Shown: piece after piece, positions 1-64,000 of the stretch
Layout of the letters: each line of letters starts with the position of its first letter
Position numbering within the stretch: position 1 is the stretch's first letter
Origin: Thermoproteota archaeon
GTDB taxonomy: Archaea; Thermoproteota; Thermoprotei; Thermofilales; B9-G17
Direction: 5' to 3'
Length of the DNA stretch: 64,000 bases
Assembly (NCBI GenBank): GCA_029258885.1
Contig: JAPDJW010000002.1
Coordinates: 448,001 to 512,000 of the forward strand
The notes under the pieces: generated by a model
What the model was told of the DNA's origin: nothing
What the model saw: only the letters and a program-made list of their open reading frames with translations
Database searches by the model: none
Position numbers and translations under genes: made by a program

Positions 1-650
1 TCAAGAACCAGCCTAAAGCCCTGACATACATCCTTAACGTAGACAAACTGTACAAGATTCCTACCTGAGCCCACTATAAACCTCGTCGCAAGAGAGTTTC
101 TCGCAAGGGATGTAATAAAGTAGTATGATACATCGTTTACATTTCTAGGCCCATATACGCCAGATGGCCTAACAATAGTTGCCTTAAGCCCCTTCTTCAT
201 GTATTCCTTAACCACGTTTTCCGCCGCCAGCTTTGATCGACCATACTCGTAAACTGGGTTTGGAGGAGTATTTTCATCAGCTGGCGGATTCTTCACTGGA
301 CCTATGGCTTCAGTAGTACTACAATAAATAAACCTATCAACACCATTCTTTAAAGCCGCTTCAATAAGCCATCTAGTTCCCTCAACATTAACCTTCCAGT
401 ACAGCTTCTTCTTACCGTGAAACGTATAGTATGCAGCAAGATGTATTATAGCATCAACTCCCCTAGTAACGTTAACGAGTGAGGGTGGATCTGTTAAATC
501 ACCGTATCTAAGTTCAACTCCAAGTTCCTTAAGCAGATCTATCTTACTCGTCTTCCTAACCATGCCAATAACCGTATAGCCCTTAGATAGGAGGTTTTCA
601 ACCAAGTGTCCGCCTATAAAGCCGGAGGCGCCTGTAACAAGCACTTTCAA
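1..650 (-). CDS. NAD-dependent epimerase/dehydratase (extended SDR), truncated by the window edge
   Basis: Manual translation from TTG at 650: MKVLVTGASGFIGGHLVENLLSKGY...IIHLAAYY...VNVEGT...FIYCSTTEA, with a later YGRSK (YxxxK). GxxGxxG Rossmann motif. Start overlaps the luxC-like stop (TTGA). Absent from the ORF track because it runs off the edge. Confidence 0.9.
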   Translation of the reverse strand, partial: MKVLVTGASGFIGGHLVENLLSKGYTVIGMVRKTSKIDLLKELGVELRYGDLTDPPSLVNVTRGVDAIIHLAAYYTFHGKKKLYWKVNVEGTRWLIEAALKNGVDRFIYCSTTEAIGPVKNPPADENTPPNPVYEYGRSKLAAENVVKEYMKKGLKATIVRPSGVYGPRNVNDVSYYFITSLARNSLATRFIVGSGRNLVQFVYVKDVCQGFRLVL

Positions 651-2107
651 ATAACACCCACCTCCCTACGCCTAAGGTAAATTGAATATGTAAGCTCTCT
701 AGCTAGGTACATTCCATCAAACGGTTCAATGGCACTACGCATATACATATCTCTAAGCGGAACTATCCTATATACACGTAGCTTACATAGATTGGAGATA
801 AAGGCTTCAGCATCTTTCTCTGGGAGAGCATACCCTACAGTCTGGACTCCATCAACCTCCTTGAATGTTTCCCTATGCGGAATGTTCTCTATTAACTTGA
901 TGGCTTGATCAACCGTGTTCACACTAACAATTTCGATAAACCTCTTCCTAACGTGCAACTGATACTCAGGGAAGAACTCAATGACCTTATCTAAGACGGG
1001 CTTATCCTTAGAGACGACTATAGTCCAGGAAATATCTCCATTGTCGGGCGTAAACACTTCACACTCCTCAAACGTTAAAGCTCTCCTAACACTATGGACT
1101 AAATATCTCTCACTATCGTCGAGCTTCAGCGGAAATTTCTCAGAGTAGCCGTTAAGCCTCAAGCCTACCTTCGACGCAAATTCGATTAATTCCTCGTAGC
1201 TACCTATAAAGGTTGCTTCTGTAGGGGAGCTACACAGTTGTTGGTCGTATAGAACTATGTTTAAAGCAAGATCGTCAGCCGCCTTATCGAGATCCACGCC
1301 ACTACCTACAACAGCATATCCAGTTAAGGGACCGTTAACCATAAACTTAGGCTTGTGGGGATTACGTGCCACTTTCTCAGCTATGATAGTCCTAGCGGGC
1401 TCGCCTCCCCAAAAGTTCACGAGGTCAACCGGGGCCTTCTCCAGGAGATACCTTAAGGCTTCACTGTTGTGTCTCATATATGCGATTAGAATAGCATTTG
1501 ATAGAACCTCGGCTTCAGGATATTCGTCTGCTAGATCTAGAAGTAGCCTATAGACCTCAATAACGCCTAAGTGATTGGCTATTGAAGGCTTAAGTACAGT
1601 TACGTTACCCATTGCAAGAGATATGCACGTTGGAATTAGCGGCGGGATAAAGGAATTGCCAGCACCTATGATAAACACTGTGCCTATGGGGACGTGCCTG
1701 ACGTATTCGCCTGGTCTGAACTCTATGAAGCTGTCGATAGCCTTAACTCCACCGGGAAGTCCTACCTCAATGTTAGACAGTATATTATCATTATTAAATA
1801 ATATAGAAACAAATTTGAATTCTAAGTCTATGAGTTTCTCGCTATACCCAGTTTTCTCGGAAAGTTTTCTTTTGATGTTATTCAGCTCGCCCCTACGAAC
1901 CTTTTCATGCCATTTCTTGCCTATTAAACCGAGAATTTCCAGCCTCCTTAAGATGGGTATCTCCATCAGCTGTTTTCTAATAGCATGCGCCTTCTCTAGG
2001 ATTCCTTTAAGCGATTTAACTGTAGGCTCTACCACTGTTAAGTTGCCTAAGTTAAACGTCTCCTTTTCGATGGCCGTTTCCCTTCCGTGGAGAATCTCCA
2101 GCTGCAC
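647..2107 (-). CDS. LuxC-like acyl-CoA/acyl-protein reductase (ALDH superfamily)
   Basis: ALDH-type motifs GAGN..P, VLKPS and FWGGE, plus LYDQQLCSSP matching the LuxC catalytic Cys motif (YDQxACxS). Confidence 0.8.
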   Translation of the reverse strand: MQLEILHGRETAIEKETFNLGNLTVVEPTVKSLKGILEKAHAIRKQLMEIPILRRLEILGLIGKKWHEKVRRGELNNIKRKLSEKTGYSEKLIDLEFKFVSILFNNDNILSNIEVGLPGGVKAIDSFIEFRPGEYVRHVPIGTVFIIGAGNSFIPPLIPTCISLAMGNVTVLKPSIANHLGVIEVYRLLLDLADEYPEAEVLSNAILIAYMRHNSEALRYLLEKAPVDLVNFWGGEPARTIIAEKVARNPHKPKFMVNGPLTGYAVVGSGVDLDKAADDLALNIVLYDQQLCSSPTEATFIGSYEELIEFASKVGLRLNGYSEKFPLKLDDSERYLVHSVRRALTFEECEVFTPDNGDISWTIVVSKDKPVLDKVIEFFPEYQLHVRKRFIEIVSVNTVDQAIKLIENIPHRETFKEVDGVQTVGYALPEKDAEAFISNLCKLRVYRIVPLRDMYMRSAIEPFDGMYLARELTYSIYLRRREVGVI

Positions 2108-2110
2108 TTA

Positions 2111-3385
2111 CTACTCCACCTTCCTTCCCTCAGTCATAAGCTCCTCGAGAGTTCCTCCACAGGCCCTCTGTAGATCCCACCCTTCCTCCTTTGTCAATCG
2201 TCTAACGTAGACGTACTCCTTCCCATAGTATCTATCGGAGGGATGAGATCTAAGTATATCGCCCGGATAAAATACTTCAAGCCATGATGTCGTAAATGGA
2301 TTAAACATTCCAAGTATACCCTCACCATCTTCATGCATCATTTTAAACGTCTTCGGCTCCAGCAGAAATACGTGAGTAAGAGGATGAGGCATCAGATCCA
2401 TGACGCCAAACCTACTAATGAGGGCAGCTAACGTTTCAGTCATACCTAAAACATCCATAAATGGTACATCAATCTTTTCTCCTTTCTCGTTACGTGCATA
2501 GAAGTGTCTTCTAGCAAGCTCCACGATCTTATCATAGGGCGGTAGATCGGTAAAGCCCTTAGTACCACCTCCAGTTACTATAACTCCTCCCCTACCTAAA
2601 TCGACGGGCGGCGCTCCGGTTAAAATCCTCGTAAATATCCTCTTGATAAATCCAAGTTCACCGAACTTCTTAGAAAGCAGGTACACGCCAGCTGGCGCAG
2701 TAAAGAACAGCTTAGGCTCCTCCTTACTCTTCAGGAACTTAACCAGGTTATCCTTATTTGGAACGAGCCTCTGCCAAGGAGTCCCTTCCTTAACACCCGT
2801 TAAAAGTCTCATACCATAAAGCAATTCAATGCCCTTAGCCTCTAGAGCATAGTGTACGAACGCGACGAAATTCAGTCGCTCCTTAAGCTCAGGAGCCGCC
2901 ATAAACAACGCTATACCCTTATTCTCCTCGAGTTCCCCACCATACACATACTCGAACAACGCCGTATTTACGGTTATCATGATGGCTAAATCGAGGGGAC
3001 TCCTATAGACTTTAACGGGATTCCTACCCGTAGTACCGCTCGACATAAAGTATTTGCCACCGAGCTCAACATCCCTTATCAGGAACCTCTTGTGTCCCTC
3101 ACCCCTAATAAGCTCAGAAGGCACAGCAAGCTTTTCGAGATCCTCAAGCTCAGCATTCCTCGGATTAATATCCAGCTTCTCAAAAAGCCTAGCATAGTAG
3201 TCACTGTGTCTCCTGAAGTAATCTAAGGCCTCCCTTAAAAGACTTCTCCTTAAACTAAGCAAGTAATCAGGCGATTTTTCAAACAAGCTTCTATCGTGAA
3301 CTAGCTCCCATATCTTCTTAACGTAGGGATCCTCCCTCAGAAGCCTGCTTTGAGACGCCTTCTCAAGTATCTCGGATACTTTCAT
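2111..3385 (-). CDS. LuxE-like acyl-protein synthetase (ANL adenylate-forming family)
   Basis: FMSSGTTG AMP-binding P-loop, IVTGGGTKG, DVLGMTE, YPGDIL, and a C-terminal RACG Cys positioned like the LuxE acylation site. Lies directly upstream of the luxC-like gene. Confidence 0.75.
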   Translation of the reverse strand: MKVSEILEKASQSRLLREDPYVKKIWELVHDRSLFEKSPDYLLSLRRSLLREALDYFRRHSDYYARLFEKLDINPRNAELEDLEKLAVPSELIRGEGHKRFLIRDVELGGKYFMSSGTTGRNPVKVYRSPLDLAIMITVNTALFEYVYGGELEENKGIALFMAAPELKERLNFVAFVHYALEAKGIELLYGMRLLTGVKEGTPWQRLVPNKDNLVKFLKSKEEPKLFFTAPAGVYLLSKKFGELGFIKRIFTRILTGAPPVDLGRGGVIVTGGGTKGFTDLPPYDKIVELARRHFYARNEKGEKIDVPFMDVLGMTETLAALISRFGVMDLMPHPLTHVFLLEPKTFKMMHEDGEGILGMFNPFTTSWLEVFYPGDILRSHPSDRYYGKEYVYVRRLTKEEGWDLQRACGGTLEELMTEGRKVE

Positions 3386-3593
3386 TAAGACACCTCAAAC
3401 CAATATCTAAACCATCAGAAATAAATACTTTGACGTAAACCCTGTCAACAGATAACGAAGAACATTCATCAACCCGAAAAGGGTGTAATTACGGGGTATA
3501 GGGTGTTTATGCAAGCTAGCTAGTTTCCGTAATTATAGTGGGTACTAAGATAAGGTTTTAAGCTAGCGTATGCTATTATCTAAATAGCTAGGT

Positions 3594-3806
3594 ATGTATA
3601 AGTATATCGAAGTTAAACCCGACGTATGCGGAGGAAAGCCCGTTATCAAGGGTACGCGTGTCATCATTGAGATTATTTTAGAGTCGCTTGCTAATGGATG
3701 GAGCGTAAAGGAAACAGCAAAGGAATTTAAAATACCAGTAGAGGCGGTCCTGGAAGCATTGAAGTATGCCCATAACATAGTATCTAAAATAAGTGGCTAT
3801 GTATGA
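3594..3806 (+). CDS. DUF433 family antitoxin
   Basis: PDVCGGKPVIKGTRV motif typical of DUF433; stop overlaps the ATG of a PIN-like toxin remnant. Confidence 0.9.
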   Translation: MYKYIEVKPDVCGGKPVIKGTRVIIEIILESLANGWSVKETAKEFKIPVEAVLEALKYAHNIVSKISGYV

Positions 3807-4128
3807 TACTTGCCGATGAAAGCATACATTATTCGCTAATAAAGGAGCTGAGAAGACTAGGCGTCATTGACACAGAGCTTAGAGGAATTTTCGATATAGA
3901 ACTAATTGAACTGGCCAATAAGAGAAACATGATCATATTGACTGAGAGCAGGGATTTTCTAAAAAACTATTAGGAGGAAGGTAAGGACAGGTTTAATGTA
4001 TGTATATTACTATAACTAAAGACAACTGTAGGGAGATAGCTGATCTCATCAGCCGTCATCTAAATAGGGCCAGAAATAACCTTATGATAGTTTACCGGGA
4101 TTATGTAGAGATAATAAGCCTGAAGTAA
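3803..4128 (+). pseudogene. DUF5615 PIN-like toxin, disrupted
   Basis: Manual translation MILADESIHYSLIKELRRLG...FDIELIELANKRNMIILTESRDF then a stop. A C-terminal-like segment (...ARNNLMIVYRDYVEIISLK*) continues in another frame. Confidence 0.7.
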
Positions 4129-4200
4129 CATTTTCTTAGCTTATGACAGACCACCTACTATATCATTAAACATTTATAGAAACAGTCTTTAAGGTTTCAT

Positions 4201-5451
4201 ATGGCCAGGCTGAATGTTGCTAATATAGTGAATATTCAGAGGGCGCTGTGTTTTCCTAGGCTTGCTGGAACGGATGGTGAGGAGAAGGCTAGGAAGATAA
4301 TATTGGATGAGCTTGAAAGCTATGGGTATGATCCTAAGCTGCACGAGTTTCAGGTTAAGACCTTTAAAATAAAGGAGGCGGAGCTTAGAATTCTGGAGCC
4401 GTGGAGCGATGAAATACCCTGTCGAGGAGTCGGCTTATCGGGTTCAACACCCCCAGAGGGCGTGGAGGCCCCGCTCGCCTATGCTGAGGAGGGGGATCCA
4501 GCTCTAATACCTGGAGAGGGCTACATCCTCCTCCTTACTAGTAGGCCTCGGTATCCAAAGTATAAGAGCTTAATGAAATGGAAGCCTAAAGGCTTCGTAA
4601 TCTCCGAGCCAAACCCGTATAGGAAGATCTCTCATCTAGATATGATCCATGAGTGGAGGAAATATGGAACTGTGCCTATGGTCTATATCTCGTTTGCTGA
4701 TGCATATAAGCTAGTTGTCCACGGCGCCAGGAGGGCTTATTTAAAGCTCATTCAGGACGAGTGGGATGCAAAGTCCTACAATATAGTTGTTGAGAAGAAG
4801 GGAATTAAGTATCCCGATGAAGTAGTAATCATCTGCGCGCACTATGACTCGGTATACGACGTACCTGGGGCAACGGATAACGCTGGAGGAACAGCCTTGC
4901 TTCTGGAGCTGGCGAGATACTACTCTACAGTTAACGTTAAGAGAACTATTAGGTTTATATGGTTCTCCGGGGAGGAGCTTGGATTAAGGGGTTCAAGAGC
5001 TTACGCGGATGGGCTAAGGAAGGAGGAACTTGAGCAGATAAAGTTCGTAGTAAACCTGGATGTTCATGGAGCTGTTATAGGTTCTAATAGCGCAACATTG
5101 ACAGGTCCGAAGAATGTTAAGGAATACTTGGAGGTAGTGTCGAAGAAGATGGGTATAAACCTTAAAGTCGGTGAGGGAGTGTATTCATCCGACGGAACAT
5201 CATTCTCTAAACACGGAATCCCCTCCATAAGCTTCTATAGGTCAAGCGGCTTCGGGATAACCATGCATACGATAGACGACGACGACCGGTATATAGGCGA
5301 GCAGGCATATGCGGGCTTAGGCGATATACTTGTCGACTTTATAGATACTCTCGTAAACTCAGAGGAACTGCCGTTCCCTAGGGAAATACCGGAGGATATT
5401 AAGAAGAAAGTTGAGGATTACTTTAAGAATAGGTTAGGAGTAGAAGAGTAG
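4201..5451 (+). CDS. M28 family aminopeptidase with PA domain
   Basis: R.AGT.GE, CAHYDSV, GATDNAGG, FSGEELGLRGS, NLDV, SSDGTSF and HT.DD metal-binding motifs; PA insert. Confidence 0.9.
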   Translation: MARLNVANIVNIQRALCFPRLAGTDGEEKARKIILDELESYGYDPKLHEFQVKTFKIKEAELRILEPWSDEIPCRGVGLSGSTPPEGVEAPLAYAEEGDPALIPGEGYILLLTSRPRYPKYKSLMKWKPKGFVISEPNPYRKISHLDMIHEWRKYGTVPMVYISFADAYKLVVHGARRAYLKLIQDEWDAKSYNIVVEKKGIKYPDEVVIICAHYDSVYDVPGATDNAGGTALLLELARYYSTVNVKRTIRFIWFSGEELGLRGSRAYADGLRKEELEQIKFVVNLDVHGAVIGSNSATLTGPKNVKEYLEVVSKKMGINLKVGEGVYSSDGTSFSKHGIPSISFYRSSGFGITMHTIDDDDRYIGEQAYAGLGDILVDFIDTLVNSEELPFPREIPEDIKKKVEDYFKNRLGVEE

Positions 5452-5964
5452 CTATTGATACATCCTAACTCTATCGGAATATTTTTTATGTATAAGCTTC
5501 TCAAGCTCTATCCTAAGCTTTCTATCCAACTCCCTCTGCGAGGAGGAGAGCCCTTCAAGAGGCTTCGCTAATCCGAGTAGCGGTCCTTTAATCAACACGT
5601 AGTTATCCCTTAACTCAGGCTCAGCAACAGGCCTAGTTTTAGCCAATATATCAAGAAGTTTAACAGGGTTCTCCTTCAGAGTTTTCTTCAAAATCTCGCT
5701 CGGCAACTCTCTTATTCCGAAAGTAAAGGGTATTGAATCAAGGAAGCTTCTAAGATCACCCGTAACGCTTAGTTCGGCGCCGAGGCCTACGAGCCTATAC
5801 GGGTTAAGAGGCCAAGCCTTTATCTTCCATCCCCGAGAGGAGTGGGAGATCAGGAAATCCAGGTATCCGTACCTATCACGGCTAGCTAAAAACCTCCAGT
5901 TGAGAGGATTTTTCCTATACTTGTTTACAACTATCCTGAGTATTTCATCGATATTTCTAATCAT
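5452..5964 (-). CDS. conserved hypothetical archaeal protein
   Basis: Intact 170-aa ORF filling the gap between recognised genes; no known motif. Confidence 0.7.
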   Translation of the reverse strand: MIRNIDEILRIVVNKYRKNPLNWRFLASRDRYGYLDFLISHSSRGWKIKAWPLNPYRLVGLGAELSVTGDLRSFLDSIPFTFGIRELPSEILKKTLKENPVKLLDILAKTRPVAEPELRDNYVLIKGPLLGLAKPLEGLSSSQRELDRKLRIELEKLIHKKYSDRVRMYQ

Positions 5965-6105
5965 TTCACACTTTAAAATAGCATAACCATATATAATAAT
6001 AGCGCATTACAGCACCCTGCTTCAATCTATATCGGAGGAATACCTGAATAATACATCACAGCATCTAATGGAGTACATATTACCGCATGCTTTAACCGGT
6101 TTATT

Positions 6106-6846
6106 GTGGGATTCTTGAAGCCAATATACGTATATGCTAAGACGCTGCCCGAGGCTTGGGAGATAAGCATATATAAGCTATGGAAGGAGGGCATAACAAT
6201 AGACACTGAATACGGCGAGAATAGCAGGGATTGTCCAGCAGTAATATACGTAGAGGATCCCTTCGCTGAGCCGAGAATACACCTTAAAGGACTTACCGGC
6301 GGCTTTAAATCCCTTAGAGAATATCTAAGCGAAGTTATAGATGGAGTTAACGATCACCTAGTTGAGGCTGGCAAGGTTGACTACACGTATCACGAGAGGA
6401 TATTCAAGTATCCAGGGCTGAGATTCAACGCTGATATGGAGCGAATAAACCAGATAGAGTATGTAGTTAGGAAGCTATCCAATGCTCCATACAGTAGGAG
6501 AGCACAGGCAATAACTTGGGTCCCCCATCTTGATACTAGAAGTGAATATCCCCCATGTCTGCAGAGGCTATGGTTCAGGATCGTCAACGGCAAGTTAGTA
6601 CTACACATACATATAAGAAGCAATGATGCATTTAAAGCGGCTTTTATGAACATGTATGCCTTTACAGAGCTTCAGAGAACAGTAGCTAAAAGGTTAGGTG
6701 TAGATACCGGATACTATCTACATGTAGCCGATTCATGTCATATATATGAGAGGGACTGGAAGTGGGCTGAAAAATTCATTAAGCAAATAGAGAATGGGGT
6801 ATCTAAGAGGTATTATATGAGATCTGATATATTAGGTATAGGTTAG
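6106..6846 (+). CDS. thyA: thymidylate synthase, archaeal ThyA type
   Basis: YTYHERI, SRRAQAITW, PPCL (catalytic Cys), RSND, conserved Asn (FMN), DSCHIY. Confidence 0.9.
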   Translation: MGFLKPIYVYAKTLPEAWEISIYKLWKEGITIDTEYGENSRDCPAVIYVEDPFAEPRIHLKGLTGGFKSLREYLSEVIDGVNDHLVEAGKVDYTYHERIFKYPGLRFNADMERINQIEYVVRKLSNAPYSRRAQAITWVPHLDTRSEYPPCLQRLWFRIVNGKLVLHIHIRSNDAFKAAFMNMYAFTELQRTVAKRLGVDTGYYLHVADSCHIYERDWKWAEKFIKQIENGVSKRYYMRSDILGIG

Positions 6847-6907
6847 TAGCCGTAGGTTCTAAACTGAAACCATAAGCTTTATTTCATCCTCATTTAAGAT
6901 ACAATCG

Positions 6908-7327
6908 ATGAGCTCAGAGGACGAGCTTGAGATAATTAGGAGAAAGAAGATGCTTGAGCTAATGAAGAGGGGTGTCGTAGATAGAAGGAAGACTGTTATG
7001 CCAAGCGGTGTCGTGCAGCTAACTGAAGCTAATTTCGATGAGTATCTAGGAAAATATCCCCTGGTTATAGTCGATTTCTGGGCGGAATGGTGTATGCCGT
7101 GTAAAGTCTATGCACCTCTTTTTGAGGAGCTTGCAAAAAGGTACTCGGGGAGAGCGGTATTCGCTAAGGTAAACGTAGATGAAAACCCCAGTATTGCAAG
7201 AAGGTATTCGATTATGAGTATACCTACGACAATAGTATTCTATAAAGGTAGAGAATATGAAAGGCTTATTGGATTAAGCCCAATGAATATGATGAGGCTA
7301 AGAAACATAATAGAGAATCTCTCCTAA
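6908..7327 (+). CDS. trxA: thioredoxin
   Basis: VDFWAEWCMPC active site, IMSIPT cis-Pro motif, archaeal N-terminal helix (DELEIIRRKK). Confidence 0.92.
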   Translation: MSSEDELEIIRRKKMLELMKRGVVDRRKTVMPSGVVQLTEANFDEYLGKYPLVIVDFWAEWCMPCKVYAPLFEELAKRYSGRAVFAKVNVDENPSIARRYSIMSIPTTIVFYKGREYERLIGLSPMNMMRLRNIIENLS

Positions 7328-7361
7328 ATATACAATTCTATGTTGCTACTCCGTATTCACT

Positions 7362-8231
7362 CTACTTTTCTCTCTTCTTCGACCTAGCCTTTCTGCCTAA
7401 GCGTCTATAGGTGTTCCTAAGCAGTATTGCATCGCCCTCTATATTCGGGCTTTCACTTATAACCACACCCTTGATTTTAAAGTCCCGCCAGCTCTTAACT
7501 AGCGCCTCATAGTCTAAATCCGTCTCTTCAATGTTTAAGTGTCTCTTCTCCCCCTTTTCGGTATACTCTATCCCCGATACGTGTATATGCATGTTCCTCA
7601 GCCCCTCCTTACCCAGATATTCCTCAACGAGCTCCAGAACTCTGGCAAACTCATCGTAGGAGTTAAATCCGCCAGCATTCCTAGCTCTAAGGTGAGCGTA
7701 GTCTATGACGGGCATAACCATCTCCAGCTCCTGGCTAAGCCTTAAAACTTCCTCGAGGGAACCGAACTGTGTAGGCTTACCGGTAGTCTCAGGCCTAATC
7801 CATATCTTAATACCTTGATTATCGAGCTTCCTAATAACCTCCTTAAGAGCCTCCTTAACTCTATCATAAACTATCTTAGGGTCATCGCCCATATAGTATG
7901 CAGCGTGGAAGCATACGCTCCATGCACCAGCAATATACGCTATCTTAGCGGCATTGAGTATCCTCTCAATACTTCTTTTCCTCTTAGCCTCATCAGGCGA
8001 ATTTAGGTTTATGTAGTATTCACCATGACACGTAAGCTTAACACCAGCCTGCTTAGCTACCTTTCTAACCTCCAGCGCACGTTCAGCCGATAAACTAACC
8101 CTCCTAACAAACTCAAGCTCCATAGCATCCAAACCAAGATCCTTAACTTGGTTAATGCCCGCAATAACGTCACGTTTAGGCGTACTTATAGGAATACCGG
8201 CTGTACCAAAGTAGAGCTTCCTTAAACCCAA
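7362..8231 (-). CDS. nfo: endonuclease IV (AP endonuclease 2 family)
   Basis: FGTAGIP, HGEYYINL, CFHAAYY, RPETTGK..QFGSLEE, IDYAH, HIHVSGIEY. Likely TTG start at 8231 after a GAGGGG SD; the ORF track extends to 8294. Confidence 0.88.
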   Translation of the reverse strand: MGLRKLYFGTAGIPISTPKRDVIAGINQVKDLGLDAMELEFVRRVSLSAERALEVRKVAKQAGVKLTCHGEYYINLNSPDEAKRKRSIERILNAAKIAYIAGAWSVCFHAAYYMGDDPKIVYDRVKEALKEVIRKLDNQGIKIWIRPETTGKPTQFGSLEEVLRLSQELEMVMPVIDYAHLRARNAGGFNSYDEFARVLELVEEYLGKEGLRNMHIHVSGIEYTEKGEKRHLNIEETDLDYEALVKSWRDFKIKGVVISESPNIEGDAILLRNTYRRLGRKARSKKREK

Positions 8232-8468
8232 GCAGAACCCCTCACGACAACCCCTAAAACAACATACATATTTCGTTCGCCTAAAACTATACACTAAAAT
8301 ACCTTAATTATCTTTAACGTTCACATTAATAGGCTTCTCAGGTAAGTCTAATCATAGGTAGCTCTTCTAACATCTATTCCGAGCTTTACCGCCTAGCTAA
8401 AAATTCCTCAACTATTTATTCTTACCATTTTCATTCTATGGGGATTGTAGCTATGCGGTGCTATGAGC

Positions 8469-8909
8469 TTAAGCCTTAATTAATTCCTCTGTCGTGTATA
8501 GGATAATTCCTTTACCTAAGATCTTAGTTAATACGTCCCTACTCTCCTGAATTCTTTTTTTAAGTTTCTTATCGTCTGTTACTAGTTTTGCATCTAATTC
8601 ATATGATACAACCACGTATGATGCATCATAGTATGTTATATTAAGTTCATGTGCTAGATTTAGTACAAGCGAGGTATCGTGTGGAGCAACGATATGTAAA
8701 ATATTGAATATATTATTAGTTAGAGACAGTAGCAGTAATGCTTCATCAATAGATATTCTGTTTAGTAGTGTGGCTTCTTTCCATAGAGCATTACCTACTT
8801 CATAGGGGGTGAGAGTCAAAATATAGTTTCCTTTCAGGTATTTGTATGCGGATGACCCAATAGTCCTAATTAGGTTTAGTAGTGCTGAAGAATCGAAGAC
8901 GAGCTTCAT
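8469..8909 (-). CDS. vapC: VapC PIN-domain toxin
   Basis: LVFDSSA, YEVGNALWK, ITYYDASY and LVTDD PIN acidic residues. Confidence 0.9.
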   Translation of the reverse strand: MKLVFDSSALLNLIRTIGSSAYKYLKGNYILTLTPYEVGNALWKEATLLNRISIDEALLLLSLTNNIFNILHIVAPHDTSLVLNLAHELNITYYDASYVVVSYELDAKLVTDDKKLKKRIQESRDVLTKILGKGIILYTTEELIKA

Positions 8910-9145
8910 CTCTCCTCACGACTAAGACGTATAATACTGGTTATTTCTTCAGCAGGTATCTTTCTTAGAATTTTACTAGCTTCATCTAAAGACTCCTTAA
9001 TCTCTTCCTCTTCTCTTTTTCGCACCTCCTCTTCTAAAGCACTTCTAATAACATCGCTAATTGTTATATTATACTTCTTTAGTTTATTGTAGAGTTCTCT
9101 CCTAATTTTAGCTGAAACTGTAACATAGTCCACGTAGAACACCAT
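8906..9145 (-). CDS. vapB: VapB/CcdA-like ribbon-helix-helix antitoxin
   Basis: VTVSAKIRRELY...ISDVIRSALEEEV; 4-bp overlap with vapC. Confidence 0.85.
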   Translation of the reverse strand: MVFYVDYVTVSAKIRRELYNKLKKYNITISDVIRSALEEEVRKREEEEIKESLDEASKILRKIPAEEITSIIRLSREER

Positions 9146-9159
9146 ATTTAATACAAATA

Positions 9160-9184
9160 TTGTAGTATAAAAATATTACTACAA
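9160..9184. promoter_or_regulatory. inverted-repeat operator overlapping the vapBC TATA box
   Basis: TTGTAGTA-N9-TACTACAA, a perfect 8-bp inverted repeat. The minus-strand TTTTTATA lies inside it, about 25 bp upstream of the vapB ATG. Confidence 0.6.
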
Positions 9185-9288
9185 AAATCGTAATACCAGC
9201 GTATCTAGCTTTTGATTTAAATATTCTCTGACCACATGCGGTTGAGTGTTAGAAGTAAGATTAATAGCAGGGATATAGTACCGTTAAT

Positions 9289-9585
9289 TTGGTCCTACGG
9301 TTGAGGATTATGGGACTTCAGATAAAGATTAGAACGTTAGGCTACTTGGAGGATCTATTGGACAGGGAATTGGAGGTTAATGTTAATGCTACGTCAGTGC
9401 TGGATTTAATTATGGAGTTAGCCAAGCTTAAAGGCTTTAAACCATCGGAGATTCTCGATTCTCTAAGGGATGAAGATTATCTACTGTTGCTTAACGGTAG
9501 AAGCGTTAACTACGATATGCTTAAGAAGACTAAACTGAGAAGCGGGGACGTGGTAGTATTTATGCCTGTTGTTTCAGGCGGATAA
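9289..9585 (+). CDS. MoaD/ThiS ubiquitin-like sulfur carrier (SAMP-like)
   Basis: Beta-grasp pattern ending GDVVVFMPVVSGG with a C-terminal diglycine. Confidence 0.88.
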   Translation: MVLRLRIMGLQIKIRTLGYLEDLLDRELEVNVNATSVLDLIMELAKLKGFKPSEILDSLRDEDYLLLLNGRSVNYDMLKKTKLRSGDVVVFMPVVSGG

Positions 9586-11337
9586 TGGCTCAAGCCTAGA
9601 CATTTTTATGAATAGTTTCTGGAACTCCTTTCTCTCAGGCATATTTAATACCCTTATTCTACGGCAAATTCTCCTAATCTTCTCTCTTTCGCTCATCGAT
9701 ACCAGATATATTTCAGCTCCTGCAAGCGATCCATTTCCTATAAAAACTATGTTCTCTTTCTCAACCCTCGGCAGTAATCCAATTTCAACGGCATTATCTG
9801 GGTTGATTCTAAAGCCGAAGCTACCAGCTACATACACTTTCTCCAAGTCGCTAGGCTTAATCCCCAATTGCTCCAGAAGAAAATAGTATGCAGTCTTAAA
9901 CGCTGAGATAACGAGCTGGAGCTTCCTAATATCAAGCTGAGTAACCACTATATCGCTGGAATCACTCGAGGCGACAACGAATTCAAGTATACTCTCCCTC
10001 CTCCTGACGCCTTTCCCTTCCCTTAACCTACCGTTTCGTTCAAGTAGTCCATGTCTAACGAGTTCAGCTAGTATATCCACGTATCCAGTACCACATATAC
10101 CCTTAGGATCAGTATTTCCTATAACTCTATACCTATCGTCACTTAAGCTAAAGCTTTCAATAGCTCCTTCAACAGCCATCATTCCATGCTTTAATCCCAC
10201 GCCCTCGAAAGCTGGTCCTGCTGGTACAGATGTAGCCACAATTTCATCGTTATACTTTACTACAACCTCACCGTTTGTACCTATATCTATAAGCATGGCA
10301 CGGTTATGTTCGAGCAGGCCGGATGCTAGTATATCGCCAGCAACATCGCCGCCTACAAATCCCCCAATTACGGGAAGCGTATAAACTATGGCTTCACTAT
10401 TTCCGATTAAGCCTAGGCTTCCAGTGTTAACTCTTATCTCCTCTAAGAACGGGGGTTCAAATGGATACGTGCCTAGGGTTGCAGGGGATATACCTAGGAC
10501 TAAAGCCGTCATAACCGTATTTCCGGCAATAGCTATGGAGTATATATCATCTGCGCATACATCGGAGGACGATATCAGCTCGGAGATATTATCATTTATC
10601 GTTTTGACAGCTGCCTCCTTAAGTTCAGAAACACCATTACGTCTCGTTGCATACTCTATACGGGATATAAGGTTATCTCCATACCTTATCTGATAGTTGT
10701 ATCTAAAGCTACTAGCTATGATCGATCCAGAGGATAGATCGATAAGAGATGAAACAACTGTAGTAGTACCTAAATCAACAGCAACACCATATATCCCTCG
10801 CTTAGATACTCCTAGAACCATCTCCTCCTCTAGGTCATATACTAAGTTAACTCTTTCTCCCTTAGCTACAATGGATGGAATGATTCGTCTAAAGCCCATG
10901 GAACAGGACTTGGGATTCAGACCATTTTTCCTAAGAACATTGAACACGTTATCGATAACTGAAGGTCCGCTGCGGCTAACCCTACCTAGGGGGAGGAGAA
11001 TAACCGATGGATTTACATTAATACTTCTTCTTATTCTCTCTCCGACAATGCCTCCCCTGATCCTCGGGATACTGATCCAAGTCTCTCCTAGAACTCTTGT
11101 TTGACATGCAAGCCGCCATCCCTTCTCGATAAGTTCGCCAAGTAGCTCCCTTTCCCTCAACGTTGGCTGACTAATATTGCCTTTCAATATCTTAACTCTA
11201 CATAAACCACATAAACCACGGCCGCCGCAGGAAGCACTGATCAATATTCCATTACTTCTTAATGCTTCGAGGAGGGTAATGTTCCTAGAAATGCTTAACT
11301 TAATACCATTAACATTAAGAACTATGTTTTCCTCCAT
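9574..11337 (-). CDS. ATP-dependent reductive activator of corrinoid proteins (RACo/DUF4445, ASKHA) with N-terminal [2Fe-2S] domain
   Basis: CGGRGLCGLC...RLACQ ferredoxin domain; ASKHA motifs AVDLGTTT, IAGNTVM, IDIGTNGE, GPAFEG, GICGTG and YVAGSFG. Confidence 0.9.
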   Translation of the reverse strand: MEENIVLNVNGIKLSISRNITLLEALRSNGILISASCGGRGLCGLCRVKILKGNISQPTLRERELLGELIEKGWRLACQTRVLGETWISIPRIRGGIVGERIRRSINVNPSVILLPLGRVSRSGPSVIDNVFNVLRKNGLNPKSCSMGFRRIIPSIVAKGERVNLVYDLEEEMVLGVSKRGIYGVAVDLGTTTVVSSLIDLSSGSIIASSFRYNYQIRYGDNLISRIEYATRRNGVSELKEAAVKTINDNISELISSSDVCADDIYSIAIAGNTVMTALVLGISPATLGTYPFEPPFLEEIRVNTGSLGLIGNSEAIVYTLPVIGGFVGGDVAGDILASGLLEHNRAMLIDIGTNGEVVVKYNDEIVATSVPAGPAFEGVGLKHGMMAVEGAIESFSLSDDRYRVIGNTDPKGICGTGYVDILAELVRHGLLERNGRLREGKGVRRRESILEFVVASSDSSDIVVTQLDIRKLQLVISAFKTAYYFLLEQLGIKPSDLEKVYVAGSFGFRINPDNAVEIGLLPRVEKENIVFIGNGSLAGAEIYLVSMSEREKIRRICRRIRVLNMPERKEFQKLFIKMSRLEPLSA

Positions 11338-11350
11338 TTACTTCAACCAA

Positions 11351-12025
11351 TTAATTACCCGTTTTCTCCCCAACAAGTTTCTTACATACTTCAACGGCTT
11401 TAACGGCATCTTCGGCATAGGCATCAGCACCTATTTGTCTAGCAAATTCCTCCGTAACTGGTGCACCACCAACTATAACCTTCACCTTATCCCTAAGCCC
11501 CTCCCTCTTAAGCAATTCGATAACGTTCTTCATCTCTATCATCGTAGTAGTCAAGAGTGCGGACATCGCAACAATATCGGCGTTAACTTCCTTAGCCTTC
11601 CTGACGAACTCTTCGGGCGCTACATCGACGCCTAAGTCGTAGACCTCGAAGCCAGCTATCTCAAGCATTGTCGCCACAATATTCTTACCGATATCGTGTA
11701 GATCGCCCTTAACAGTACCTATAACAATCCTTCCCAATACTTCCCTAGCACTGCCCTCAGCCGTAAGTAGTGGCTTAAGCTTCTCATCCATAATCTCCTT
11801 AAAGAGATCAGCTGAAATAATTAGCTCGGGCAGGAAATACTCCCCCTTCTCAAATAAATCGCCTATCTCTCTTATAGCAGGAGTTAAGGCGTTATCAATA
11901 ATATCTAGAGGCTTAATACCCATCCTTAAAGCCTCATCAACAGCCTCCTTAACCTCATCAATCCTTATCTCAACCATCAACCTCCTAATTCTTTCTAGAA
12001 TTTCCTCTCTATTCACAACAGACAC
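11351..12025 (-). CDS. corrinoid (B12-binding) protein of the MtaC/MttC/MtbC type
   Basis: N-terminal cap (GEYFLPEL) and the His-on motif GDLHDIGKNIV...SALLTTT...IVGGAPV. Confidence 0.92.
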   Translation of the reverse strand: MSVVNREEILERIRRLMVEIRIDEVKEAVDEALRMGIKPLDIIDNALTPAIREIGDLFEKGEYFLPELIISADLFKEIMDEKLKPLLTAEGSAREVLGRIVIGTVKGDLHDIGKNIVATMLEIAGFEVYDLGVDVAPEEFVRKAKEVNADIVAMSALLTTTMIEMKNVIELLKREGLRDKVKVIVGGAPVTEEFARQIGADAYAEDAVKAVEVCKKLVGEKTGN

Positions 12026-12422
12026 CTATAAAGCATCACTATACCATAAATATATGCTTTATCACGCTATAGCAATATTTGGGTCAATCGGTAAAGACCT
12101 CAATTAGCTTCAAGCAAAATCAGCTGAAAAGCCGTGCACCTAACCATTTACAGCGGCGACTTTACGTCTCTTGCCGACTACCATAAAACCTTAACACAAG
12201 TAAATACTATATTGCCATTATTTAAGATTGACATAATTATCCTATCCGCAAGCCTTGTCGGTCACCTCTACCATCAAAAGGACAAGACATTATGTATCTC
12301 AGTGAATTAACGTATAGATGTATACATCCCCAGTCTTGAAGTCTATTCATAAAGAGCTCTCTAGTTCCTCAATGAGTATACGTTAATTTATGATTCTTAG
12401 GCTTACAGTTTATTAAAGTATT

Positions 12423-12473
12423 TCAGCTTAGGACCGCGTAATCATCAGAATCATCAAGGGCGATATTCATCAT
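12423..12473 (-). ncRNA. candidate C/D box guide sRNA (B)
   Basis: Minus strand reads ATGATGA-ATATCGCCC-TTGA-TGATT-CTGATGA-TTACGCGGTCCTAAG-CTGA (51 nt, C/D'/C'/D order); no terminal stem. Confidence 0.45.
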
Positions 12474-12474
12474 G

Positions 12475-12544
12475 TGGCGTCATAGCCGCCTAGTCATCAC
12501 AGTCAGTGGGGGGCAACGTTATTGAATGGCTAATCATCCGCCAA
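12475..12544 (-). ncRNA. candidate C/D box guide sRNA (A)
   Basis: Minus strand reads TGGCG-GATGA-guide-CTGA-CT-GTGATGA-CTAGGCGGCT-ATGA-CGCCA, with a 5-bp terminal stem flanking the boxes; intergenic. Confidence 0.55.
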
Positions 12545-12595
12545 TATGATAGTTTTAAGGAAATCAATATATCTTTTTCGAAGCTAATATAGGCT

Positions 12596-13192
12596 GTGAG
12601 TGAGTGGAAACAGAGGAAGGAATATTTCATTAACAGGCTGAAGCGGGAGCTGAAGGAGGGTAGGGTAGACATAGATATTCTACCTCTGCTTGAAAGTATA
12701 AATGAGCTTGAAAACTTCTATACTACGAGCTCCTGCAGCGGTAGAATACAGGTATACTGTGCAGAGCTTCCAGGAGACAAGTTTGGATTGAAAACTCTAG
12801 TTAAATGGCATAGAGTCATCACTACAGATGAGCTGAAGGAGGTGTTAAGGAAGTCTGACTGTAAGAATATATGGCTTGCAGTACTTCCACCTATAATTCA
12901 CGTCGTAGCCAAGGATGTTGAGTCAGCTAACCTAATGCTTCATATAGCTAGGGATGCAGGCTTTAAACACAGTGGGATACTATCGGTAAAGCCTGAGAGA
13001 ATAGTTATTGAAATAACTGGTAGCGAGAGAATAGAGCTTCCGATTAAATTAAATAATATTCAGATAGTTCCTGAATCTGCTTTAGAAGACATAGTTAGAG
13101 CTGCTAATGAAATGCTTAAAATAACTAAAAAGAAGTTAAGTAGACTGAGGAGAAATACTTGCAGGCTGAAGTCTTTAGGTCAAAAAGATTAA
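12596..13192 (+). CDS. taw3: tRNA wybutosine-pathway methyltransferase Taw3/TYW3
   Basis: GRVDIDI, FYTTSSCSGRI, KWHR, PPIIHV, AGFKHSGI. Confidence 0.9.
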   Translation: MSEWKQRKEYFINRLKRELKEGRVDIDILPLLESINELENFYTTSSCSGRIQVYCAELPGDKFGLKTLVKWHRVITTDELKEVLRKSDCKNIWLAVLPPIIHVVAKDVESANLMLHIARDAGFKHSGILSVKPERIVIEITGSERIELPIKLNNIQIVPESALEDIVRAANEMLKITKKKLSRLRRNTCRLKSLGQKD

Positions 13193-13270
13193 ATCTCCCT
13201 AAATGCTTTAATATACTCAATTTCTGCCTCTCGCTCAATCCTGATTAATATATGGCTTACGGGGAGTAGA

Positions 13271-14020
13271 GTGAAAGTATTTGGATTCACCGGACCTAGG
13301 AATTCGGGAAAAACGACAGTTGTCGAAAAAATCGCCGAAAAGCTTGTGAATGAAGGATACAGGGTTGGATACATTAAACACGCGGGTAGAGAGGAGTTTA
13401 TAGACGTAGCTGGCAAGGATACGAGCAGATTAAGGGACAGCGGCGCCGCGAGGAGAGTGGTGATAGCTGGTTCGGAGTCAGCGATTTTCATGGAACCGCT
13501 TGAGCTTACTAAGGCCTACAGTTTCTTCGGCGGTTTCGACTACGTTCTGGTTGAGGGGTTTAGGAGAAGCTACATAGGTCCGAGAATAGTTGTCGCTAGA
13601 AAAATCGAGGATGCCATAGGCTACATCGACGAACTTACGGTAGGAATAGTCCTAACCGGAACTACACAGCCTAGCGGATCTTACAAGGATATTCCAATAT
13701 TCAGTCTAGAGGATGTTGATAAGGTAGCTAATCTAGTTAAAACTAATGCATTGAATCCATTGCCTGGATTAAACTGCGGTAAATGCGGGTTTAAGACGTG
13801 TAGGGGTTTAATGTCGGCTATTATTAGGGGTGAGGCTAGCATAGATCATTGTGTAACGCTTAAGGCTTTAAAGGAAGTTAGGTTAAGGGTTGATGATGTA
13901 TATGTTCCCTTAAATCCATTTGTAGCGGGTCTTCTCAGAAACATTTTAATAGCATTTATTTCAAGTCTTAAGGGGGTAAAATCTAAGCCCAATAAAATAG
14001 AGGTAATAGTGCTTGAATAG
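13271..14020 (+). CDS. mobB: molybdopterin-guanine dinucleotide biosynthesis protein B with Fe-S domain
   Basis: GPRNSGKTT Walker A, YIKH, D..GKDT.R, LVEGF, and C-terminal NCGKCGFKTC...C. Confidence 0.88.
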   Translation: MKVFGFTGPRNSGKTTVVEKIAEKLVNEGYRVGYIKHAGREEFIDVAGKDTSRLRDSGAARRVVIAGSESAIFMEPLELTKAYSFFGGFDYVLVEGFRRSYIGPRIVVARKIEDAIGYIDELTVGIVLTGTTQPSGSYKDIPIFSLEDVDKVANLVKTNALNPLPGLNCGKCGFKTCRGLMSAIIRGEASIDHCVTLKALKEVRLRVDDVYVPLNPFVAGLLRNILIAFISSLKGVKSKPNKIEVIVLE

Positions 14021-14071
14021 TTGTTCGGTTATACCGAAAGTTCTTCATATATGAGATTTTGGTGATGAGCC

Positions 14072-14773
14072 ATGTTTAAGGCGATAGCCCTAGATATTGA
14101 TGGAACGATAACATTAAAAAACGGCTTAATAAGCACAAAGGCTATATTGCTAATCAGAAGACTTGAGTCTAGAGGTATCAGGATAGTTCTCGCATCAGGC
14201 AATGCCTTTCCGGTTTTAATGGGCTTGAAGAAGTACTTCGGCTGTAGCGGAGTAGTAATAGCGGAAAACGGCGCAGTAGTAGGGGATGATACACAATTGA
14301 TAGTAAACGGTGATCCGGAGGTTGGGTTAAAGGCTAAGGAAGCCATATTATCTAAGCTAGGGGATATAGTTCGTGAGAGCTGGCAGAATAGGTTTAGATA
14401 CGTGGATTTTGCCTTTAAGTTGAGGAAGCCCAGCTTAAGTAGGAGCTATGTCCTCAACGCCATGAGGAGGGCTGTAGGCGACATGCCATATACAGTTGTG
14501 GTAGATAGTGGTGTTGCTTTCCACGTGAGGGATATTAGAGTAAATAAAGGCGTTGGTTTAATTAAAGCGGCTGAGCTAATGGGACTATCACCTAAGGACT
14601 TTGTTGCAATAGGAGATAGCGAGGTAGACCTAGAGATGTTTGAGGTTGCAGGTTTCAGCGTCGCACTAGCTAATGCAGTTAAGGAATTAAAGGATAGAGC
14701 TGATATGATAACAGAGAAGCCGTACTGGGAGGGATTTAATGAGGCCGTTGAGAAGATCTTCAACCTAAAGTAA
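14072..14773 (+). CDS. HAD-family phosphoglycolate phosphatase (SPP-like)
   Basis: DIDGTIT, LASGN, IAENG, VNKG and AIGDSEVD...VALANA HAD motifs. Confidence 0.88.
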   Translation: MFKAIALDIDGTITLKNGLISTKAILLIRRLESRGIRIVLASGNAFPVLMGLKKYFGCSGVVIAENGAVVGDDTQLIVNGDPEVGLKAKEAILSKLGDIVRESWQNRFRYVDFAFKLRKPSLSRSYVLNAMRRAVGDMPYTVVVDSGVAFHVRDIRVNKGVGLIKAAELMGLSPKDFVAIGDSEVDLEMFEVAGFSVALANAVKELKDRADMITEKPYWEGFNEAVEKIFNLK

Positions 14774-14775
14774 CT

Positions 14776-15141
14776 CTATTCTCTGTCAATCCTTTTAACT
14801 AGTATATGTTCACCGCTTATGGTTGAATAGTACGCCTTAATTCTAAGGCTTTCCCTATACTTTAATGCTATGTTTCTGGCCTTTTCCTCAAGTCTCCTAC
14901 ATATATCCTTCAATTTAACTACATCTCCCCCCTTAAGGCTCCATCCAGGCCTATCAACGTGTATGAGTTCCACTATTAATCCTGGCATTTTTAACGTTAG
15001 ATCTATCCATAGGGAAATTTTATGTCGCCTATTTATACTGAATAATATCCATGTAGCTTCCTTTAAATCAACGTTACGTGCAACTATACTTTTTTCTCGA
15101 TAATCATATATGCTCTTTATTCTAACGGCTACCTGACTCAA
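14776..15141 (-). CDS. hypothetical protein
   Basis: Intact 121-aa ORF, co-oriented with the upstream DUF72 gene. Confidence 0.55.
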   Translation of the reverse strand: MSQVAVRIKSIYDYREKSIVARNVDLKEATWILFSINRRHKISLWIDLTLKMPGLIVELIHVDRPGWSLKGGDVVKLKDICRRLEEKARNIALKYRESLRIKAYYSTISGEHILVKRIDRE

Positions 15142-15232
15142 ATTAAAACACCGCTATTCTAATATATATCAATACAAGCTAATATTGGTTACAAATAAAA
15201 TATCGATATGAGGACCAATTAAGCATTTATTG

Positions 15233-16417
15233 CTAACCTTCCTCATATATAAACTCCCATTCGTCAATATTTCCAGCTATATCCTGTAAGATCTTTAATG
15301 CAACATCCTTAGACATAACTAAAAATATTTTCCCCAAATGCTTACAGAATCTTTTACTTTCAATCCTTTTCATCCAATCAGCACAGTTATGGGTTATCCT
15401 CCTATTTGTCAAATCTATTTCAATGAAGTACTCCTTAACTCTAGCCTTCACATATTCCTTCGTAATTGTGAGTTTAACTTCGCTATTAGGTATTCCCTTT
15501 GCTCTCTCCAGCCTTTTTTCATTCATGAATATGAGCAAAATATCTTCAACGTCTGCCTCGCCTCTAGCTATAAGCTCCTCAAAACTCTTCTTCGCCTTCT
15601 CAATAGCCTTCTCCTTAAAGTATTTATCAATCTCTTTCAGCTTAAACTCGTGGCCGAAATGTCCTATCCCTAGAAGAAGTATCATCTGAAGAGCATTTTT
15701 AGGGGCGAAACCCCTAAAGTGGTTATTGAAATATCCATAAACAACCTTAACTTTAGATGCAACTTCCTTAACTCTCGGAACCCACTCCTTAAGTTCCTCT
15801 TCAGTGTAAAGATAGTAGTACCAAGGCCTCTGTCCCCTACCATGCCACCTGATATAGGAGAAGTCTGCAGTAACATATGCATGTGGGGGCAGGAGGGGTT
15901 CATCAACAATGCAGTAAGCTATATTCCTATCTTTAAGAGTATCTAGCACCTCCTCGTTAAGCCATGATTCATTCCTAAATTCAACAGCGAAAGGAAAATT
16001 ATCGTATGGTAAAAGATCCAGGAAATCGCTTAGATAAGGTGCTTCAGACATGGAAACCGGCGGAAGCTGAACTAGAATAGCCCCTAACTTATCCTTCTCC
16101 CTTAAGGGCTTAACTAACTCAATAAATCTATCTATATCACTTTTCAACCCCATCTTCGGATTAAACTTCTTCTTATGAGTAATAAGCCTCGGAAGCTTAA
16201 GCGAAAACTTAAAGTACCTAGGTGAGCTCCTGATAAGCCCCCTAATTAAGCCGGGCGTAGGATAGCTGTAAAACGTAGAATTCACCTCTACAGTGTTAAA
16301 TACCTCTATATATTGGCTAAACATATTCTTATAGTCGAAATAGAAGGGACCAACCCAATCGTCGTAACTCCACCCAGAAGTTCCTATAAGTATTTTCCCA
16401 ATAGGCAAAGATGACAC
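15233..16417 (-). CDS. DUF72 TIM-barrel protein fused to a C-terminal SWIM-type Zn finger
   Basis: GTSGWSY, VEVNSTFY, LVQLPP, AVEFRNESW, YIRWHG and YFNNHFRG (DUF72), followed by HNCADW...FCKH. Confidence 0.85.
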   Translation of the reverse strand: MSSLPIGKILIGTSGWSYDDWVGPFYFDYKNMFSQYIEVFNTVEVNSTFYSYPTPGLIRGLIRSSPRYFKFSLKLPRLITHKKKFNPKMGLKSDIDRFIELVKPLREKDKLGAILVQLPPVSMSEAPYLSDFLDLLPYDNFPFAVEFRNESWLNEEVLDTLKDRNIAYCIVDEPLLPPHAYVTADFSYIRWHGRGQRPWYYYLYTEEELKEWVPRVKEVASKVKVVYGYFNNHFRGFAPKNALQMILLLGIGHFGHEFKLKEIDKYFKEKAIEKAKKSFEELIARGEADVEDILLIFMNEKRLERAKGIPNSEVKLTITKEYVKARVKEYFIEIDLTNRRITHNCADWMKRIESKRFCKHLGKIFLVMSKDVALKILQDIAGNIDEWEFIYEEG

Positions 16418-16522
16418 CTAGCTTAGGCTGAAGGTAGAATCTACTATTCTTGTATCTACTTGATAGATTATAAAAAGATTTCTCAAGATATTATCCGGAA
16501 TTATGGGGAACTGTTGACACGT

Positions 16523-16930
16523 CTATGTCCTAGATCTTACTGAAACGTAGATAATTATAGCTATTGCTATTAAGGTGTTTAGTAGCCCGATGGGCGTAAA
16601 GAGGAATAATAGTGTAAACATTTCGTAGTCCACGAGAGAGTGGTAGGGAGCGTACGCAAAGAGAGAGCTTACGTGTATAAGGAATACTGCCACAACATAG
16701 TAAAGCGAAATAATTCCCAGAGGTCTTGCTCTCGGGGACTTAAAGTATTTAAGTAGAATTGATAGAATGCAGAGAACGCCAGAGGATACGTATAGTCCCA
16801 TAATAGTAGCAAAGTATGCTGGAAGCACCTGAATTTCGCCTCTAAGTCCGATGACTACGGACAGGGTTACAGCTGGCACTAGGTAGATCAGCCCTAGGAG
16901 AGCCAATATCTTATCTAGAATCTCCCCCAT
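16523..16930 (-). CDS. small integral membrane protein
   Basis: About four hydrophobic helices; 2 bp downstream of the DUF2330-like gene. Confidence 0.7.
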   Translation of the reverse strand: MGEILDKILALLGLIYLVPAVTLSVVIGLRGEIQVLPAYFATIMGLYVSSGVLCILSILLKYFKSPRARPLGIISLYYVVAVFLIHVSSLFAYAPYHSLVDYEMFTLLFLFTPIGLLNTLIAIAIIIYVSVRSRT

Positions 16931-16932
16931 AC

Positions 16933-17961
16933 TTACGCCCCTTTTCTTCTAAAGTAAATCTCGAGCGCAAGGATAGGTAATACGACTGCTAAGGTTGGTG
17001 AAAATAGGAGTATATAGGGCATTATAAATCTTAAGCTGAATCCCGGCCTTAATATAAGGTCTCTATCAAGTTTATCTGCGGGACCCTCGTAGTATATGAG
17101 CGTGGCCCACACTTTATTATATCCCTTAAATAGGTTGGCCAGATCCTTATCTGCTTCAGCTATTTTATCTATACTAATCAGTTTTTCGTTTAAGATTTTG
17201 AAGCCTAGAGACTCGATTTGTTCCGGTGGAATTCTATCTTTCGTAACTATAAATAGCCTTATCTGCGTTTCGCCGGATAATGTCTTAGAAACTCTAAGAG
17301 GATAATATATACAGTCGCTAGCAAACTTATATTTAAGAGGCATAATGTAGGTGGAGAATACTCCAATTTCAACTACATCAATCGCAAAATATTGGTATCC
17401 ATCATCAATATAATCGTTAAGCACACTAATATACTCGGACACGTTAGCTACCTTTGGAGGATCTATGCTCCTGGATCTACAGTAGTTTACAATCCAATCA
17501 TATAGGTCTTCTCCCGAATCAGCTTCAAGTAATGTAATAGTATGAGGACCTATCCGCTTACTATATATCACCTCAACACCGCCACGCAAAGTAAATGTTC
17601 CGAATGGATAGTAGCTCTTCATCATAAGCTTCTCAAACACGTAAAATGCCTTAATACTGGCTGCCTCAACACTAGGTATAGTCTTTAACGGAAGAACTTC
17701 CACTAGCTCTACTTTCTTGAATATATCCGGTTTCTGCGTAATGATTGCAGGACTAACAACGGTGGATAGTATCATTACTTCAGTTTCACCGTTCCATCCA
17801 ATAATCGCAACCTGCATCTCCTCCCTAACTTTAATCGGGAGTATCGGAATTATACACCTATCAGCTAACGCTACACTGGAATATAGCAGTAAAACTAACA
17901 TAATGGGTAGATATTTTCTCAACCGCATATGTAGAGTTAACTGAGATCCGATAATAAGCAT
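16933..17961 (-). CDS. DUF2330-like secreted, C-terminally anchored protein
   Basis: Signal peptide, Q.AIIGWNG..EVMILS, GPHTITLLEA....L.DW, YPLRVS, C-terminal TM plus basic tail. Confidence 0.6.
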   Translation of the reverse strand: MLIIGSQLTLHMRLRKYLPIMLVLLLYSSVALADRCIIPILPIKVREEMQVAIIGWNGETEVMILSTVVSPAIITQKPDIFKKVELVEVLPLKTIPSVEAASIKAFYVFEKLMMKSYYPFGTFTLRGGVEVIYSKRIGPHTITLLEADSGEDLYDWIVNYCRSRSIDPPKVANVSEYISVLNDYIDDGYQYFAIDVVEIGVFSTYIMPLKYKFASDCIYYPLRVSKTLSGETQIRLFIVTKDRIPPEQIESLGFKILNEKLISIDKIAEADKDLANLFKGYNKVWATLIYYEGPADKLDRDLILRPGFSLRFIMPYILLFSPTLAVVLPILALEIYFRRKGA

Positions 17962-18130
17962 TATTTATGTTCAAAAATAGCACATCAGCCTGAATAAAAT
18001 TCGCAAGCTAATAGCAAAAGCTTGAGCTGGTGTCGAAAACCTAAATGCAAAAGGAATTTTGTGCTCTCTATAATAAGCTGGGCATAATGCTTAAATATTA
18101 GCCTAACACTAGAATTTCTAGGCTAATACT

Positions 18131-18182
18131 GATGATGAAGGTTAAAAGCTAAGATCGATGATTGAAACCTGGCTTCTGAATC
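18131..18182 (+). ncRNA. candidate C/D box guide sRNA (possible tRNA-Lys(UUU) anticodon guide)
   Basis: GAT-GATGA-AGGTTAAAAGCT-AAGA-TCGATGA-TTGAAACCTGGCTT-CTGA-ATC (52 nt) with a 3-bp terminal stem; intergenic. Confidence 0.6.
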
Positions 18183-18410
18183 TAAAATATGGTAAAATTT
18201 AAAACATACGATAATTTTTAAAAGAAAACCCCTACAAAAATATAAGGTTGACAATAACCAATAAAAAACGGAAACAAACGTATTAACACCGGCTTATTTG
18301 TAGTATTTTTTAGAGTTTATGCATGTTAAAGGAGTAAAAGAATGGAAATATAATTATCTGATTAGCAGAAAAAATGGTAATGTTTATGATATACTTGTTT
18401 CATAATATAC

Positions 18411-19553
18411 TTGGTGTGGAGTATGATCAGCAAGAAAGATATGAAAATCATACAAAAGTATCCGAAATTATTCATTAAGAATAATGCAAAAATTTTTAGC
18501 CTATTAAGAGAATATCCAAGGAATTTATCTGAAATAGCTAGGCAACTCAAAATGCCGACAGAGACTGTTAGAAGCAGAGTATTAAAGCTTGTTAATAGTG
18601 GATTGATAAAAATTACTGCTATAGTTGACTACTACAAGTTAGGTCTCGGAAATTATAAGGCTTTCGTTAAGCCTAAAGCCATTAAAGGTATAAACTTTAA
18701 GGATTTCTTTACAATAGCACCCTATACATATCTCAAGACCAAGGTTCTAGGACAGCTAAGCGGCTTCTATTTTGGATACAACTTCCCGCTAGATAAGGAG
18801 AGAATACTCTACGACTTCTACGAGGAGGCTAGAAGGGCAGGTCTATTAAAGGACTACAGTATCTTTAAGGTCACTACTCCACTATATGTATTCCCAGACT
18901 TCTCCAAGTACTTCGATACTAAGAGGAGGAGATGGAATATCGATTGGGATGCATGGGTCGACGCTGTACTTACGACGGAGAAAGTTGAGTTCCCTGAGTT
19001 GTCCGTTGTCTCAAAGAAGGCTACTTTTGACGAAATAGACTTAACGGCAATAGCTATGCTCCAGGAGAACGGCATGGTAAGATTTGCCTCAATAGCTAGG
19101 AATGCTGGCATAACCCTGCAGGGACTAAGATACCACTACTACGAGCACATAGAGGATAAGAAGCTGATACTAGGATATCACGTCGACTTCTACCCGTATC
19201 CACCGATTCTCTGTAATGAGTATGTGCTTTGGATTTCATTCACAAGTGAAAAGAACATGTTCAGGTTCGTCGGTGCATCAGTGGATAAGCCATTCATGAA
19301 GATGTTCGAAAGAATTATAGGAGAGAATGAGCTGCTAACCACAGCTGTCCTGCCAGTGTTCGATCAAACGAAGTTCTTCAGGAGCCTAGAGAAGCTTGTC
19401 GACCTAGAGATAATATCATTCTATAAGGTAGGAATGCTGGATAAGGAGTCTCTCTACGAGGTATCAACGGTACCGCCAGGCAAGTATTATAGATCAGGTG
19501 CCTGGACTGTCTACGAGAGCAGGATAATGAATAAGATAAAGAGAGTATCCTAA
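18411..19553 (+). CDS. transcriptional regulator with two Lrp/AsnC-like HTH modules
   Basis: Two HTH segments: NLSEIARQLKMPTETVRSRV and DEIDL....QENG...FASIARNAGIT. Confidence 0.7.
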   Translation: MVWSMISKKDMKIIQKYPKLFIKNNAKIFSLLREYPRNLSEIARQLKMPTETVRSRVLKLVNSGLIKITAIVDYYKLGLGNYKAFVKPKAIKGINFKDFFTIAPYTYLKTKVLGQLSGFYFGYNFPLDKERILYDFYEEARRAGLLKDYSIFKVTTPLYVFPDFSKYFDTKRRRWNIDWDAWVDAVLTTEKVEFPELSVVSKKATFDEIDLTAIAMLQENGMVRFASIARNAGITLQGLRYHYYEHIEDKKLILGYHVDFYPYPPILCNEYVLWISFTSEKNMFRFVGASVDKPFMKMFERIIGENELLTTAVLPVFDQTKFFRSLEKLVDLEIISFYKVGMLDKESLYEVSTVPPGKYYRSGAWTVYESRIMNKIKRVS

Positions 19554-19855
19554 ATAACGCCTAAAAACCTTTTTCTTTTAATTTCTATCGTTAATACTCC
19601 ATTTTTATACTTCGCTTTAGCTGTCTCCGGAATAACCTCCTGTTTAAGCCTTATTATAGCATAGTACTTTATGTCGTAGCCTATAGCTGATATGACTACT
19701 TCATGTCTCCCAACTTCCACGCTTATCTTATCCTTGTATGCACCTGGCATATCCACAACAATTAGGAGTTTTCCTCCCTCAGAAATTATCTCATAATAGG
19801 GCTCAACAACATTTATTGTGTCATATCTCCAGTTCCTATACAATTTAGCCCCCAT
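19550..19855 (-). CDS. small heat shock protein (Hsp20)
   Basis: EP...I, VVDMPG..KDKI and AKAKYKNGVLTI alpha-crystallin motifs. Confidence 0.85.
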   Translation of the reverse strand: MGAKLYRNWRYDTINVVEPYYEIISEGGKLLIVVDMPGAYKDKISVEVGRHEVVISAIGYDIKYYAIIRLKQEVIPETAKAKYKNGVLTIEIKRKRFLGVI

Positions 19856-19908
19856 GATAATTATGAGGAACAGATATTTTAAATGTTCGACGGCTAAATT
19901 AAGGCTAA

Positions 19909-20682
19909 TTACATATAGTATCTAGGCGGTGCCTCGCCCTTCTTCTCCTTCTTTATTTTAGCTAACTGGCTAAGTTTCTCCGCTATAGTTGCCTTCATCT
20001 TCATATCTTCAATAACCTTATCTATCTTCGTGAAGTCGATTTTAAGATTAAACATCTCCGTTACAATCTTTATCACGTTCTTAGCTGCAATAACATCTGG
20101 ATAAAGCTGAGTAATACTGCCTAATAGACTAAACGCCTTTATATTATGGAGTTTAGCCAGACCGAGCATTATACCACATGCACCAGTAACCGCGCCGCCT
20201 TGAGATAATTTGACTCCATACTTCTTCAGGAGATTAGCTAAGTCCTCACTTGTAGCTACGCCAAAGACATTATATTTTCCGCTAACTGATGTTGTTCCAC
20301 CAAGTGTAACTATCATCTGAAGACCATATTTCGACGCATATTCTATTACCTTCTCAGCCACCGTATACTGTGCCCATGATACTGGCTGAGTATCTCCAGC
20401 TAAGAATATTATGTTCTTATCTCCTTTATAGGCATAAAATTCGTACTTTGGTAAGGATACGATACCCTTGTAATTAATTATAACCCCCGATTTACCATCT
20501 GGAAGAAGTAAATAGTCGGAGTATAGTTCGGCTATCTTGACAGGATTTAAAACTTCAATCATATAATCTACTGCAATTTTACCCACGAATCCAAGGCCTG
20601 GTAGGCCTTGGATTAATATAACGTCCTTTAAATCCATCTTTTCAAGCTCTATAATTTTAATCCAACCCACTAATCTTATCAC
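19909..20682 (-). CDS. PAC2 family proteasome assembly chaperone-like protein
   Basis: QGLPGLGFVGKIAVDY, GDTQP, TLGG, GACGIMLG, YPD..AA. Confidence 0.88.
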   Translation of the reverse strand: MIRLVGWIKIIELEKMDLKDVILIQGLPGLGFVGKIAVDYMIEVLNPVKIAELYSDYLLLPDGKSGVIINYKGIVSLPKYEFYAYKGDKNIIFLAGDTQPVSWAQYTVAEKVIEYASKYGLQMIVTLGGTTSVSGKYNVFGVATSEDLANLLKKYGVKLSQGGAVTGACGIMLGLAKLHNIKAFSLLGSITQLYPDVIAAKNVIKIVTEMFNLKIDFTKIDKVIEDMKMKATIAEKLSQLAKIKKEKKGEAPPRYYM

Positions 20683-20806
20683 CTCTAGCCATGTAGGTAG
20701 TATAACCCTTTCTATAAAAATATTTCCTAGTACATTTAATGTTATATTGCCATTGCCTTTTAACTACAGTAAACGGATATAGAAACATTAAGCTTATCTT
20801 AACTGT

Positions 20807-21979
20807 CTAATAGTAATCGCCTAGTAGCCATATGTTGCCTATGTTAATGTTCTTTAATCCTTCCTCCTTGGCTGCATTAAGACATTCAAGGGCATGAATC
20901 CTGCTCGTAGGAGGCAAATCGGTCAGCATATAGTCTGGGTGAAAAGCTAAGAGAGAGTACGGTATCTCGGGGTCTATGCTTGCAATAAAGCGAGCTATCA
21001 TCCTAACCTCGTATACGTCAACATACCCGGGAACCAGGAGGGTACTAGCCATTACTAATGGAACTTCAGGTCTTTCATCAATGTATTTACATGCAAGCTT
21101 AAAGTTCTCAAATAGCATCTTATTGCTAACGCCGGTTAACGCTTCATATATGGATGGAGTCCAAGCCTTTATATCGAACTTAAATATACCCCCGCTTTCA
21201 AGGGATAATTTAACAGCCACCTCGAGGAGCTTTGGATTCATTAAGCCGTTAGTTTCCCAGCATATTCTGAGAATTCTCCCGTCGTCCCTAGCCTTCTTCA
21301 ATGCAATTCTGGAGGTAGCTATTGCGTGAATAATCTGGGGAGATGGATCTCCACCGAAAAAACATATACATGTAACTTTATCGTGTACTTTTGACGCAAG
21401 CTCCCGTGCGCTCATTAATGGCTTTAACTTGCGTGTATTCTCTCTGTAGCTCCAGTTCTGACAAAATATACAGTCCAAATTGCATGCGCCATAGAATACT
21501 GCGAGATTATAGAACCCCCTCTCGCCGTCACTCTTAACAGCATATTTAGGGTAGCCTAAGCCGGTAGTAGCTGGACAGAACCATTCAGCTACGCAGTTCG
21601 TGGGCAAGGGATCGTAGTAGTAGTCGACTACGGCCTTATCGGGAAATCCGGCGTATCGATAGAGCCTGCCATTCCTGTTTTCGACAAGCCCGCAGAATCC
21701 CTTCTCGCCCTCCTTGAGCTCACATTCATTAGCGCAAATATTACATTTAACGCTCCCCCCTTTAGGTGGGGAACCGGGGAGGCCGTATCTACCTCTACTG
21801 ATGACGTGGCTTCTTCTGGCTATTGCTAATGCTTCCTCGGGGTTATTCCTTAGACACTCGCTGCAGACTCCAATAACCTCGGATATGACTACGTCCTCCC
21901 TGCCACATAGCTTACACTTCTTCTTCCTAGTATTATATCCCGTAAACCTGAGGAACATTTTCTCGTACTCTATATTCAT
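20807..21979 (-). CDS. radical SAM enzyme (AmmeMemoRadiSam/PFL-AE-like subfamily)
   Basis: CNLDCIFCQNW (CxxxCxxC), FFGGDP, WETNG, STLLVPG, LAFHP; extra N-terminal Cys clusters (CKLC, CSEC, CNICANEC). Confidence 0.88.
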   Translation of the reverse strand: MNIEYEKMFLRFTGYNTRKKKCKLCGREDVVISEVIGVCSECLRNNPEEALAIARRSHVISRGRYGLPGSPPKGGSVKCNICANECELKEGEKGFCGLVENRNGRLYRYAGFPDKAVVDYYYDPLPTNCVAEWFCPATTGLGYPKYAVKSDGERGFYNLAVFYGACNLDCIFCQNWSYRENTRKLKPLMSARELASKVHDKVTCICFFGGDPSPQIIHAIATSRIALKKARDDGRILRICWETNGLMNPKLLEVAVKLSLESGGIFKFDIKAWTPSIYEALTGVSNKMLFENFKLACKYIDERPEVPLVMASTLLVPGYVDVYEVRMIARFIASIDPEIPYSLLAFHPDYMLTDLPPTSRIHALECLNAAKEEGLKNINIGNIWLLGDYY

Positions 21980-22077
21980 ATATTCACTGATAAAGCTAGC
22001 GAGCCAATATTGTTGGCTTAAGGTTAGCGAAACACTCTTATGTCAATTAACTGAAAATAGTATATTGTAGTGGTAGT

Positions 22078-23133
22078 ATGGAAAAGAATATTCATGAGGC
22101 AAGATACTATAGGGAACTCGAGGATAATGTCGTTCAATGCTATGTTTGTGCTCACAAGTGTATCATAAAGCCTGGTGGAAGAGGCATATGTCTAGCTAGA
22201 GAAAACATAGATGGTAAACTCTACCTGCTAGTCTACGGGAGAATTTCTGCTATGAGTATAGATCCAATCGAGAAGAAGCCTCTCTTCCACTGGTATCCCG
22301 GCTCTCCAACATTCAGCATCAGCACAGTCGGATGCAACTTTAGGTGTCCTTGGTGTCAAAATCATGACATCTCTCGAGCTGATCCGAAGGAGGTGCACCT
22401 TAGATACGTGCCCCCGGAAGAGGTGGTTAGATTAGCGGTTAAGTACGAGTGTCCTTCAATATCAATAACTTATAATGAGCCTATAATATGGTTTGAATAT
22501 GGTATAGATGTAGCGAAGCTTGCTTCAAAACATGACTTAAAAATAGTGTTCGTCACTAACGGCTATTTCAGCGAGGAAATAGTATCCGAGGCGGCAAAGT
22601 ATATACATGCAGCAAATGTTGATGTTAAGGCCTTCAAGGAGGAGACCTATAGGAGATATATCGGTGCAAGGCTTCAGCCAGTACTCGACGCGATAGTAGC
22701 GTTAAAGGAGAAGGGAGTACATGTAGAGACAACGTATCTAGTCATACCCGACCTAAACGATGATCCTAAGGAAATAGAAGCTATGGCTAAGTGGCATTTA
22801 GAAAACTTAGGCCCAGATACTCCGTTGCATATAAGCAGGTTTTTCCCTCACTATAAGTTTCTGGATAGACCTCCAACGCCCATAGAAACCCTAGTGAGAG
22901 CATACAAGATAGCGAAAGAGGTAGGCCTAAACTACGTATATCTCGGAAACGTTCCAGGGCACTCCGGCGAGAACACTTATTGTCCCTCATGCGGAAAAAT
23001 GCTCATTAGAAGAATAGGGTTCTACATAAGCGAATGGAATCTAACAGATGACAACAAATGCAAGTACTGTGGAGCCAAAATATCAGTAGTAGGGAAGTAT
23101 CTAAAAGCTAAAAGATGGAGCTGGCTCTGGTAA
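22078..23133 (+). CDS. amrS: AmmeMemoRadiSam system radical SAM enzyme
   Basis: C.VC.HKC, DPIEKKPLFH, CNFRCPWCQN, TYNEP, NVDVKAF, PLHISRFFP, YVYLGNVPG, TYCP.CG. Confidence 0.88.
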   Translation: MEKNIHEARYYRELEDNVVQCYVCAHKCIIKPGGRGICLARENIDGKLYLLVYGRISAMSIDPIEKKPLFHWYPGSPTFSISTVGCNFRCPWCQNHDISRADPKEVHLRYVPPEEVVRLAVKYECPSISITYNEPIIWFEYGIDVAKLASKHDLKIVFVTNGYFSEEIVSEAAKYIHAANVDVKAFKEETYRRYIGARLQPVLDAIVALKEKGVHVETTYLVIPDLNDDPKEIEAMAKWHLENLGPDTPLHISRFFPHYKFLDRPPTPIETLVRAYKIAKEVGLNYVYLGNVPGHSGENTYCPSCGKMLIRRIGFYISEWNLTDDNKCKYCGAKISVVGKYLKAKRWSWLW

Positions 23134-23164
23134 CTTTACTAGCTTTAGAGCAATGGGGTAGTAT

Positions 23165-23833
23165 TTGAACCATCTAGTTATGGCCATCTTAACGTATATA
23201 GCTATAGTATGCATAAACCTAACTAAATTCACATTTGAATTTCATGCGGCGAATACTCTTTCATACATCATAATGATCTTAAGCTACCTATATTCATCTC
23301 GAGCGGATTATAGGCGGAGGATAGTGAATTTCTATTCGTCAATGAAAAGCGGAGCATTTTATGCCTTAATACCGCATGCCTTTAACCTAGCTATCCTAGG
23401 GACAAGCGGTTACGCGCAAATAACTGGATACAGTTATCCAATACTGCAAATACTATCATGCACCGTATCGTCGTTTTCGGAAGAGCTCTACTTTAGATTC
23501 TTCCTCTACGAGAATTTTCAAAAGGCGGTTGGCAGAATAACATTTTCGATAATAGTTGTATCTGCCATGTTTTCTATATATCACCTTCCGCCGAAACTTG
23601 ACATTACTCTGACAATATTTATATCAAGTTATTTTATAATGGGAGTTATACTCCAGGAACTATACATAAGAGATGGATTACTAACTCCCATCCTATTTCA
23701 TACGGCGTTTAACCTGATAGGTGGAGTATATGCAATAAGCCTAAACACTCTCGCGTCAATAATTTACAACTCAACACTAACTCTGGCATTAGTGGTTTTT
23801 ATGATAGCTAATAATATTTCTGCTGATGCTTAA
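23165..23833 (+). CDS. CPBP/Abi family intramembrane metalloprotease
   Basis: SEELYFR, FSIYH and PILFHTAFN motifs within a multi-TM protein. Confidence 0.82.
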   Translation: MNHLVMAILTYIAIVCINLTKFTFEFHAANTLSYIIMILSYLYSSRADYRRRIVNFYSSMKSGAFYALIPHAFNLAILGTSGYAQITGYSYPILQILSCTVSSFSEELYFRFFLYENFQKAVGRITFSIIVVSAMFSIYHLPPKLDITLTIFISSYFIMGVILQELYIRDGLLTPILFHTAFNLIGGVYAISLNTLASIIYNSTLTLALVVFMIANNISADA

Positions 23834-24017
23834 TAGTTTTCTTGGTTGACTATATAGGGTTTAAGTTGTTTAGGCTGTAGTAAAGTATTTATAAACTATT
23901 TATAATGTAATATTCTGCCGTCTGGGGTGGTTACATACGCTATACCTATCCTAGTCTTTTGAAAGGGAAAGAATTTTTCTATATCCTAGAATATAGTCTC
24001 CTTCTGGTGATGCCCTG

Positions 24018-26840
24018 ATGCTGAGTTTCCACTCTATAGAGGAGAAGTGGCAGAGAAGGTGGGAGGATGCAAGAATATTCGAAGCGGATCCTGATCCAAG
24101 TAGACCTAAGGTCTTCGTGACCTTCCCGTATCCCTACCTAAACGGTCCACTACACTTGGGACATGCCTATACGTGTACGAAAGTCGATATCTATGCTAGG
24201 TTTAAGAGGATGCAGGGATACAATGTGCTCTTCCCACAGGGATGGCATGCTACAGGCGAGCCTATCCAGGGCGTAGCTGAAAGGGTTAAGCTTGGGGATA
24301 AAGTTCAGATAAAAATACTGCTCGACAGCGGTGTTCCGGAAAGCGAGATACAGAAGTTTACAGATCCCAAGTATATAGCTGAATACTACCGTAAGTTAGC
24401 GAAAAGGGATATGAAGAGAATGGGTTACTCGATAGACTGGAGGAGGGAGTTCATAACTACGACCTTAACGCCCACGTATAGCCGTTTCATAGAGTGGCAA
24501 TACAATACTCTTAGAAAGAAGGGCTATGTCACTAGGGGAACTCACCCGGTTATATGGTGTCCTAGGTGTCAAAGTCCAACAGGTGATCATGATAGGCTTG
24601 AGGGGGAGGGTGTCTCACCCATAGAATACGTGTTACTGAAGTTCAGGTATAACGATGCATACCTCATGGCTGCGACCCTCAGGCCTGAAACGATATACGG
24701 AGTTACTAACATGTGGATTAATCCCGATGCAGACTATGTTCTAGCGCTCGTGGATGGAGAGAAGTGGATAGTAAGTAAGGCTACGGTTATAAAGCTAATC
24801 GACCAGCTCAGGGACGTTAAGGTACTGGAGGAATTTAAGGGGGCTAAATTAATAGGAAAGAAGTGTTGGAACCCCGTTAGGAAGGAGTACATCTACATAC
24901 TTCCAGCGTACTTCATAGATCCAGAGACAGCCACCGGAGTAGTTATGAGCGTCCCCAGCCATGCACCGTACGACTATCTAGCTTTAAGGGATTTGAAGAG
25001 AAATCCGGAGGTGCTCAGGAAATTCAATATCGATCCGAAAGTACTGGAGGAGATAAAGCCTATATCCATAATAAGCGTTGAGGGGTTTGGCGAGCATCCA
25101 GCAATAGAGGTTGTCGAGAAACTTGGGGTAAGGGATCAAAATGATCCTAAGGCTGAGGAAGCAACCAAGGAGGTATACAGGAGAGAGTACCACATGGGTG
25201 TAATGAAGGATAACTGTGGACCATACGCTGGGGTGAAGGTATCTGAGATTAAAGATAAGTTAATCGAAGACTTTAAGAGGGAGAGAATCGCTGATATTCT
25301 CTGGGATCCGGCTGACGTCGTTATATGTAGATGCACTACTAGATGCCACGTTAAAATACTTAAGGACCAGTGGTTCTTGAGGTTTAGCGATGAGGAATGG
25401 AAGAATAAGGTTAGGGAGCATCTCAGGAATATGCGTATTATACCTGAGGAGGCTAGAGAGGCCTTCGAATACACGATCAACTGGCTCAAGGATAAGCCAT
25501 GCGCTAGAAGGACAGGATTAGGTACGCCTCTTCCATGGGATCCTGACTGGATAGTTGAGACCTTATCCGATAGCGTAATCTACATGGCATACTACACTAT
25601 AGCTAAACACATAAACAAGTATAAGATCCCTGCTGAAAAGTTAACCGACGAAGTCTTCGACTATATATTCTTAAATAAGGGCAACGTTGACGAAATAGCA
25701 GCTAGAGCTGGCTTAGATAAGGATCTTCTGGAGGATATGAAGAAGGAGTTCGAGTACTGGTATCCTGTGGATCTTAGAGTTAGCGCTAAGGAGCTGGTAT
25801 ATAACCATCTAACGTTCTTTCTCTTCCATCACGTAGCTATCTTCAGGCCCGAACATTGGCCTAGGGCGATTGGAGTAAATGGAATGATAATGGTTGAAGG
25901 GAGAAAGATGAGTAAAAGGCTCGGCAATTTCATAACCATAAATGAGCTCTTAACTAAATATGGTGCGGACGTAGCTAGGTTTGCTCTCGCATACTGCGGT
26001 GAGGGACTTGAGGATCCAGATTGGAGGTTTAAGGAGGTTGAGGCAATTAAGAGGCACCTAGAGGCATTCTATAACATGGCTACTTCTCTAAGTGAAATCA
26101 AGCTTATGGAGGAGGATGATATGGATAAATGGCTTAGAAGCAGGCTTCAGAGGCACATTAGGGATACTATAGAGCACCTAGAGAATCTGAGGACTAGAAG
26201 TGCCATACAGTCCGGCTTTTTCGAGATATTGGCGGATATAAGGTGGTATGTAAGGAGAAAGGGAGGATATGGGCCAGCATATATAGACGCTATTGAGACG
26301 ATTGTTAAGCTCATGGCGCCTATTATTCCACATATGGCAGAGGAGATATGGGAGAAGTGGGGCAGGGAGGGATTTATATCCTTAAGTAAATATCCGGAGT
26401 ATAGAGTGGAGTATGTGAACGAGAGAATAGAATTGAGGGAAGAGTACATTAAGAGAGTCTATGGGGATATTAAGGAGATAATTAGGGTAGTGAAGATTGA
26501 GAAGCCGAAGAAGCTTATCCTCTTTGTAGCTCCTAAGTGGAAGTATATAGTGTACAATGAGGCCATTAAGGACAAGGAGAATTTAATCAAAAGGGTTATG
26601 GCTATACCTGAGGTTAGGGAGAAGGGAGTTAAAGCGGTAAACTTTGTCAAGCAGCTGTTAAAGTTGGGTGTGGAAGATAAGATATTAACACAGGACGAGG
26701 AGTATGAGACGCTTATCTCAGCTATAGATTTCCTGAAAAAGGAATTTAAGCTGGAGGTTCAAGTTATAAAGGCTGAGTTTTCGGAGAATCCCAAGGCAGA
26801 AAAAGCTCTACCTATGAAACCTGGTATATTTATAAAGTAA
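24018..26840 (+). CDS. leuS: leucine--tRNA ligase (archaeal type)
   Basis: PYPYLNGPLHLGH (HIGH), ATLRPET editing domain, GTGVVMSVP-like ATGVVMSVPSHAPYD, KMSKR, C-terminal KALPMKPGI. Confidence 0.97.
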   Translation: MLSFHSIEEKWQRRWEDARIFEADPDPSRPKVFVTFPYPYLNGPLHLGHAYTCTKVDIYARFKRMQGYNVLFPQGWHATGEPIQGVAERVKLGDKVQIKILLDSGVPESEIQKFTDPKYIAEYYRKLAKRDMKRMGYSIDWRREFITTTLTPTYSRFIEWQYNTLRKKGYVTRGTHPVIWCPRCQSPTGDHDRLEGEGVSPIEYVLLKFRYNDAYLMAATLRPETIYGVTNMWINPDADYVLALVDGEKWIVSKATVIKLIDQLRDVKVLEEFKGAKLIGKKCWNPVRKEYIYILPAYFIDPETATGVVMSVPSHAPYDYLALRDLKRNPEVLRKFNIDPKVLEEIKPISIISVEGFGEHPAIEVVEKLGVRDQNDPKAEEATKEVYRREYHMGVMKDNCGPYAGVKVSEIKDKLIEDFKRERIADILWDPADVVICRCTTRCHVKILKDQWFLRFSDEEWKNKVREHLRNMRIIPEEAREAFEYTINWLKDKPCARRTGLGTPLPWDPDWIVETLSDSVIYMAYYTIAKHINKYKIPAEKLTDEVFDYIFLNKGNVDEIAARAGLDKDLLEDMKKEFEYWYPVDLRVSAKELVYNHLTFFLFHHVAIFRPEHWPRAIGVNGMIMVEGRKMSKRLGNFITINELLTKYGADVARFALAYCGEGLEDPDWRFKEVEAIKRHLEAFYNMATSLSEIKLMEEDDMDKWLRSRLQRHIRDTIEHLENLRTRSAIQSGFFEILADIRWYVRRKGGYGPAYIDAIETIVKLMAPIIPHMAEEIWEKWGREGFISLSKYPEYRVEYVNERIELREEYIKRVYGDIKEIIRVVKIEKPKKLILFVAPKWKYIVYNEAIKDKENLIKRVMAIPEVREKGVKAVNFVKQLLKLGVEDKILTQDEEYETLISAIDFLKKEFKLEVQVIKAEFSENPKAEKALPMKPGIFIK

Positions 26841-26938
26841 CTTTTTGTAATTAACTAAAATTTTTATATAAAAACTTAAACATTACATATATTTACTTTT
26901 AAATATATATTATCATTACTGAAGGGCGGGAATCAGCA

Positions 26939-27622
26939 ATGAAGGTGATGAACAGAATAAGGACGGGAACTAAAGGATTAGATGAACTTATAGAAGGAGG
27001 TTTTCCTGAAAATTCTCTAATACTCCTCGCTGGCCATCCAGGTACAGGTAAAACTATAATGTCATGGCAATTCCTAATCGAAGGAGCTAGAAATGGAGAG
27101 AAGGGTCTGTATATATCTTTTATGGAGTCCCCCGAAGAACACGTAAGGAATTTAAAAGAGGTTAGTATAGATATACAGCCCTTTATTGACCGTGGACTAA
27201 TAGAGATATTAGAGCTCATGCCAACTCTAGATAAAGGTCTTGAATCTACATTAAATTTAATTTGGCAGAAAATCGAAGAGTTTAGGCCCAAAAGAATAGT
27301 CTTAGATTCTGTTACAGCAATATTAATGGTCGTACCTAGGCCCGAATCAAGGGTCATAGTACATTTATTTAAAAAAGTTATTAGGAAATTCGGTTCTACA
27401 GCAATATTAATAGTCGAGGTTCCCGTGGGAAAGGAAAGCATAGGCTATAGTGTTGAGGAATTTGTTGCTGATGGAATAATATTCTTAAGGCACTACCATA
27501 CAGGCCATGAAAGACTTATTAAGCTCGATATAATTAAGATGAGAGGAACTAATCACAGTAACTTATCTCATGCTATACATATATCTAATGAGGGCTTAGA
27601 AATAACCGGGATAGCTATTTAA
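26939..27622 (+). CDS. KaiC/RAD55 family RecA-like ATPase (single domain)
   Basis: TGTKGLDELIEGG, GHPGTGKT, VLDS, EEFVADGII, KMRGT.H. Confidence 0.9.
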   Translation: MKVMNRIRTGTKGLDELIEGGFPENSLILLAGHPGTGKTIMSWQFLIEGARNGEKGLYISFMESPEEHVRNLKEVSIDIQPFIDRGLIEILELMPTLDKGLESTLNLIWQKIEEFRPKRIVLDSVTAILMVVPRPESRVIVHLFKKVIRKFGSTAILIVEVPVGKESIGYSVEEFVADGIIFLRHYHTGHERLIKLDIIKMRGTNHSNLSHAIHISNEGLEITGIAI

Positions 27623-27843
27623 CCTTATATTAACATCTATTTTATCCCTATAAGTAATTATAAGATCCACTTAAGCTAGCCTCTACATCTTTAAATCAAA
27701 AGCCATTAGGTTACGTTAGTTCGTAGCAAGATGATACATATACATAAAATTATTAACATTTAGTGACGCTAATTTAAACTTAAATTAGCAAAAGATATTT
27801 AAGCTAAAGATACTTAAAAATAGGGTCATTGAGGTGTGTTTTA

Positions 27844-29088
27844 ATGGATATAGCTTATTTTGTATGGGAATATCCACCTCGACTTGTTGGTGGACTTGGA
27901 ACTTATGCTACCGAAATTACTAGACAGTTTGTTAAGATGGGACATAACGTATCTGTCTTCACGCTGAATCCTGGGAACCTTAAAACTAGGGAGCTTATAG
28001 CTGGAGTAGAGGTACATAGACCATTGCTTGTAGACTTATCAGACATAATATTTGATGTTGTAGCTGAGGATATTAAAAGGTGGGGTCCTGGAATAAAGTT
28101 CTTTGCTGATATATTCCTCTATAATTTGCTCTCAGCTTCGAAGCTTGTAAACGACCTCGTTAAGGGCGAACGCAGAAGCTTCGATATAATATCCGCACAT
28201 GACTGGCTCTCGGTAATATCAGGCATAGTATCTAAAAAAGAGCTTAATATCCCGATGGTATTTCATATACACTCTACGGAACAAGGCAGAACTATGGGTA
28301 ACGGATCAAAAGTTGTTATGGAGCTGGAGAAGAAAGGAGGTCTACATGCCGACGCAATAATAACCGTGTCGAACTCCATGAAGAAGGAGTTAACAGAACT
28401 CGGATATCCAGCCGAAAAAATTAGGGTAGTATGGAACGGAGTAGATGCAAATAAATACGACCCATCAAGGGTGTCCGAGGAGAGGATAAGGGAGATAAGG
28501 GCAAAATATGGTATAGGCGACGATGACTTCATGATATTTTTTATAGGTCGACTAGCTAGAGTAAAGGGGGTAGACAAGCTAATTCAGGCCATGCCCTACG
28601 TACTGGAGAAGCATCCAAGTGCAAAGCTCGTAATAGTTGGGCTAGGCGATCTAAAGAATAAGCTAGTCAAACAAGCAAAAGTTCTAGGGATAGCTGATAA
28701 AGTAAAGTTTAGATTTGAATTCATATCCGAGGATGAAAGAATAGCCCACTACGCGGCCTGTGACGTAGCTGTCTTTCCTAGCCTCTATGAGCCGTTCGGA
28801 ATAGTAGCACTAGAGGCAATGTCCATGGCAAGGCCCGTAGTCGTGGGAGCAAGAGGAATATGCGGCTTTAAGGAAAGCGTGGTGCCAGCTGGGCCTGAAC
28901 AGACAGGAATACATGTAAACCCGTATGATCCGAGGGATATAGCTTGGGGAATAAACTGTATCCTAGATGATCCGGAAAAGGGAAAATGGATGGGTGAAAA
29001 CGGCAGGAGAAGAGTTCTAAAGGAATTTACGTGGAAGAAAATAGCTGAAAAGACCATTAAAATATATGAAGAGGTTGCATCAAAATAG
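27844..29088 (+). CDS. GT4 glycosyltransferase (glycogen synthase-like)
   Basis: WEYPP..VGGLG, HDWL, HSTEQGR, GRL...KG, PSLYEPFGIVALEAM. ATG at 27844 follows a GAGGTG SD. Confidence 0.9.
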   Translation: MDIAYFVWEYPPRLVGGLGTYATEITRQFVKMGHNVSVFTLNPGNLKTRELIAGVEVHRPLLVDLSDIIFDVVAEDIKRWGPGIKFFADIFLYNLLSASKLVNDLVKGERRSFDIISAHDWLSVISGIVSKKELNIPMVFHIHSTEQGRTMGNGSKVVMELEKKGGLHADAIITVSNSMKKELTELGYPAEKIRVVWNGVDANKYDPSRVSEERIREIRAKYGIGDDDFMIFFIGRLARVKGVDKLIQAMPYVLEKHPSAKLVIVGLGDLKNKLVKQAKVLGIADKVKFRFEFISEDERIAHYAACDVAVFPSLYEPFGIVALEAMSMARPVVVGARGICGFKESVVPAGPEQTGIHVNPYDPRDIAWGINCILDDPEKGKWMGENGRRRVLKEFTWKKIAEKTIKIYEEVASK

Positions 29089-29242
29089 CAAATCATAGTT
29101 TAATTTCTTGAATATACGGTAGTGAAAGCATTTAACATAGGAAGTCAACATAGCTTCTTTTCAGTAATATAAAAACATCAATATAATAATAGATATATCG
29201 ATTATAATCTTCGATAATATTCTGAAATTAAAATCCTAAGAG

Positions 29243-30142
29243 ATGCGGAGAATGAGATTTGGGGTTATACCCTTAGACTTTAATGAGGCTATAAAAAAGC
29301 TTACTTCAGTTAATCCATTGATTAGAAGGGGCGTAAGTTTAAAGAAATACGCTGTTAAAGCTATTGAAAGCGGTTTTAAGCATATAGAAATCCCTCTGGA
29401 TATCCTTCAAGTATATCCAAAGCTCTTAGATAAAGGGGCGTTAAGGGAGATACTTGATATCACATCTGCTTGGAAAATTTCCATTTCTGCGCATCTTCCA
29501 ATATGGGGTATTGAGCTTTCGTGGGTAAACGAAGACATTAGGAGGGCGTCCGTAAAAACCGTAGTAAAATCGATAAAATATGTGGATATTCTTGAGCCCG
29601 AGTACTATGTCTTACACATAGCGGGAAAGCAGGTAAGTGAATTCGCGTTGCTCAGCTATACTAAGAAACCTATGAGAAAGATATGTAAAGTTTTAGCTCA
29701 ATATGCCGTTAGGAGTATAGATGAAATCGTGAGGAAGACGGATCTTGACAGTGAACTTTTAGCCCTAGAAACAGTAATGTTCCCCTACGATCTAACGCTG
29801 GAAGTTGCCCGGAGAACTGGTGCTTCCTTCCTAGTAGATACAGGCCACGTTCTCTCGGGACAGTGTGGAAACGTAGACCTTTACAGAATATTAGATGAGG
29901 TTAAGGATATGCTTGTAGGAATACATCTTCACGATGCCTACGTGAAGCGTGACAGCGAGGGCAACGTCATTCGACGCGACCACCTAATTATTGGCGAAGG
30001 ATCACTAGATATCCTAAGGTTCTTTAATAAATTAAAGGAAATAGGTTTCAACGGTCCAATAGTTATCGAACTATCACTTCCAGGCGCCATAGAGTCGCTA
30101 CGCCGGCTACATGAGATTATACCCGAGTTATTTAAGGTGTAA
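29243..30142 (+). CDS. xylose isomerase-like TIM barrel protein (AP endonuclease 2 superfamily)
   Basis: HLP, YVLH, ALET, DTGH, IHLHDA, DHL.IGEG and IELS metal-binding pattern. Confidence 0.8.
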   Translation: MRRMRFGVIPLDFNEAIKKLTSVNPLIRRGVSLKKYAVKAIESGFKHIEIPLDILQVYPKLLDKGALREILDITSAWKISISAHLPIWGIELSWVNEDIRRASVKTVVKSIKYVDILEPEYYVLHIAGKQVSEFALLSYTKKPMRKICKVLAQYAVRSIDEIVRKTDLDSELLALETVMFPYDLTLEVARRTGASFLVDTGHVLSGQCGNVDLYRILDEVKDMLVGIHLHDAYVKRDSEGNVIRRDHLIIGEGSLDILRFFNKLKEIGFNGPIVIELSLPGAIESLRRLHEIIPELFKV

Positions 30143-30144
30143 GC

Positions 30145-31494
30145 ATGCTGTCAAGGTTTCAGAGGTTGATATATGGGTTAGCAAGGTTTGGGTCAAGTAC
30201 GCTATTAGGCGTATTTAATTTATCGAGCGTCTATATATACTGGAGCTACTATGGCTTAAATCCGGTTTTAACCGGATGGGTTAATGCTGTAGGGAAGATA
30301 GTTATAGCCTTTTCAGGCTATATCGTCGGATACCTGAGCGATATCACCAGTACGAGACTTGGGAAACGAAAGCCATATATTATAGCTGGAGCTATGCTAC
30401 TGGCTTTATCATTCACTCTCTACTATATCCCTCCAAGAGAGGTAATTACCTGCGGTCAAACTGCCGTATTTATCTATGCGCTTTTCTTTAACTCCCTCTT
30501 TAACTTCTCCTACGCCCTTCTAATAACCCCCTACCAGGCGTGGATGCCTGAGATAACTGAGCCCGGAGAAAGAGTGTATGTGTCAGCACTACAGAACATA
30601 GCTAACCTGCTTGCGGGGGCAGTTTCAGTCGCCGTAAGCTTCATAATGCCGTCAATACTTAAAATTGAAGAGAATATATTTACATTCATAATTCTCTTTT
30701 TATCAATACTTGAAATTCTACTCTATATTCCAACGATATTAACCATTCCAGCTGAAAAGGTGACAGTATTTTCTCAAAGCCTACTGAAGAATATGAGTGA
30801 GATTATAGGGAACTGGGAATACATTAAATGGATTCTCTGTCAGGGAGCAATATCGATATCCACGACAATAACATTATCCACTGTATTATCCTTCACGTCC
30901 ATGGTGCTGGGGCTTGGAAGGGGGTATAAGGAGATAGCCATGGGAGGTCTAGTGTTTATAGTAGCTGTAATTTTCTTTATTCTATGGGGTAAATCCTCCG
31001 AGATAATAGGGAGAAGAAGAACCATGTTAATATCCAACATAATCTTCTCAGTTTCACTAGCATCAACCGTAGCCCTAGCCTTCTTGGGAGAGGATATTAG
31101 AAGATATATAGGATACATATTTTTAGCGGGAACGGTTATAGGAGCATCAGGCTTCCACCTATTTTCATATGCAATCATTGCAGACATAGCACACGTAGAT
31201 CAGCTTAAATCGGGACTAAATAGAGCTGGACTATACACGGGCTTTAATAATATTGTATTGAACTCTTTCCAAACTGTAGGATACGTATTGGCGGGATATA
31301 TTCTAAGCCTTCCCCGGGCTCCCTACGGAGACTATACATACGGTTTACTCCTATGGGGACCTATAGCGGCCCTATTCGTGATACTAGGAAGCCTGATATT
31401 AGCTAGGACTAACGTAGAGCCGTTTAGAGGAGCAGCTCGAGGTTCTCAATATATGGGTCACACCAGTGGCTCCAATACTGTATCTGGTTCTTAA
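30145..31494 (+). CDS. MFS transporter, GPH (MelB-like) family
   Basis: GYLSDITSTRLGKRKPY, PYQAWMPE...ER, ADIAHVDQLKSG.NRAG.Y; about 12 TM segments. Confidence 0.88.
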   Translation: MLSRFQRLIYGLARFGSSTLLGVFNLSSVYIYWSYYGLNPVLTGWVNAVGKIVIAFSGYIVGYLSDITSTRLGKRKPYIIAGAMLLALSFTLYYIPPREVITCGQTAVFIYALFFNSLFNFSYALLITPYQAWMPEITEPGERVYVSALQNIANLLAGAVSVAVSFIMPSILKIEENIFTFIILFLSILEILLYIPTILTIPAEKVTVFSQSLLKNMSEIIGNWEYIKWILCQGAISISTTITLSTVLSFTSMVLGLGRGYKEIAMGGLVFIVAVIFFILWGKSSEIIGRRRTMLISNIIFSVSLASTVALAFLGEDIRRYIGYIFLAGTVIGASGFHLFSYAIIADIAHVDQLKSGLNRAGLYTGFNNIVLNSFQTVGYVLAGYILSLPRAPYGDYTYGLLLWGPIAALFVILGSLILARTNVEPFRGAARGSQYMGHTSGSNTVSGS

Positions 31495-33487
31495 CAGGAA
31501 CGGGGTTCTCCTCTAATACTAGCTTTCTCCCCGCATATGCTAGGCTGAAAAGTTCGCTTGAATATAAGGCTACGCCCTCGGTAATCATGTGATCTAAATG
31601 GTTAATCAATATGCACTTTACGTCATTATCTCTCCTAGTAAGCTTAAGCAAGTCTATTAGGTAGGGTGTATCTCTAGGCCATATAACGCTACCGTGATAC
31701 TGCCTATCGTTGAGATACGGCTCCATTCTGCGCCTATTTACGAGTACTCCAAATAGTCCCCGCCTACCTTTCAAATACACCGGCTTCCTAAAGATGAATA
31801 TACTTTCGAAATACCTTAGATAATCACGTATTTCGGAACAATTGAACATTTCCCGGAGAAGCGATAAGGAAACTACACCAACCGAACTAGGCTCAATACA
31901 TTTAACTCCATTATATTCAAGCGAATAGAACCCATCTTTCGTAAGGAACTTCTCCCTGAATCTTTTCGGCATCTCCGATAAAGCTACCTTAACATTTGTT
32001 TCAAGCGAAAAACCGTACCTAATGGAGGCTTTTTCAGCCAACATTAAAGCCTTAAGCCACAGAGCATTTATCTCCGGCAGTAGGAACTTAGGCTTAAATA
32101 ACTCGTCAGCTCCTCTCTCGCCCACTATCCTCGATGCTAGATCCTCCGGTATACGGGAGGGAATTCTGCCGAGTTCACTATGCGGAACTACCGAATCAAT
32201 CCATGAGTGCGATGGAACCGAATATATAAGCCGATCCCTTAAAACGGGATCCCCATTAACCATCTCGCTCGAATTCGCCTTCATCCTCTTAAGTGCATCG
32301 GAAATGAAACCTAACGCAAGTTCAGCCAACTCTGCTTCTCCAGTAATCAGAGAGCACTTGAAGGCATTTATTAGAAGCAGCGGTATGGAGTCGGCAGATC
32401 TACAGGAGTCAGCTGGCAACTTACAGGGCGAAGAACACGAGCCATAGAACAGCTTCAGTAGGGTTGAAAGAGTATCCTCTATTTCATCTCGCCAATTTAA
32501 TATATCGATATATGTTCTAAGATTCCAATAGATGCCTTCCATGGCATCCCTAAACCATGCTTCTCTAAACCACCATCCACCCGCCTCAGGAATCCATAAA
32601 GTTCTCCCACCTACATTAACTTTCAAGCCAAATGAGGACAGTGTAGCTATTCTAAAGTTTATCAAATGTAATATCAACCTAGAGTCCCTAAATCGTTTAA
32701 ACGGGCTCCTGAGAACATTAGGCTTATCATCTATTACCCCTACGTTGACTAAGCCCCTAACTGAGCAAGCTATGTTAATTCGAGCTATTTTTTCTCCACC
32801 TAAAATGCCATATCCGGGAACGAGAAGCCATCTACGATCCTTAACGAATATGACCTTACCGTCCTCTATCCTCCTAAAGCCGCTATCAAGTTTATACACC
32901 CACTCCTGAACATAAGGGTCAAGTGTAAAGTCGCTGAATGGGCCAATCAGTAATTCTCTACTACTTCTCCACGCCTTTAAGTAAATGCCATCCTTTTCTT
33001 TAAGAAGTGATAGATCGTGTTCCTCAGGCTTTGAATCGGCGTAGAAATGCCTAATATCGAGAAATGGAGCAATGTAAATTTCTCCAGTATGTCTGCCGTA
33101 TTCCACCGATAATATACACGCGTTGTTGGAGTGCCCTATTCTATATGAGACTTCCAGCTCTCCATAATTGCTAGCATATATGTAGGTAATTTTATTCGGA
33201 GAAACTCTAACTGCGGAAGGCTTAAACTTATCCTCAGATGAAAATGCAATAGAATCAACGTACTTCCACACAGAATTTCCGACATTAGATAATAGCCCCT
33301 CGTAGGGCAAATCTCTGTTAGGAACCAGAAAATCCATTCCGTAGAGAGGTACCTCCACGCTAAAAATGGATTGACAGAATTCGCCGAAAGCGCATCTTAT
33401 AGAGGCTCTAACAGTACGGGCATAGTCGTGTTCGCTATTTTCCACCGGAATATACTCGATATAGCTGGGCGTAATTCTCCTTATCAT
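31424..33487 (-). CDS. amylo-alpha-1,6-glucosidase / glycogen debranching enzyme-like protein
   Basis: AGGWWFREAWFRD (compare AGYPWF.DWGRD), SWIDS, PEINALW, YHGSVIWP, ELF...P...Q.WS (alpha/alpha)6-barrel motifs. Confidence 0.75.
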   Translation of the reverse strand: MIRRITPSYIEYIPVENSEHDYARTVRASIRCAFGEFCQSIFSVEVPLYGMDFLVPNRDLPYEGLLSNVGNSVWKYVDSIAFSSEDKFKPSAVRVSPNKITYIYASNYGELEVSYRIGHSNNACILSVEYGRHTGEIYIAPFLDIRHFYADSKPEEHDLSLLKEKDGIYLKAWRSSRELLIGPFSDFTLDPYVQEWVYKLDSGFRRIEDGKVIFVKDRRWLLVPGYGILGGEKIARINIACSVRGLVNVGVIDDKPNVLRSPFKRFRDSRLILHLINFRIATLSSFGLKVNVGGRTLWIPEAGGWWFREAWFRDAMEGIYWNLRTYIDILNWRDEIEDTLSTLLKLFYGSCSSPCKLPADSCRSADSIPLLLINAFKCSLITGEAELAELALGFISDALKRMKANSSEMVNGDPVLRDRLIYSVPSHSWIDSVVPHSELGRIPSRIPEDLASRIVGERGADELFKPKFLLPEINALWLKALMLAEKASIRYGFSLETNVKVALSEMPKRFREKFLTKDGFYSLEYNGVKCIEPSSVGVVSLSLLREMFNCSEIRDYLRYFESIFIFRKPVYLKGRRGLFGVLVNRRRMEPYLNDRQYHGSVIWPRDTPYLIDLLKLTRRDNDVKCILINHLDHMITEGVALYSSELFSLAYAGRKLVLEENPVPVKNQIQYWSHWCDPYIENLELLL

Positions 33488-33639
33488 CCAACCACATGCT
33501 CTTCATAGTCTTACTAGCTATATAGTTTTTAACCCTTAATGAAGAGTGCTGGTGGCATTACACCGAGACATTAAGTTGATAAACACATTATATTATATAA
33601 GTAATTTAAAAATTTAAAATAAGACATATAACAAACAAT

Positions 33640-33738
33640 GGAGATGTTGTAAACGGAGCGTCAAACATAGGACTAGCTATAAAAAGCGCTAGAAAAACAG
33701 CAACATACGTTGATAAGTACGTGAGGGCTAGCATATAG
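33640..33738 (+). pseudogene. C-terminal fragment of a GltD/SudA-like FAD oxidoreductase
   Basis: Startless GDVVNGASNIGLAIKSARKTATYVDKYV matches the GDxxxGPSxxxxAIxxGRxAAxxIDxYL tail. Confidence 0.5.
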
Positions 33739-33802
33739 CTTAAAAGCTTATCGATTTAAGCTGGAGATTAAAGTTATATATAGATAGATATAGGGTGGTC
33801 TT

Positions 33803-34029
33803 ATGGCTCGAACAATAATTGTTTCAGATGAGGTATATGAGCTGTTAAAAAGATTAAAGAGGGTTTTAGTGATTTAATTAAACGGCTCATATTAAAGAAT
33901 ATGGGAAGCTTACTTGACCCAGTAGGCTCCGACGCCATAACCGCGGAAGGAGCGAGGTTACTCGAAGAATATAAGAGAAGAATGGTAGAGACAGACTTAG
34001 AGAGATTGAGAAGAATTATGGAGAATTAA
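33803..34029 (+). pseudogene. VapB (DUF217-type) antitoxin, frameshifted
   Basis: MARTIIVSDEVYELLKRLK, then a frameshift into GFSDLIKRLI...LERLRRIMEN*. Confidence 0.7.
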
Positions 34030-34032
34030 CGA

Positions 34033-34140
34033 ATGTATATATTTGACACCAGCTACTCTATGAGGTTCGACATAATTCCTTACGATTTAGCGCAGCGTAG
34101 TAGTATGCAGATAAACGAAACAATATATTTCAGCAGCAAT
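34033..34140 (+). pseudogene. vapC remnant (internally deleted PIN toxin)
   Basis: MYIFDTS start directly after the vapB remnant, followed by FDIIPYD; far too short for a PIN domain. Confidence 0.45.
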
Positions 34141-34149
34141 ACCATTTTC

Positions 34150-34210
34150 ATGGCGATGAAGAGTGGACGCAGCACCCGAGCGATGAGGAAGCCCCTACTC
34201 CCAGAGCCAT
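34150..34210 (+). ncRNA. candidate C/D box guide sRNA with 16S rRNA complementarity
   Basis: ATGGC-GATGA-guide-CCGA-GCGATGA-GGAAGCCCCTACTCC-CAGA-GCCAT with a 5-bp terminal stem. GCCCCTACTCC is antisense to GGAGUAGGGGC, which I recall from crenarchaeal 16S rRNA. Confidence 0.7.
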
Positions 34211-34252
34211 TAGCCTAACAGTCGTCCTACAGGGCTATTTTTATTGAATATA

Positions 34253-34834
34253 TCAAATCTTGGCATAGCCATATTTTTCAAAGAATTTTTCGACATTTTC
34301 TATGAAATTATTGAAGTTACTGGCATTAATACTGCATCTTTTGAGGAGAACTGGTTGGTAAACAGATCCCCACCAGGTTAGTTCATATTTTTGAGTAATT
34401 TTGCTAATTCTTTTCTTCATTTCCGCCGGTTGATCAGAATATCTAAGCATATAGTTATCTCTAGGATCACTAATACCAGATATAAATATGAATCCTGGAG
34501 CATCAACGATAAGAATTCCGCTCGGAGGTTTAGCTTTATAAAAGAATATGGAATAGATATTCCTAAACGGCATTTTACTTTTCTTTTTAGTATATTCCTT
34601 TATCCTGTCACATACTCTAATTAACTTATAAATTCCTCTATCGGTTTGAGCACCTAATTCTTCTAAACCATGGTTTCTTATGGAATCTATTAAATCGATA
34701 AAATCTTTAAGCGAAATTATAGAAAATTGCTGATTAAATAAGTCATTTTCAAATCTTAAGATAGCTTTTCTATGCCAATTTTTATATTTGCTAGAAATAC
34801 TGTCAATTATTTCATATGCATCTAAAATTATCAA
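34253..34834 (-). CDS. hypothetical protein (AT-rich)
   Basis: Intact 193-aa ORF with AT-rich codons; no recognised motif. Confidence 0.6.
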   Translation of the reverse strand: MIILDAYEIIDSISSKYKNWHRKAILRFENDLFNQQFSIISLKDFIDLIDSIRNHGLEELGAQTDRGIYKLIRVCDRIKEYTKKKSKMPFRNIYSIFFYKAKPPSGILIVDAPGFIFISGISDPRDNYMLRYSDQPAEMKKRISKITQKYELTWWGSVYQPVLLKRCSINASNFNNFIENVEKFFEKYGYAKI

Positions 34835-35079
34835 ACTCTCACCTATCCCTATTATAGTTTACGATGCTGTAATTTTATGTGCCTTACTTATATTTTCCAA
34901 TAAATCCTAGATCTCTTAATGTGTAGTTTGACTATGAACCGCGCAATTACTAGTATGTTTATTTATACGGCTAGTGTAAGGTGAGCATTTTTCTGACTGA
35001 ACATTTGAGTTAGTTTTTCTAACGAATACAAGGGTTGTGGTTCTAGCAAAGAATTTTCTCTGATACAATGAAAATGAAA

Positions 35080-35280
35080 TTCATATAGTAATATAGTGGT
35101 AAGCAATATAGTAGGTTTCCATAGACCTTAAATGGCAGTTTAGGATGCTACTATCCTCAATCTTCAGCTGATTTATCAACTTAGTATATATTTTAGGCTC
35201 TCCAACTACTAAGGTCTTAAGAATACTTTTTATGTGCTGAGTTTTTAAAGCAGAAATATCCTTGTTAAATCCTTCTCCGG
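35080..35280 (-). pseudogene. winged-HTH (ArsR-like) regulator remnant
   Basis: ILKTLVVGEPKIYTKLINQLKIEDSSILT, then a frameshift into HLRSME; boundaries approximate. Confidence 0.35.
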
Positions 35281-35475
35281 TAAAGGTATTTCAGCACTAC
35301 CACCAGATTATGCAATTGCTTCACGTACAAAATTCTTTCACGTAAGGATTCTAATCGAAATATGCATGTGTTGCAATGTATTTGGTTAATTTATGCGGAT
35401 CTATAGGCTGATTTTGGTAAACAAAGATTTGTAAAAGCTTATTTTTCTTAAAGGAATTAATATTCCCGTGGTAGT

Positions 35476-37143
35476 ATGATGGATTTAAGCTTCGACTTTA
35501 AGGATAAGTACTGGCAGTTTAAGGATCTACGTTTCGCCTTCAGAATCTATACCTTAGACAATATATACGGTGTAGATCCTAACAGGGCAAGCTTTAAGGT
35601 TGTTGAGGAGGAAGGTGTTGAAAAGGCTGTTGTCAGGGCGGATGGATTCTACTATGCTGGAGGACAGAAGAAGATAGATGGAAGCTTCTATGCTGAACTT
35701 GTGGATAGAGGTGGAGTAATCGAGGTTAAGGCTGATGCAGGTTTTCCCGAGGATGTTAAGGCTGAAGATAGGGATCTAATGTTTGAGGAGTTTAAAGTCA
35801 AGGCATTGGCGATACTTATTAAGTGTGTGTCGGGCAGCGAGGTTTTGGATGGCCGTTTCAACTTCATGAAGATTGATTGGGATAGAGGTATAATATTCAA
35901 TTACCCGAGGTCGTGGATAACATATACATATGGACTATTGACACCGCTGCTTGTTCTGAAGGAGAGTAGAGATTACACGTTTTTCTTAAGTATGGATCAC
36001 GAGGTTAGGCCGAAGAGGTTTGCGCTAAAGAAGGATCTTGATGGAGAACATCTGGTTGAGATTATTCATGAGGAGAAGGCATACCTCTACAAGAGAAGCA
36101 TAACTGTGCCTACTTGGCGTATAGGTAAATGTAGCGATCCAATGGATGTCTTAAGGATGAGGATGAAGCTGATGGAGGAGAAGTGGGGTCTTAAGCCGTG
36201 GAATCAACGCGATGATGTACCGGAGTGGATGAGAAAGGTTTCACTTGTAGTCAATATGCACGGCAAGCATTGGACGGGCTTCGTATTTAATACGTTTAGT
36301 AGGATGCTTGAAATCCTTGAGTGGATAGCCGAGAGGATCGATGGATACAGGGTTCTAGTGTATATACCGAGTTTCAATGGCAGGTATTACTACGATTACC
36401 CCGTATATGAGCCAGATCCCGATTTAGGTGGTCCTGAGGGCTTCAGAAAGCTAGTGGAGGGTGCGCATGAACTCGGAATGCACGTTGTCCCAATGTACAG
36501 TGCATGCGCGGCTGGCTTTAGGTGGATTGATAGACTAGGCTTAAAGGAGGCAGTAGTTTCAAATAAGTATGGATGGACTATCGTCCCACCTAACTGGGTC
36601 GACTGGGACGCTGATAGAGAGAGGGATGACATATGGATACCAGTAAACCTGGGCCACCCGAAGTTCAGGGAGATGATGTTTAACGCAATACGTAAAGTAA
36701 CGGAGGAATACGGTGTCGACGGTGCTTTCCTAGACATAACCCACTTCTACGTTAATGACTCAAAATACGATTTTTACGAAGGCTTAAAGCAGCTCATAAG
36801 GGACCTAAAGAAGGAGTTCGGAAGAAACTTCCTTGTATTCGGGGAATACTACTACGATGCATTGATGCCTATAATACCACTATTTCACGTACCGTTCCCC
36901 GAGAACTATACGGAGTTCTTCACCAAATATATTCGAACAGCATACCACCTATCAACTCCCTCTCCGGGAAGAGGTAGCAGCGGAGTTCATGAAGCAGGGC
37001 ATCTAAAGTTCTTCGTTCCTGATCCAAGCAAGGAGGCAATACCAACGCTATGTATAGTAGAGGATACGATACCGGATCATGCAGAGGAAGCTGAGAAGGT
37101 AATAGAGGCCGCGAAGAAGTACGCTGAAATAAGAGGAATATAG
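35476..37143 (+). CDS. putative glycoside hydrolase-like (beta/alpha)8 protein, family unassigned
   Basis: DLGGPEGFRKLVEGAHELGMHVV, VNLGHP.FRE, YGVDGAFLD and FGEYY resemble the cores of GH13/GH36-like TIM barrels. Confidence 0.6.
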   Translation: MMDLSFDFKDKYWQFKDLRFAFRIYTLDNIYGVDPNRASFKVVEEEGVEKAVVRADGFYYAGGQKKIDGSFYAELVDRGGVIEVKADAGFPEDVKAEDRDLMFEEFKVKALAILIKCVSGSEVLDGRFNFMKIDWDRGIIFNYPRSWITYTYGLLTPLLVLKESRDYTFFLSMDHEVRPKRFALKKDLDGEHLVEIIHEEKAYLYKRSITVPTWRIGKCSDPMDVLRMRMKLMEEKWGLKPWNQRDDVPEWMRKVSLVVNMHGKHWTGFVFNTFSRMLEILEWIAERIDGYRVLVYIPSFNGRYYYDYPVYEPDPDLGGPEGFRKLVEGAHELGMHVVPMYSACAAGFRWIDRLGLKEAVVSNKYGWTIVPPNWVDWDADRERDDIWIPVNLGHPKFREMMFNAIRKVTEEYGVDGAFLDITHFYVNDSKYDFYEGLKQLIRDLKKEFGRNFLVFGEYYYDALMPIIPLFHVPFPENYTEFFTKYIRTAYHLSTPSPGRGSSGVHEAGHLKFFVPDPSKEAIPTLCIVEDTIPDHAEEAEKVIEAAKKYAEIRGI

Positions 37144-37144
37144 G

Positions 37145-37921
37145 TTATCTACGCTTAATACCTCTGGCTTCAATTTCTTTTATCACATGATTAAATACTT
37201 CCTCAGCTATTTTTTCGATATCCCGTGTGGCGTCAATAACTATAAACCTTGATTCATTGACCTCGGACGCTATCTTCAGAAACTTTCTACGTACATGCTC
37301 TAGAAACTCTATTCTCTCATACTTAGTTAGCGCCTCCCTACCCTTAATTCTTTCAAGGGCTTTCTCAACGGGTAAGTCGAGCAGAAACACTATATCCGGA
37401 AGCTTTATCCACCTATTAGCAGCCCAAATAAACTCCTGAGAAGCCCCTAGGCTGCTCTGATAGGCTAAGCTCGCATAAAAGGATCTATCGCTGACAACCA
37501 CCTTATCACCCCTTAGCGCTGGGAGGACTATCTCTCTTTGAAGAATAATTCTATCAGCAGCAAATATGTATACTTCAGCATCAGGATCTATCCTATAATT
37601 ATACAAAATTTCCTTAGAAGCATCAAGCCAAGGCTCCCTAACGGAAACCACGTCTACATTCATAGCCTCCAGCCTTTCGACAAGCTTTTCTACCTGAGTA
37701 GTTTTTCCACTACCATCTATCCCCTCGAAGGCTATGTAAAGTCCCTTTTCAACCCTATAGTCCCTAAAAGGCTCATCAACAACTTTACGCCGTGCTTCGA
37801 GAATAGAGCCGCAGACAGGACAGTAGACCCCCTCAATTACCGACCCATCAAAGGCGTAGGTCTTTATAGTTTGCGGTGTAACCTCGACGCGGCATACAGG
37901 ACAGAAATATCTCCTCCTCAT
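37145..37921 (-). CDS. tmk: thymidylate kinase with N-terminal Zn-ribbon
   Basis: AFEGIDGSGKTTQ, VREP, FAADR, VSDRSFYASLAYQ, LDLP; N-terminal CPVC...CPVC. Confidence 0.92.
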   Translation of the reverse strand: MRRRYFCPVCRVEVTPQTIKTYAFDGSVIEGVYCPVCGSILEARRKVVDEPFRDYRVEKGLYIAFEGIDGSGKTTQVEKLVERLEAMNVDVVSVREPWLDASKEILYNYRIDPDAEVYIFAADRIILQREIVLPALRGDKVVVSDRSFYASLAYQSSLGASQEFIWAANRWIKLPDIVFLLDLPVEKALERIKGREALTKYERIEFLEHVRRKFLKIASEVNESRFIVIDATRDIEKIAEEVFNHVIKEIEARGIKRR

Positions 37922-38106
37922 GGCTTCAACCTTCTCTATTTATACAGGGGTAAGCTTATGAAACTTTTGCTAAAAATTCGCCTTAGACTTTAGTATATAC
38001 CTTGCACTTTAAGTTCTCATCTTTAATTCCTTGACGTAATTATATTGGTGTATATGGTTTAATGTAGTCTCTGACCTTGGAGTATCATGAAATCTATTAA
38101 TCTTGT

Positions 38107-39336
38107 CTAACTAGCTTTTATTAAATCAATTATTTTTTGAACGTCCCATACTTCTATATCCTCGAGTCTTTCGGGCAAAATACTTTCAGAGGGGACTATA
38201 AGTATCCTCCTTACGTTTCTAAAGGAGGAAAGTTTTCTCTCTATACGTCTTAGCACGCTTTTATCAAGGCTTTTCCTCCACTTTACCTCAGCAACTACCC
38301 TAAGCTTATTGAACTCAACCAAGGCTACATCGATTTCATAGGGTTTAACTACTGCTGCCGGGGTTAGGTTAAAAATTTTTGCAAGCAAGTTTCTGAAGAA
38401 AGTCTCTACATGATGCGGTAGCTTCTCTCTAAAATACTTTACATCTAGATCTCTCTCTGAGAAATTATATTTTTCATCTAGATAGTAGTAGAGGTCTATC
38501 ATCGGCGAGGATAAATAATAGTAATATCTTCTACCGCTATACTCGCGTATTCTCTCAAGAAGGCCCAGCTTACATAGTATATCTATAAACGAGGTAACTA
38601 AGCCGTGATCTTCTCTTCTAATTATGCTCCTAGAGTATAAGTAACCTGCTATTTCACCAACTCTAGCTTTACCTGAGGCAATAGCTCGAAGTATGCCTTC
38701 GTACTTAGCGCTAAACCCCCTTTCCTCCTCGGTGAAAATTTCGCCTAGCAAAGCTGGCACAGTCAACCTAAATCCCTTTAAGATATCAAATAACTCTATA
38801 TCCTTAGTAAAGCTCCTTAATAGTATAGGTTCCCTCAAATATACTGAATACTCTACAAGCTTAAATGGGTCAGCTATATACTCCTTAAGATTAACTAGTA
38901 TATCCCTCTCATCTATTAGATCAAGCCTATACTCGTAGAAGAGACCCGTAAGTGGAGAGCCTGGTTTAAGAATCTTTTTCACTAGATGGAGAGTAGATGT
39001 AATTAATATCACGTTTAGAGGAGCCTTTAAATGAAGGTAGTCAAGGAATTCATCAGGCAACCTATGGAATTCATCGATAATAACAAGCTTGCCTTCATCA
39101 AATAACCTATCCAAGAGGATTATAAACGCCTTATACTCTAGGTTTTCTCCCAAGTTCTCGTAAAATATTCCTCCCCCTCTCTTTACAAAAAAGTAGTGTG
39201 AATTCTTAAAGAGATGTTTAATAAGAAATGTCTTTCCAGTCTTCCGCCTACCATAAATCAGTAAATTTCGAGGAAGCTTCTCCAGTCTCTCCTCATCTCT
39301 AAATCTCTTAACGATAATCATATTTATGATAACCAT
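38107..39336 (-). CDS. archaeal AAA ATPase with C-terminal DUF234/PD-(D/E)XK-like domain
   Basis: YGRRKTGKT, IIDEFH, wHTH region, EIDVA...AEVKW. Confidence 0.85.
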   Translation of the reverse strand: MVIINMIIVKRFRDEERLEKLPRNLLIYGRRKTGKTFLIKHLFKNSHYFFVKRGGGIFYENLGENLEYKAFIILLDRLFDEGKLVIIDEFHRLPDEFLDYLHLKAPLNVILITSTLHLVKKILKPGSPLTGLFYEYRLDLIDERDILVNLKEYIADPFKLVEYSVYLREPILLRSFTKDIELFDILKGFRLTVPALLGEIFTEEERGFSAKYEGILRAIASGKARVGEIAGYLYSRSIIRREDHGLVTSFIDILCKLGLLERIREYSGRRYYYYLSSPMIDLYYYLDEKYNFSERDLDVKYFREKLPHHVETFFRNLLAKIFNLTPAAVVKPYEIDVALVEFNKLRVVAEVKWRKSLDKSVLRRIERKLSSFRNVRRILIVPSESILPERLEDIEVWDVQKIIDLIKAS

Positions 39337-39594
39337 AATTATCCTAATAAAAATTATCCTCTAATACCATATTCGCAGACTTATCGTTTTCGCTTTAAAG
39401 GCTTCAACTTCATCATCGCTAGCATACGAATAAATCCCAGACCAGCTATCAGTTAACGTGCACTAACTTCAGTAGAGCGCTAATGAAGGAGCTTAACATT
39501 CCAATAGTTTCCTAAATAACCGGTATAAGCAAACCATTACTAAATTAAAGAGGTATACGATAATTTTATTACCTATATAGTAACGAATAGTGTT

Positions 39595-40263
39595 ATGCTC
39601 TGGTATCTGGATAAGCTCCTAGCAGGCTCACACATACCCTACAGCGAGGAGGATATTAAAGAGTGGGTTAAAAACGGTATAAAAGCCGTCGTAGTTCTAG
39701 TAGAGGATCACGAGGTCGACACCTTCGAGTCCATAGATGAATACTTTAGAATTCTTGAGAAGTACGACCTAGACTATATACATGAGCCTGTAAGGGATTT
39801 CTCTCCACCATCGCTGGAGCAGACTATCTTCATAGTAAAGTGGATTGAGGAGAATATAAGAAATAATAGGCCAGTCCTGGTCCACTGTTATGGAGGCATA
39901 GGGAGAACAGGGACTGTTGTAGCGCAGTTCCTCGTTTACTATGAGAGGCTTGAACCCGAAGAAGCAATAAATAGGGTAAGAGCAGTAAGGCCTGGAAGCG
40001 TGGAGGAGTTTAGCCAAGTAGTTGCAGTATATAACTTTCACCGCTACTGTTTAGCTAAAAACTACAAGCTTGATAACGAAAATTCCAAAGATAATCTTCT
40101 GGTTTGTCCAAAGTGTCTTGGAACTAGAATAGATTTATGGCTAGGCGGCTACGCCGGAAAAATATATAGATGCCTAGACTGTGGATACACAGGCACAATA
40201 ATACTGATCCTAAGCAAAGACGATTATATTAAATTGAAAGAAGAGCTCCGAGAGAGTAAATAA
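39595..40263 (+). CDS. dual-specificity/tyrosine protein phosphatase with C-terminal Zn-ribbon
   Basis: PVRDFSPP acid loop, VHCYGGIGRTG (CX5R), VRAVRPGSVE..Q; then CPKC...CLDCGY. Confidence 0.88.
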   Translation: MLWYLDKLLAGSHIPYSEEDIKEWVKNGIKAVVVLVEDHEVDTFESIDEYFRILEKYDLDYIHEPVRDFSPPSLEQTIFIVKWIEENIRNNRPVLVHCYGGIGRTGTVVAQFLVYYERLEPEEAINRVRAVRPGSVEEFSQVVAVYNFHRYCLAKNYKLDNENSKDNLLVCPKCLGTRIDLWLGGYAGKIYRCLDCGYTGTIILILSKDDYIKLKEELRESK

Positions 40264-40268
40264 CTTGG

Positions 40269-41735
40269 TTAACCCTTAGTTACCGCTATTGGTACCAGCC
40301 TTACGACCTTTTTAGCTATACCGACCCTGTGGCTTACTTCAGCAACCCTATCGACGTCCTTATACGCTCCAGGAGACTCCTCGGCTATAACAATCATGCT
40401 AGCCGCTCTAATTAATATTCCACGTTTCTCAAGATCTCTCTTAATTCGAGATGCGGAGTATGTTCTCTTAGCCTTAGCTCTGCTGAGAAGCCTGCCAGCC
40501 CCGTGGGCGGTTGAGCCGAATGATATTTCCATAGCCTTCGGTGTCCCTATTAGTACGTATGATGCAGTGCCCATGGAACCCGGTATCAAGACTGGCTGGC
40601 CTATGGCTCTATATTTCTTAGGTATGGCTGAATGACCTGGTGGAAATGCTCTCGTAGCCCCCTTCCTATGCACATATACTTTCTTATATGAACCATTAAC
40701 CTTATGGGTTTCAAGTTTGGCGATATTGTGTGCAACATCGTAGACAAGCATCATTCCTAATTCATCGGCAGATCTACCGAATACTCTCTCGAATGCCTGC
40801 CTAGTCCAGTGCATAATAACCTGCCTATTAGCCCAGGCAAAGTTTGCTGCTGCAGACATAGCCGCAAAGTATTCCTCAGCCTCTCTCGAAGTCGTGGGCG
40901 TACTTACAAGCTCTCTATCAGGCAGAGGGACCCTATACTTCCTTACCGCATGCTCCATAACCCTTAGGTAATCGCTACATACCTGATGGCCTAGACCCCT
41001 GCTACCCGTATGTATCATAACAGTTATCTGCCCTTCCTCGTATATTCCAAGCTCCTTAGCAATAGAGGGATTATATATTTTATCTACAACCTGAACCTCG
41101 AGGAAGTGATTTCCACTTCCAAGAGTCCCGAGCTGAGCTCTACCTCTATTCTTAGCCCTCTGCGACACGAGGTCAGGGTCAGCCGTCTCCATATGCCCTC
41201 CCTCCTCACAGTACTCAGCGTCCTCACTCCATCCATAGCCGTTGTCAATAGCCCAGTCAACGCCCTCGCTCAAAACCTTATTTAACTCGGTATCACTTAG
41301 CCTCAACCTACCGGTAGAACCAAGACCTGATGGAACATAATTATACAAAGTATCGATAAGTCTCCTTAAAACAGGCTTTACATCCTCGTACCTAAGATCT
41401 GTTCTTACAAGCCTAACTCCACAGTTGATATCATAGCCTACTCCTCCAGGGCTTATCACTCCCTCTTCAGCGTCAAATGCCGCTACACCGCCTATAGGGA
41501 ATCCGTAGCCCTGGTGGCCATCGGGTAGGACTATAGCGTATTTGTAGATGCCTGGTAATTGGGCTACATTTGTTATCTGCCAGAGTGTCAGGTCTCCCCT
41601 CATCTTCTCCAATAATACTTCATCAGCATATATCCTAGCCGGAACCCTCATTTTAGGGTTATATGTTTTAGGTATCTCCCATACAAATGCATCTATCTTC
41701 TTCAACGGTATTCTAGCAGATGACATATATTTCAC
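40269..41735 (-). CDS. rtcB: tRNA-splicing ligase RtcB
   Basis: PDGHQGYGFPIGG, GVGYDINCG, GTLGSGNHF, HTGSRG, HRKGAT, STAHGAGR, EESPGAYKD. Confidence 0.97.
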   Translation of the reverse strand: MKYMSSARIPLKKIDAFVWEIPKTYNPKMRVPARIYADEVLLEKMRGDLTLWQITNVAQLPGIYKYAIVLPDGHQGYGFPIGGVAAFDAEEGVISPGGVGYDINCGVRLVRTDLRYEDVKPVLRRLIDTLYNYVPSGLGSTGRLRLSDTELNKVLSEGVDWAIDNGYGWSEDAEYCEEGGHMETADPDLVSQRAKNRGRAQLGTLGSGNHFLEVQVVDKIYNPSIAKELGIYEEGQITVMIHTGSRGLGHQVCSDYLRVMEHAVRKYRVPLPDRELVSTPTTSREAEEYFAAMSAAANFAWANRQVIMHWTRQAFERVFGRSADELGMMLVYDVAHNIAKLETHKVNGSYKKVYVHRKGATRAFPPGHSAIPKKYRAIGQPVLIPGSMGTASYVLIGTPKAMEISFGSTAHGAGRLLSRAKAKRTYSASRIKRDLEKRGILIRAASMIVIAEESPGAYKDVDRVAEVSHRVGIAKKVVRLVPIAVTKG

Positions 41736-41792
41736 CCTGATATCAAATAGCTAGGGGAGATTATATTAATTTTTATACATAAAGTATAAAAT

Positions 41793-42257
41793 ATGAGAGT
41801 TCTAGTTAGAAGGAGGCTCACGATAGATGAAATAATGCAGAAAATCAGAGCCTATAGAGAGAAATACGGTAGCATTGACGCTGTGAGAAGCAGAGCCTAT
41901 AGCGAGGGCATTAAGTCTAAGATATGGGACATATATGCTGAATGGTATGCCCTCCAGAGTGCATACCAGAGCTACGAGGAGGATGGAGAATTCTTCTACG
42001 TGGTCGAGGAGGAGATATCTCCCGATATCGCCAGAAGAATATTATCCCCTAAGATGGTGGAATTAGTAAGGCAAATAGCTATTGGAGTTGATTCGATAAG
42101 CGACTTAGCACGAAAACTCGGTAGATCCGTATCTAACGTCTATAAGGATCTGAAGTTTCTAGCTGATATAGGAATAGTGGAGCTTTATCCTATTGGTAGG
42201 AGGAAAAAGCCCTATCTCCTAGTAGAAGAAATAGTTGTTGAATTTCTCTCCCCTTAG
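41793..42257 (+). CDS. HTH transcriptional regulator (HVO_A0114/ArsR-like)
   Basis: C-terminal SISDLARKLGRSVSNVYKDLKFL.DIGIV...GRRKKP. Confidence 0.7.
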   Translation: MRVLVRRRLTIDEIMQKIRAYREKYGSIDAVRSRAYSEGIKSKIWDIYAEWYALQSAYQSYEEDGEFFYVVEEEISPDIARRILSPKMVELVRQIAIGVDSISDLARKLGRSVSNVYKDLKFLADIGIVELYPIGRRKKPYLLVEEIVVEFLSP

Positions 42258-42803
42258 TTATGGCCTATATACTCCGTGACATGTAGTGTACATGTCTCCG
42301 CCTAAATGTAGCGGTAGCTTGCATTTATCTAACATATAGATTTTATCGAATATATTGCCTCTGGTATAGGCAGCAACTATTTTGCCTATGAATAATGTGT
42401 GGTCGCCAGCTTTAACGCTGTTTACAACTTTACATTCAATAAATGCTATACAGCTACTAATAATGGGTGCATTAATAACTTTAGCTTCCACAGTAGGTAA
42501 ATTGAATTTCTTGAACTTATTTACCTGTGCTCCCGAGCAGGTTCCGCATAAGTCAACTATTTTCAGCATCTCTAAGCTCGGTATATTTATGGCGAACTCT
42601 CCGCTTTCAACGATTAGTCTGTGGGTAAATCTCTTCGGGGCAATGCTGACGCAAACCAACGGTGGTCTGTGAGATACGGGCATACACCATGCAGCTGTCA
42701 TAACGTTTGCTTTGCCATCTCGCCCCCTTACAGTTATTAGGACTGCGAGCTGTGGATGGAGTAGCCTATGAGCACTGCTTAACGGTATGCTTACAAACTC
42801 CAT
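42258..42803 (-). CDS. flavin reductase family protein (DIM6/NTAB)
   Basis: NVMTAAW, PPLV.VSI, GEFAINIP, SGAQVNKF, IECKV, GDHTLFIG. Confidence 0.9.
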   Translation of the reverse strand: MEFVSIPLSSAHRLLHPQLAVLITVRGRDGKANVMTAAWCMPVSHRPPLVCVSIAPKRFTHRLIVESGEFAINIPSLEMLKIVDLCGTCSGAQVNKFKKFNLPTVEAKVINAPIISSCIAFIECKVVNSVKAGDHTLFIGKIVAAYTRGNIFDKIYMLDKCKLPLHLGGDMYTTCHGVYRP

Positions 42804-42947
42804 ATTCCCACAGGTTAGTAATAGTTCGACATTCTATTATCTCTAGCGTTTGGAACTCTATCACATCGGCGTATGATATACGCTCTCACGTATCTTGGAG
42901 GAAAGCTGAGATATAGACATATAAGGGTATAGTGTTAATATAACATC

Positions 42948-43322
42948 ATGGCCTATGATCATTCAGTGCTCCTGTCATCTTTTCTCGAGGAGTTAGATAA
43001 GATATTAGCTAAGTTTGAAAATTTTATTGTTGAACCTAATATTGATGTCTTATCGTCTATTGCAAATGACCTTATAAGGCTTGGGAATGATTACTATATA
43101 GCTCTTAGATTAATGGAGCATGGCGTACTTTCGGTTTCTATGCTTGAGGCTGGACTATATATGAAAAATAGAGTCTCCACAATTATCAGTAGGGGCTTTA
43201 GGGACGATGATATAGAGTATGTTAAGGAGATATATAGAGTATTTAGTAATATAGCTGAGAAGATAAGGAGCGGAGAATATGTCAAGGAGTTAAATAAAAT
43301 GAAGCTAAAGAGAAGATCTTAG
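42948..43322 (+). CDS. hypothetical protein
   Basis: Intact 124-aa helical ORF with a plausible promoter; no motif. Confidence 0.6.
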   Translation: MAYDHSVLLSSFLEELDKILAKFENFIVEPNIDVLSSIANDLIRLGNDYYIALRLMEHGVLSVSMLEAGLYMKNRVSTIISRGFRDDDIEYVKEIYRVFSNIAEKIRSGEYVKELNKMKLKRRS

Positions 43323-45038
43323 CTTTTTTCTCACCATGATTATAGCTATTACTGTTACTGCAATGACTGCTGCTAGGTATGGGAGAACCTCAGATACGTA
43401 TTCCCGCTCTTTAGCTCTTATCGTTATTATGTTCGAGGTGCTTGGAAGGTAGTCTTCAGAGCCCCAGTACTTAGCGTATATCTTCCATTCACCCTTTTCA
43501 TCGAGTTTAATCTTAAATGTGAATCGTCCATTATTATCCGTCTGTACTACGTATTCATAGGATTTACCGCTTGGGGATGTAACGTTTAGCCTCAAAGCTT
43601 CGTTTATAAGCTTAGGTTTTGTTTCCCCTTTAATTTCAATTTCACTGTTTAGGTAGGCTTCCTCAGCGGAGGTAATAGTTATGTTCACGTGAACCCTACG
43701 CTTCACAACTTCAAGCTTAACTGGACTAGATACGCACCCCTCGTACTCCTCATTCCCGTACCATACAACTCTAAAATATATGGTAACTGGATATAGGTAG
43801 GTTATGGCTTGCTTAAAGTGTCCATTTTTACCAGTAACAATAGTACCGAACGAGCGCCAATTAGTTCCATCGAAGCTTGTCTCTATTATTAGAGTCTGAT
43901 TCCTAAGCGGAGGGTTAAGATATCCCTCTATATGTGTTATTTCATTGACTTCAATCCTTGACTTCTCGATGCTAATGCTTATGCTACTCTTCTTCCTATA
44001 TAAAGTATTAACTTGAACGACCTTGTTACCGTGGGAGAACACGAGTATTGAGCCATCGTATCTTAGATCTAGGCTAGTGACTTCTTCTGTGAGGTTGAAC
44101 TCCATAACAGGATCGGCGGAGAAATTCCTGAATATATATACCTTAGTGGGCAGGGATACTGCAATAACCTTAAAGTTATATGAGAAATCGCAACTTGATA
44201 TGTTTCCATCGAAACTCATACTCCATACTATGGTTTTATCTACAACCTTATATACATCTATCCTGTCATCATATACGACGGCTACGTACTTTCCATCATC
44301 AGATAGTAGAGTCTTCCTAGGGGATGTAGATAGGTTAATTCTAGCAATTATATCCATATTTGAATAGTTGAGCACAACTATGTTCTCATTGCCAGTTAAT
44401 AACATTATTCTGCCGCCTGAACTCGACACGCATGCATATCTAACTCCCTCGGGAACCTCCATCGTCCAGAGGGCTTTCTTCCTATATCTATTAATAAACA
44501 CTACATTGTTTACAGTACATACTGCAATGTACTCATAATATCTTCTCGTGGCAGCTATATGAACAATATCTTCGCGAGTTTTCAGGAATGTAACTACTGT
44601 TCTACATCCGGGGCAGAGCTGGTATACAGTCCTATTAGTGGCTATAAATAATTCATTTCCAGCCGTAAGAAACGCTGTCGCCACAATTTTCTCCTTAAGT
44701 GTCCTAGAGAATACCGGCATAAACAAGTAGAAGCTAAATAAGTATACCGTGTTATTAGGCGTTATAGCTACTGTGTCGTATACGAGAGGTACGATATCGC
44801 TTACCGTATCATTTAGCTTATATGTTGCCATAACTTCTCCATCGCTACAGTTAATGAGAGACATTACTCCGTTACCATAAGCAACTATATAGGGGTATAT
44901 GTCGGCTATTCTAACTATCTCAACAGGATAGTCGAGTTCGTAAACCTTGTAATACTTAGGCTGACAGTTACACGTAAAAATATGGGGAGTTGAGAATACA
45001 ATAATGAGAGTTATTAGGTAGCTTATTCTTCTTGCCAT
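43305..45038 (-). CDS. cell-surface protein: beta-propeller plus Ig-like domains plus C-terminal TM anchor
   Basis: Signal peptide, repeated WD40-like units (S.DG.YVAV), two Ig-like repeats (T..NG.F...G.W...A...G.E.Y..S.S), TM plus RKK tail. Confidence 0.75.
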   Translation of the reverse strand: MARRISYLITLIIVFSTPHIFTCNCQPKYYKVYELDYPVEIVRIADIYPYIVAYGNGVMSLINCSDGEVMATYKLNDTVSDIVPLVYDTVAITPNNTVYLFSFYLFMPVFSRTLKEKIVATAFLTAGNELFIATNRTVYQLCPGCRTVVTFLKTREDIVHIAATRRYYEYIAVCTVNNVVFINRYRKKALWTMEVPEGVRYACVSSSGGRIMLLTGNENIVVLNYSNMDIIARINLSTSPRKTLLSDDGKYVAVVYDDRIDVYKVVDKTIVWSMSFDGNISSCDFSYNFKVIAVSLPTKVYIFRNFSADPVMEFNLTEEVTSLDLRYDGSILVFSHGNKVVQVNTLYRKKSSISISIEKSRIEVNEITHIEGYLNPPLRNQTLIIETSFDGTNWRSFGTIVTGKNGHFKQAITYLYPVTIYFRVVWYGNEEYEGCVSSPVKLEVVKRRVHVNITITSAEEAYLNSEIEIKGETKPKLINEALRLNVTSPSGKSYEYVVQTDNNGRFTFKIKLDEKGEWKIYAKYWGSEDYLPSTSNIITIRAKEREYVSEVLPYLAAVIAVTVIAIIMVRKKLRSSL

Positions 45039-45102
45039 ATAACGTCACCTAGCAGTGGAGACTTCAGTAATTAAAAACATCCTAATATATAAAAAATAAG
45101 GC

Positions 45103-46971
45103 TTACTTTAATTCAACTATCTTAGACAACTCTTCGGCAACATCCTCTAAACCAGTCTCTCTAAACGCTTCTCTAGTAGGTATGCCGTTCTCATCCCACT
45201 TCCTAAGCTCATAGTAATACGAGAGAAGCTTATCGTATATCTCTCTCTTTATAGTCCATCCAGCAAACGGACCCTTTGTAAGCGGCTTTTCAAACCACTT
45301 AGCTGGTGGATAATCATATTCCCTCTTCCATCCACCGTACTCCCTAATCCAGAACGCTCTCATTAAATTATAGACTCTATCGGCTATAAGGTATAGTTGT
45401 TCAAGTGTAAAGTCGACTCCAGTAGCGGCCTTAAGCATCCTAGGATAAACCTCCATCTCTAATCCAAGCTCGATCCATGGAAGCCTACATACGGTTAATG
45501 TCTCGAATATTCCGCCTCTAATCCTCTGCATCAGTATCAGTTTCTCAACTTTCTCCCTGCTGACCACCTCCCTACCCATCTTAATCTCCCATGAGATAAA
45601 CCACGCATCCTTATGGTGGGCACCTATCGGCGAGACACCGTAAGCTAAGGCCATGCCGGGAGCGGCGTGACAGTCGTACGCTGAGATTTCAAGTCCCTTA
45701 ACGTGCATAGCGAACTTGTATGCCTCTCCACCAAGCTTCTCAGCTGCAGTCTTTACTCCCTCTGCAAGCAGGTCGCCGATGGACCTCCTCTCAACAATCA
45801 TCTCAGCCAGCTTAAGTATCGATTCGACATTGCCGAAGTCGAGCTTTAACCCCTCAGTATCCTTCTCCGTTATCAACCCCTTCTTAAATGCCTCAATCGC
45901 AAACGCTATAGCGCTGCCCATAGATATCGTATCTATACCCCATTGATCAGCCAGGTAGTTGAGCCTAATAACTACATCCATATCACCTATACCTATGTTA
46001 GAACCAAACATAGCAACATTCTCGTAGTCAAGCTCGCTCCATAGGTTCTTGAACTTCTCCCTAGCCCTACTTAAGTTGCCGCAGGGCATTGGACACGATA
46101 GACACCCCTTCCTCAAAACCTTATACATTTTAGCCATAGCTTCCCCGCTGATGTTCCAATATTCACCGAACACTCCCTCATCGAAGTTGAATGTCGGTAA
46201 AACCGAGTTCTCCTGAGACCATTGTATAGTAAACATAGTGCCCTGACTAACCCAGAGTTCATAGCCTTTCCTACTCTTCAAGAACTCTATGCTCTCCTTC
46301 ATCAGCTTGACGAGCTCATCCATATCAGCTACCGGAATATCCATCCATCCCTCGGCGACAATCGCCTTAAGGTTTTTCGATCCAAAGACAGCGCCTATAC
46401 CCGGTCTTCCTCCAGCCCTCCCGAACTCTGTTATAACGACGGCATATTTAACCAGCCTCTCGCCACCAGGGCCTATGATAAGTGTTCCTATGTTTTCGCC
46501 GTGTTCACGTCTAAGCTCAATATCCGTGGTTATAGCTCCCTTACCCCAGAGATGCTCTGCATCCCTTATTTCAGCGCCGTTTGGAGTTATGTAAATGTAT
46601 TTCGGCTTATCCGCCTTACCCTCAATAACTATTGCGTCAAAACCAGACATTTTAAGCATGGCCGATAGATGGGTACCTATGTTTCCATCGCCGTAGCCGT
46701 CGGTGAGCGGGGATTTCGAAGCTAAAACTACTTTCCCACTGCTAGGCACAAGAAGGCCAGTTAAGGGTCCCGTGGCAACAATCAGTTTGTTTTCAGGCGA
46801 TAACGGATCCACTCCCCTTGGAAGCTCATCCCATAGGATTCTGACGGCAAATCCTCTGCCCCCGATGTACTTCAACATAAAGTCCTTATCGAGTTTTTGG
46901 ACAGCTATGCTTCCGTCGGATAAGTTAATCCTCAGAATCTTCCCCAGCCAGCCACCCTTAATCTCGACCAT
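45103..46971 (-). CDS. aor: tungsten-containing aldehyde:ferredoxin oxidoreductase
   Basis: YIGGRG, KSPLT, GR.G.GAVFGSKNLKAI, CPMPCG, DYE, GIDTIS, HVKGLE, GAHH. ATG at 46971 follows a GGTGA SD. Confidence 0.92.
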   Translation of the reverse strand: MVEIKGGWLGKILRINLSDGSIAVQKLDKDFMLKYIGGRGFAVRILWDELPRGVDPLSPENKLIVATGPLTGLLVPSSGKVVLASKSPLTDGYGDGNIGTHLSAMLKMSGFDAIVIEGKADKPKYIYITPNGAEIRDAEHLWGKGAITTDIELRREHGENIGTLIIGPGGERLVKYAVVITEFGRAGGRPGIGAVFGSKNLKAIVAEGWMDIPVADMDELVKLMKESIEFLKSRKGYELWVSQGTMFTIQWSQENSVLPTFNFDEGVFGEYWNISGEAMAKMYKVLRKGCLSCPMPCGNLSRAREKFKNLWSELDYENVAMFGSNIGIGDMDVVIRLNYLADQWGIDTISMGSAIAFAIEAFKKGLITEKDTEGLKLDFGNVESILKLAEMIVERRSIGDLLAEGVKTAAEKLGGEAYKFAMHVKGLEISAYDCHAAPGMALAYGVSPIGAHHKDAWFISWEIKMGREVVSREKVEKLILMQRIRGGIFETLTVCRLPWIELGLEMEVYPRMLKAATGVDFTLEQLYLIADRVYNLMRAFWIREYGGWKREYDYPPAKWFEKPLTKGPFAGWTIKREIYDKLLSYYYELRKWDENGIPTREAFRETGLEDVAEELSKIVELK

Positions 46972-46982
46972 GCTCTCACCAC

Positions 46983-47390
46983 CTACTCCTGAAGTGATAG
47001 AGCATTCATAGGACACCACTTAACACACTCCGGATCTCCTCCGCAGAGGTCACAGATCAATGGAAAATCGAGCTCAGGATGCCTAAATATAGCGTTATAG
47101 GGGCATGCATTAACGCAGGACCAGCAGGCGATGCATCTATCTCTATCAAGCTTCACAATGCCGTCCTCCACGTGTAGTGCTCCTGTGGGACAAACCTTAA
47201 CGCATTGAGGATACTCACAGTGCCTGCAGACGTAAGCCTTATGGAACACTGGCCCCTCCTCTTTGAATACGGTGTTAATTACGATTTTAGACTTAGATAG
47301 ATTCTGTACTCCGAAAGCCTTATAGGCGCAGACCTGCTGGCATATCTTACATCCAGAACAGCTAGCTGGATTAAATACTATCCTAGGCAT
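46983..47390 (-). CDS. 4Fe-4S ferredoxin subunit associated with AOR
   Basis: CSGCKICQQVC, CRHC..P.CVKVCP, CIACWSCVNACP, CDLC...P.CVKWCP. ATG at 47390 follows an AGGGGG SD. Confidence 0.92.
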   Translation of the reverse strand: MPRIVFNPASCSGCKICQQVCAYKAFGVQNLSKSKIVINTVFKEEGPVFHKAYVCRHCEYPQCVKVCPTGALHVEDGIVKLDRDRCIACWSCVNACPYNAIFRHPELDFPLICDLCGGDPECVKWCPMNALSLQE

Positions 47391-47770
47391 ATAACCCCCT
47401 AGAACACTATTCACATCTAATTTTCTTGATAATAAGTATTTAAGGATTTAGAATTGAAAGACGAAGGTTACTCCCCCCATTCTCTCTTAAGCTCCTCTAT
47501 TAAGTGTTTACTACGTTATCCGAAGCTAATCAAGCTCTTTTTCGGATGCCTAATACTCCTATCTAGCTGCTTAATATCATCCATAAGCATCCCCTATTAG
47601 GAGCTAATAGATTAACTTGAAAGTAATAAGTAAATTACTCATAAGTGAATTAAAGTGAAGACTATGACGTTTTCATTAAAGTATAGTTTTTAAGACGTAA
47701 ATCCGAGGCTATTATCTTAACAATACTTCTCCCTACCTAATAGAAACACTTATAACTTGATAAACCTACT

Positions 47771-48082
47771 GTGGAAGCGGTGTACGTATTGAAAATTAAA
47801 GACCTTAGGCCAGGCATGAGAAGAGTTAACGTTACTGGTAAGATTGTTGAAATCGGCGAAGCTGTCGAAGTTATGACTAGAAATGGCCCAGCTATAGTTG
47901 CTAGCGCTATTCTAGAGGATGATACCAGCAGGATAAAGCTTTCTCTTTGGAACGAGCAAATAAGTCAGGTTAAAGTTGGAGACACCGTTAAGATAGAAAA
48001 CGGATACGTATCTACTTTTAGAGGACAAAAACAGCTTAACGTAGGTTTCTACGGTAAAATCACAGTTATAAAAGAGGAATAA
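47771..48082 (+). CDS. ssb: single-stranded DNA-binding protein (single OB fold, crenarchaeal type)
   Basis: KIKDLRPGM..VNV.GKI, LEDDTSRIKLSLWNEQ, GDTVKIENGY..TFRG..QLNVG.YG.I. True start may be the TTG at 47789. Confidence 0.88.
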   Translation: MEAVYVLKIKDLRPGMRRVNVTGKIVEIGEAVEVMTRNGPAIVASAILEDDTSRIKLSLWNEQISQVKVGDTVKIENGYVSTFRGQKQLNVGFYGKITVIKEE

Positions 48083-48115
48083 TCTTAAACTCTTCAGGGG
48101 TAAAGGCATTTAAAG

Positions 48116-49111
48116 CTACAGTTCGTCAAGTTTTATAGGTTTTCCTAGTTTAGCCGCCTTCTTCACTGCTAGAGTAAGCTTCAATGTATTATATCCTTCT
48201 CTTATAGGAACCTTAGTGTCTCTATCGTTAAGAATAGCATTAATGAAGTCTCTGCTTTCCTCAGCATAAAAGTCCAAGTTTTTCTCAATAATCTTCTCCT
48301 CATCCTTCTCTCTAAACCATACCATTATTTTATGGGGGTTAGGCAGCTCCATTACCGCTTTCTCACATATAATACGCCACAGCCAGTTGAAACCCCTATA
48401 GCATGCAGACGAGAACATGCTTACGATAGCTCCCTTCCTCATCTTCAGTACAGCGACATGGCCGTCCTCAACTCTCCAATAGGGATCTACTTTCTCCATG
48501 AACCTAGAGGTATATGAAAATACCTCATCGGCCTCGCCCAGAAGATATCTAACGGTATCGTATACATGCGTCACTTGCTCAACTATATGTCCTCCTCCTT
48601 TGGATTCATCCTTCCACCAATGCTTTTTACCTATAAGAAACAACATATTGCCGAGATATGCACACTGGAAGTGCAGGACCTTACCTACATCACCGCTTTC
48701 AATAAGTCTTTTCGCCTCCGAGATACCTGCCGTAAATCTAAATACGTATCCTACCTGTGATTTAACACCATTCTTCTCAACGGATTTAACCATCTCCTCT
48801 GCAAGCCTTAAATCGAGAGCTATAGGCTTCTCTATGAAGACGTGAATTCCATTTTCGGCGGCTATCATAACCTCATCCTTATGCGCGAAGGGCGGAATAC
48901 AAATATACACAGCATCAAGCTTCTCCTTACTGAACATCTCATGGTAATCTGTATACACATTTCCACCGTATTTTGAAGCAAGATTCTGCGCCTTCTCCCT
49001 CACTACATCCGTGAAGGCTACTATCTCAATTTCCTCAAACTTTGAAAGTCTCTCAGCATGTACGCCAGCTATAAACCCTGCTCCAATGAACCCCACCCTC
49101 AGCTTAGCCAT
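48116..49111 (-). CDS. Gfo/Idh/MocA family oxidoreductase
   Basis: GFIGAGFIA, ICIPPFAH, FIEKP, GGGHIVEQVTH. Confidence 0.9.
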   Translation of the reverse strand: MAKLRVGFIGAGFIAGVHAERLSKFEEIEIVAFTDVVREKAQNLASKYGGNVYTDYHEMFSKEKLDAVYICIPPFAHKDEVMIAAENGIHVFIEKPIALDLRLAEEMVKSVEKNGVKSQVGYVFRFTAGISEAKRLIESGDVGKVLHFQCAYLGNMLFLIGKKHWWKDESKGGGHIVEQVTHVYDTVRYLLGEADEVFSYTSRFMEKVDPYWRVEDGHVAVLKMRKGAIVSMFSSACYRGFNWLWRIICEKAVMELPNPHKIMVWFREKDEEKIIEKNLDFYAEESRDFINAILNDRDTKVPIREGYNTLKLTLAVKKAAKLGKPIKLDEL

Positions 49112-49120
49112 CGAAACACC

Positions 49121-50137
49121 CTAAAGCACCTCTTCTGTCAATGGAAGCTTGACAGGCATACCTTCCCTAATAGATTTAATCGAGGCTAGAGCAACCTCCA
49201 GAGACTTAAGTGCCTCCTCCCCTGTAACCAGCGGCTCCTTATCGTTTACAACGCAGTCAATGAAGTGCTTAAGCTCTAAGTAGTATCCGTTCTCAGGCAC
49301 GGGCGTCGAATACGATACCTGTCCACCACCCTTAAACACCTTTAAACCAGCTGTCGAGAGGTTATCTACAGTGAGAAGCCCGTTAGTTCCAGCAACCTCC
49401 AAATACATGTGTAGCGGATATCCCTTAGGCATAATCCAGCTACCTTCAACGTACGCTATAGCTCCACTCTTAAACTTAAGTAGCATGTGGACGTAATCGT
49501 ATGCCGTCGCATCCTTAAACACGTATACTCCTCCCTGAGCATATACGGTATCCACCTCTCCCATGACCCACCTAAGATAGTCTATGTCGTGTATGCTTAG
49601 ATCAACTGCAACGCCACCAGATTTTAATATATCCTTATGCCACATCTTATAGGACCACGTAGGATATTCAAGCTGCCTATATGCCCTAGCAATCCTAGGT
49701 TCGCCTATAGCCCCTGACTCGATTAACTCCTTAGCTTTAACGTATTCAGGCCAGAACCTCAGGACGTGGGCAACCATAAATTTTAGTCCTTTCCTTTTAG
49801 CGGTATTAATCATCTCTCTAGCGTCACTCAGTTTAAGGGCTATAGGCTTCTCAACTATAACATGCTTACCGTATTCAAACGCCCTTAACACACATTCTTT
49901 ATGTTCATAGGTGGGTCTAGTTATATCAACTACCTCGACTCCCTCTGCCTTAAGTGCCTCATCCAAATCAGTAAATGCCTTTTTCGCATTAAACTTCCTA
50001 GCCAGCTCCTCAGCTCTACTCCTAGACCTGCTTACAATGCCCACTATTTCAACGTTAGGCATTCTGGCCAGCGCTGGAAGATGCTCGTTAACAGAAATCA
50101 TGCCAGTACCCACAACCAGAACTCCAATCTTCCTCAA
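49121..50137 (-). CDS. Gfo/Idh/MocA family oxidoreductase
   Basis: VGTGMIS, PTYEH, IVEKP, AHVLRFWPEY, SGGVAVDLSIHD. Confidence 0.9.
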   Translation of the reverse strand: MRKIGVLVVGTGMISVNEHLPALARMPNVEIVGIVSRSRSRAEELARKFNAKKAFTDLDEALKAEGVEVVDITRPTYEHKECVLRAFEYGKHVIVEKPIALKLSDAREMINTAKRKGLKFMVAHVLRFWPEYVKAKELIESGAIGEPRIARAYRQLEYPTWSYKMWHKDILKSGGVAVDLSIHDIDYLRWVMGEVDTVYAQGGVYVFKDATAYDYVHMLLKFKSGAIAYVEGSWIMPKGYPLHMYLEVAGTNGLLTVDNLSTAGLKVFKGGGQVSYSTPVPENGYYLELKHFIDCVVNDKEPLVTGEEALKSLEVALASIKSIREGMPVKLPLTEEVL

Positions 50138-50238
50138 TAAATCACCTACATATTACTATGACAAACACTAAATTAGCTTTTAAAGATTAAAACTATTTCT
50201 CCTTCTAAACATTCAAATACTCGCTCCAATAAATATAC

Positions 50239-50880
50239 TTGATAAAATTGCCGGATATCAATACCATAGTATTCCTACACATAAAGGAATCAGAAGGTGG
50301 AGACAGCCTAGTTAATACTATTGTATATATTAACTCTCACTACAAGCTAGATAATCTACGTTTAAAGCTACGTTTTACATGGAAGCCAAATATTTCAAGC
50401 ATACAGCCTAACCCTATTCATATCAATGACTTCTACGTGTTTAAGCTAAAAACATATAAAAGAAACTTCAACAGAACGACCGTATACTCATCAAGCGTGA
50501 TATTCAACCATGAAGCGGACAGCCTACCCTTTAACATATTCTCGAAGACTCTGTTCACGGGCTACCTCGACCCGAATTTGGTGCTCAACCTACAGTACGC
50601 TATATCATCGAGGTGCATGAAGAACTTCAGCTTTATAATAGGTCCATACGTGGATGCTAATGGAAGAATAATAGTATTCGATATTCCATCTAATAGGGGA
50701 AAACTAGAGGGGACGGTACTACTTCCATACCCAAAAACGTATATCCCCCTCAAAGTAGATGGCATATTAAGGGATGAATACATCCCACTAAAAGTGATGC
50801 CGGAGGATACAGCGAGAAGTACCGTGGAGGCTAGAGTAATGTACTACTTTAAGGACTTTTATGTGCAGCATCCAAGTTAA
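50239..50880 (+). CDS. hypothetical protein
   Basis: Intact 213-aa ORF heading a run of plus-strand genes. Confidence 0.55.
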   Translation: MIKLPDINTIVFLHIKESEGGDSLVNTIVYINSHYKLDNLRLKLRFTWKPNISSIQPNPIHINDFYVFKLKTYKRNFNRTTVYSSSVIFNHEADSLPFNIFSKTLFTGYLDPNLVLNLQYAISSRCMKNFSFIIGPYVDANGRIIVFDIPSNRGKLEGTVLLPYPKTYIPLKVDGILRDEYIPLKVMPEDTARSTVEARVMYYFKDFYVQHPS

Positions 50881-50910
50881 AGATATATGCTATAGACCTA
50901 TCTTATAGGC

Positions 50911-51573
50911 ATGTTCAACTATTCAGAGAAGCTGAATACCCTCATGGAGACCGTCAAAAGAATATACGAGGAGAACTGGGGAAAGTATCCTCCATCCCAC
51001 GATTTCCTTCACGTTAAACGTGTACTGGTTATTGCTGAGAAAATAGCTAGAGAGGAGGGATTTACTGAAGAGGATATTCTGATACTAAAGACCGCCGTTA
51101 TTCTACACGATATAGCTATAGCCGTTACGGGGAGCAAGAATAATCACGCTGAAAAGTCCTCGAAGATAGCGGAGGACATGCTAAGGAAGTTGGGCTACCC
51201 AAGCAAAGCGGTGGAGGTTATATGCACGGCGATAGCTGAACATAGTTGGAGGGTTAATAGGAAGCCGTCGTCGAGGATATCGGCTATACTTCAGGATGCC
51301 GATCGAATAGATGCATTAGGAGCAATAGGTTTAGCTAGATTATTCTCGTATTCAACGATATTAGGTAGATTATTCTATAATGAGGAGGAGCCAATTCCTA
51401 GATCCAGGCAGTTAAATGAGGATAGGTATGCGTTAGACCATGTATTCACAAAGCTAGCCAAGATACCCGATCGTATGAATACCGCCAGCGGAAGGAGGAT
51501 AGCTGAGAATAGGCTTAAGCTATTATTAAAAATACTGGGATATATGGAGAGGGAAATTGAGGGTAAGATGTAG
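50911..51573 (+). CDS. HD domain metal-dependent phosphohydrolase (YedJ-like)
   Basis: SHDFLHVKRV, LHDI, H...S, IAEHS, LQDADRIDALGAIG.AR. Confidence 0.9.
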   Translation: MFNYSEKLNTLMETVKRIYEENWGKYPPSHDFLHVKRVLVIAEKIAREEGFTEEDILILKTAVILHDIAIAVTGSKNNHAEKSSKIAEDMLRKLGYPSKAVEVICTAIAEHSWRVNRKPSSRISAILQDADRIDALGAIGLARLFSYSTILGRLFYNEEEPIPRSRQLNEDRYALDHVFTKLAKIPDRMNTASGRRIAENRLKLLLKILGYMEREIEGKM

Positions 51574-51611
51574 GTATAATGGATTTATAGCTGTATTACG
51601 TTATTGTATCT

Positions 51612-52121
51612 ATGGATGTATTTGAGGCAATAAGAAGGAGGAGAAGCATAAGAAAATACCACAGGAAGAACCTTGATTGGAATACTATAATCAGGCTACT
51701 TGAAGCCGCAAGGCTTGCACCATCGGCTAAAAATCTTCAGCCTTGGAAGTTTATAGTTGTATCCGATCAGGAGCTGAAGGACAAGCTCGTCAAGGCATGC
51801 TACAACCAGAAGTTCATTGCGGATGCATCGATAGTAATAGTCGGAATCGGCGACGCCGAATTATCGCCCAGGAGATATCAGACTGACGTAACGATAGCCC
51901 TCGAACATATAGTCCTTGAAGCAACCGAATTGGGGCTAGGAACCTGCTGGATAGGTGCTTTCAAGGAGGATGAGGTTAAGGAGCTACTTAAAATACCTAA
52001 TAAGTATAGAGTTGTAGCGCTATTAACTGTAGGTTATCCGGCCGAAAGTCCTCCGCCTAGACCTAGGAAGAAGCTTAAGGAAATAGTATATCACAACGTT
52101 TACGGGGTAGAGCTACGGTAG
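51612..52121 (+). CDS. nitroreductase family protein
   Basis: RRSIRKY, APSAKNLQPWKFIVV, A.ELGLGTCWIG, RPRK. Confidence 0.92.
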   Translation: MDVFEAIRRRRSIRKYHRKNLDWNTIIRLLEAARLAPSAKNLQPWKFIVVSDQELKDKLVKACYNQKFIADASIVIVGIGDAELSPRRYQTDVTIALEHIVLEATELGLGTCWIGAFKEDEVKELLKIPNKYRVVALLTVGYPAESPPPRPRKKLKEIVYHNVYGVELR

Positions 52122-52148
52122 ACTACTATATCAACTGGGGTCTAACGA

Positions 52149-53237
52149 ATGCCTAAACCCCTATCAAGGATAGCCGAGAGAATAACCAGCGAAATAGCTA
52201 GATTAGCGGAGAATTTTAATCACCTGAAGATAATGCACTTCTGCGGCACACACGAACACACCATAACCTACCACGGACTGAGGAGTATCATACCCCAAAA
52301 TATCGAGTTGATAGCTGGACCAGGCTGCCCCGTGTGTATTCTTCCCGCAAGCATAGTGGATGAGGCAGTTAGGCTATCAATGGAAGGAGTATACGTCCTA
52401 ACCTACGGGGATGTGTATAGGCTGCCCGGATCCGAGAAGAGTCTCCATGAGGCTAGAAGCGAGGGTGCAAAGGTAAAGCCAGTATACGGTTTCCTAGACG
52501 CAGTAAAGATATCGAAAACATCCTTAAGGAATGAGGACGTAGTATTTCTAGCTGCTGGATTCGAAACAACATTGCCTACGATACTCTCCCAAGTTAAATT
52601 GGGTAAGGTGCCCGACAACCTAACCATACTACTTGCCTGTAGGAATACGGTTGCAGCAATGAGATATATACTAGAGAATAAGGTGCACAGGTTGAACGGT
52701 ATAATTGCACCCGGACATGTTTCAGCCATTATAGGTGCATCGGCATGGAGTTTCGTAGCCACCGAACACGGCGTTCCTGTAGTTGTTGCAGGATTCGAGC
52801 CACTAGACGTCCTCATAGCGGTACTGAATATATTATCTCAAAACATCGAGGGTAAAGCATATCTCGAAAACGAATACAGCAGGGTTGTTTCATGGAATGG
52901 AAACACTGAGGCTAAGAAGCTTATGTCGGAGCTACTTATAGTTTCAGATGGATACTGGAGAGGAATAGGCTTAATTCCAAAGAGTGCATGGCGTTTCAGG
53001 GAGAAGTATAGGAGATACGACGCCATTGAAGAATACGGATTAGATGTGGAGAAGCCAGGCATAGATTTAAAGCCTGGCTGTAGGTGTGCCGAAATAGTAT
53101 TGGGTATGGCTAAGCCGACGGATTGTCCACTGTTCATGAAGTCGTGTACTCCAAGCAGACCGCTTGGACCATGTATGGTCTCTGTAGAGGGTACATGCCG
53201 AATATGGGCTATCTACGGTAGCGGCTATCGTGCATAG
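52149..53237 (+). CDS. hypD: hydrogenase maturation protein HypD
   Basis: MHFCGTHE, GPGCPVC, GFETT, PGHVS, GFEP, WRGIG, GC.C..I..G...P.DCPLF...C.P..P.GPCMVS.EGTC. Confidence 0.95.
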   Translation: MPKPLSRIAERITSEIARLAENFNHLKIMHFCGTHEHTITYHGLRSIIPQNIELIAGPGCPVCILPASIVDEAVRLSMEGVYVLTYGDVYRLPGSEKSLHEARSEGAKVKPVYGFLDAVKISKTSLRNEDVVFLAAGFETTLPTILSQVKLGKVPDNLTILLACRNTVAAMRYILENKVHRLNGIIAPGHVSAIIGASAWSFVATEHGVPVVVAGFEPLDVLIAVLNILSQNIEGKAYLENEYSRVVSWNGNTEAKKLMSELLIVSDGYWRGIGLIPKSAWRFREKYRRYDAIEEYGLDVEKPGIDLKPGCRCAEIVLGMAKPTDCPLFMKSCTPSRPLGPCMVSVEGTCRIWAIYGSGYRA

Positions 53238-53698
53238 CCAGTAATGCTTCTAGAAACCTACATTGCCAGAAGGATAAGGTTCTACATTAGAAAATTCGAC
53301 ATATCCGAAATTACGTAGAAAGTCGCACTGCAGCTATGTCCTTCCTCTAATTATGTAGTAGATTTTCCTAATTCCTGCATTGTACATTTTTGTTAGAGAT
53401 AAAAAACTTTAATATGCCGAGCTTAGAGCAGAAGCCTTTAGCAAGCAGTTTTCGCAAACAAATAGTTGACGGATGCTCCTTTGCATCTGTAGAAAAATAT
53501 TAAGCCGAATATTGTGGCTGACGAATAAAGAGCTAGAGCGAGGATTACGAGCCTAGTCTCGAGGATCGGGAAAAGTATAGTTATAACCAGGGATGAGGCA
53601 TCTACAATCAGTAGTTTCCTTAGAATAATAGCCTTTTCCTTAATTGATTTAGAGATTTTCTAGCTGTTGGTATATAAGCTACTGCTTTTTCAAAGATA

Positions 53699-54775
53699 TT
53701 ATTCTATAACATGTATCTGGGAGGCTTTAATATACAGATAAACTTTCTCTCCACTACGTAGCTTCATTTCAGAGAACGAGCTTCTAGTAATATATGCCTT
53801 AACCATCTTTTCATTCACCATAACCTTAAGGAGTACTAGTGCGCCTTCATCCATGTAGTCAGTTAATACGCCTTCAATAACGTTTCTCGCGCTAGTCCTA
53901 ATTTTATGTCTAGAAACTACCACATATTCAGGCCTGAAGCTCACTACAACCCAACCCCTATACTCGCCACATACCGTAAACTCTAGGGAGCCGACTCTAA
54001 CCCTCGATAGCCCGCTTCCAACGGGCTCAGCGTACCCCCTGTAAATATTCTCGGTTCGCGTAAACCATGCCACAAACTCGGACTTAGGCCTATAGAATAC
54101 ATCCTGCGGCGTTCCAATCTGCTCTATAGATCCATTATTCAATACAGCGATCCTATCCGCTAGAGATATAGCTTCCGTGAAGTCATGGGTAACGTGTATA
54201 ACTGTGGCCTTAAACATCCTATGGATCTCTCTAAGGTAATCCCTTAAACTCCATCTAAGCACCGGATCGACAGCGGCAAGAGGCTCATCGAGCAGCAGAA
54301 TCTTAGGTTCAACAACAAGTGCTCGGGCCAACGCAACCCTTTGAGCCTCACCACCACTTAAACTCTTCACTTTCCTATCAAGTAGGTGGCTGATGCCGAG
54401 CTTCTCAGATACCTCCCTTACCTTATCGGATATATGCTCCCTCTTAGCTTTCCTAATCTTTAAACCGAAGGCTATGTTGTCGTATACGCTTAGGTGGGGG
54501 AATAGCGCATAGTTCTGTGGAACATAGCCTATGTTACGCTTCTCCGGAGGCAATCTAGTTGAATCAACGCCATCAATTAAAATTCTACCGCTATCTGGCG
54601 TAATTATTCCAGCAATAACCTGAAGGAGGAGAGTTTTACCAGCACCGGATGGACCAAGTACTACGAAGTATTCCCCCTTGGAAACTTTAAACGATATATT
54701 ATTCAACCTGAATTCTCCAAACTTCTTTGAAACGTTTTCCAGCACCAGCCTATAGTTTAAAGCCACTACTTCCAC
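53699..54775 (-). CDS. wtpC: tungstate/molybdate ABC transporter ATP-binding subunit
   Basis: GPSGAGKT, LSGGE.QR, LLLDEP, HVTHD; C-terminal TOBE domains. Confidence 0.88.
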   Translation of the reverse strand: MEVVALNYRLVLENVSKKFGEFRLNNISFKVSKGEYFVVLGPSGAGKTLLLQVIAGIITPDSGRILIDGVDSTRLPPEKRNIGYVPQNYALFPHLSVYDNIAFGLKIRKAKREHISDKVREVSEKLGISHLLDRKVKSLSGGEAQRVALARALVVEPKILLLDEPLAAVDPVLRWSLRDYLREIHRMFKATVIHVTHDFTEAISLADRIAVLNNGSIEQIGTPQDVFYRPKSEFVAWFTRTENIYRGYAEPVGSGLSRVRVGSLEFTVCGEYRGWVVVSFRPEYVVVSRHKIRTSARNVIEGVLTDYMDEGALVLLKVMVNEKMVKAYITRSSFSEMKLRSGEKVYLYIKASQIHVIE

Positions 54776-55536
54776 CTGATTATAAGCCTTAATATGACGA
54801 ATATCGTTAAACTTATCAGAGCGAGGAGAGCGGATAAGGCGAGGGCTGACCTTAAACCGTAGCCAAGGAATCTTTCTATGACTAGTACAGAGGCTATCTT
54901 CGGATAATATGCTATCACCATCACAGCCCCGACTTCGCTCACTGCTCTAGCTAACGTGAGTATAAAGCCTGCGAGAATGTGTTTAAGCGATAGGGGCAAC
55001 GTCACCTCTAGAAAGACCTTGATTCTCGAAGCTCCTAAAGTCCTAGCAACGTTCTCTATTTCAACGTCTATCGAATCAAACCCGGCCTTAACCGTTGTGA
55101 TGTATATTGGTGACGAAACAAACAGCATTGCAAACACAATGCCCCAATAACTATCCTCTATAATAAGGCCTACATTTGAGAGAAGGGATCCAATAGGTGA
55201 TCTTGAACTATACGCAAGCAACAACATTATACCAGCAACGCTATGTGGGATAGCTAGCGGTATCTCAATTATGCTCTGTATAAAACTTGATAAACTGCCA
55301 CGCCACCTGGAGAGAAAGTAGGCTAGCGGAGTTCCGAATAACAGTGATACTAGACTACATACAGTGCCTGCATGAAACCCCACGTAAATGGAGTCTAATG
55401 CATCTACATCTGAGGCTGCCTCACTTATATATGCTCCACCCTCAGCTAGACACGTTATCACGGGGATAACTAGAAAAAGGACTATAACCGAGCCCACAGC
55501 CGCGAAAACTATCAGGTCCCTATTCAAGGTTATCAT
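54766..55536 (-). CDS. wtpB: tungstate/molybdate ABC transporter permease
   Basis: PLAIPHSVAG, EAA-like ENVARTLGAS, ARAVSEVGAV...AYYP. Confidence 0.88.
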   Translation of the reverse strand: MITLNRDLIVFAAVGSVIVLFLVIPVITCLAEGGAYISEAASDVDALDSIYVGFHAGTVCSLVSLLFGTPLAYFLSRWRGSLSSFIQSIIEIPLAIPHSVAGIMLLLAYSSRSPIGSLLSNVGLIIEDSYWGIVFAMLFVSSPIYITTVKAGFDSIDVEIENVARTLGASRIKVFLEVTLPLSLKHILAGFILTLARAVSEVGAVMVIAYYPKIASVLVIERFLGYGLRSALALSALLALISLTIFVILRLIIRWK

Positions 55537-56537
55537 CTCTTAAGCTCCAATGGCACGCTGCCCTTGTATTCGTAAGGTATTATTACAAATCCATGCTTCT
55601 CTAAAATCATTTTGCCTTCACCGTAGAGTATCCATTTAACTAGCTTAACCGCCTCACCACAGTTCTGGCACGTCTTAGGAATAGTTAACCCATACCTGAT
55701 TCTATCAATTTTAATTGTTTTCATTCTTTCAACGTCGCCGCTGAAGACCACCACAAAAACGTTCACATATGGATTATGCGCTAGGTTCAACACTTCAGGT
55801 AGCTCTATAAACTTTAATCCATGTTCCACCGCAACGTTCCTATATTCAAAAGCATAGTCTAAAACTCCTGCCTCGAGAAGTTGCACCAGATCGACGCTTT
55901 TATCCCTCAATACGAGGTTGCCCCCAGAGATATAGTTCATCTTAAACGGGAAGAATATGTAATGCCCGCTTCCGTTAATGACAACCTCTACGTTTAGAAT
56001 ATGCTTGCATACTGTTAAATTCCAGAGCTCGGGCATACCATAGTATAGTGAGGCCATATACAGTATGGAGAGAGCTCTGTATCCGCATGGATCCATGTTC
56101 GGGTTAGAGAAGCCATATTTAACATCGGGCTTCATCAGAATCCTATACCAGTTATCCTTACTGATTTCATTGGAATATTTGCTGTTATCGGTATAACATA
56201 GAACTACCTCATTACTACAGAACACTATAACCCAGTCAGTATAGTTAGGCATAAGGTATTCTTCAATAACCCTATAGTCGGCAACAACAACTAAATCGCA
56301 GGTCTTATGCAGCTCGCTGATCTTCCTAACCGCTTCAACGCTGCCTGAAGTTTCTCTAACCAGGTCTATGCTTGGATTATTAATTTCATATGTTTCTTCT
56401 ATTTCCTCCATTGCTAAGAGCAAGCTGCCGGCATGAAAAACCTTGAGTTTAACTTTATTTCTAACCAGTATTAAGTATGTTGAAATGATTAGGAAAACTA
56501 TCAATACAATCAGTATAAGCTTCCTAAGGCTAAGCAT
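55533..56537 (-). CDS. wtpA: tungstate/molybdate ABC transporter substrate-binding protein
   Basis: FHAGSL, ETSGSV, VADY, FSNPNMDPCGYR, DYAFEYRNVA, YGLTIP; N-terminal TM anchor. Confidence 0.9.
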   Translation of the reverse strand: MLSLRKLILIVLIVFLIISTYLILVRNKVKLKVFHAGSLLLAMEEIEETYEINNPSIDLVRETSGSVEAVRKISELHKTCDLVVVADYRVIEEYLMPNYTDWVIVFCSNEVVLCYTDNSKYSNEISKDNWYRILMKPDVKYGFSNPNMDPCGYRALSILYMASLYYGMPELWNLTVCKHILNVEVVINGSGHYIFFPFKMNYISGGNLVLRDKSVDLVQLLEAGVLDYAFEYRNVAVEHGLKFIELPEVLNLAHNPYVNVFVVVFSGDVERMKTIKIDRIRYGLTIPKTCQNCGEAVKLVKWILYGEGKMILEKHGFVIIPYEYKGSVPLELKR

Positions 56538-56841
56538 TCAATCACCTTTTTCCTAGCTAACAAAAATATTTACAAACATAAAACTTATTTTGTTACCTAC
56601 ATGAGCAGATATAGTTAACCATAGTTTCTTGATGTAGTGGATTCTATCAGCTTAAGTCCAGCTAATAATTGTTAAAACATTCAACATAGTTTTCATAGGT
56701 TAACTTATTTTAAACGCAAAATATCCCTAAGAATTATCCCTAAGGCTTTTTGGTTATTTATCTGTGTCTATTGATATTGATTATATGTTGAAATAGTAAA
56801 AAATATTAGCATTCCCGTAAATATTTGTACGGTGTTTTTCC

Positions 56842-59800
56842 ATGAGAAACACTTACCTATCCATGGTAGCGTTATTGCTATTTATAGCGATCTTCGCTAG
56901 TCCAATATATCCACAATCCTCTAACATAGTGCTGGACCTATCCGTTTCAGATATTTCATGGGAAAATGTAGGCAATTATGTTAGGTTGAAAATTGCAGGA
57001 GTAACTGCCAAGTGGAACGTCATTTACACGTCAGATCATCCCGGTGCTCCATTAATTCCAGCTGTTCAAGCCTTAGTTCTCCTACCGCCCAATAAAGCCA
57101 TCTCAGCTATTTCGATAGAAAAGTTTAATGTAAAGGAGATTAGGCTACCGGCTAAAGTTCTGCCTTCTCCACCAGTTTTCCCCGTTAAACCTACTAAATA
57201 CTATTCAACATCAAATGTGTTCTATAATACCAGTATATATTCTTCTAACGTACCGTATCCATCGAAGGATGTCAACTACATAGTTTTCAGGGAAAGAGGC
57301 GTAAACTTTGTCCTCATAAGGGTTTATCCCCTGAAATATATTCCAGCCAACAACACCGTCAAGCTATACTCCTCCATTAAAGTGACTATAAGTCTGATCT
57401 CCAAGAAGCTCTCTTACTCATTCTACGACGTAAACATCCTTAACAGAATTACCAGGAAAGCCGTCTACTCATATTCCCAGGCTAGCTATGGCAGTTTACA
57501 GCCAGCAGCTATTTCAGGCGGAATCGTAGTAGTTACACGTGCCATGTTTGTCTCGACTCTACAGCCGCTTATTGAGCTTAGAACTAGACAAGGTTATAGT
57601 CCAATTAAGGTTGTAACGGTCGAAAATATAGTCAGTAGTGGAATTGAAGGTCGAGATATACCTGAAAAGATAAGAAACTACTTATGTAATCTATACATCG
57701 ACAGCGGTGGAGCCTATAGATACCTTCTAATAGTCGGCGACACGCTAGATAGAAGCATCTCCCCGCCTACCTCCCTGGCCGACTTGGAGCTGTGGGAGGT
57801 TCCTGCAAGGTACTTCTATAATCCCGACGATTACTCCACATATACTCCATGCGACTGGTACTACGCAACCTTTGATTCAACCTGGGACAGCGATGGAGAT
57901 GGAATTTTCGGTGAAAACGGACAGGATGAGGCAGATTGGGCCCCGGAGATGGCCGTCGGCAGAATCCCTGTTAGAGATACCGCAACCCTTCAGGAGATAG
58001 TGGATAAGATTCTAAACTATGATAGTATGGAGGTTAAAAGCTCCGTTTTTACAGGCGCAATACTTTTTTATTATGTCGAGGAAGGGGATTCGTATGGATA
58101 TGGTGCACAAGGAGATACTAGGGCTGAAGGTTTAATCCAGTGGCTTAGTGGTTTAAGCGACTTAGTGGCTGAAAGCTGTATCATTAGGCTATACGAACAT
58201 TATCCAGCAGATGTCAAGATTACGAATGTTACACAACTCAACGGTAATCTAAGTCAGTCCAACATGGAGTCTGTTCTAGCAAATAATCCCTCTCTAGTCG
58301 TATGGTTTGGACATGGAAGCTATAGGTCAGCATGGAGGAAGATCTGGTCCGAGGATTCTGATCAGGATAATATGGTCGATGAGGACGAGGTTCTATGGGA
58401 TACTTTCGTAACTGACGCTTCTTTCGGTCTTGTAAATAAGCCATGCTTAATTCTTGCAATGTCCTGTTTAACCGCCATATATGATAGTGATTCTCTAGGT
58501 GAAGCAGCTCTAAGCAATACTGGCGGATGGTATCTCGGCTGGGATAGAGTCACCTATGGCGTGCTCTTTAGCGACACTACTTGGGAGATAAATCCTGATA
58601 ACTGGTGGTACGCCGACTACTACGTATACAGGTTCCTAGCAAATCTATTTAATGGTACCCAGACGCAGACCTATTTGGATCCGGGCTGGGCTTACCTTAA
58701 TACAGCCATAGAATTCGTCAATAGACATTCAATGAACGATGAAGCTGACAGAAGGGTTTGGATGGCTGCATCTCTAATAGGTGATCCAACACAGAAAGTC
58801 TATATGGCTAATATGTTCCTTGAGCTTTTAAATCAGACTGGGCTGACAGTATTCGTTGGTGAATCCTTCAAGATAGTCTCGAGGATCTATGTTGGAACCT
58901 TAACTCCTTCACCTAATACTCCGGTAGAGTTGCAGGCCTACGAGAATGGTGTATGGACTACTCTAGCTACCAGCTACAGTGATGGTCAGGGCTTCGCTAC
59001 ATTCAATGTAGCCTTCAATATGCCCGGAAACTACACCTTGAGAGTTGTCTACAGGGGGAATAGCAGTACTATGCCATACTACAGCGATAACCTAACGGTA
59101 TATGTTCAGGAGTCGGCTAAAATTGTGCTAGGATATCCTAGGGTTGCAACAGTCAATGCTTCATTCCCAGTTAGGGTACATCTGTATGATTCGAGCGGTA
59201 AGCCCTTAAACAACACCCGGGTACTGCTGTACTCTGAAACTCTAAATACTCTACTGGGGAACACCACTACTGACGAGGAAGGATTCGCAAGGTTCGAAGT
59301 AACAATATCCCAGCTGGGCGTACACGAATTTAACATAACCTACTTGGTCGATGACAGCGTTGAGGGTGGACAAAAATTTAGTGTTGAGATAGTTAATTAT
59401 CAGGTCTACTACATCGAAAGCCTACCTTACACCGTGAATTCTTCTGGCCTACATTTAATAGTGGATAATCTGACTTTCCCTGCCAGTGGTAAAGGTATAC
59501 TCATAAACTCCACTGATGTAGTGATGGATGGCCAGGGCTTTTACATTAAGTTGGAGGCGTTTCTACCAAAGGCTCCCAGCAGTTTAGCTAAGCCACTTGT
59601 GCCGGACACGTACTTCTTGGCTGTTGAAGGTGAGTCTAATGTGACAATTACGAACTTAGCTGTAGAGGGCGGCAACGCTGCTGGAATATACGTGTATAAC
59701 TCCACGCAAGTATCTCTACTAAACCTGTATGCTAAAGACGTCACAACGATGGCTGTGAGCTCCTCGAACGACACTAGGATAGTAAATTGTTCCTTCGTTG

Positions 59801-61860
59801 AAACACGCTCCGGAATTATTCTCTGGGGCTCCTTTAACGTAACAATTGAAGACACTTCAATGGAGTGGGCGGGATCGGCAGGCGTGAATGAATACGGTTT
59901 ACTGCTAGCTTCTTCCTCGAATATACACTTATGTAACGTAAGTCTCAATGGCAGGAGCCTAGATATTATGGGAACAACTCTTCAGGACTACGCTTCCCAC
60001 ACGATTAAAGCATCCAGTGTAAACGGTAAACCACTTCTCTACATAGTCAACTCCACGAGCATAAATATAGGCCAGGATGTAGGCGAGCTTATAATAGTGA
60101 ATAGCAGCAGCGTTGAAGCCAGCAACCTAGAAATATCCAACGTAACCACAGGCGTAATTATAGCGTTTTCAAGTAATGTCGAGATACGCGATTTAGTCAT
60201 AGAGGCTAGCATCGTTGGATTAGACCTGGCCTATTCAAGTCACGTTACCCTAAGGAACTTGAACTTCACTTCAACGGGTATAGTCATCAGGGGCAGTATA
60301 GAACAGCACTTCAATTCCCATACAATCACCAGCTGTAGAGCGGAAGGTCGCCCAATAGCCTACATCGCTAATGCTAGGGATGTAGCCCTAGGACAGGAAT
60401 ACGGACAGGTAATAGTAGCTAGCTCCGACAACGTTACTGTAGGACCATTAAACATACGGAGCCCAAGGCCTGTTGTCGTCGAAATAGCCTACTCGAGGAG
60501 GATTATAGTTAAGGGAATATACTACACCTACCTCAGCGCATATCCAGCAATATGGATAACAAACTCACAGGAGTTACTCATATCAAACAATACCGTTCCA
60601 AGCCTGAAAGTAGAGTATACAACACGGCTTTTCCTAGCCGGAAGCACGATAAGCTACTGCGAGATTGAGTCTATGAAAAACGCCACCATGATGTTCAATA
60701 CCATAGATATACTATCCATAGCAAACTCCTCAACCGTCATAATATATCTCAACACATTCACTTCGATGGTTAGCTGCGTAAACTGCCAGAGCACGTACTT
60801 CTACTCTCCGGCACCACTAAACTACACATATATTGGTGAAGAGTATACTGGTAGCCTTGGGAACCACTATACATGGTATTCAGGCAACGATACAGATAAT
60901 AACGGCGTGATAGATGCACCCTACGCTGGAGACGGTTTCACTGATAAATATCCATTAGTCAGGTCGCATACCTACTACGGGGTCGATGAGCCAACGTTTA
61001 TGATAGTAGAGTATCCTGAGACAACAGCGTTGCCATTAGGCATAAATGTAACGGGATATGATATTATAGTACATTTGCTTTACGCTAGAAATGCTACAGG
61101 AGTTCCAAACGCAAGAATAGTATTGTATGATGAAGGAGAAAATGTTCTACTAGCAGAGAATATAACCGATGTAAACGGCTACGTAGTATTTACGCTACAG
61201 GCGGAAGAGGAAACCACTAAAATGTTCAACGTAACATTCCCAGGTAAACCAGGATTAATGGGTTGTAGCTATGAGTTCACCATTGAAGTGGTGCAACAAA
61301 CCGAGGGAATAACATTCCAGGTATTGAATATAGAGGTAGTAAGCGGAAAAATCAATCTTCACGTCCATGTTCGGGCTTCATCCACGCAGGTTTCAATCTA
61401 TGAGGTAACGCTAGCCGTGGACGATCCAGCCAATACAGTTACGGCATCCTCCACACTATCTGGTGAAGGATCAAACGATGTAGTTGCCAACATAGAATAC
61501 GATCCCTCGAGTTTAAGTGAAGGAGAACATCAGCTATACATAGTTGCTAAGGCGAAAAAGGAGACAGTAAACTATATGGCTTGGAGCGACCCCATAGAGA
61601 CTTATATACATCAATTAGTTAAAAGATACAATCTCATAGCTCTAGTCAAACCGCTGCAGATAAATGCATCCGATCTATGCCGTATAATCGGAGAGGATGC
61701 AGTAAGCGCGGTGTGGCGCTGGGATACGGACGCACAGGAATTCAGAAGTTATATCCCCGGCGTAAGCGGGCCAGAAGATGACTTTCCAATTAAGCTGGGC
61801 TACGGATACTTCATCTATTTAACAAGACCCTGTGTCCTAGTAGAGGTGGTTAGCCCGTGA
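56842..61860 (+). CDS. secreted gingipain-like peptidase C25 with propeptide, Ig-like domains and a pectin-lyase-like (NosD/CASH) beta-helix
   Basis: Signal peptide; C25 propeptide (PGAPLIP...V.LP...RVYPLKY.P); C25 core YLLIVGD, DWYYA, WAPEMAVGRIP, WFGHGS (His), AMSCL (Cys), LIGDP; then Ig-like and beta-helix repeats. Confidence 0.85.
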   Translation: MRNTYLSMVALLLFIAIFASPIYPQSSNIVLDLSVSDISWENVGNYVRLKIAGVTAKWNVIYTSDHPGAPLIPAVQALVLLPPNKAISAISIEKFNVKEIRLPAKVLPSPPVFPVKPTKYYSTSNVFYNTSIYSSNVPYPSKDVNYIVFRERGVNFVLIRVYPLKYIPANNTVKLYSSIKVTISLISKKLSYSFYDVNILNRITRKAVYSYSQASYGSLQPAAISGGIVVVTRAMFVSTLQPLIELRTRQGYSPIKVVTVENIVSSGIEGRDIPEKIRNYLCNLYIDSGGAYRYLLIVGDTLDRSISPPTSLADLELWEVPARYFYNPDDYSTYTPCDWYYATFDSTWDSDGDGIFGENGQDEADWAPEMAVGRIPVRDTATLQEIVDKILNYDSMEVKSSVFTGAILFYYVEEGDSYGYGAQGDTRAEGLIQWLSGLSDLVAESCIIRLYEHYPADVKITNVTQLNGNLSQSNMESVLANNPSLVVWFGHGSYRSAWRKIWSEDSDQDNMVDEDEVLWDTFVTDASFGLVNKPCLILAMSCLTAIYDSDSLGEAALSNTGGWYLGWDRVTYGVLFSDTTWEINPDNWWYADYYVYRFLANLFNGTQTQTYLDPGWAYLNTAIEFVNRHSMNDEADRRVWMAASLIGDPTQKVYMANMFLELLNQTGLTVFVGESFKIVSRIYVGTLTPSPNTPVELQAYENGVWTTLATSYSDGQGFATFNVAFNMPGNYTLRVVYRGNSSTMPYYSDNLTVYVQESAKIVLGYPRVATVNASFPVRVHLYDSSGKPLNNTRVLLYSETLNTLLGNTTTDEEGFARFEVTISQLGVHEFNITYLVDDSVEGGQKFSVEIVNYQVYYIESLPYTVNSSGLHLIVDNLTFPASGKGILINSTDVVMDGQGFYIKLEAFLPKAPSSLAKPLVPDTYFLAVEGESNVTITNLAVEGGNAAGIYVYNSTQVSLLNLYAKDVTTMAVSSSNDTRIVNCSFVETRSGIILWGSFNVTIEDTSMEWAGSAGVNEYGLLLASSSNIHLCNVSLNGRSLDIMGTTLQDYASHTIKASSVNGKPLLYIVNSTSINIGQDVGELIIVNSSSVEASNLEISNVTTGVIIAFSSNVEIRDLVIEASIVGLDLAYSSHVTLRNLNFTSTGIVIRGSIEQHFNSHTITSCRAEGRPIAYIANARDVALGQEYGQVIVASSDNVTVGPLNIRSPRPVVVEIAYSRRIIVKGIYYTYLSAYPAIWITNSQELLISNNTVPSLKVEYTTRLFLAGSTISYCEIESMKNATMMFNTIDILSIANSSTVIIYLNTFTSMVSCVNCQSTYFYSPAPLNYTYIGEEYTGSLGNHYTWYSGNDTDNNGVIDAPYAGDGFTDKYPLVRSHTYYGVDEPTFMIVEYPETTALPLGINVTGYDIIVHLLYARNATGVPNARIVLYDEGENVLLAENITDVNGYVVFTLQAEEETTKMFNVTFPGKPGLMGCSYEFTIEVVQQTEGITFQVLNIEVVSGKINLHVHVRASSTQVSIYEVTLAVDDPANTVTASSTLSGEGSNDVVANIEYDPSSLSEGEHQLYIVAKAKKETVNYMAWSDPIETYIHQLVKRYNLIALVKPLQINASDLCRIIGEDAVSAVWRWDTDAQEFRSYIPGVSGPEDDFPIKLGYGYFIYLTRPCVLVEVVSP

Positions 61861-63140
61861 GGAGCCAGCTGTTTATCCTAACGGTAGTATTGCTCATGTC
61901 TCTATTTCTTACACCCTCAACTGCGCAAGTTCCAATAACAGTCTATGGTCACGTATATATGCCGGATGGAAGTCCAGCCGTGGGGGCATCGGTAACAGTA
62001 AAGGCTGGAGGATCCACAGGAACTACAACAACGGATTCAAATGGATTCTACAAGGTTGATTTAACAGTCTCAAGTGTCCCTGTATCGGTTACAGTTACTG
62101 CTAAAAAGGGCAATTATCAGGGTAGCGCTAGTAAGAGCAACGTTGAAGGCGCCGTGCAAATAGACGTTAGACTGAAGAAGGTTAAGAGGAGCACAAGCAC
62201 TAGCATTAGTGTTGCTGAGAGCGAATTTTCTCTAAATGAAACTGTCGTAATCAATGGTAGACTTAATCCAGCGATGGTTGCTACGGTCTACGTGTATGTT
62301 ATTGATCCATCTAAAACAACGCATACTTATACTACAACTACTTCAAGCGACGGAAGGTTTTCGATTAATTTCAAAGCCAACATGCTGGGGCAGTGGAAGG
62401 CTTATGCCAGTTTTCCCGGAAACGATGATTATCTACCCTCAACCAGCTCCACCATAGTCTTTTATGTCAGAAGAACTGCAAGTCTAGAAGTTAATGTTGA
62501 AGTAGTTAACGGTAGTATTGTTTTAAAATGTAATTCAACAGAGGATATTACCGCACCATTAGATATCTACGTGAGCATCGATAATGGAACAACATGGATA
62601 AAAGTAGTCTCTCATCAGCTATCCCATGGTTCAGCTGAAATTCCATTAAACTTAACAGTTTATGGCAAGGTTCTCGTTAAGGTATACCTCCACGGCACCG
62701 CTAAATACTCAGCTTTACAACAAATAAAGGAAATATGCATTCCAAGTCCTACAGAGGCAACATTAATCTCAAGAATACATAACCTTACCCAAACAATAGA
62801 GAACTTAAATCAATCTCTAATCTTCTGGAAGTCGAGAGCGCAAGTACTGGAGGAAAACCTAACACAAACCATTGTAGAGTATGAGGAGGTGGTTCAAGAA
62901 CTGGAGCAAATTAAAACAGAGAATATAGAATTAAAGGGACAGATAAGTCAACTACAGGAAGAGAAAAGTTCTCTTCAACAGTCAGTATCAGAGCTATCCG
63001 CCGAGGTCGAAAAGCTTAAAGATGAGGTATCTATGCTTAGACTTTACCTCATGATTGCTGCAGTTATTTCATTAATAGCAGGAGTAGGCATAGGCTACCC
63101 CATAGGCGCTAGGAAGACAAAACCTAAAATCCAAAAATAA
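61857..63140 (+). CDS. membrane-anchored surface protein: CarboxypepD_reg-like and Ig-like domains, about 95-aa coiled coil, C-terminal TM
   Basis: Signal peptide, VYGHV..PDGSPAVGASV...TTDSNGFY, TTSSDGRF...GQW, heptad-rich E/Q/L/K segment, TM plus basic tail. GTGA overlap with the C25 gene. Confidence 0.8.
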   Translation: MRSQLFILTVVLLMSLFLTPSTAQVPITVYGHVYMPDGSPAVGASVTVKAGGSTGTTTTDSNGFYKVDLTVSSVPVSVTVTAKKGNYQGSASKSNVEGAVQIDVRLKKVKRSTSTSISVAESEFSLNETVVINGRLNPAMVATVYVYVIDPSKTTHTYTTTTSSDGRFSINFKANMLGQWKAYASFPGNDDYLPSTSSTIVFYVRRTASLEVNVEVVNGSIVLKCNSTEDITAPLDIYVSIDNGTTWIKVVSHQLSHGSAEIPLNLTVYGKVLVKVYLHGTAKYSALQQIKEICIPSPTEATLISRIHNLTQTIENLNQSLIFWKSRAQVLEENLTQTIVEYEEVVQELEQIKTENIELKGQISQLQEEKSSLQQSVSELSAEVEKLKDEVSMLRLYLMIAAVISLIAGVGIGYPIGARKTKPKIQK

Positions 63141-63558
63141 TTATTTTAATTCCTGCATTTTGAAATTATCAATTTTTCTAAAGTAATAACCATTATACTG
63201 TCTCCCCATTTTAAGCTATATAATAATTATTTTATTTAAGAATGCATGGCTTTAAATATATAATTTAAAGGAAAAGATATGGAAGGTAGAGAGAATGCGT
63301 ATCGGCAATCCCGAAAAATGAGGATAGCATTTGAAACAACAGTTAGTAGCCAAGAATTGAGCCTCCGGGAGAATGATTTCATACCAGATAAAGGACAGGA
63401 GCTAATAGTATTAAGTATGTCCCATCACACTAGTACATGACTAAGATAGCTGAAATACCCCCCTACTCTACATATTAATCGTATTAATTACAACAATAGT
63501 TATTTTAGCGATGGCATTATATGTCAAGAAAAGAGGAAGACGAAAGGTTAAGCCAGCT

Positions 63559-64000
63559 ATGATGAAAATGGGGAAATTCCTATTATTATTACTAGTTATT
63601 TATACTACAACAGTGTTCACTATATATTGTCAGCCAGTGGGCGCTAGGTATGCAGTAGTCTACTACGGTGGCTTATCGTCGAGTGTCGTAGATCTGATAG
63701 TTAACCGTGGATATAAGATACTTATATGTGCAGTAGATAACGTTCCACAAAGGCTAAAAAATGCAGGCGTTAAATGCTTTAAATATCTAGATATCCTTGG
63801 ATTACCCATAGATATGCTTGATCAAGTTAAAAATGAACATCCAGAGTGGATACTATACACGGCGGAGGGTAAGCCAGCCACTTACTGGTTTGGAGAGAAC
63901 TTCATGTGTAACTTAGCGGTAGAGAGCTTCAGAGAATACCTGGTAAATAAGGTTAAAGAGTATCTTAAGAAGGACTTCGATGGAGTATTTCTCGATGACG
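63559..64000 (+). CDS. putative secreted glycoside hydrolase-like TIM barrel (GH114/GHL15-like), truncated by the window edge
   Basis: Manual translation MMKMGKFLLLLLVIY...AVVYYGG...KCFKYLD...HPEWILYTAEG...MCNL...FREYL...DFDGVFLDD. Confidence 0.6.
   Translation, partial: MMKMGKFLLLLLVIYTTTVFTIYCQPVGARYAVVYYGGLSSSVVDLIVNRGYKILICAVDNVPQRLKNAGVKCFKYLDILGLPIDMLDQVKNEHPEWILYTAEGKPATYWFGENFMCNLAVESFREYLVNKVKEYLKKDFDGVFLDD

Follow-up and report, generated by a model that had tools for sequence, protein, structure and literature searches.

A candidate carboxylate-reducing cassette of LuxE-like, LuxC-like and SDR genes, without luciferase genes, in archaea

To our knowledge, no characterised carboxylate reductase other than LuxC-LuxE carries the acyl group on a protein cysteine, and nearly all that is known of LuxC-LuxE comes from bioluminescence. 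For EhpF/EhpG, the proposed role is the reduction of an aromatic carboxylate to the aldehyde through an adenylate. Lys238, Arg354/355 and Cys364 of Photobacterium LuxE have been shown to be functionally important (Tian 2022, PMC9157457). We have analysed a 64,000-nucleotide stretch of DNA (the window) from a Thermofilum-related archaeon, whose minus strand carries genes for a LuxE-like protein, a LuxC-like protein and an extended short-chain dehydrogenase/reductase (SDR). The comparisons reported here suggest that the three genes most likely form a cassette in which a carboxylic acid is reduced, at the expense of ATP and NADPH, first to the aldehyde and further to an alcohol. No description of a LuxE-LuxC-SDR cassette was found in a literature search.

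The three open reading frames were confirmed at the positions given in Table 1, and the tight minus-strand arrangement described in an earlier note on this DNA could be read directly at both junctions. At the first (...GGAAGGTGGAG TAG taa GTG...) the stop codon of the LuxE-like gene is separated by a 3-bp gap from the GTG start of the LuxC-like gene, and at the second (...GGGAGGTGGGTGTTAT TTGA AA...) the TGA stop of the LuxC-like gene and the TTG start of the SDR gene overlap as TTGA. Shine-Dalgarno-like motifs of the GGAGG/GGTGG type are found at both junctions, and the three genes are translationally coupled. The motifs named in the same note (SSGTTG, the RACG Cys and YDQQLC) were likewise recovered by translation. 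The GC content of the cassette is 44.1%, which is within about one standard deviation of its own contig, so that no recent transfer is indicated by base composition.

Table 1. Positions in the window of the cassette genes, their predicted functional residues and the putative promoter region
Feature	Position	Strand	Basis
LuxE-like acyl-adenylate/acyl-protein synthetase, 424 aa	2111..3385	-	profile-profile match, conserved residues, AF2 fold
P-loop SSGTTG, LuxE-like	3026-3043	-	translation
Lys276 within TGGGTKG, LuxE-like	2555-2575	-	alignment
Arg395/Arg396 within YVRRL, LuxE-like	2195-2209	-	alignment
Acyl-accepting Cys409 (predicted) within QRACGG, LuxE-like	2153-2170	-	translation, alignment
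LuxC-family acyl-thioester reductase, 486 aa	647..2107	-	PF05893, PDB profile, fold
Catalytic Cys292 (predicted) within YDQQLCSSP, LuxC-like	1223-1249	-	translation, alignment
Extended SDR, N-terminal 216 aa in window, 331 aa in full	1..650	-	PF01370
TGASGFIG, SDR	612-635	-	translation
Arg32 (predicted NADP-type), SDR	within 549-563	-	family motif
STTE, SDR	309-323	-	conservation
YGRSK, SDR	231-245	-	translation
Putative operon promoter/RBS region	3391..3431	-	inferred from sequence
TATA-like AAAGTATTTATTT	3419-3431	-	sequence reading; ahead of LuxE-like ATG at 3383-3385
GAGGTG Shine-Dalgarno	3391-3396	-	sequence reading; ahead of LuxE-like ATG at 3383-3385

It had also been supposed that the operon might continue past the window edge. 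This holds for the SDR gene itself, which extends 345 nt further to the left (full-length protein at G000:C1:447655-448650 = L006:15655-16650, minus strand), but not for any conserved gene beyond it. A gene for an M20 ArgE/DapE deacylase lies 40 nt downstream of the SDR gene, and was considered and rejected as a fourth member of the operon: it is missing from all 80 related loci and from six genomes of the same order. This gene is also provided with a separate TATA-like box, and the operon therefore appears to end with the SDR.

The LuxC-like protein is, by Pfam, PDB profile and predicted fold, a clear member of the LuxC family. It matches PF05893 (LuxC) with an E-value of 2.2e-35 and 122.8 bits (cut-off 21), as against 39 bits for the generic aldehyde dehydrogenase (ALDH) family PF00171, in line with the earlier assignment, and its gene is the single PF05893 gene in the whole genome. 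The protein itself matches 7xc6_A (2.5e-14), its YDQQLC being paired with YDQQAC in the alignment, and the profile of its family found no PDB entry other than LuxC, at 4.6e-23. The AF2 model (pLDDT 92.9) has 7xc6_A as its top fold match with a TM-score of 0.81, while ALDHs reach at most 0.71. The predicted catalytic Cys292 is invariant in 19/19 homologues and passes a 93% conservation cut in a set of 68 sequences.

For the LuxE-like protein the picture is less direct. The Pfam check proposed for it gave no PF04443 (LuxE) match: the protein matches no Pfam family, even at an E-value of 10, a PF04443 search of the whole genome was empty, and a precomputed PF04443 match is present in only two of the 120 homologues listed. 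Profile comparison nevertheless indicates that it is a full-length homologue of PF04443 members, though outside the Pfam model. Its family aligned by hhalign with six PF04443 proteins over 357 columns (99.75%, E-value 1.9e-27) with the Cys aligned, the family profile, searched against 1.84 billion representatives, has PF04443 proteins as its distant matches, and LuxE clusters are its atlas neighbours. Against the PDB, the top match of the family profile is LuxE (7xc6_E, 5.4e-4), whereas PaaK appears in the same search at E-values of 0.2 to 0.55 and over the N-terminal 90 residues only, which favours LuxE over PaaK as had been proposed. The fold of the AF2 model (pLDDT 85) is of the PaaK/ANL type, and among solved structures PaaK-type CoA ligases come out on top (2Y27, 2Y4N and 2Y4O; E-value 9e-13, TM-score about 0.58), with NatL2, AjiA1, ClxA and EhpF (3l2k/3hgu) as further matches. 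Because 7XC6 resolves only 118 LuxE residues, this ranking does not amount to an assignment as PaaK. Cys409 is invariant in 22/22 homologues, as are Lys276 and Arg395/Arg396, and these residues align with Cys364, Lys238 and Arg354/Arg355 of Photobacterium LuxE. The predicted active-site Cys residues of both proteins are thus kept among the homologues, as would be expected from the earlier reading.

The full-length SDR matches PF01370 at 3.5e-53, and its top solved relative is the putative oxidoreductase 3wj7 (3e-40). In a set of 62 sequences the 93% conservation cut is passed by residues T6-G13, S111/T113, Y136 and K140, and the family displays R32 and the YxxxK motif. The position of R32 after beta-2 suggests NADP(H) as cofactor. 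Sub-threshold matches to fatty-acyl/thioester-reductase-type domains were also obtained (PF07993, 4.6e-24; TIGR01746, 4e-22). The nearest named relatives are sugar-nucleotide enzymes and HpnA, OleD and 3-beta-HSD types, and for that reason the SDR might use a keto or sugar group and not an aldehyde.

Taken together, these data make it reasonably probable that the locus is a self-contained three-gene carboxylate-reducing cassette with a Cys-to-Cys relay and an SDR step. The LuxE-like enzyme would adenylate the acid with ATP by means of the SSGTTG P-loop, Lys276 and Arg395/Arg396, and the acyl group would be transferred to the flexible C-terminal Cys409 of the same protein. The tail could then deliver its acyl load to Cys292 in the LuxC-like reductase, which would release the aldehyde with NAD(P)H, and the co-translated SDR, of NADPH type by its Arg32, would most likely turn the aldehyde into an alcohol. 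The core of the earlier proposal, a LuxE/LuxC-type acid-to-aldehyde module driven by ATP and NAD(P)H, agrees with the homology and the conserved residues, and its suggestion that the SDR converts the aldehyde further is probably right, with the SDR acting as a reductase. The absence of luciferase extends well beyond the neighbourhood in which it had been remarked: searches of the genome, which is 99.9% complete, for luxAB (PF00296) and luxD (PF02273) gave no match, with positive controls, and the genes near the cassette are unrelated. With neither luxAB nor luxD found, the cassette is not a bioluminescence operon of the bacterial kind.

The nature of the acid admits several readings. Myristate is the substrate of the one LuxC-LuxE pair that has been characterised (PMC9157457), and a long-chain fatty acid, whose alcohol or aldehyde would feed non-isoprenoid ether lipids or a signal molecule, is one candidate; the cleft residue Trp111 of LuxC is Phe in the window protein over the aligned stretch, and the sub-threshold PF07993/TIGR01746 matches of the SDR point the same way. 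We nevertheless regard this as quite unlikely. The n-alkyl ether lipid or signal molecule advanced earlier as product found no specific support. No lipid-synthesis gene is linked to the trio in 80 loci, and Arg55 and Arg239 of the archaeal LuxC-like proteins (at least 90% conserved) align with Ile in Photobacterium LuxC. A core membrane function is moreover a poor fit, since within the same orders and genera the majority of genomes lack the cassette. An aromatic or aryl-alkyl acid, comparable to phenazine-1,6-dicarboxylate for EhpF/EhpG, is also unlikely as the substrate, even though the top folds are those of aryl-acid adenylating enzymes (PaaK, NatL2, AjiA1, ClxA and EhpF) and ehpF (AMP-binding) adjoins ehpG (ALDH-family) in phenazine clusters. 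In Methanomassiliicoccales this reading would be tied to a MenA-like UbiA and a prenylated aromatic or quinone-like product: the UbiA gene directly follows the SDR gene in 15 loci, and is present in 22/26 cassette-positive against 45/125 cassette-negative genomes (a comparison made by hand between related, non-independent genomes). However, MenA-like UbiA was found neither in the genome of the window nor beside the cassette in other lineages, it occurs in many cassette-free genomes, and the likeness to PaaK reflects the common ANL fold.

Because the LuxE-like protein is not recognised by the LuxE model of Pfam and its top solved folds are PaaK-type CoA ligases, a CoA-dependent route keeps a small probability. 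The LuxE-like protein would then be an ordinary PaaK-type acyl-CoA ligase and the LuxC-like protein would reduce free acyl-CoA with no Cys-to-Cys relay. Several homologues are named 'phenylacetate-CoA ligase' by IMG, and LuxC accepts acyl-CoA as acyl donor (PMC9157457). We consider this clearly improbable: the Cys of the C-terminal QRACG is invariant and aligned with the acylation Cys of LuxE, the sequence profiles reach LuxE-family proteins and not PaaK, and besides the lack of any Pfam match for the protein, PF14535 (the PaaK C-terminal domain) was not found in a six-frame search of the whole genome. The protein-bound relay is the reading that we prefer.

The order LuxE-LuxC-SDR is kept at 62 of 80 related loci, which span Brockarchaeota, Methanomethylicia, Odinarchaeia, Nitrososphaeria, Methanomassiliicoccales, Sulfolobales/Desulfurococcaceae, Thermofilaceae and Methanofastidiosia; beyond the trio, no gene family is common to more than 19 of the 80 loci. 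Within the order to which the window belongs, 8/41 genomes carry the cassette, and among the Methanomassiliicoccales sampled 26/151 do, which makes about 17-20% of genomes in the two sampled orders. To call such a module unexpected in an archaeon, as had been done, is thus an overstatement. Within one genus of the window's order it was found in three of eight genomes (closed genomes: three with, two without), and its flanks are unrelated across six genomes of the order. Identity across phyla is 50-70% for the LuxE-like and SDR proteins, and in a quick tree the copy in the window falls outside the clade, with 100% SH-aLRT support, to which the Thermofilaceae and Sulfolobales copies belong. As the flanking genes always differ and the occurrence is patchy, the cassette looks like an accessory element that moves laterally among anaerobic archaea. 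A bacterial homologue is present in Pseudonocardia sediminis, and there are also relatives in Theionarchaea/Asgard.

Several candidates for an obligate partner were considered and rejected. The ComB-like phosphatase and the MenA-like UbiA are each confined to one lineage and were not found in the window's genome, and the latter is widespread without the cassette; glutaredoxin/FTR-rubredoxin is also confined to one lineage. A radical SAM/SPASM gene adjoins a distant LuxE/LuxC pair (locus L087) and this link is not conserved. The radical SAM gene that lies 7.4 kb from the present cassette is non-adjacent and only 23% identical to that of L087. One predicted LuxE-like+LuxC fusion of 884 aa (P0134) retains both Cys residues; it may be an assembly or gene-calling artefact, since a 54%-identical relative consists of two overlapping genes. 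Looking for fused forms above 743 aa in length gave no result.

A highly conserved sister system of LuxC-LuxE across many archaeal lineages marks a gap in archaeal metabolism. It is conceivable, though we hold it to be doubtful, that the trio is an undescribed and laterally traded archaeal route, with a protein-thioester carboxylate reductase, to one particular building block, either an aldehyde or an alcohol. This might be an alcohol of fatty or isoprenoid type, the reduced form of a hydroxy- or phospho-acid, or the precursor of a prenylated aromatic carrier. Carriers of the cassette would in that case gain a distinct metabolite which cassette-free sister strains would be without. The cassette could also supply thermostable catalysts for the conversion of acids to aldehydes or alcohols that are free of CoA and phosphopantetheine.

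The cassette can be compared in some respects with several known systems. With PaaK (2Y27, 2Y4N and 2Y4O) it has in common the SSGTTG P-loop and a helical region at the N-terminus, whereas the archaeal LuxE-like protein is without PF14535 and its invariant C-terminal Cys would replace the CoA chemistry. As in the EhpF/EhpG pair of the Pantoea/Proteus phenazine (D-alanylgriseoluteic acid) cluster, an adenylating gene lies beside an ALDH-family gene, and EhpF is among the fold matches; EhpF is, however, a weaker match than PaaK or LuxE, and it lies inside a phenazine cluster while the archaeal cassette does not. Carboxylic acid reductases (CAR) and the fungal alpha-aminoadipate reductase Lys2 also use ATP and NADPH to convert an acid to an aldehyde via a thioester, and the SDR has weak matches to thioester-reductase domains, but each of these enzymes unites adenylation, a phosphopantetheine carrier and an SDR-type reductase in one polypeptide, as opposed to the predicted protein Cys carrier and ALDH-fold reductase of the archaeal cassette. 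Luciferase-free luxE-luxC pairs in non-luminous biosynthetic loci are found in the flagellin glycosylation islands of Aeromonas (PMC7874193); these bacterial pairs are associated with genes of the ACP, FabG and glycosyltransferase types and are known from genes and not from biochemistry. The Photobacterium phosphoreum LuxC-LuxE system (7XC6; PMC9157457) differs in that identity is only about 20%, the archaeal LuxE-like protein lies outside PF04443, and the cassette, hosted by an anaerobic archaeon, is without luxAB, luxD and luxG, has the order E-C and not C...E, and has a conserved SDR added. Both systems nevertheless combine an ANL-type adenylating enzyme bearing a C-terminal acyl-Cys with an ALDH-fold reductase bearing a single catalytic Cys, and Lys238, Arg354/355 and Cys364 of LuxE as well as Cys296 of LuxC have conserved equivalents in the archaeal cassette.

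At the left end of the window, the trio of genes is coupled as closely as had been read from the DNA alone: the 3-bp gap between the LuxE-like and LuxC-like genes appears as TAG-taa-GTG, the LuxC-like stop and the SDR start overlap as TTGA, and a GGAGG/GGTGG-like ribosome-binding motif lies ahead of each of the two junctions. The motifs reported earlier, SSGTTG, YDQQLC (in YDQQLCSSP) and the RACG cysteine (in QRACGG), are all present, and those of the SDR were also located. The proposed continuation of the operon past the window edge was not found: the stretch there holds the rest of the SDR gene (331 aa in full) and, beyond a 40-nt spacer, an M20 deacylase gene of ArgE/DapE type in the same orientation. 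AAAGCTATTTATTTTT within this spacer resembles AAAGTATTTATTT, which precedes the ATG of the LuxE-like gene by about 39 nt; both may be read as TATA-like boxes, and on that reading the M20 gene is probably transcribed from a promoter of its own. Convergent with the M20 gene is a DUF364/DUF4213 'heavy-metal chelation' gene, which adjoins an iron-uptake block. On the other side, a DUF433/DUF5615 gene pair, which looks like a small toxin-antitoxin-type module, sits between the putative cassette promoter and an M28 peptidase gene.

Features of the cassette and of nearby or related loci (window positions unless a locus is named; L006, stretch fetched left of the window; G000, the window's genome; L087, locus on metagenome contig Ga0209636_10017366)
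Feature	Position	Strand	Remark
Extended SDR gene, window part	3-650	minus	ORF open at window edge
LuxC-like gene	647-2107	minus	486 aa ORF
LuxE-like gene	2111-3385	minus	424 aa ORF
Small ORF	3563-3778	minus	71 aa; probably a shadow of the DUF433/DUF5615 pair
DUF433/DUF5615-Mut7-C-like pair	3594-3973	plus	70 and 56 aa; stop/start overlap
ORF between M28 peptidase and short thymidylate-synthase-like genes	5452-5964	minus	170 aa; no Pfam match
Toxin-antitoxin-like pair	8469-9145	minus	CcdA-type antitoxin (79 aa) overlapping PIN-domain protein (146 aa)
Iron-uptake block	L006:10457-14404 (G000:C1:442457-446404)		DtxR-type repressor with FeoA domain, then feoA, feoB
Distant LuxE-like/LuxC pair without SDR	L087:240-4044		a radical SAM/SPASM gene lies ahead of it and overlaps it

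The LuxC-like protein is a clear member of the LuxC family. Its match to PF05893 (2.2e-35) ranks ahead of that to generic ALDH (4.8e-10), in line with the earlier note. No other PF05893 gene occurs in the window's genome, which is archaeal, 2.1 Mb in size and 99.9% complete. LuxC of Photobacterium phosphoreum (chain A of the LuxC-LuxE structure 7XC6) is matched at 2.5e-14 in an alignment that pairs YDQQLC with YDQQAC, and was the sole match in the whole PDB for a profile of 19 archaeal homologues (4.6e-23). The same chain is the best fold match of the AlphaFold model (pLDDT 92.9; TM 0.81/0.82), while ALDHs reach just 0.61-0.71.

Assignment of the LuxE-like protein was less direct. The expected PF04443 (LuxE) match did not appear in a search of the window's genome, the protein gave no Pfam match of any kind, and the sole NCBIfam match reported was a weak N-terminal one to the flexirubin ligase FlxY. 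For a profile built from 22 homologues, the best match in the PDB is LuxE (7xc6_E; 5.4e-4, in two stretches), with PaaK at 0.2, and among 1.84 billion cluster representatives this profile retrieved 76 proteins only; of the more distant full-length matches that were tested, three proved to be bona fide PF04443 proteins (1e-40 to 1e-62). Aligned by hhalign with six PF04443 representatives (99.75% probability, E 1.9e-27, 357 columns), the profile places QRACGG opposite their invariant RGCA motif. Lys276, Arg395/Arg396 and Cys409, the counterparts of Lys238, Arg354/Arg355 and Cys364, which Tian et al. (2022, PMC9157457) showed to be functionally important in the Photobacterium enzyme, are invariant; among the LuxC-like homologues, Cys292 and the surrounding QQLCSSPT are kept too. 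Language-model neighbours are LuxE clusters. The AlphaFold model (pLDDT 85, with a disordered tail after Cys409) has PaaK-type ligases as its best fold matches (TM about 0.58), which does not favour a PaaK assignment because only 118 LuxE residues are resolved in 7XC6. The profile score, the lack of a Pfam match and a six-frame search of the window's genome, in which no PaaK-type C-terminal domain was found, speak against a PaaK identity. On these results together, we regard the protein as belonging to a sister family of LuxE that has diverged beyond the reach of Pfam.

The third protein is an extended SDR (PF01370, 3.5e-53). The TGxxGxxG motif, the S/T...YxxxK residues and an Arg that follows beta-2 all pass a 93% conservation cut across 62 homologues; this Arg suggests NADP(H) as cofactor. 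Matches to its nearest named relatives (HpnA, OleD, SdmB/3-beta-HSD, sugar-nucleotide dehydratases and thioester-reductase domains) all fall well short of the family cut-offs.

LuxE-like homologues with 57-70% identity across lineages occur in Brockarchaeota, Methanomethylicia, Odinarchaeia, hot-spring Nitrososphaeria, Methanomassiliicoccales, Archaeoglobales, Sulfolobales/Desulfurococcaceae (Zestosphaera), Thermofilaceae and Methanofastidiosia, with remoter relatives in Theionarchaea, other Asgard groups and one actinomycete. The LuxE-LuxC-SDR order is found in 62 of 80 fetched loci, the exceptions being mostly contig ends. Three Methanomethylicia-type loci (L035, L049, L085) carry the LuxE-like gene without LuxC or SDR, directly followed by glutaredoxin and FTR-beta/rubredoxin genes; sister genomes have the full trio ahead of these same genes. 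The pattern looks like secondary loss by deletion. A predicted 884-aa LuxE-like + LuxC fusion (P0134), with both cysteines kept, would lend weak Rosetta-stone support to the pairing, because its 54%-identical relative (L087) is two overlapping genes.

Beyond the trio, no gene family is common to more than 19 of the 80 loci, and each recurrent neighbour is limited to one lineage. In 15 Methanomassiliicoccales loci the SDR is directly followed by a MenA-like UbiA prenyltransferase, 7 Brockarchaeota/Nitrososphaeria loci have a ComB-like phosphatase, and Methanomethylicia have the glutaredoxin and FTR-beta/rubredoxin proteins. Searches of the window's genome found neither the UbiA nor the ComB-like protein. 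The cassette is present in 8 of 41 genomes and 4 of 21 genera of the window's order, in 3 of 8 genomes of one genus (closed genomes: three with, two without), and in 26 of 151 sampled Methanomassiliicoccales genomes (at least 85% complete). In six genomes of the order the flanking genes are unrelated, and a quick maximum-likelihood tree places the window copy on a long unresolved branch outside the clade that includes the Thermofilaceae and Sulfolobales copies (100% SH-aLRT). Together with an unremarkable GC content, the patchy distribution, unrelated flanks and tree position point to a self-contained accessory unit that genomes gain and lose, and that is probably also transferred between them.

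From the observed homology, residue conservation and operon coupling, a LuxCE-type mechanism is the best-supported model. The LuxE-like protein would adenylate an acid and acylate itself on the flexible C-terminal Cys; the acyl group would pass to the LuxC-like Cys and be released as an aldehyde, presumably with NAD(P)H, and the SDR would probably then reduce this aldehyde to the alcohol. The substrate may be a fatty acid, as the earlier note proposed, although the patchy presence, even inside one genus, speaks against a role in core membrane lipids. An aromatic acid is another candidate, suggested by the parallel with EhpF/EhpG and PaaK and by UbiA as a neighbour; of the 151 Methanomassiliicoccales genomes, 67 encode UbiA, and many of those 67 lack the cassette. 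A small polar acid may equally be considered.

The view that no luciferase accompanies the cassette extends to the whole genome, in which neither luciferase-family (PF00296) nor LuxD (PF02273) genes were found. Our literature search found no description of a LuxE-LuxC-SDR archaeal cassette. Luciferase-free LuxC/LuxE homologues are known in bacteria, for instance in the flagellin glycosylation islands of Aeromonas (PMC7874193), and these, likewise without biochemical characterisation, resemble the archaeal cassette in pairing LuxC and LuxE homologues outside any luciferase system.
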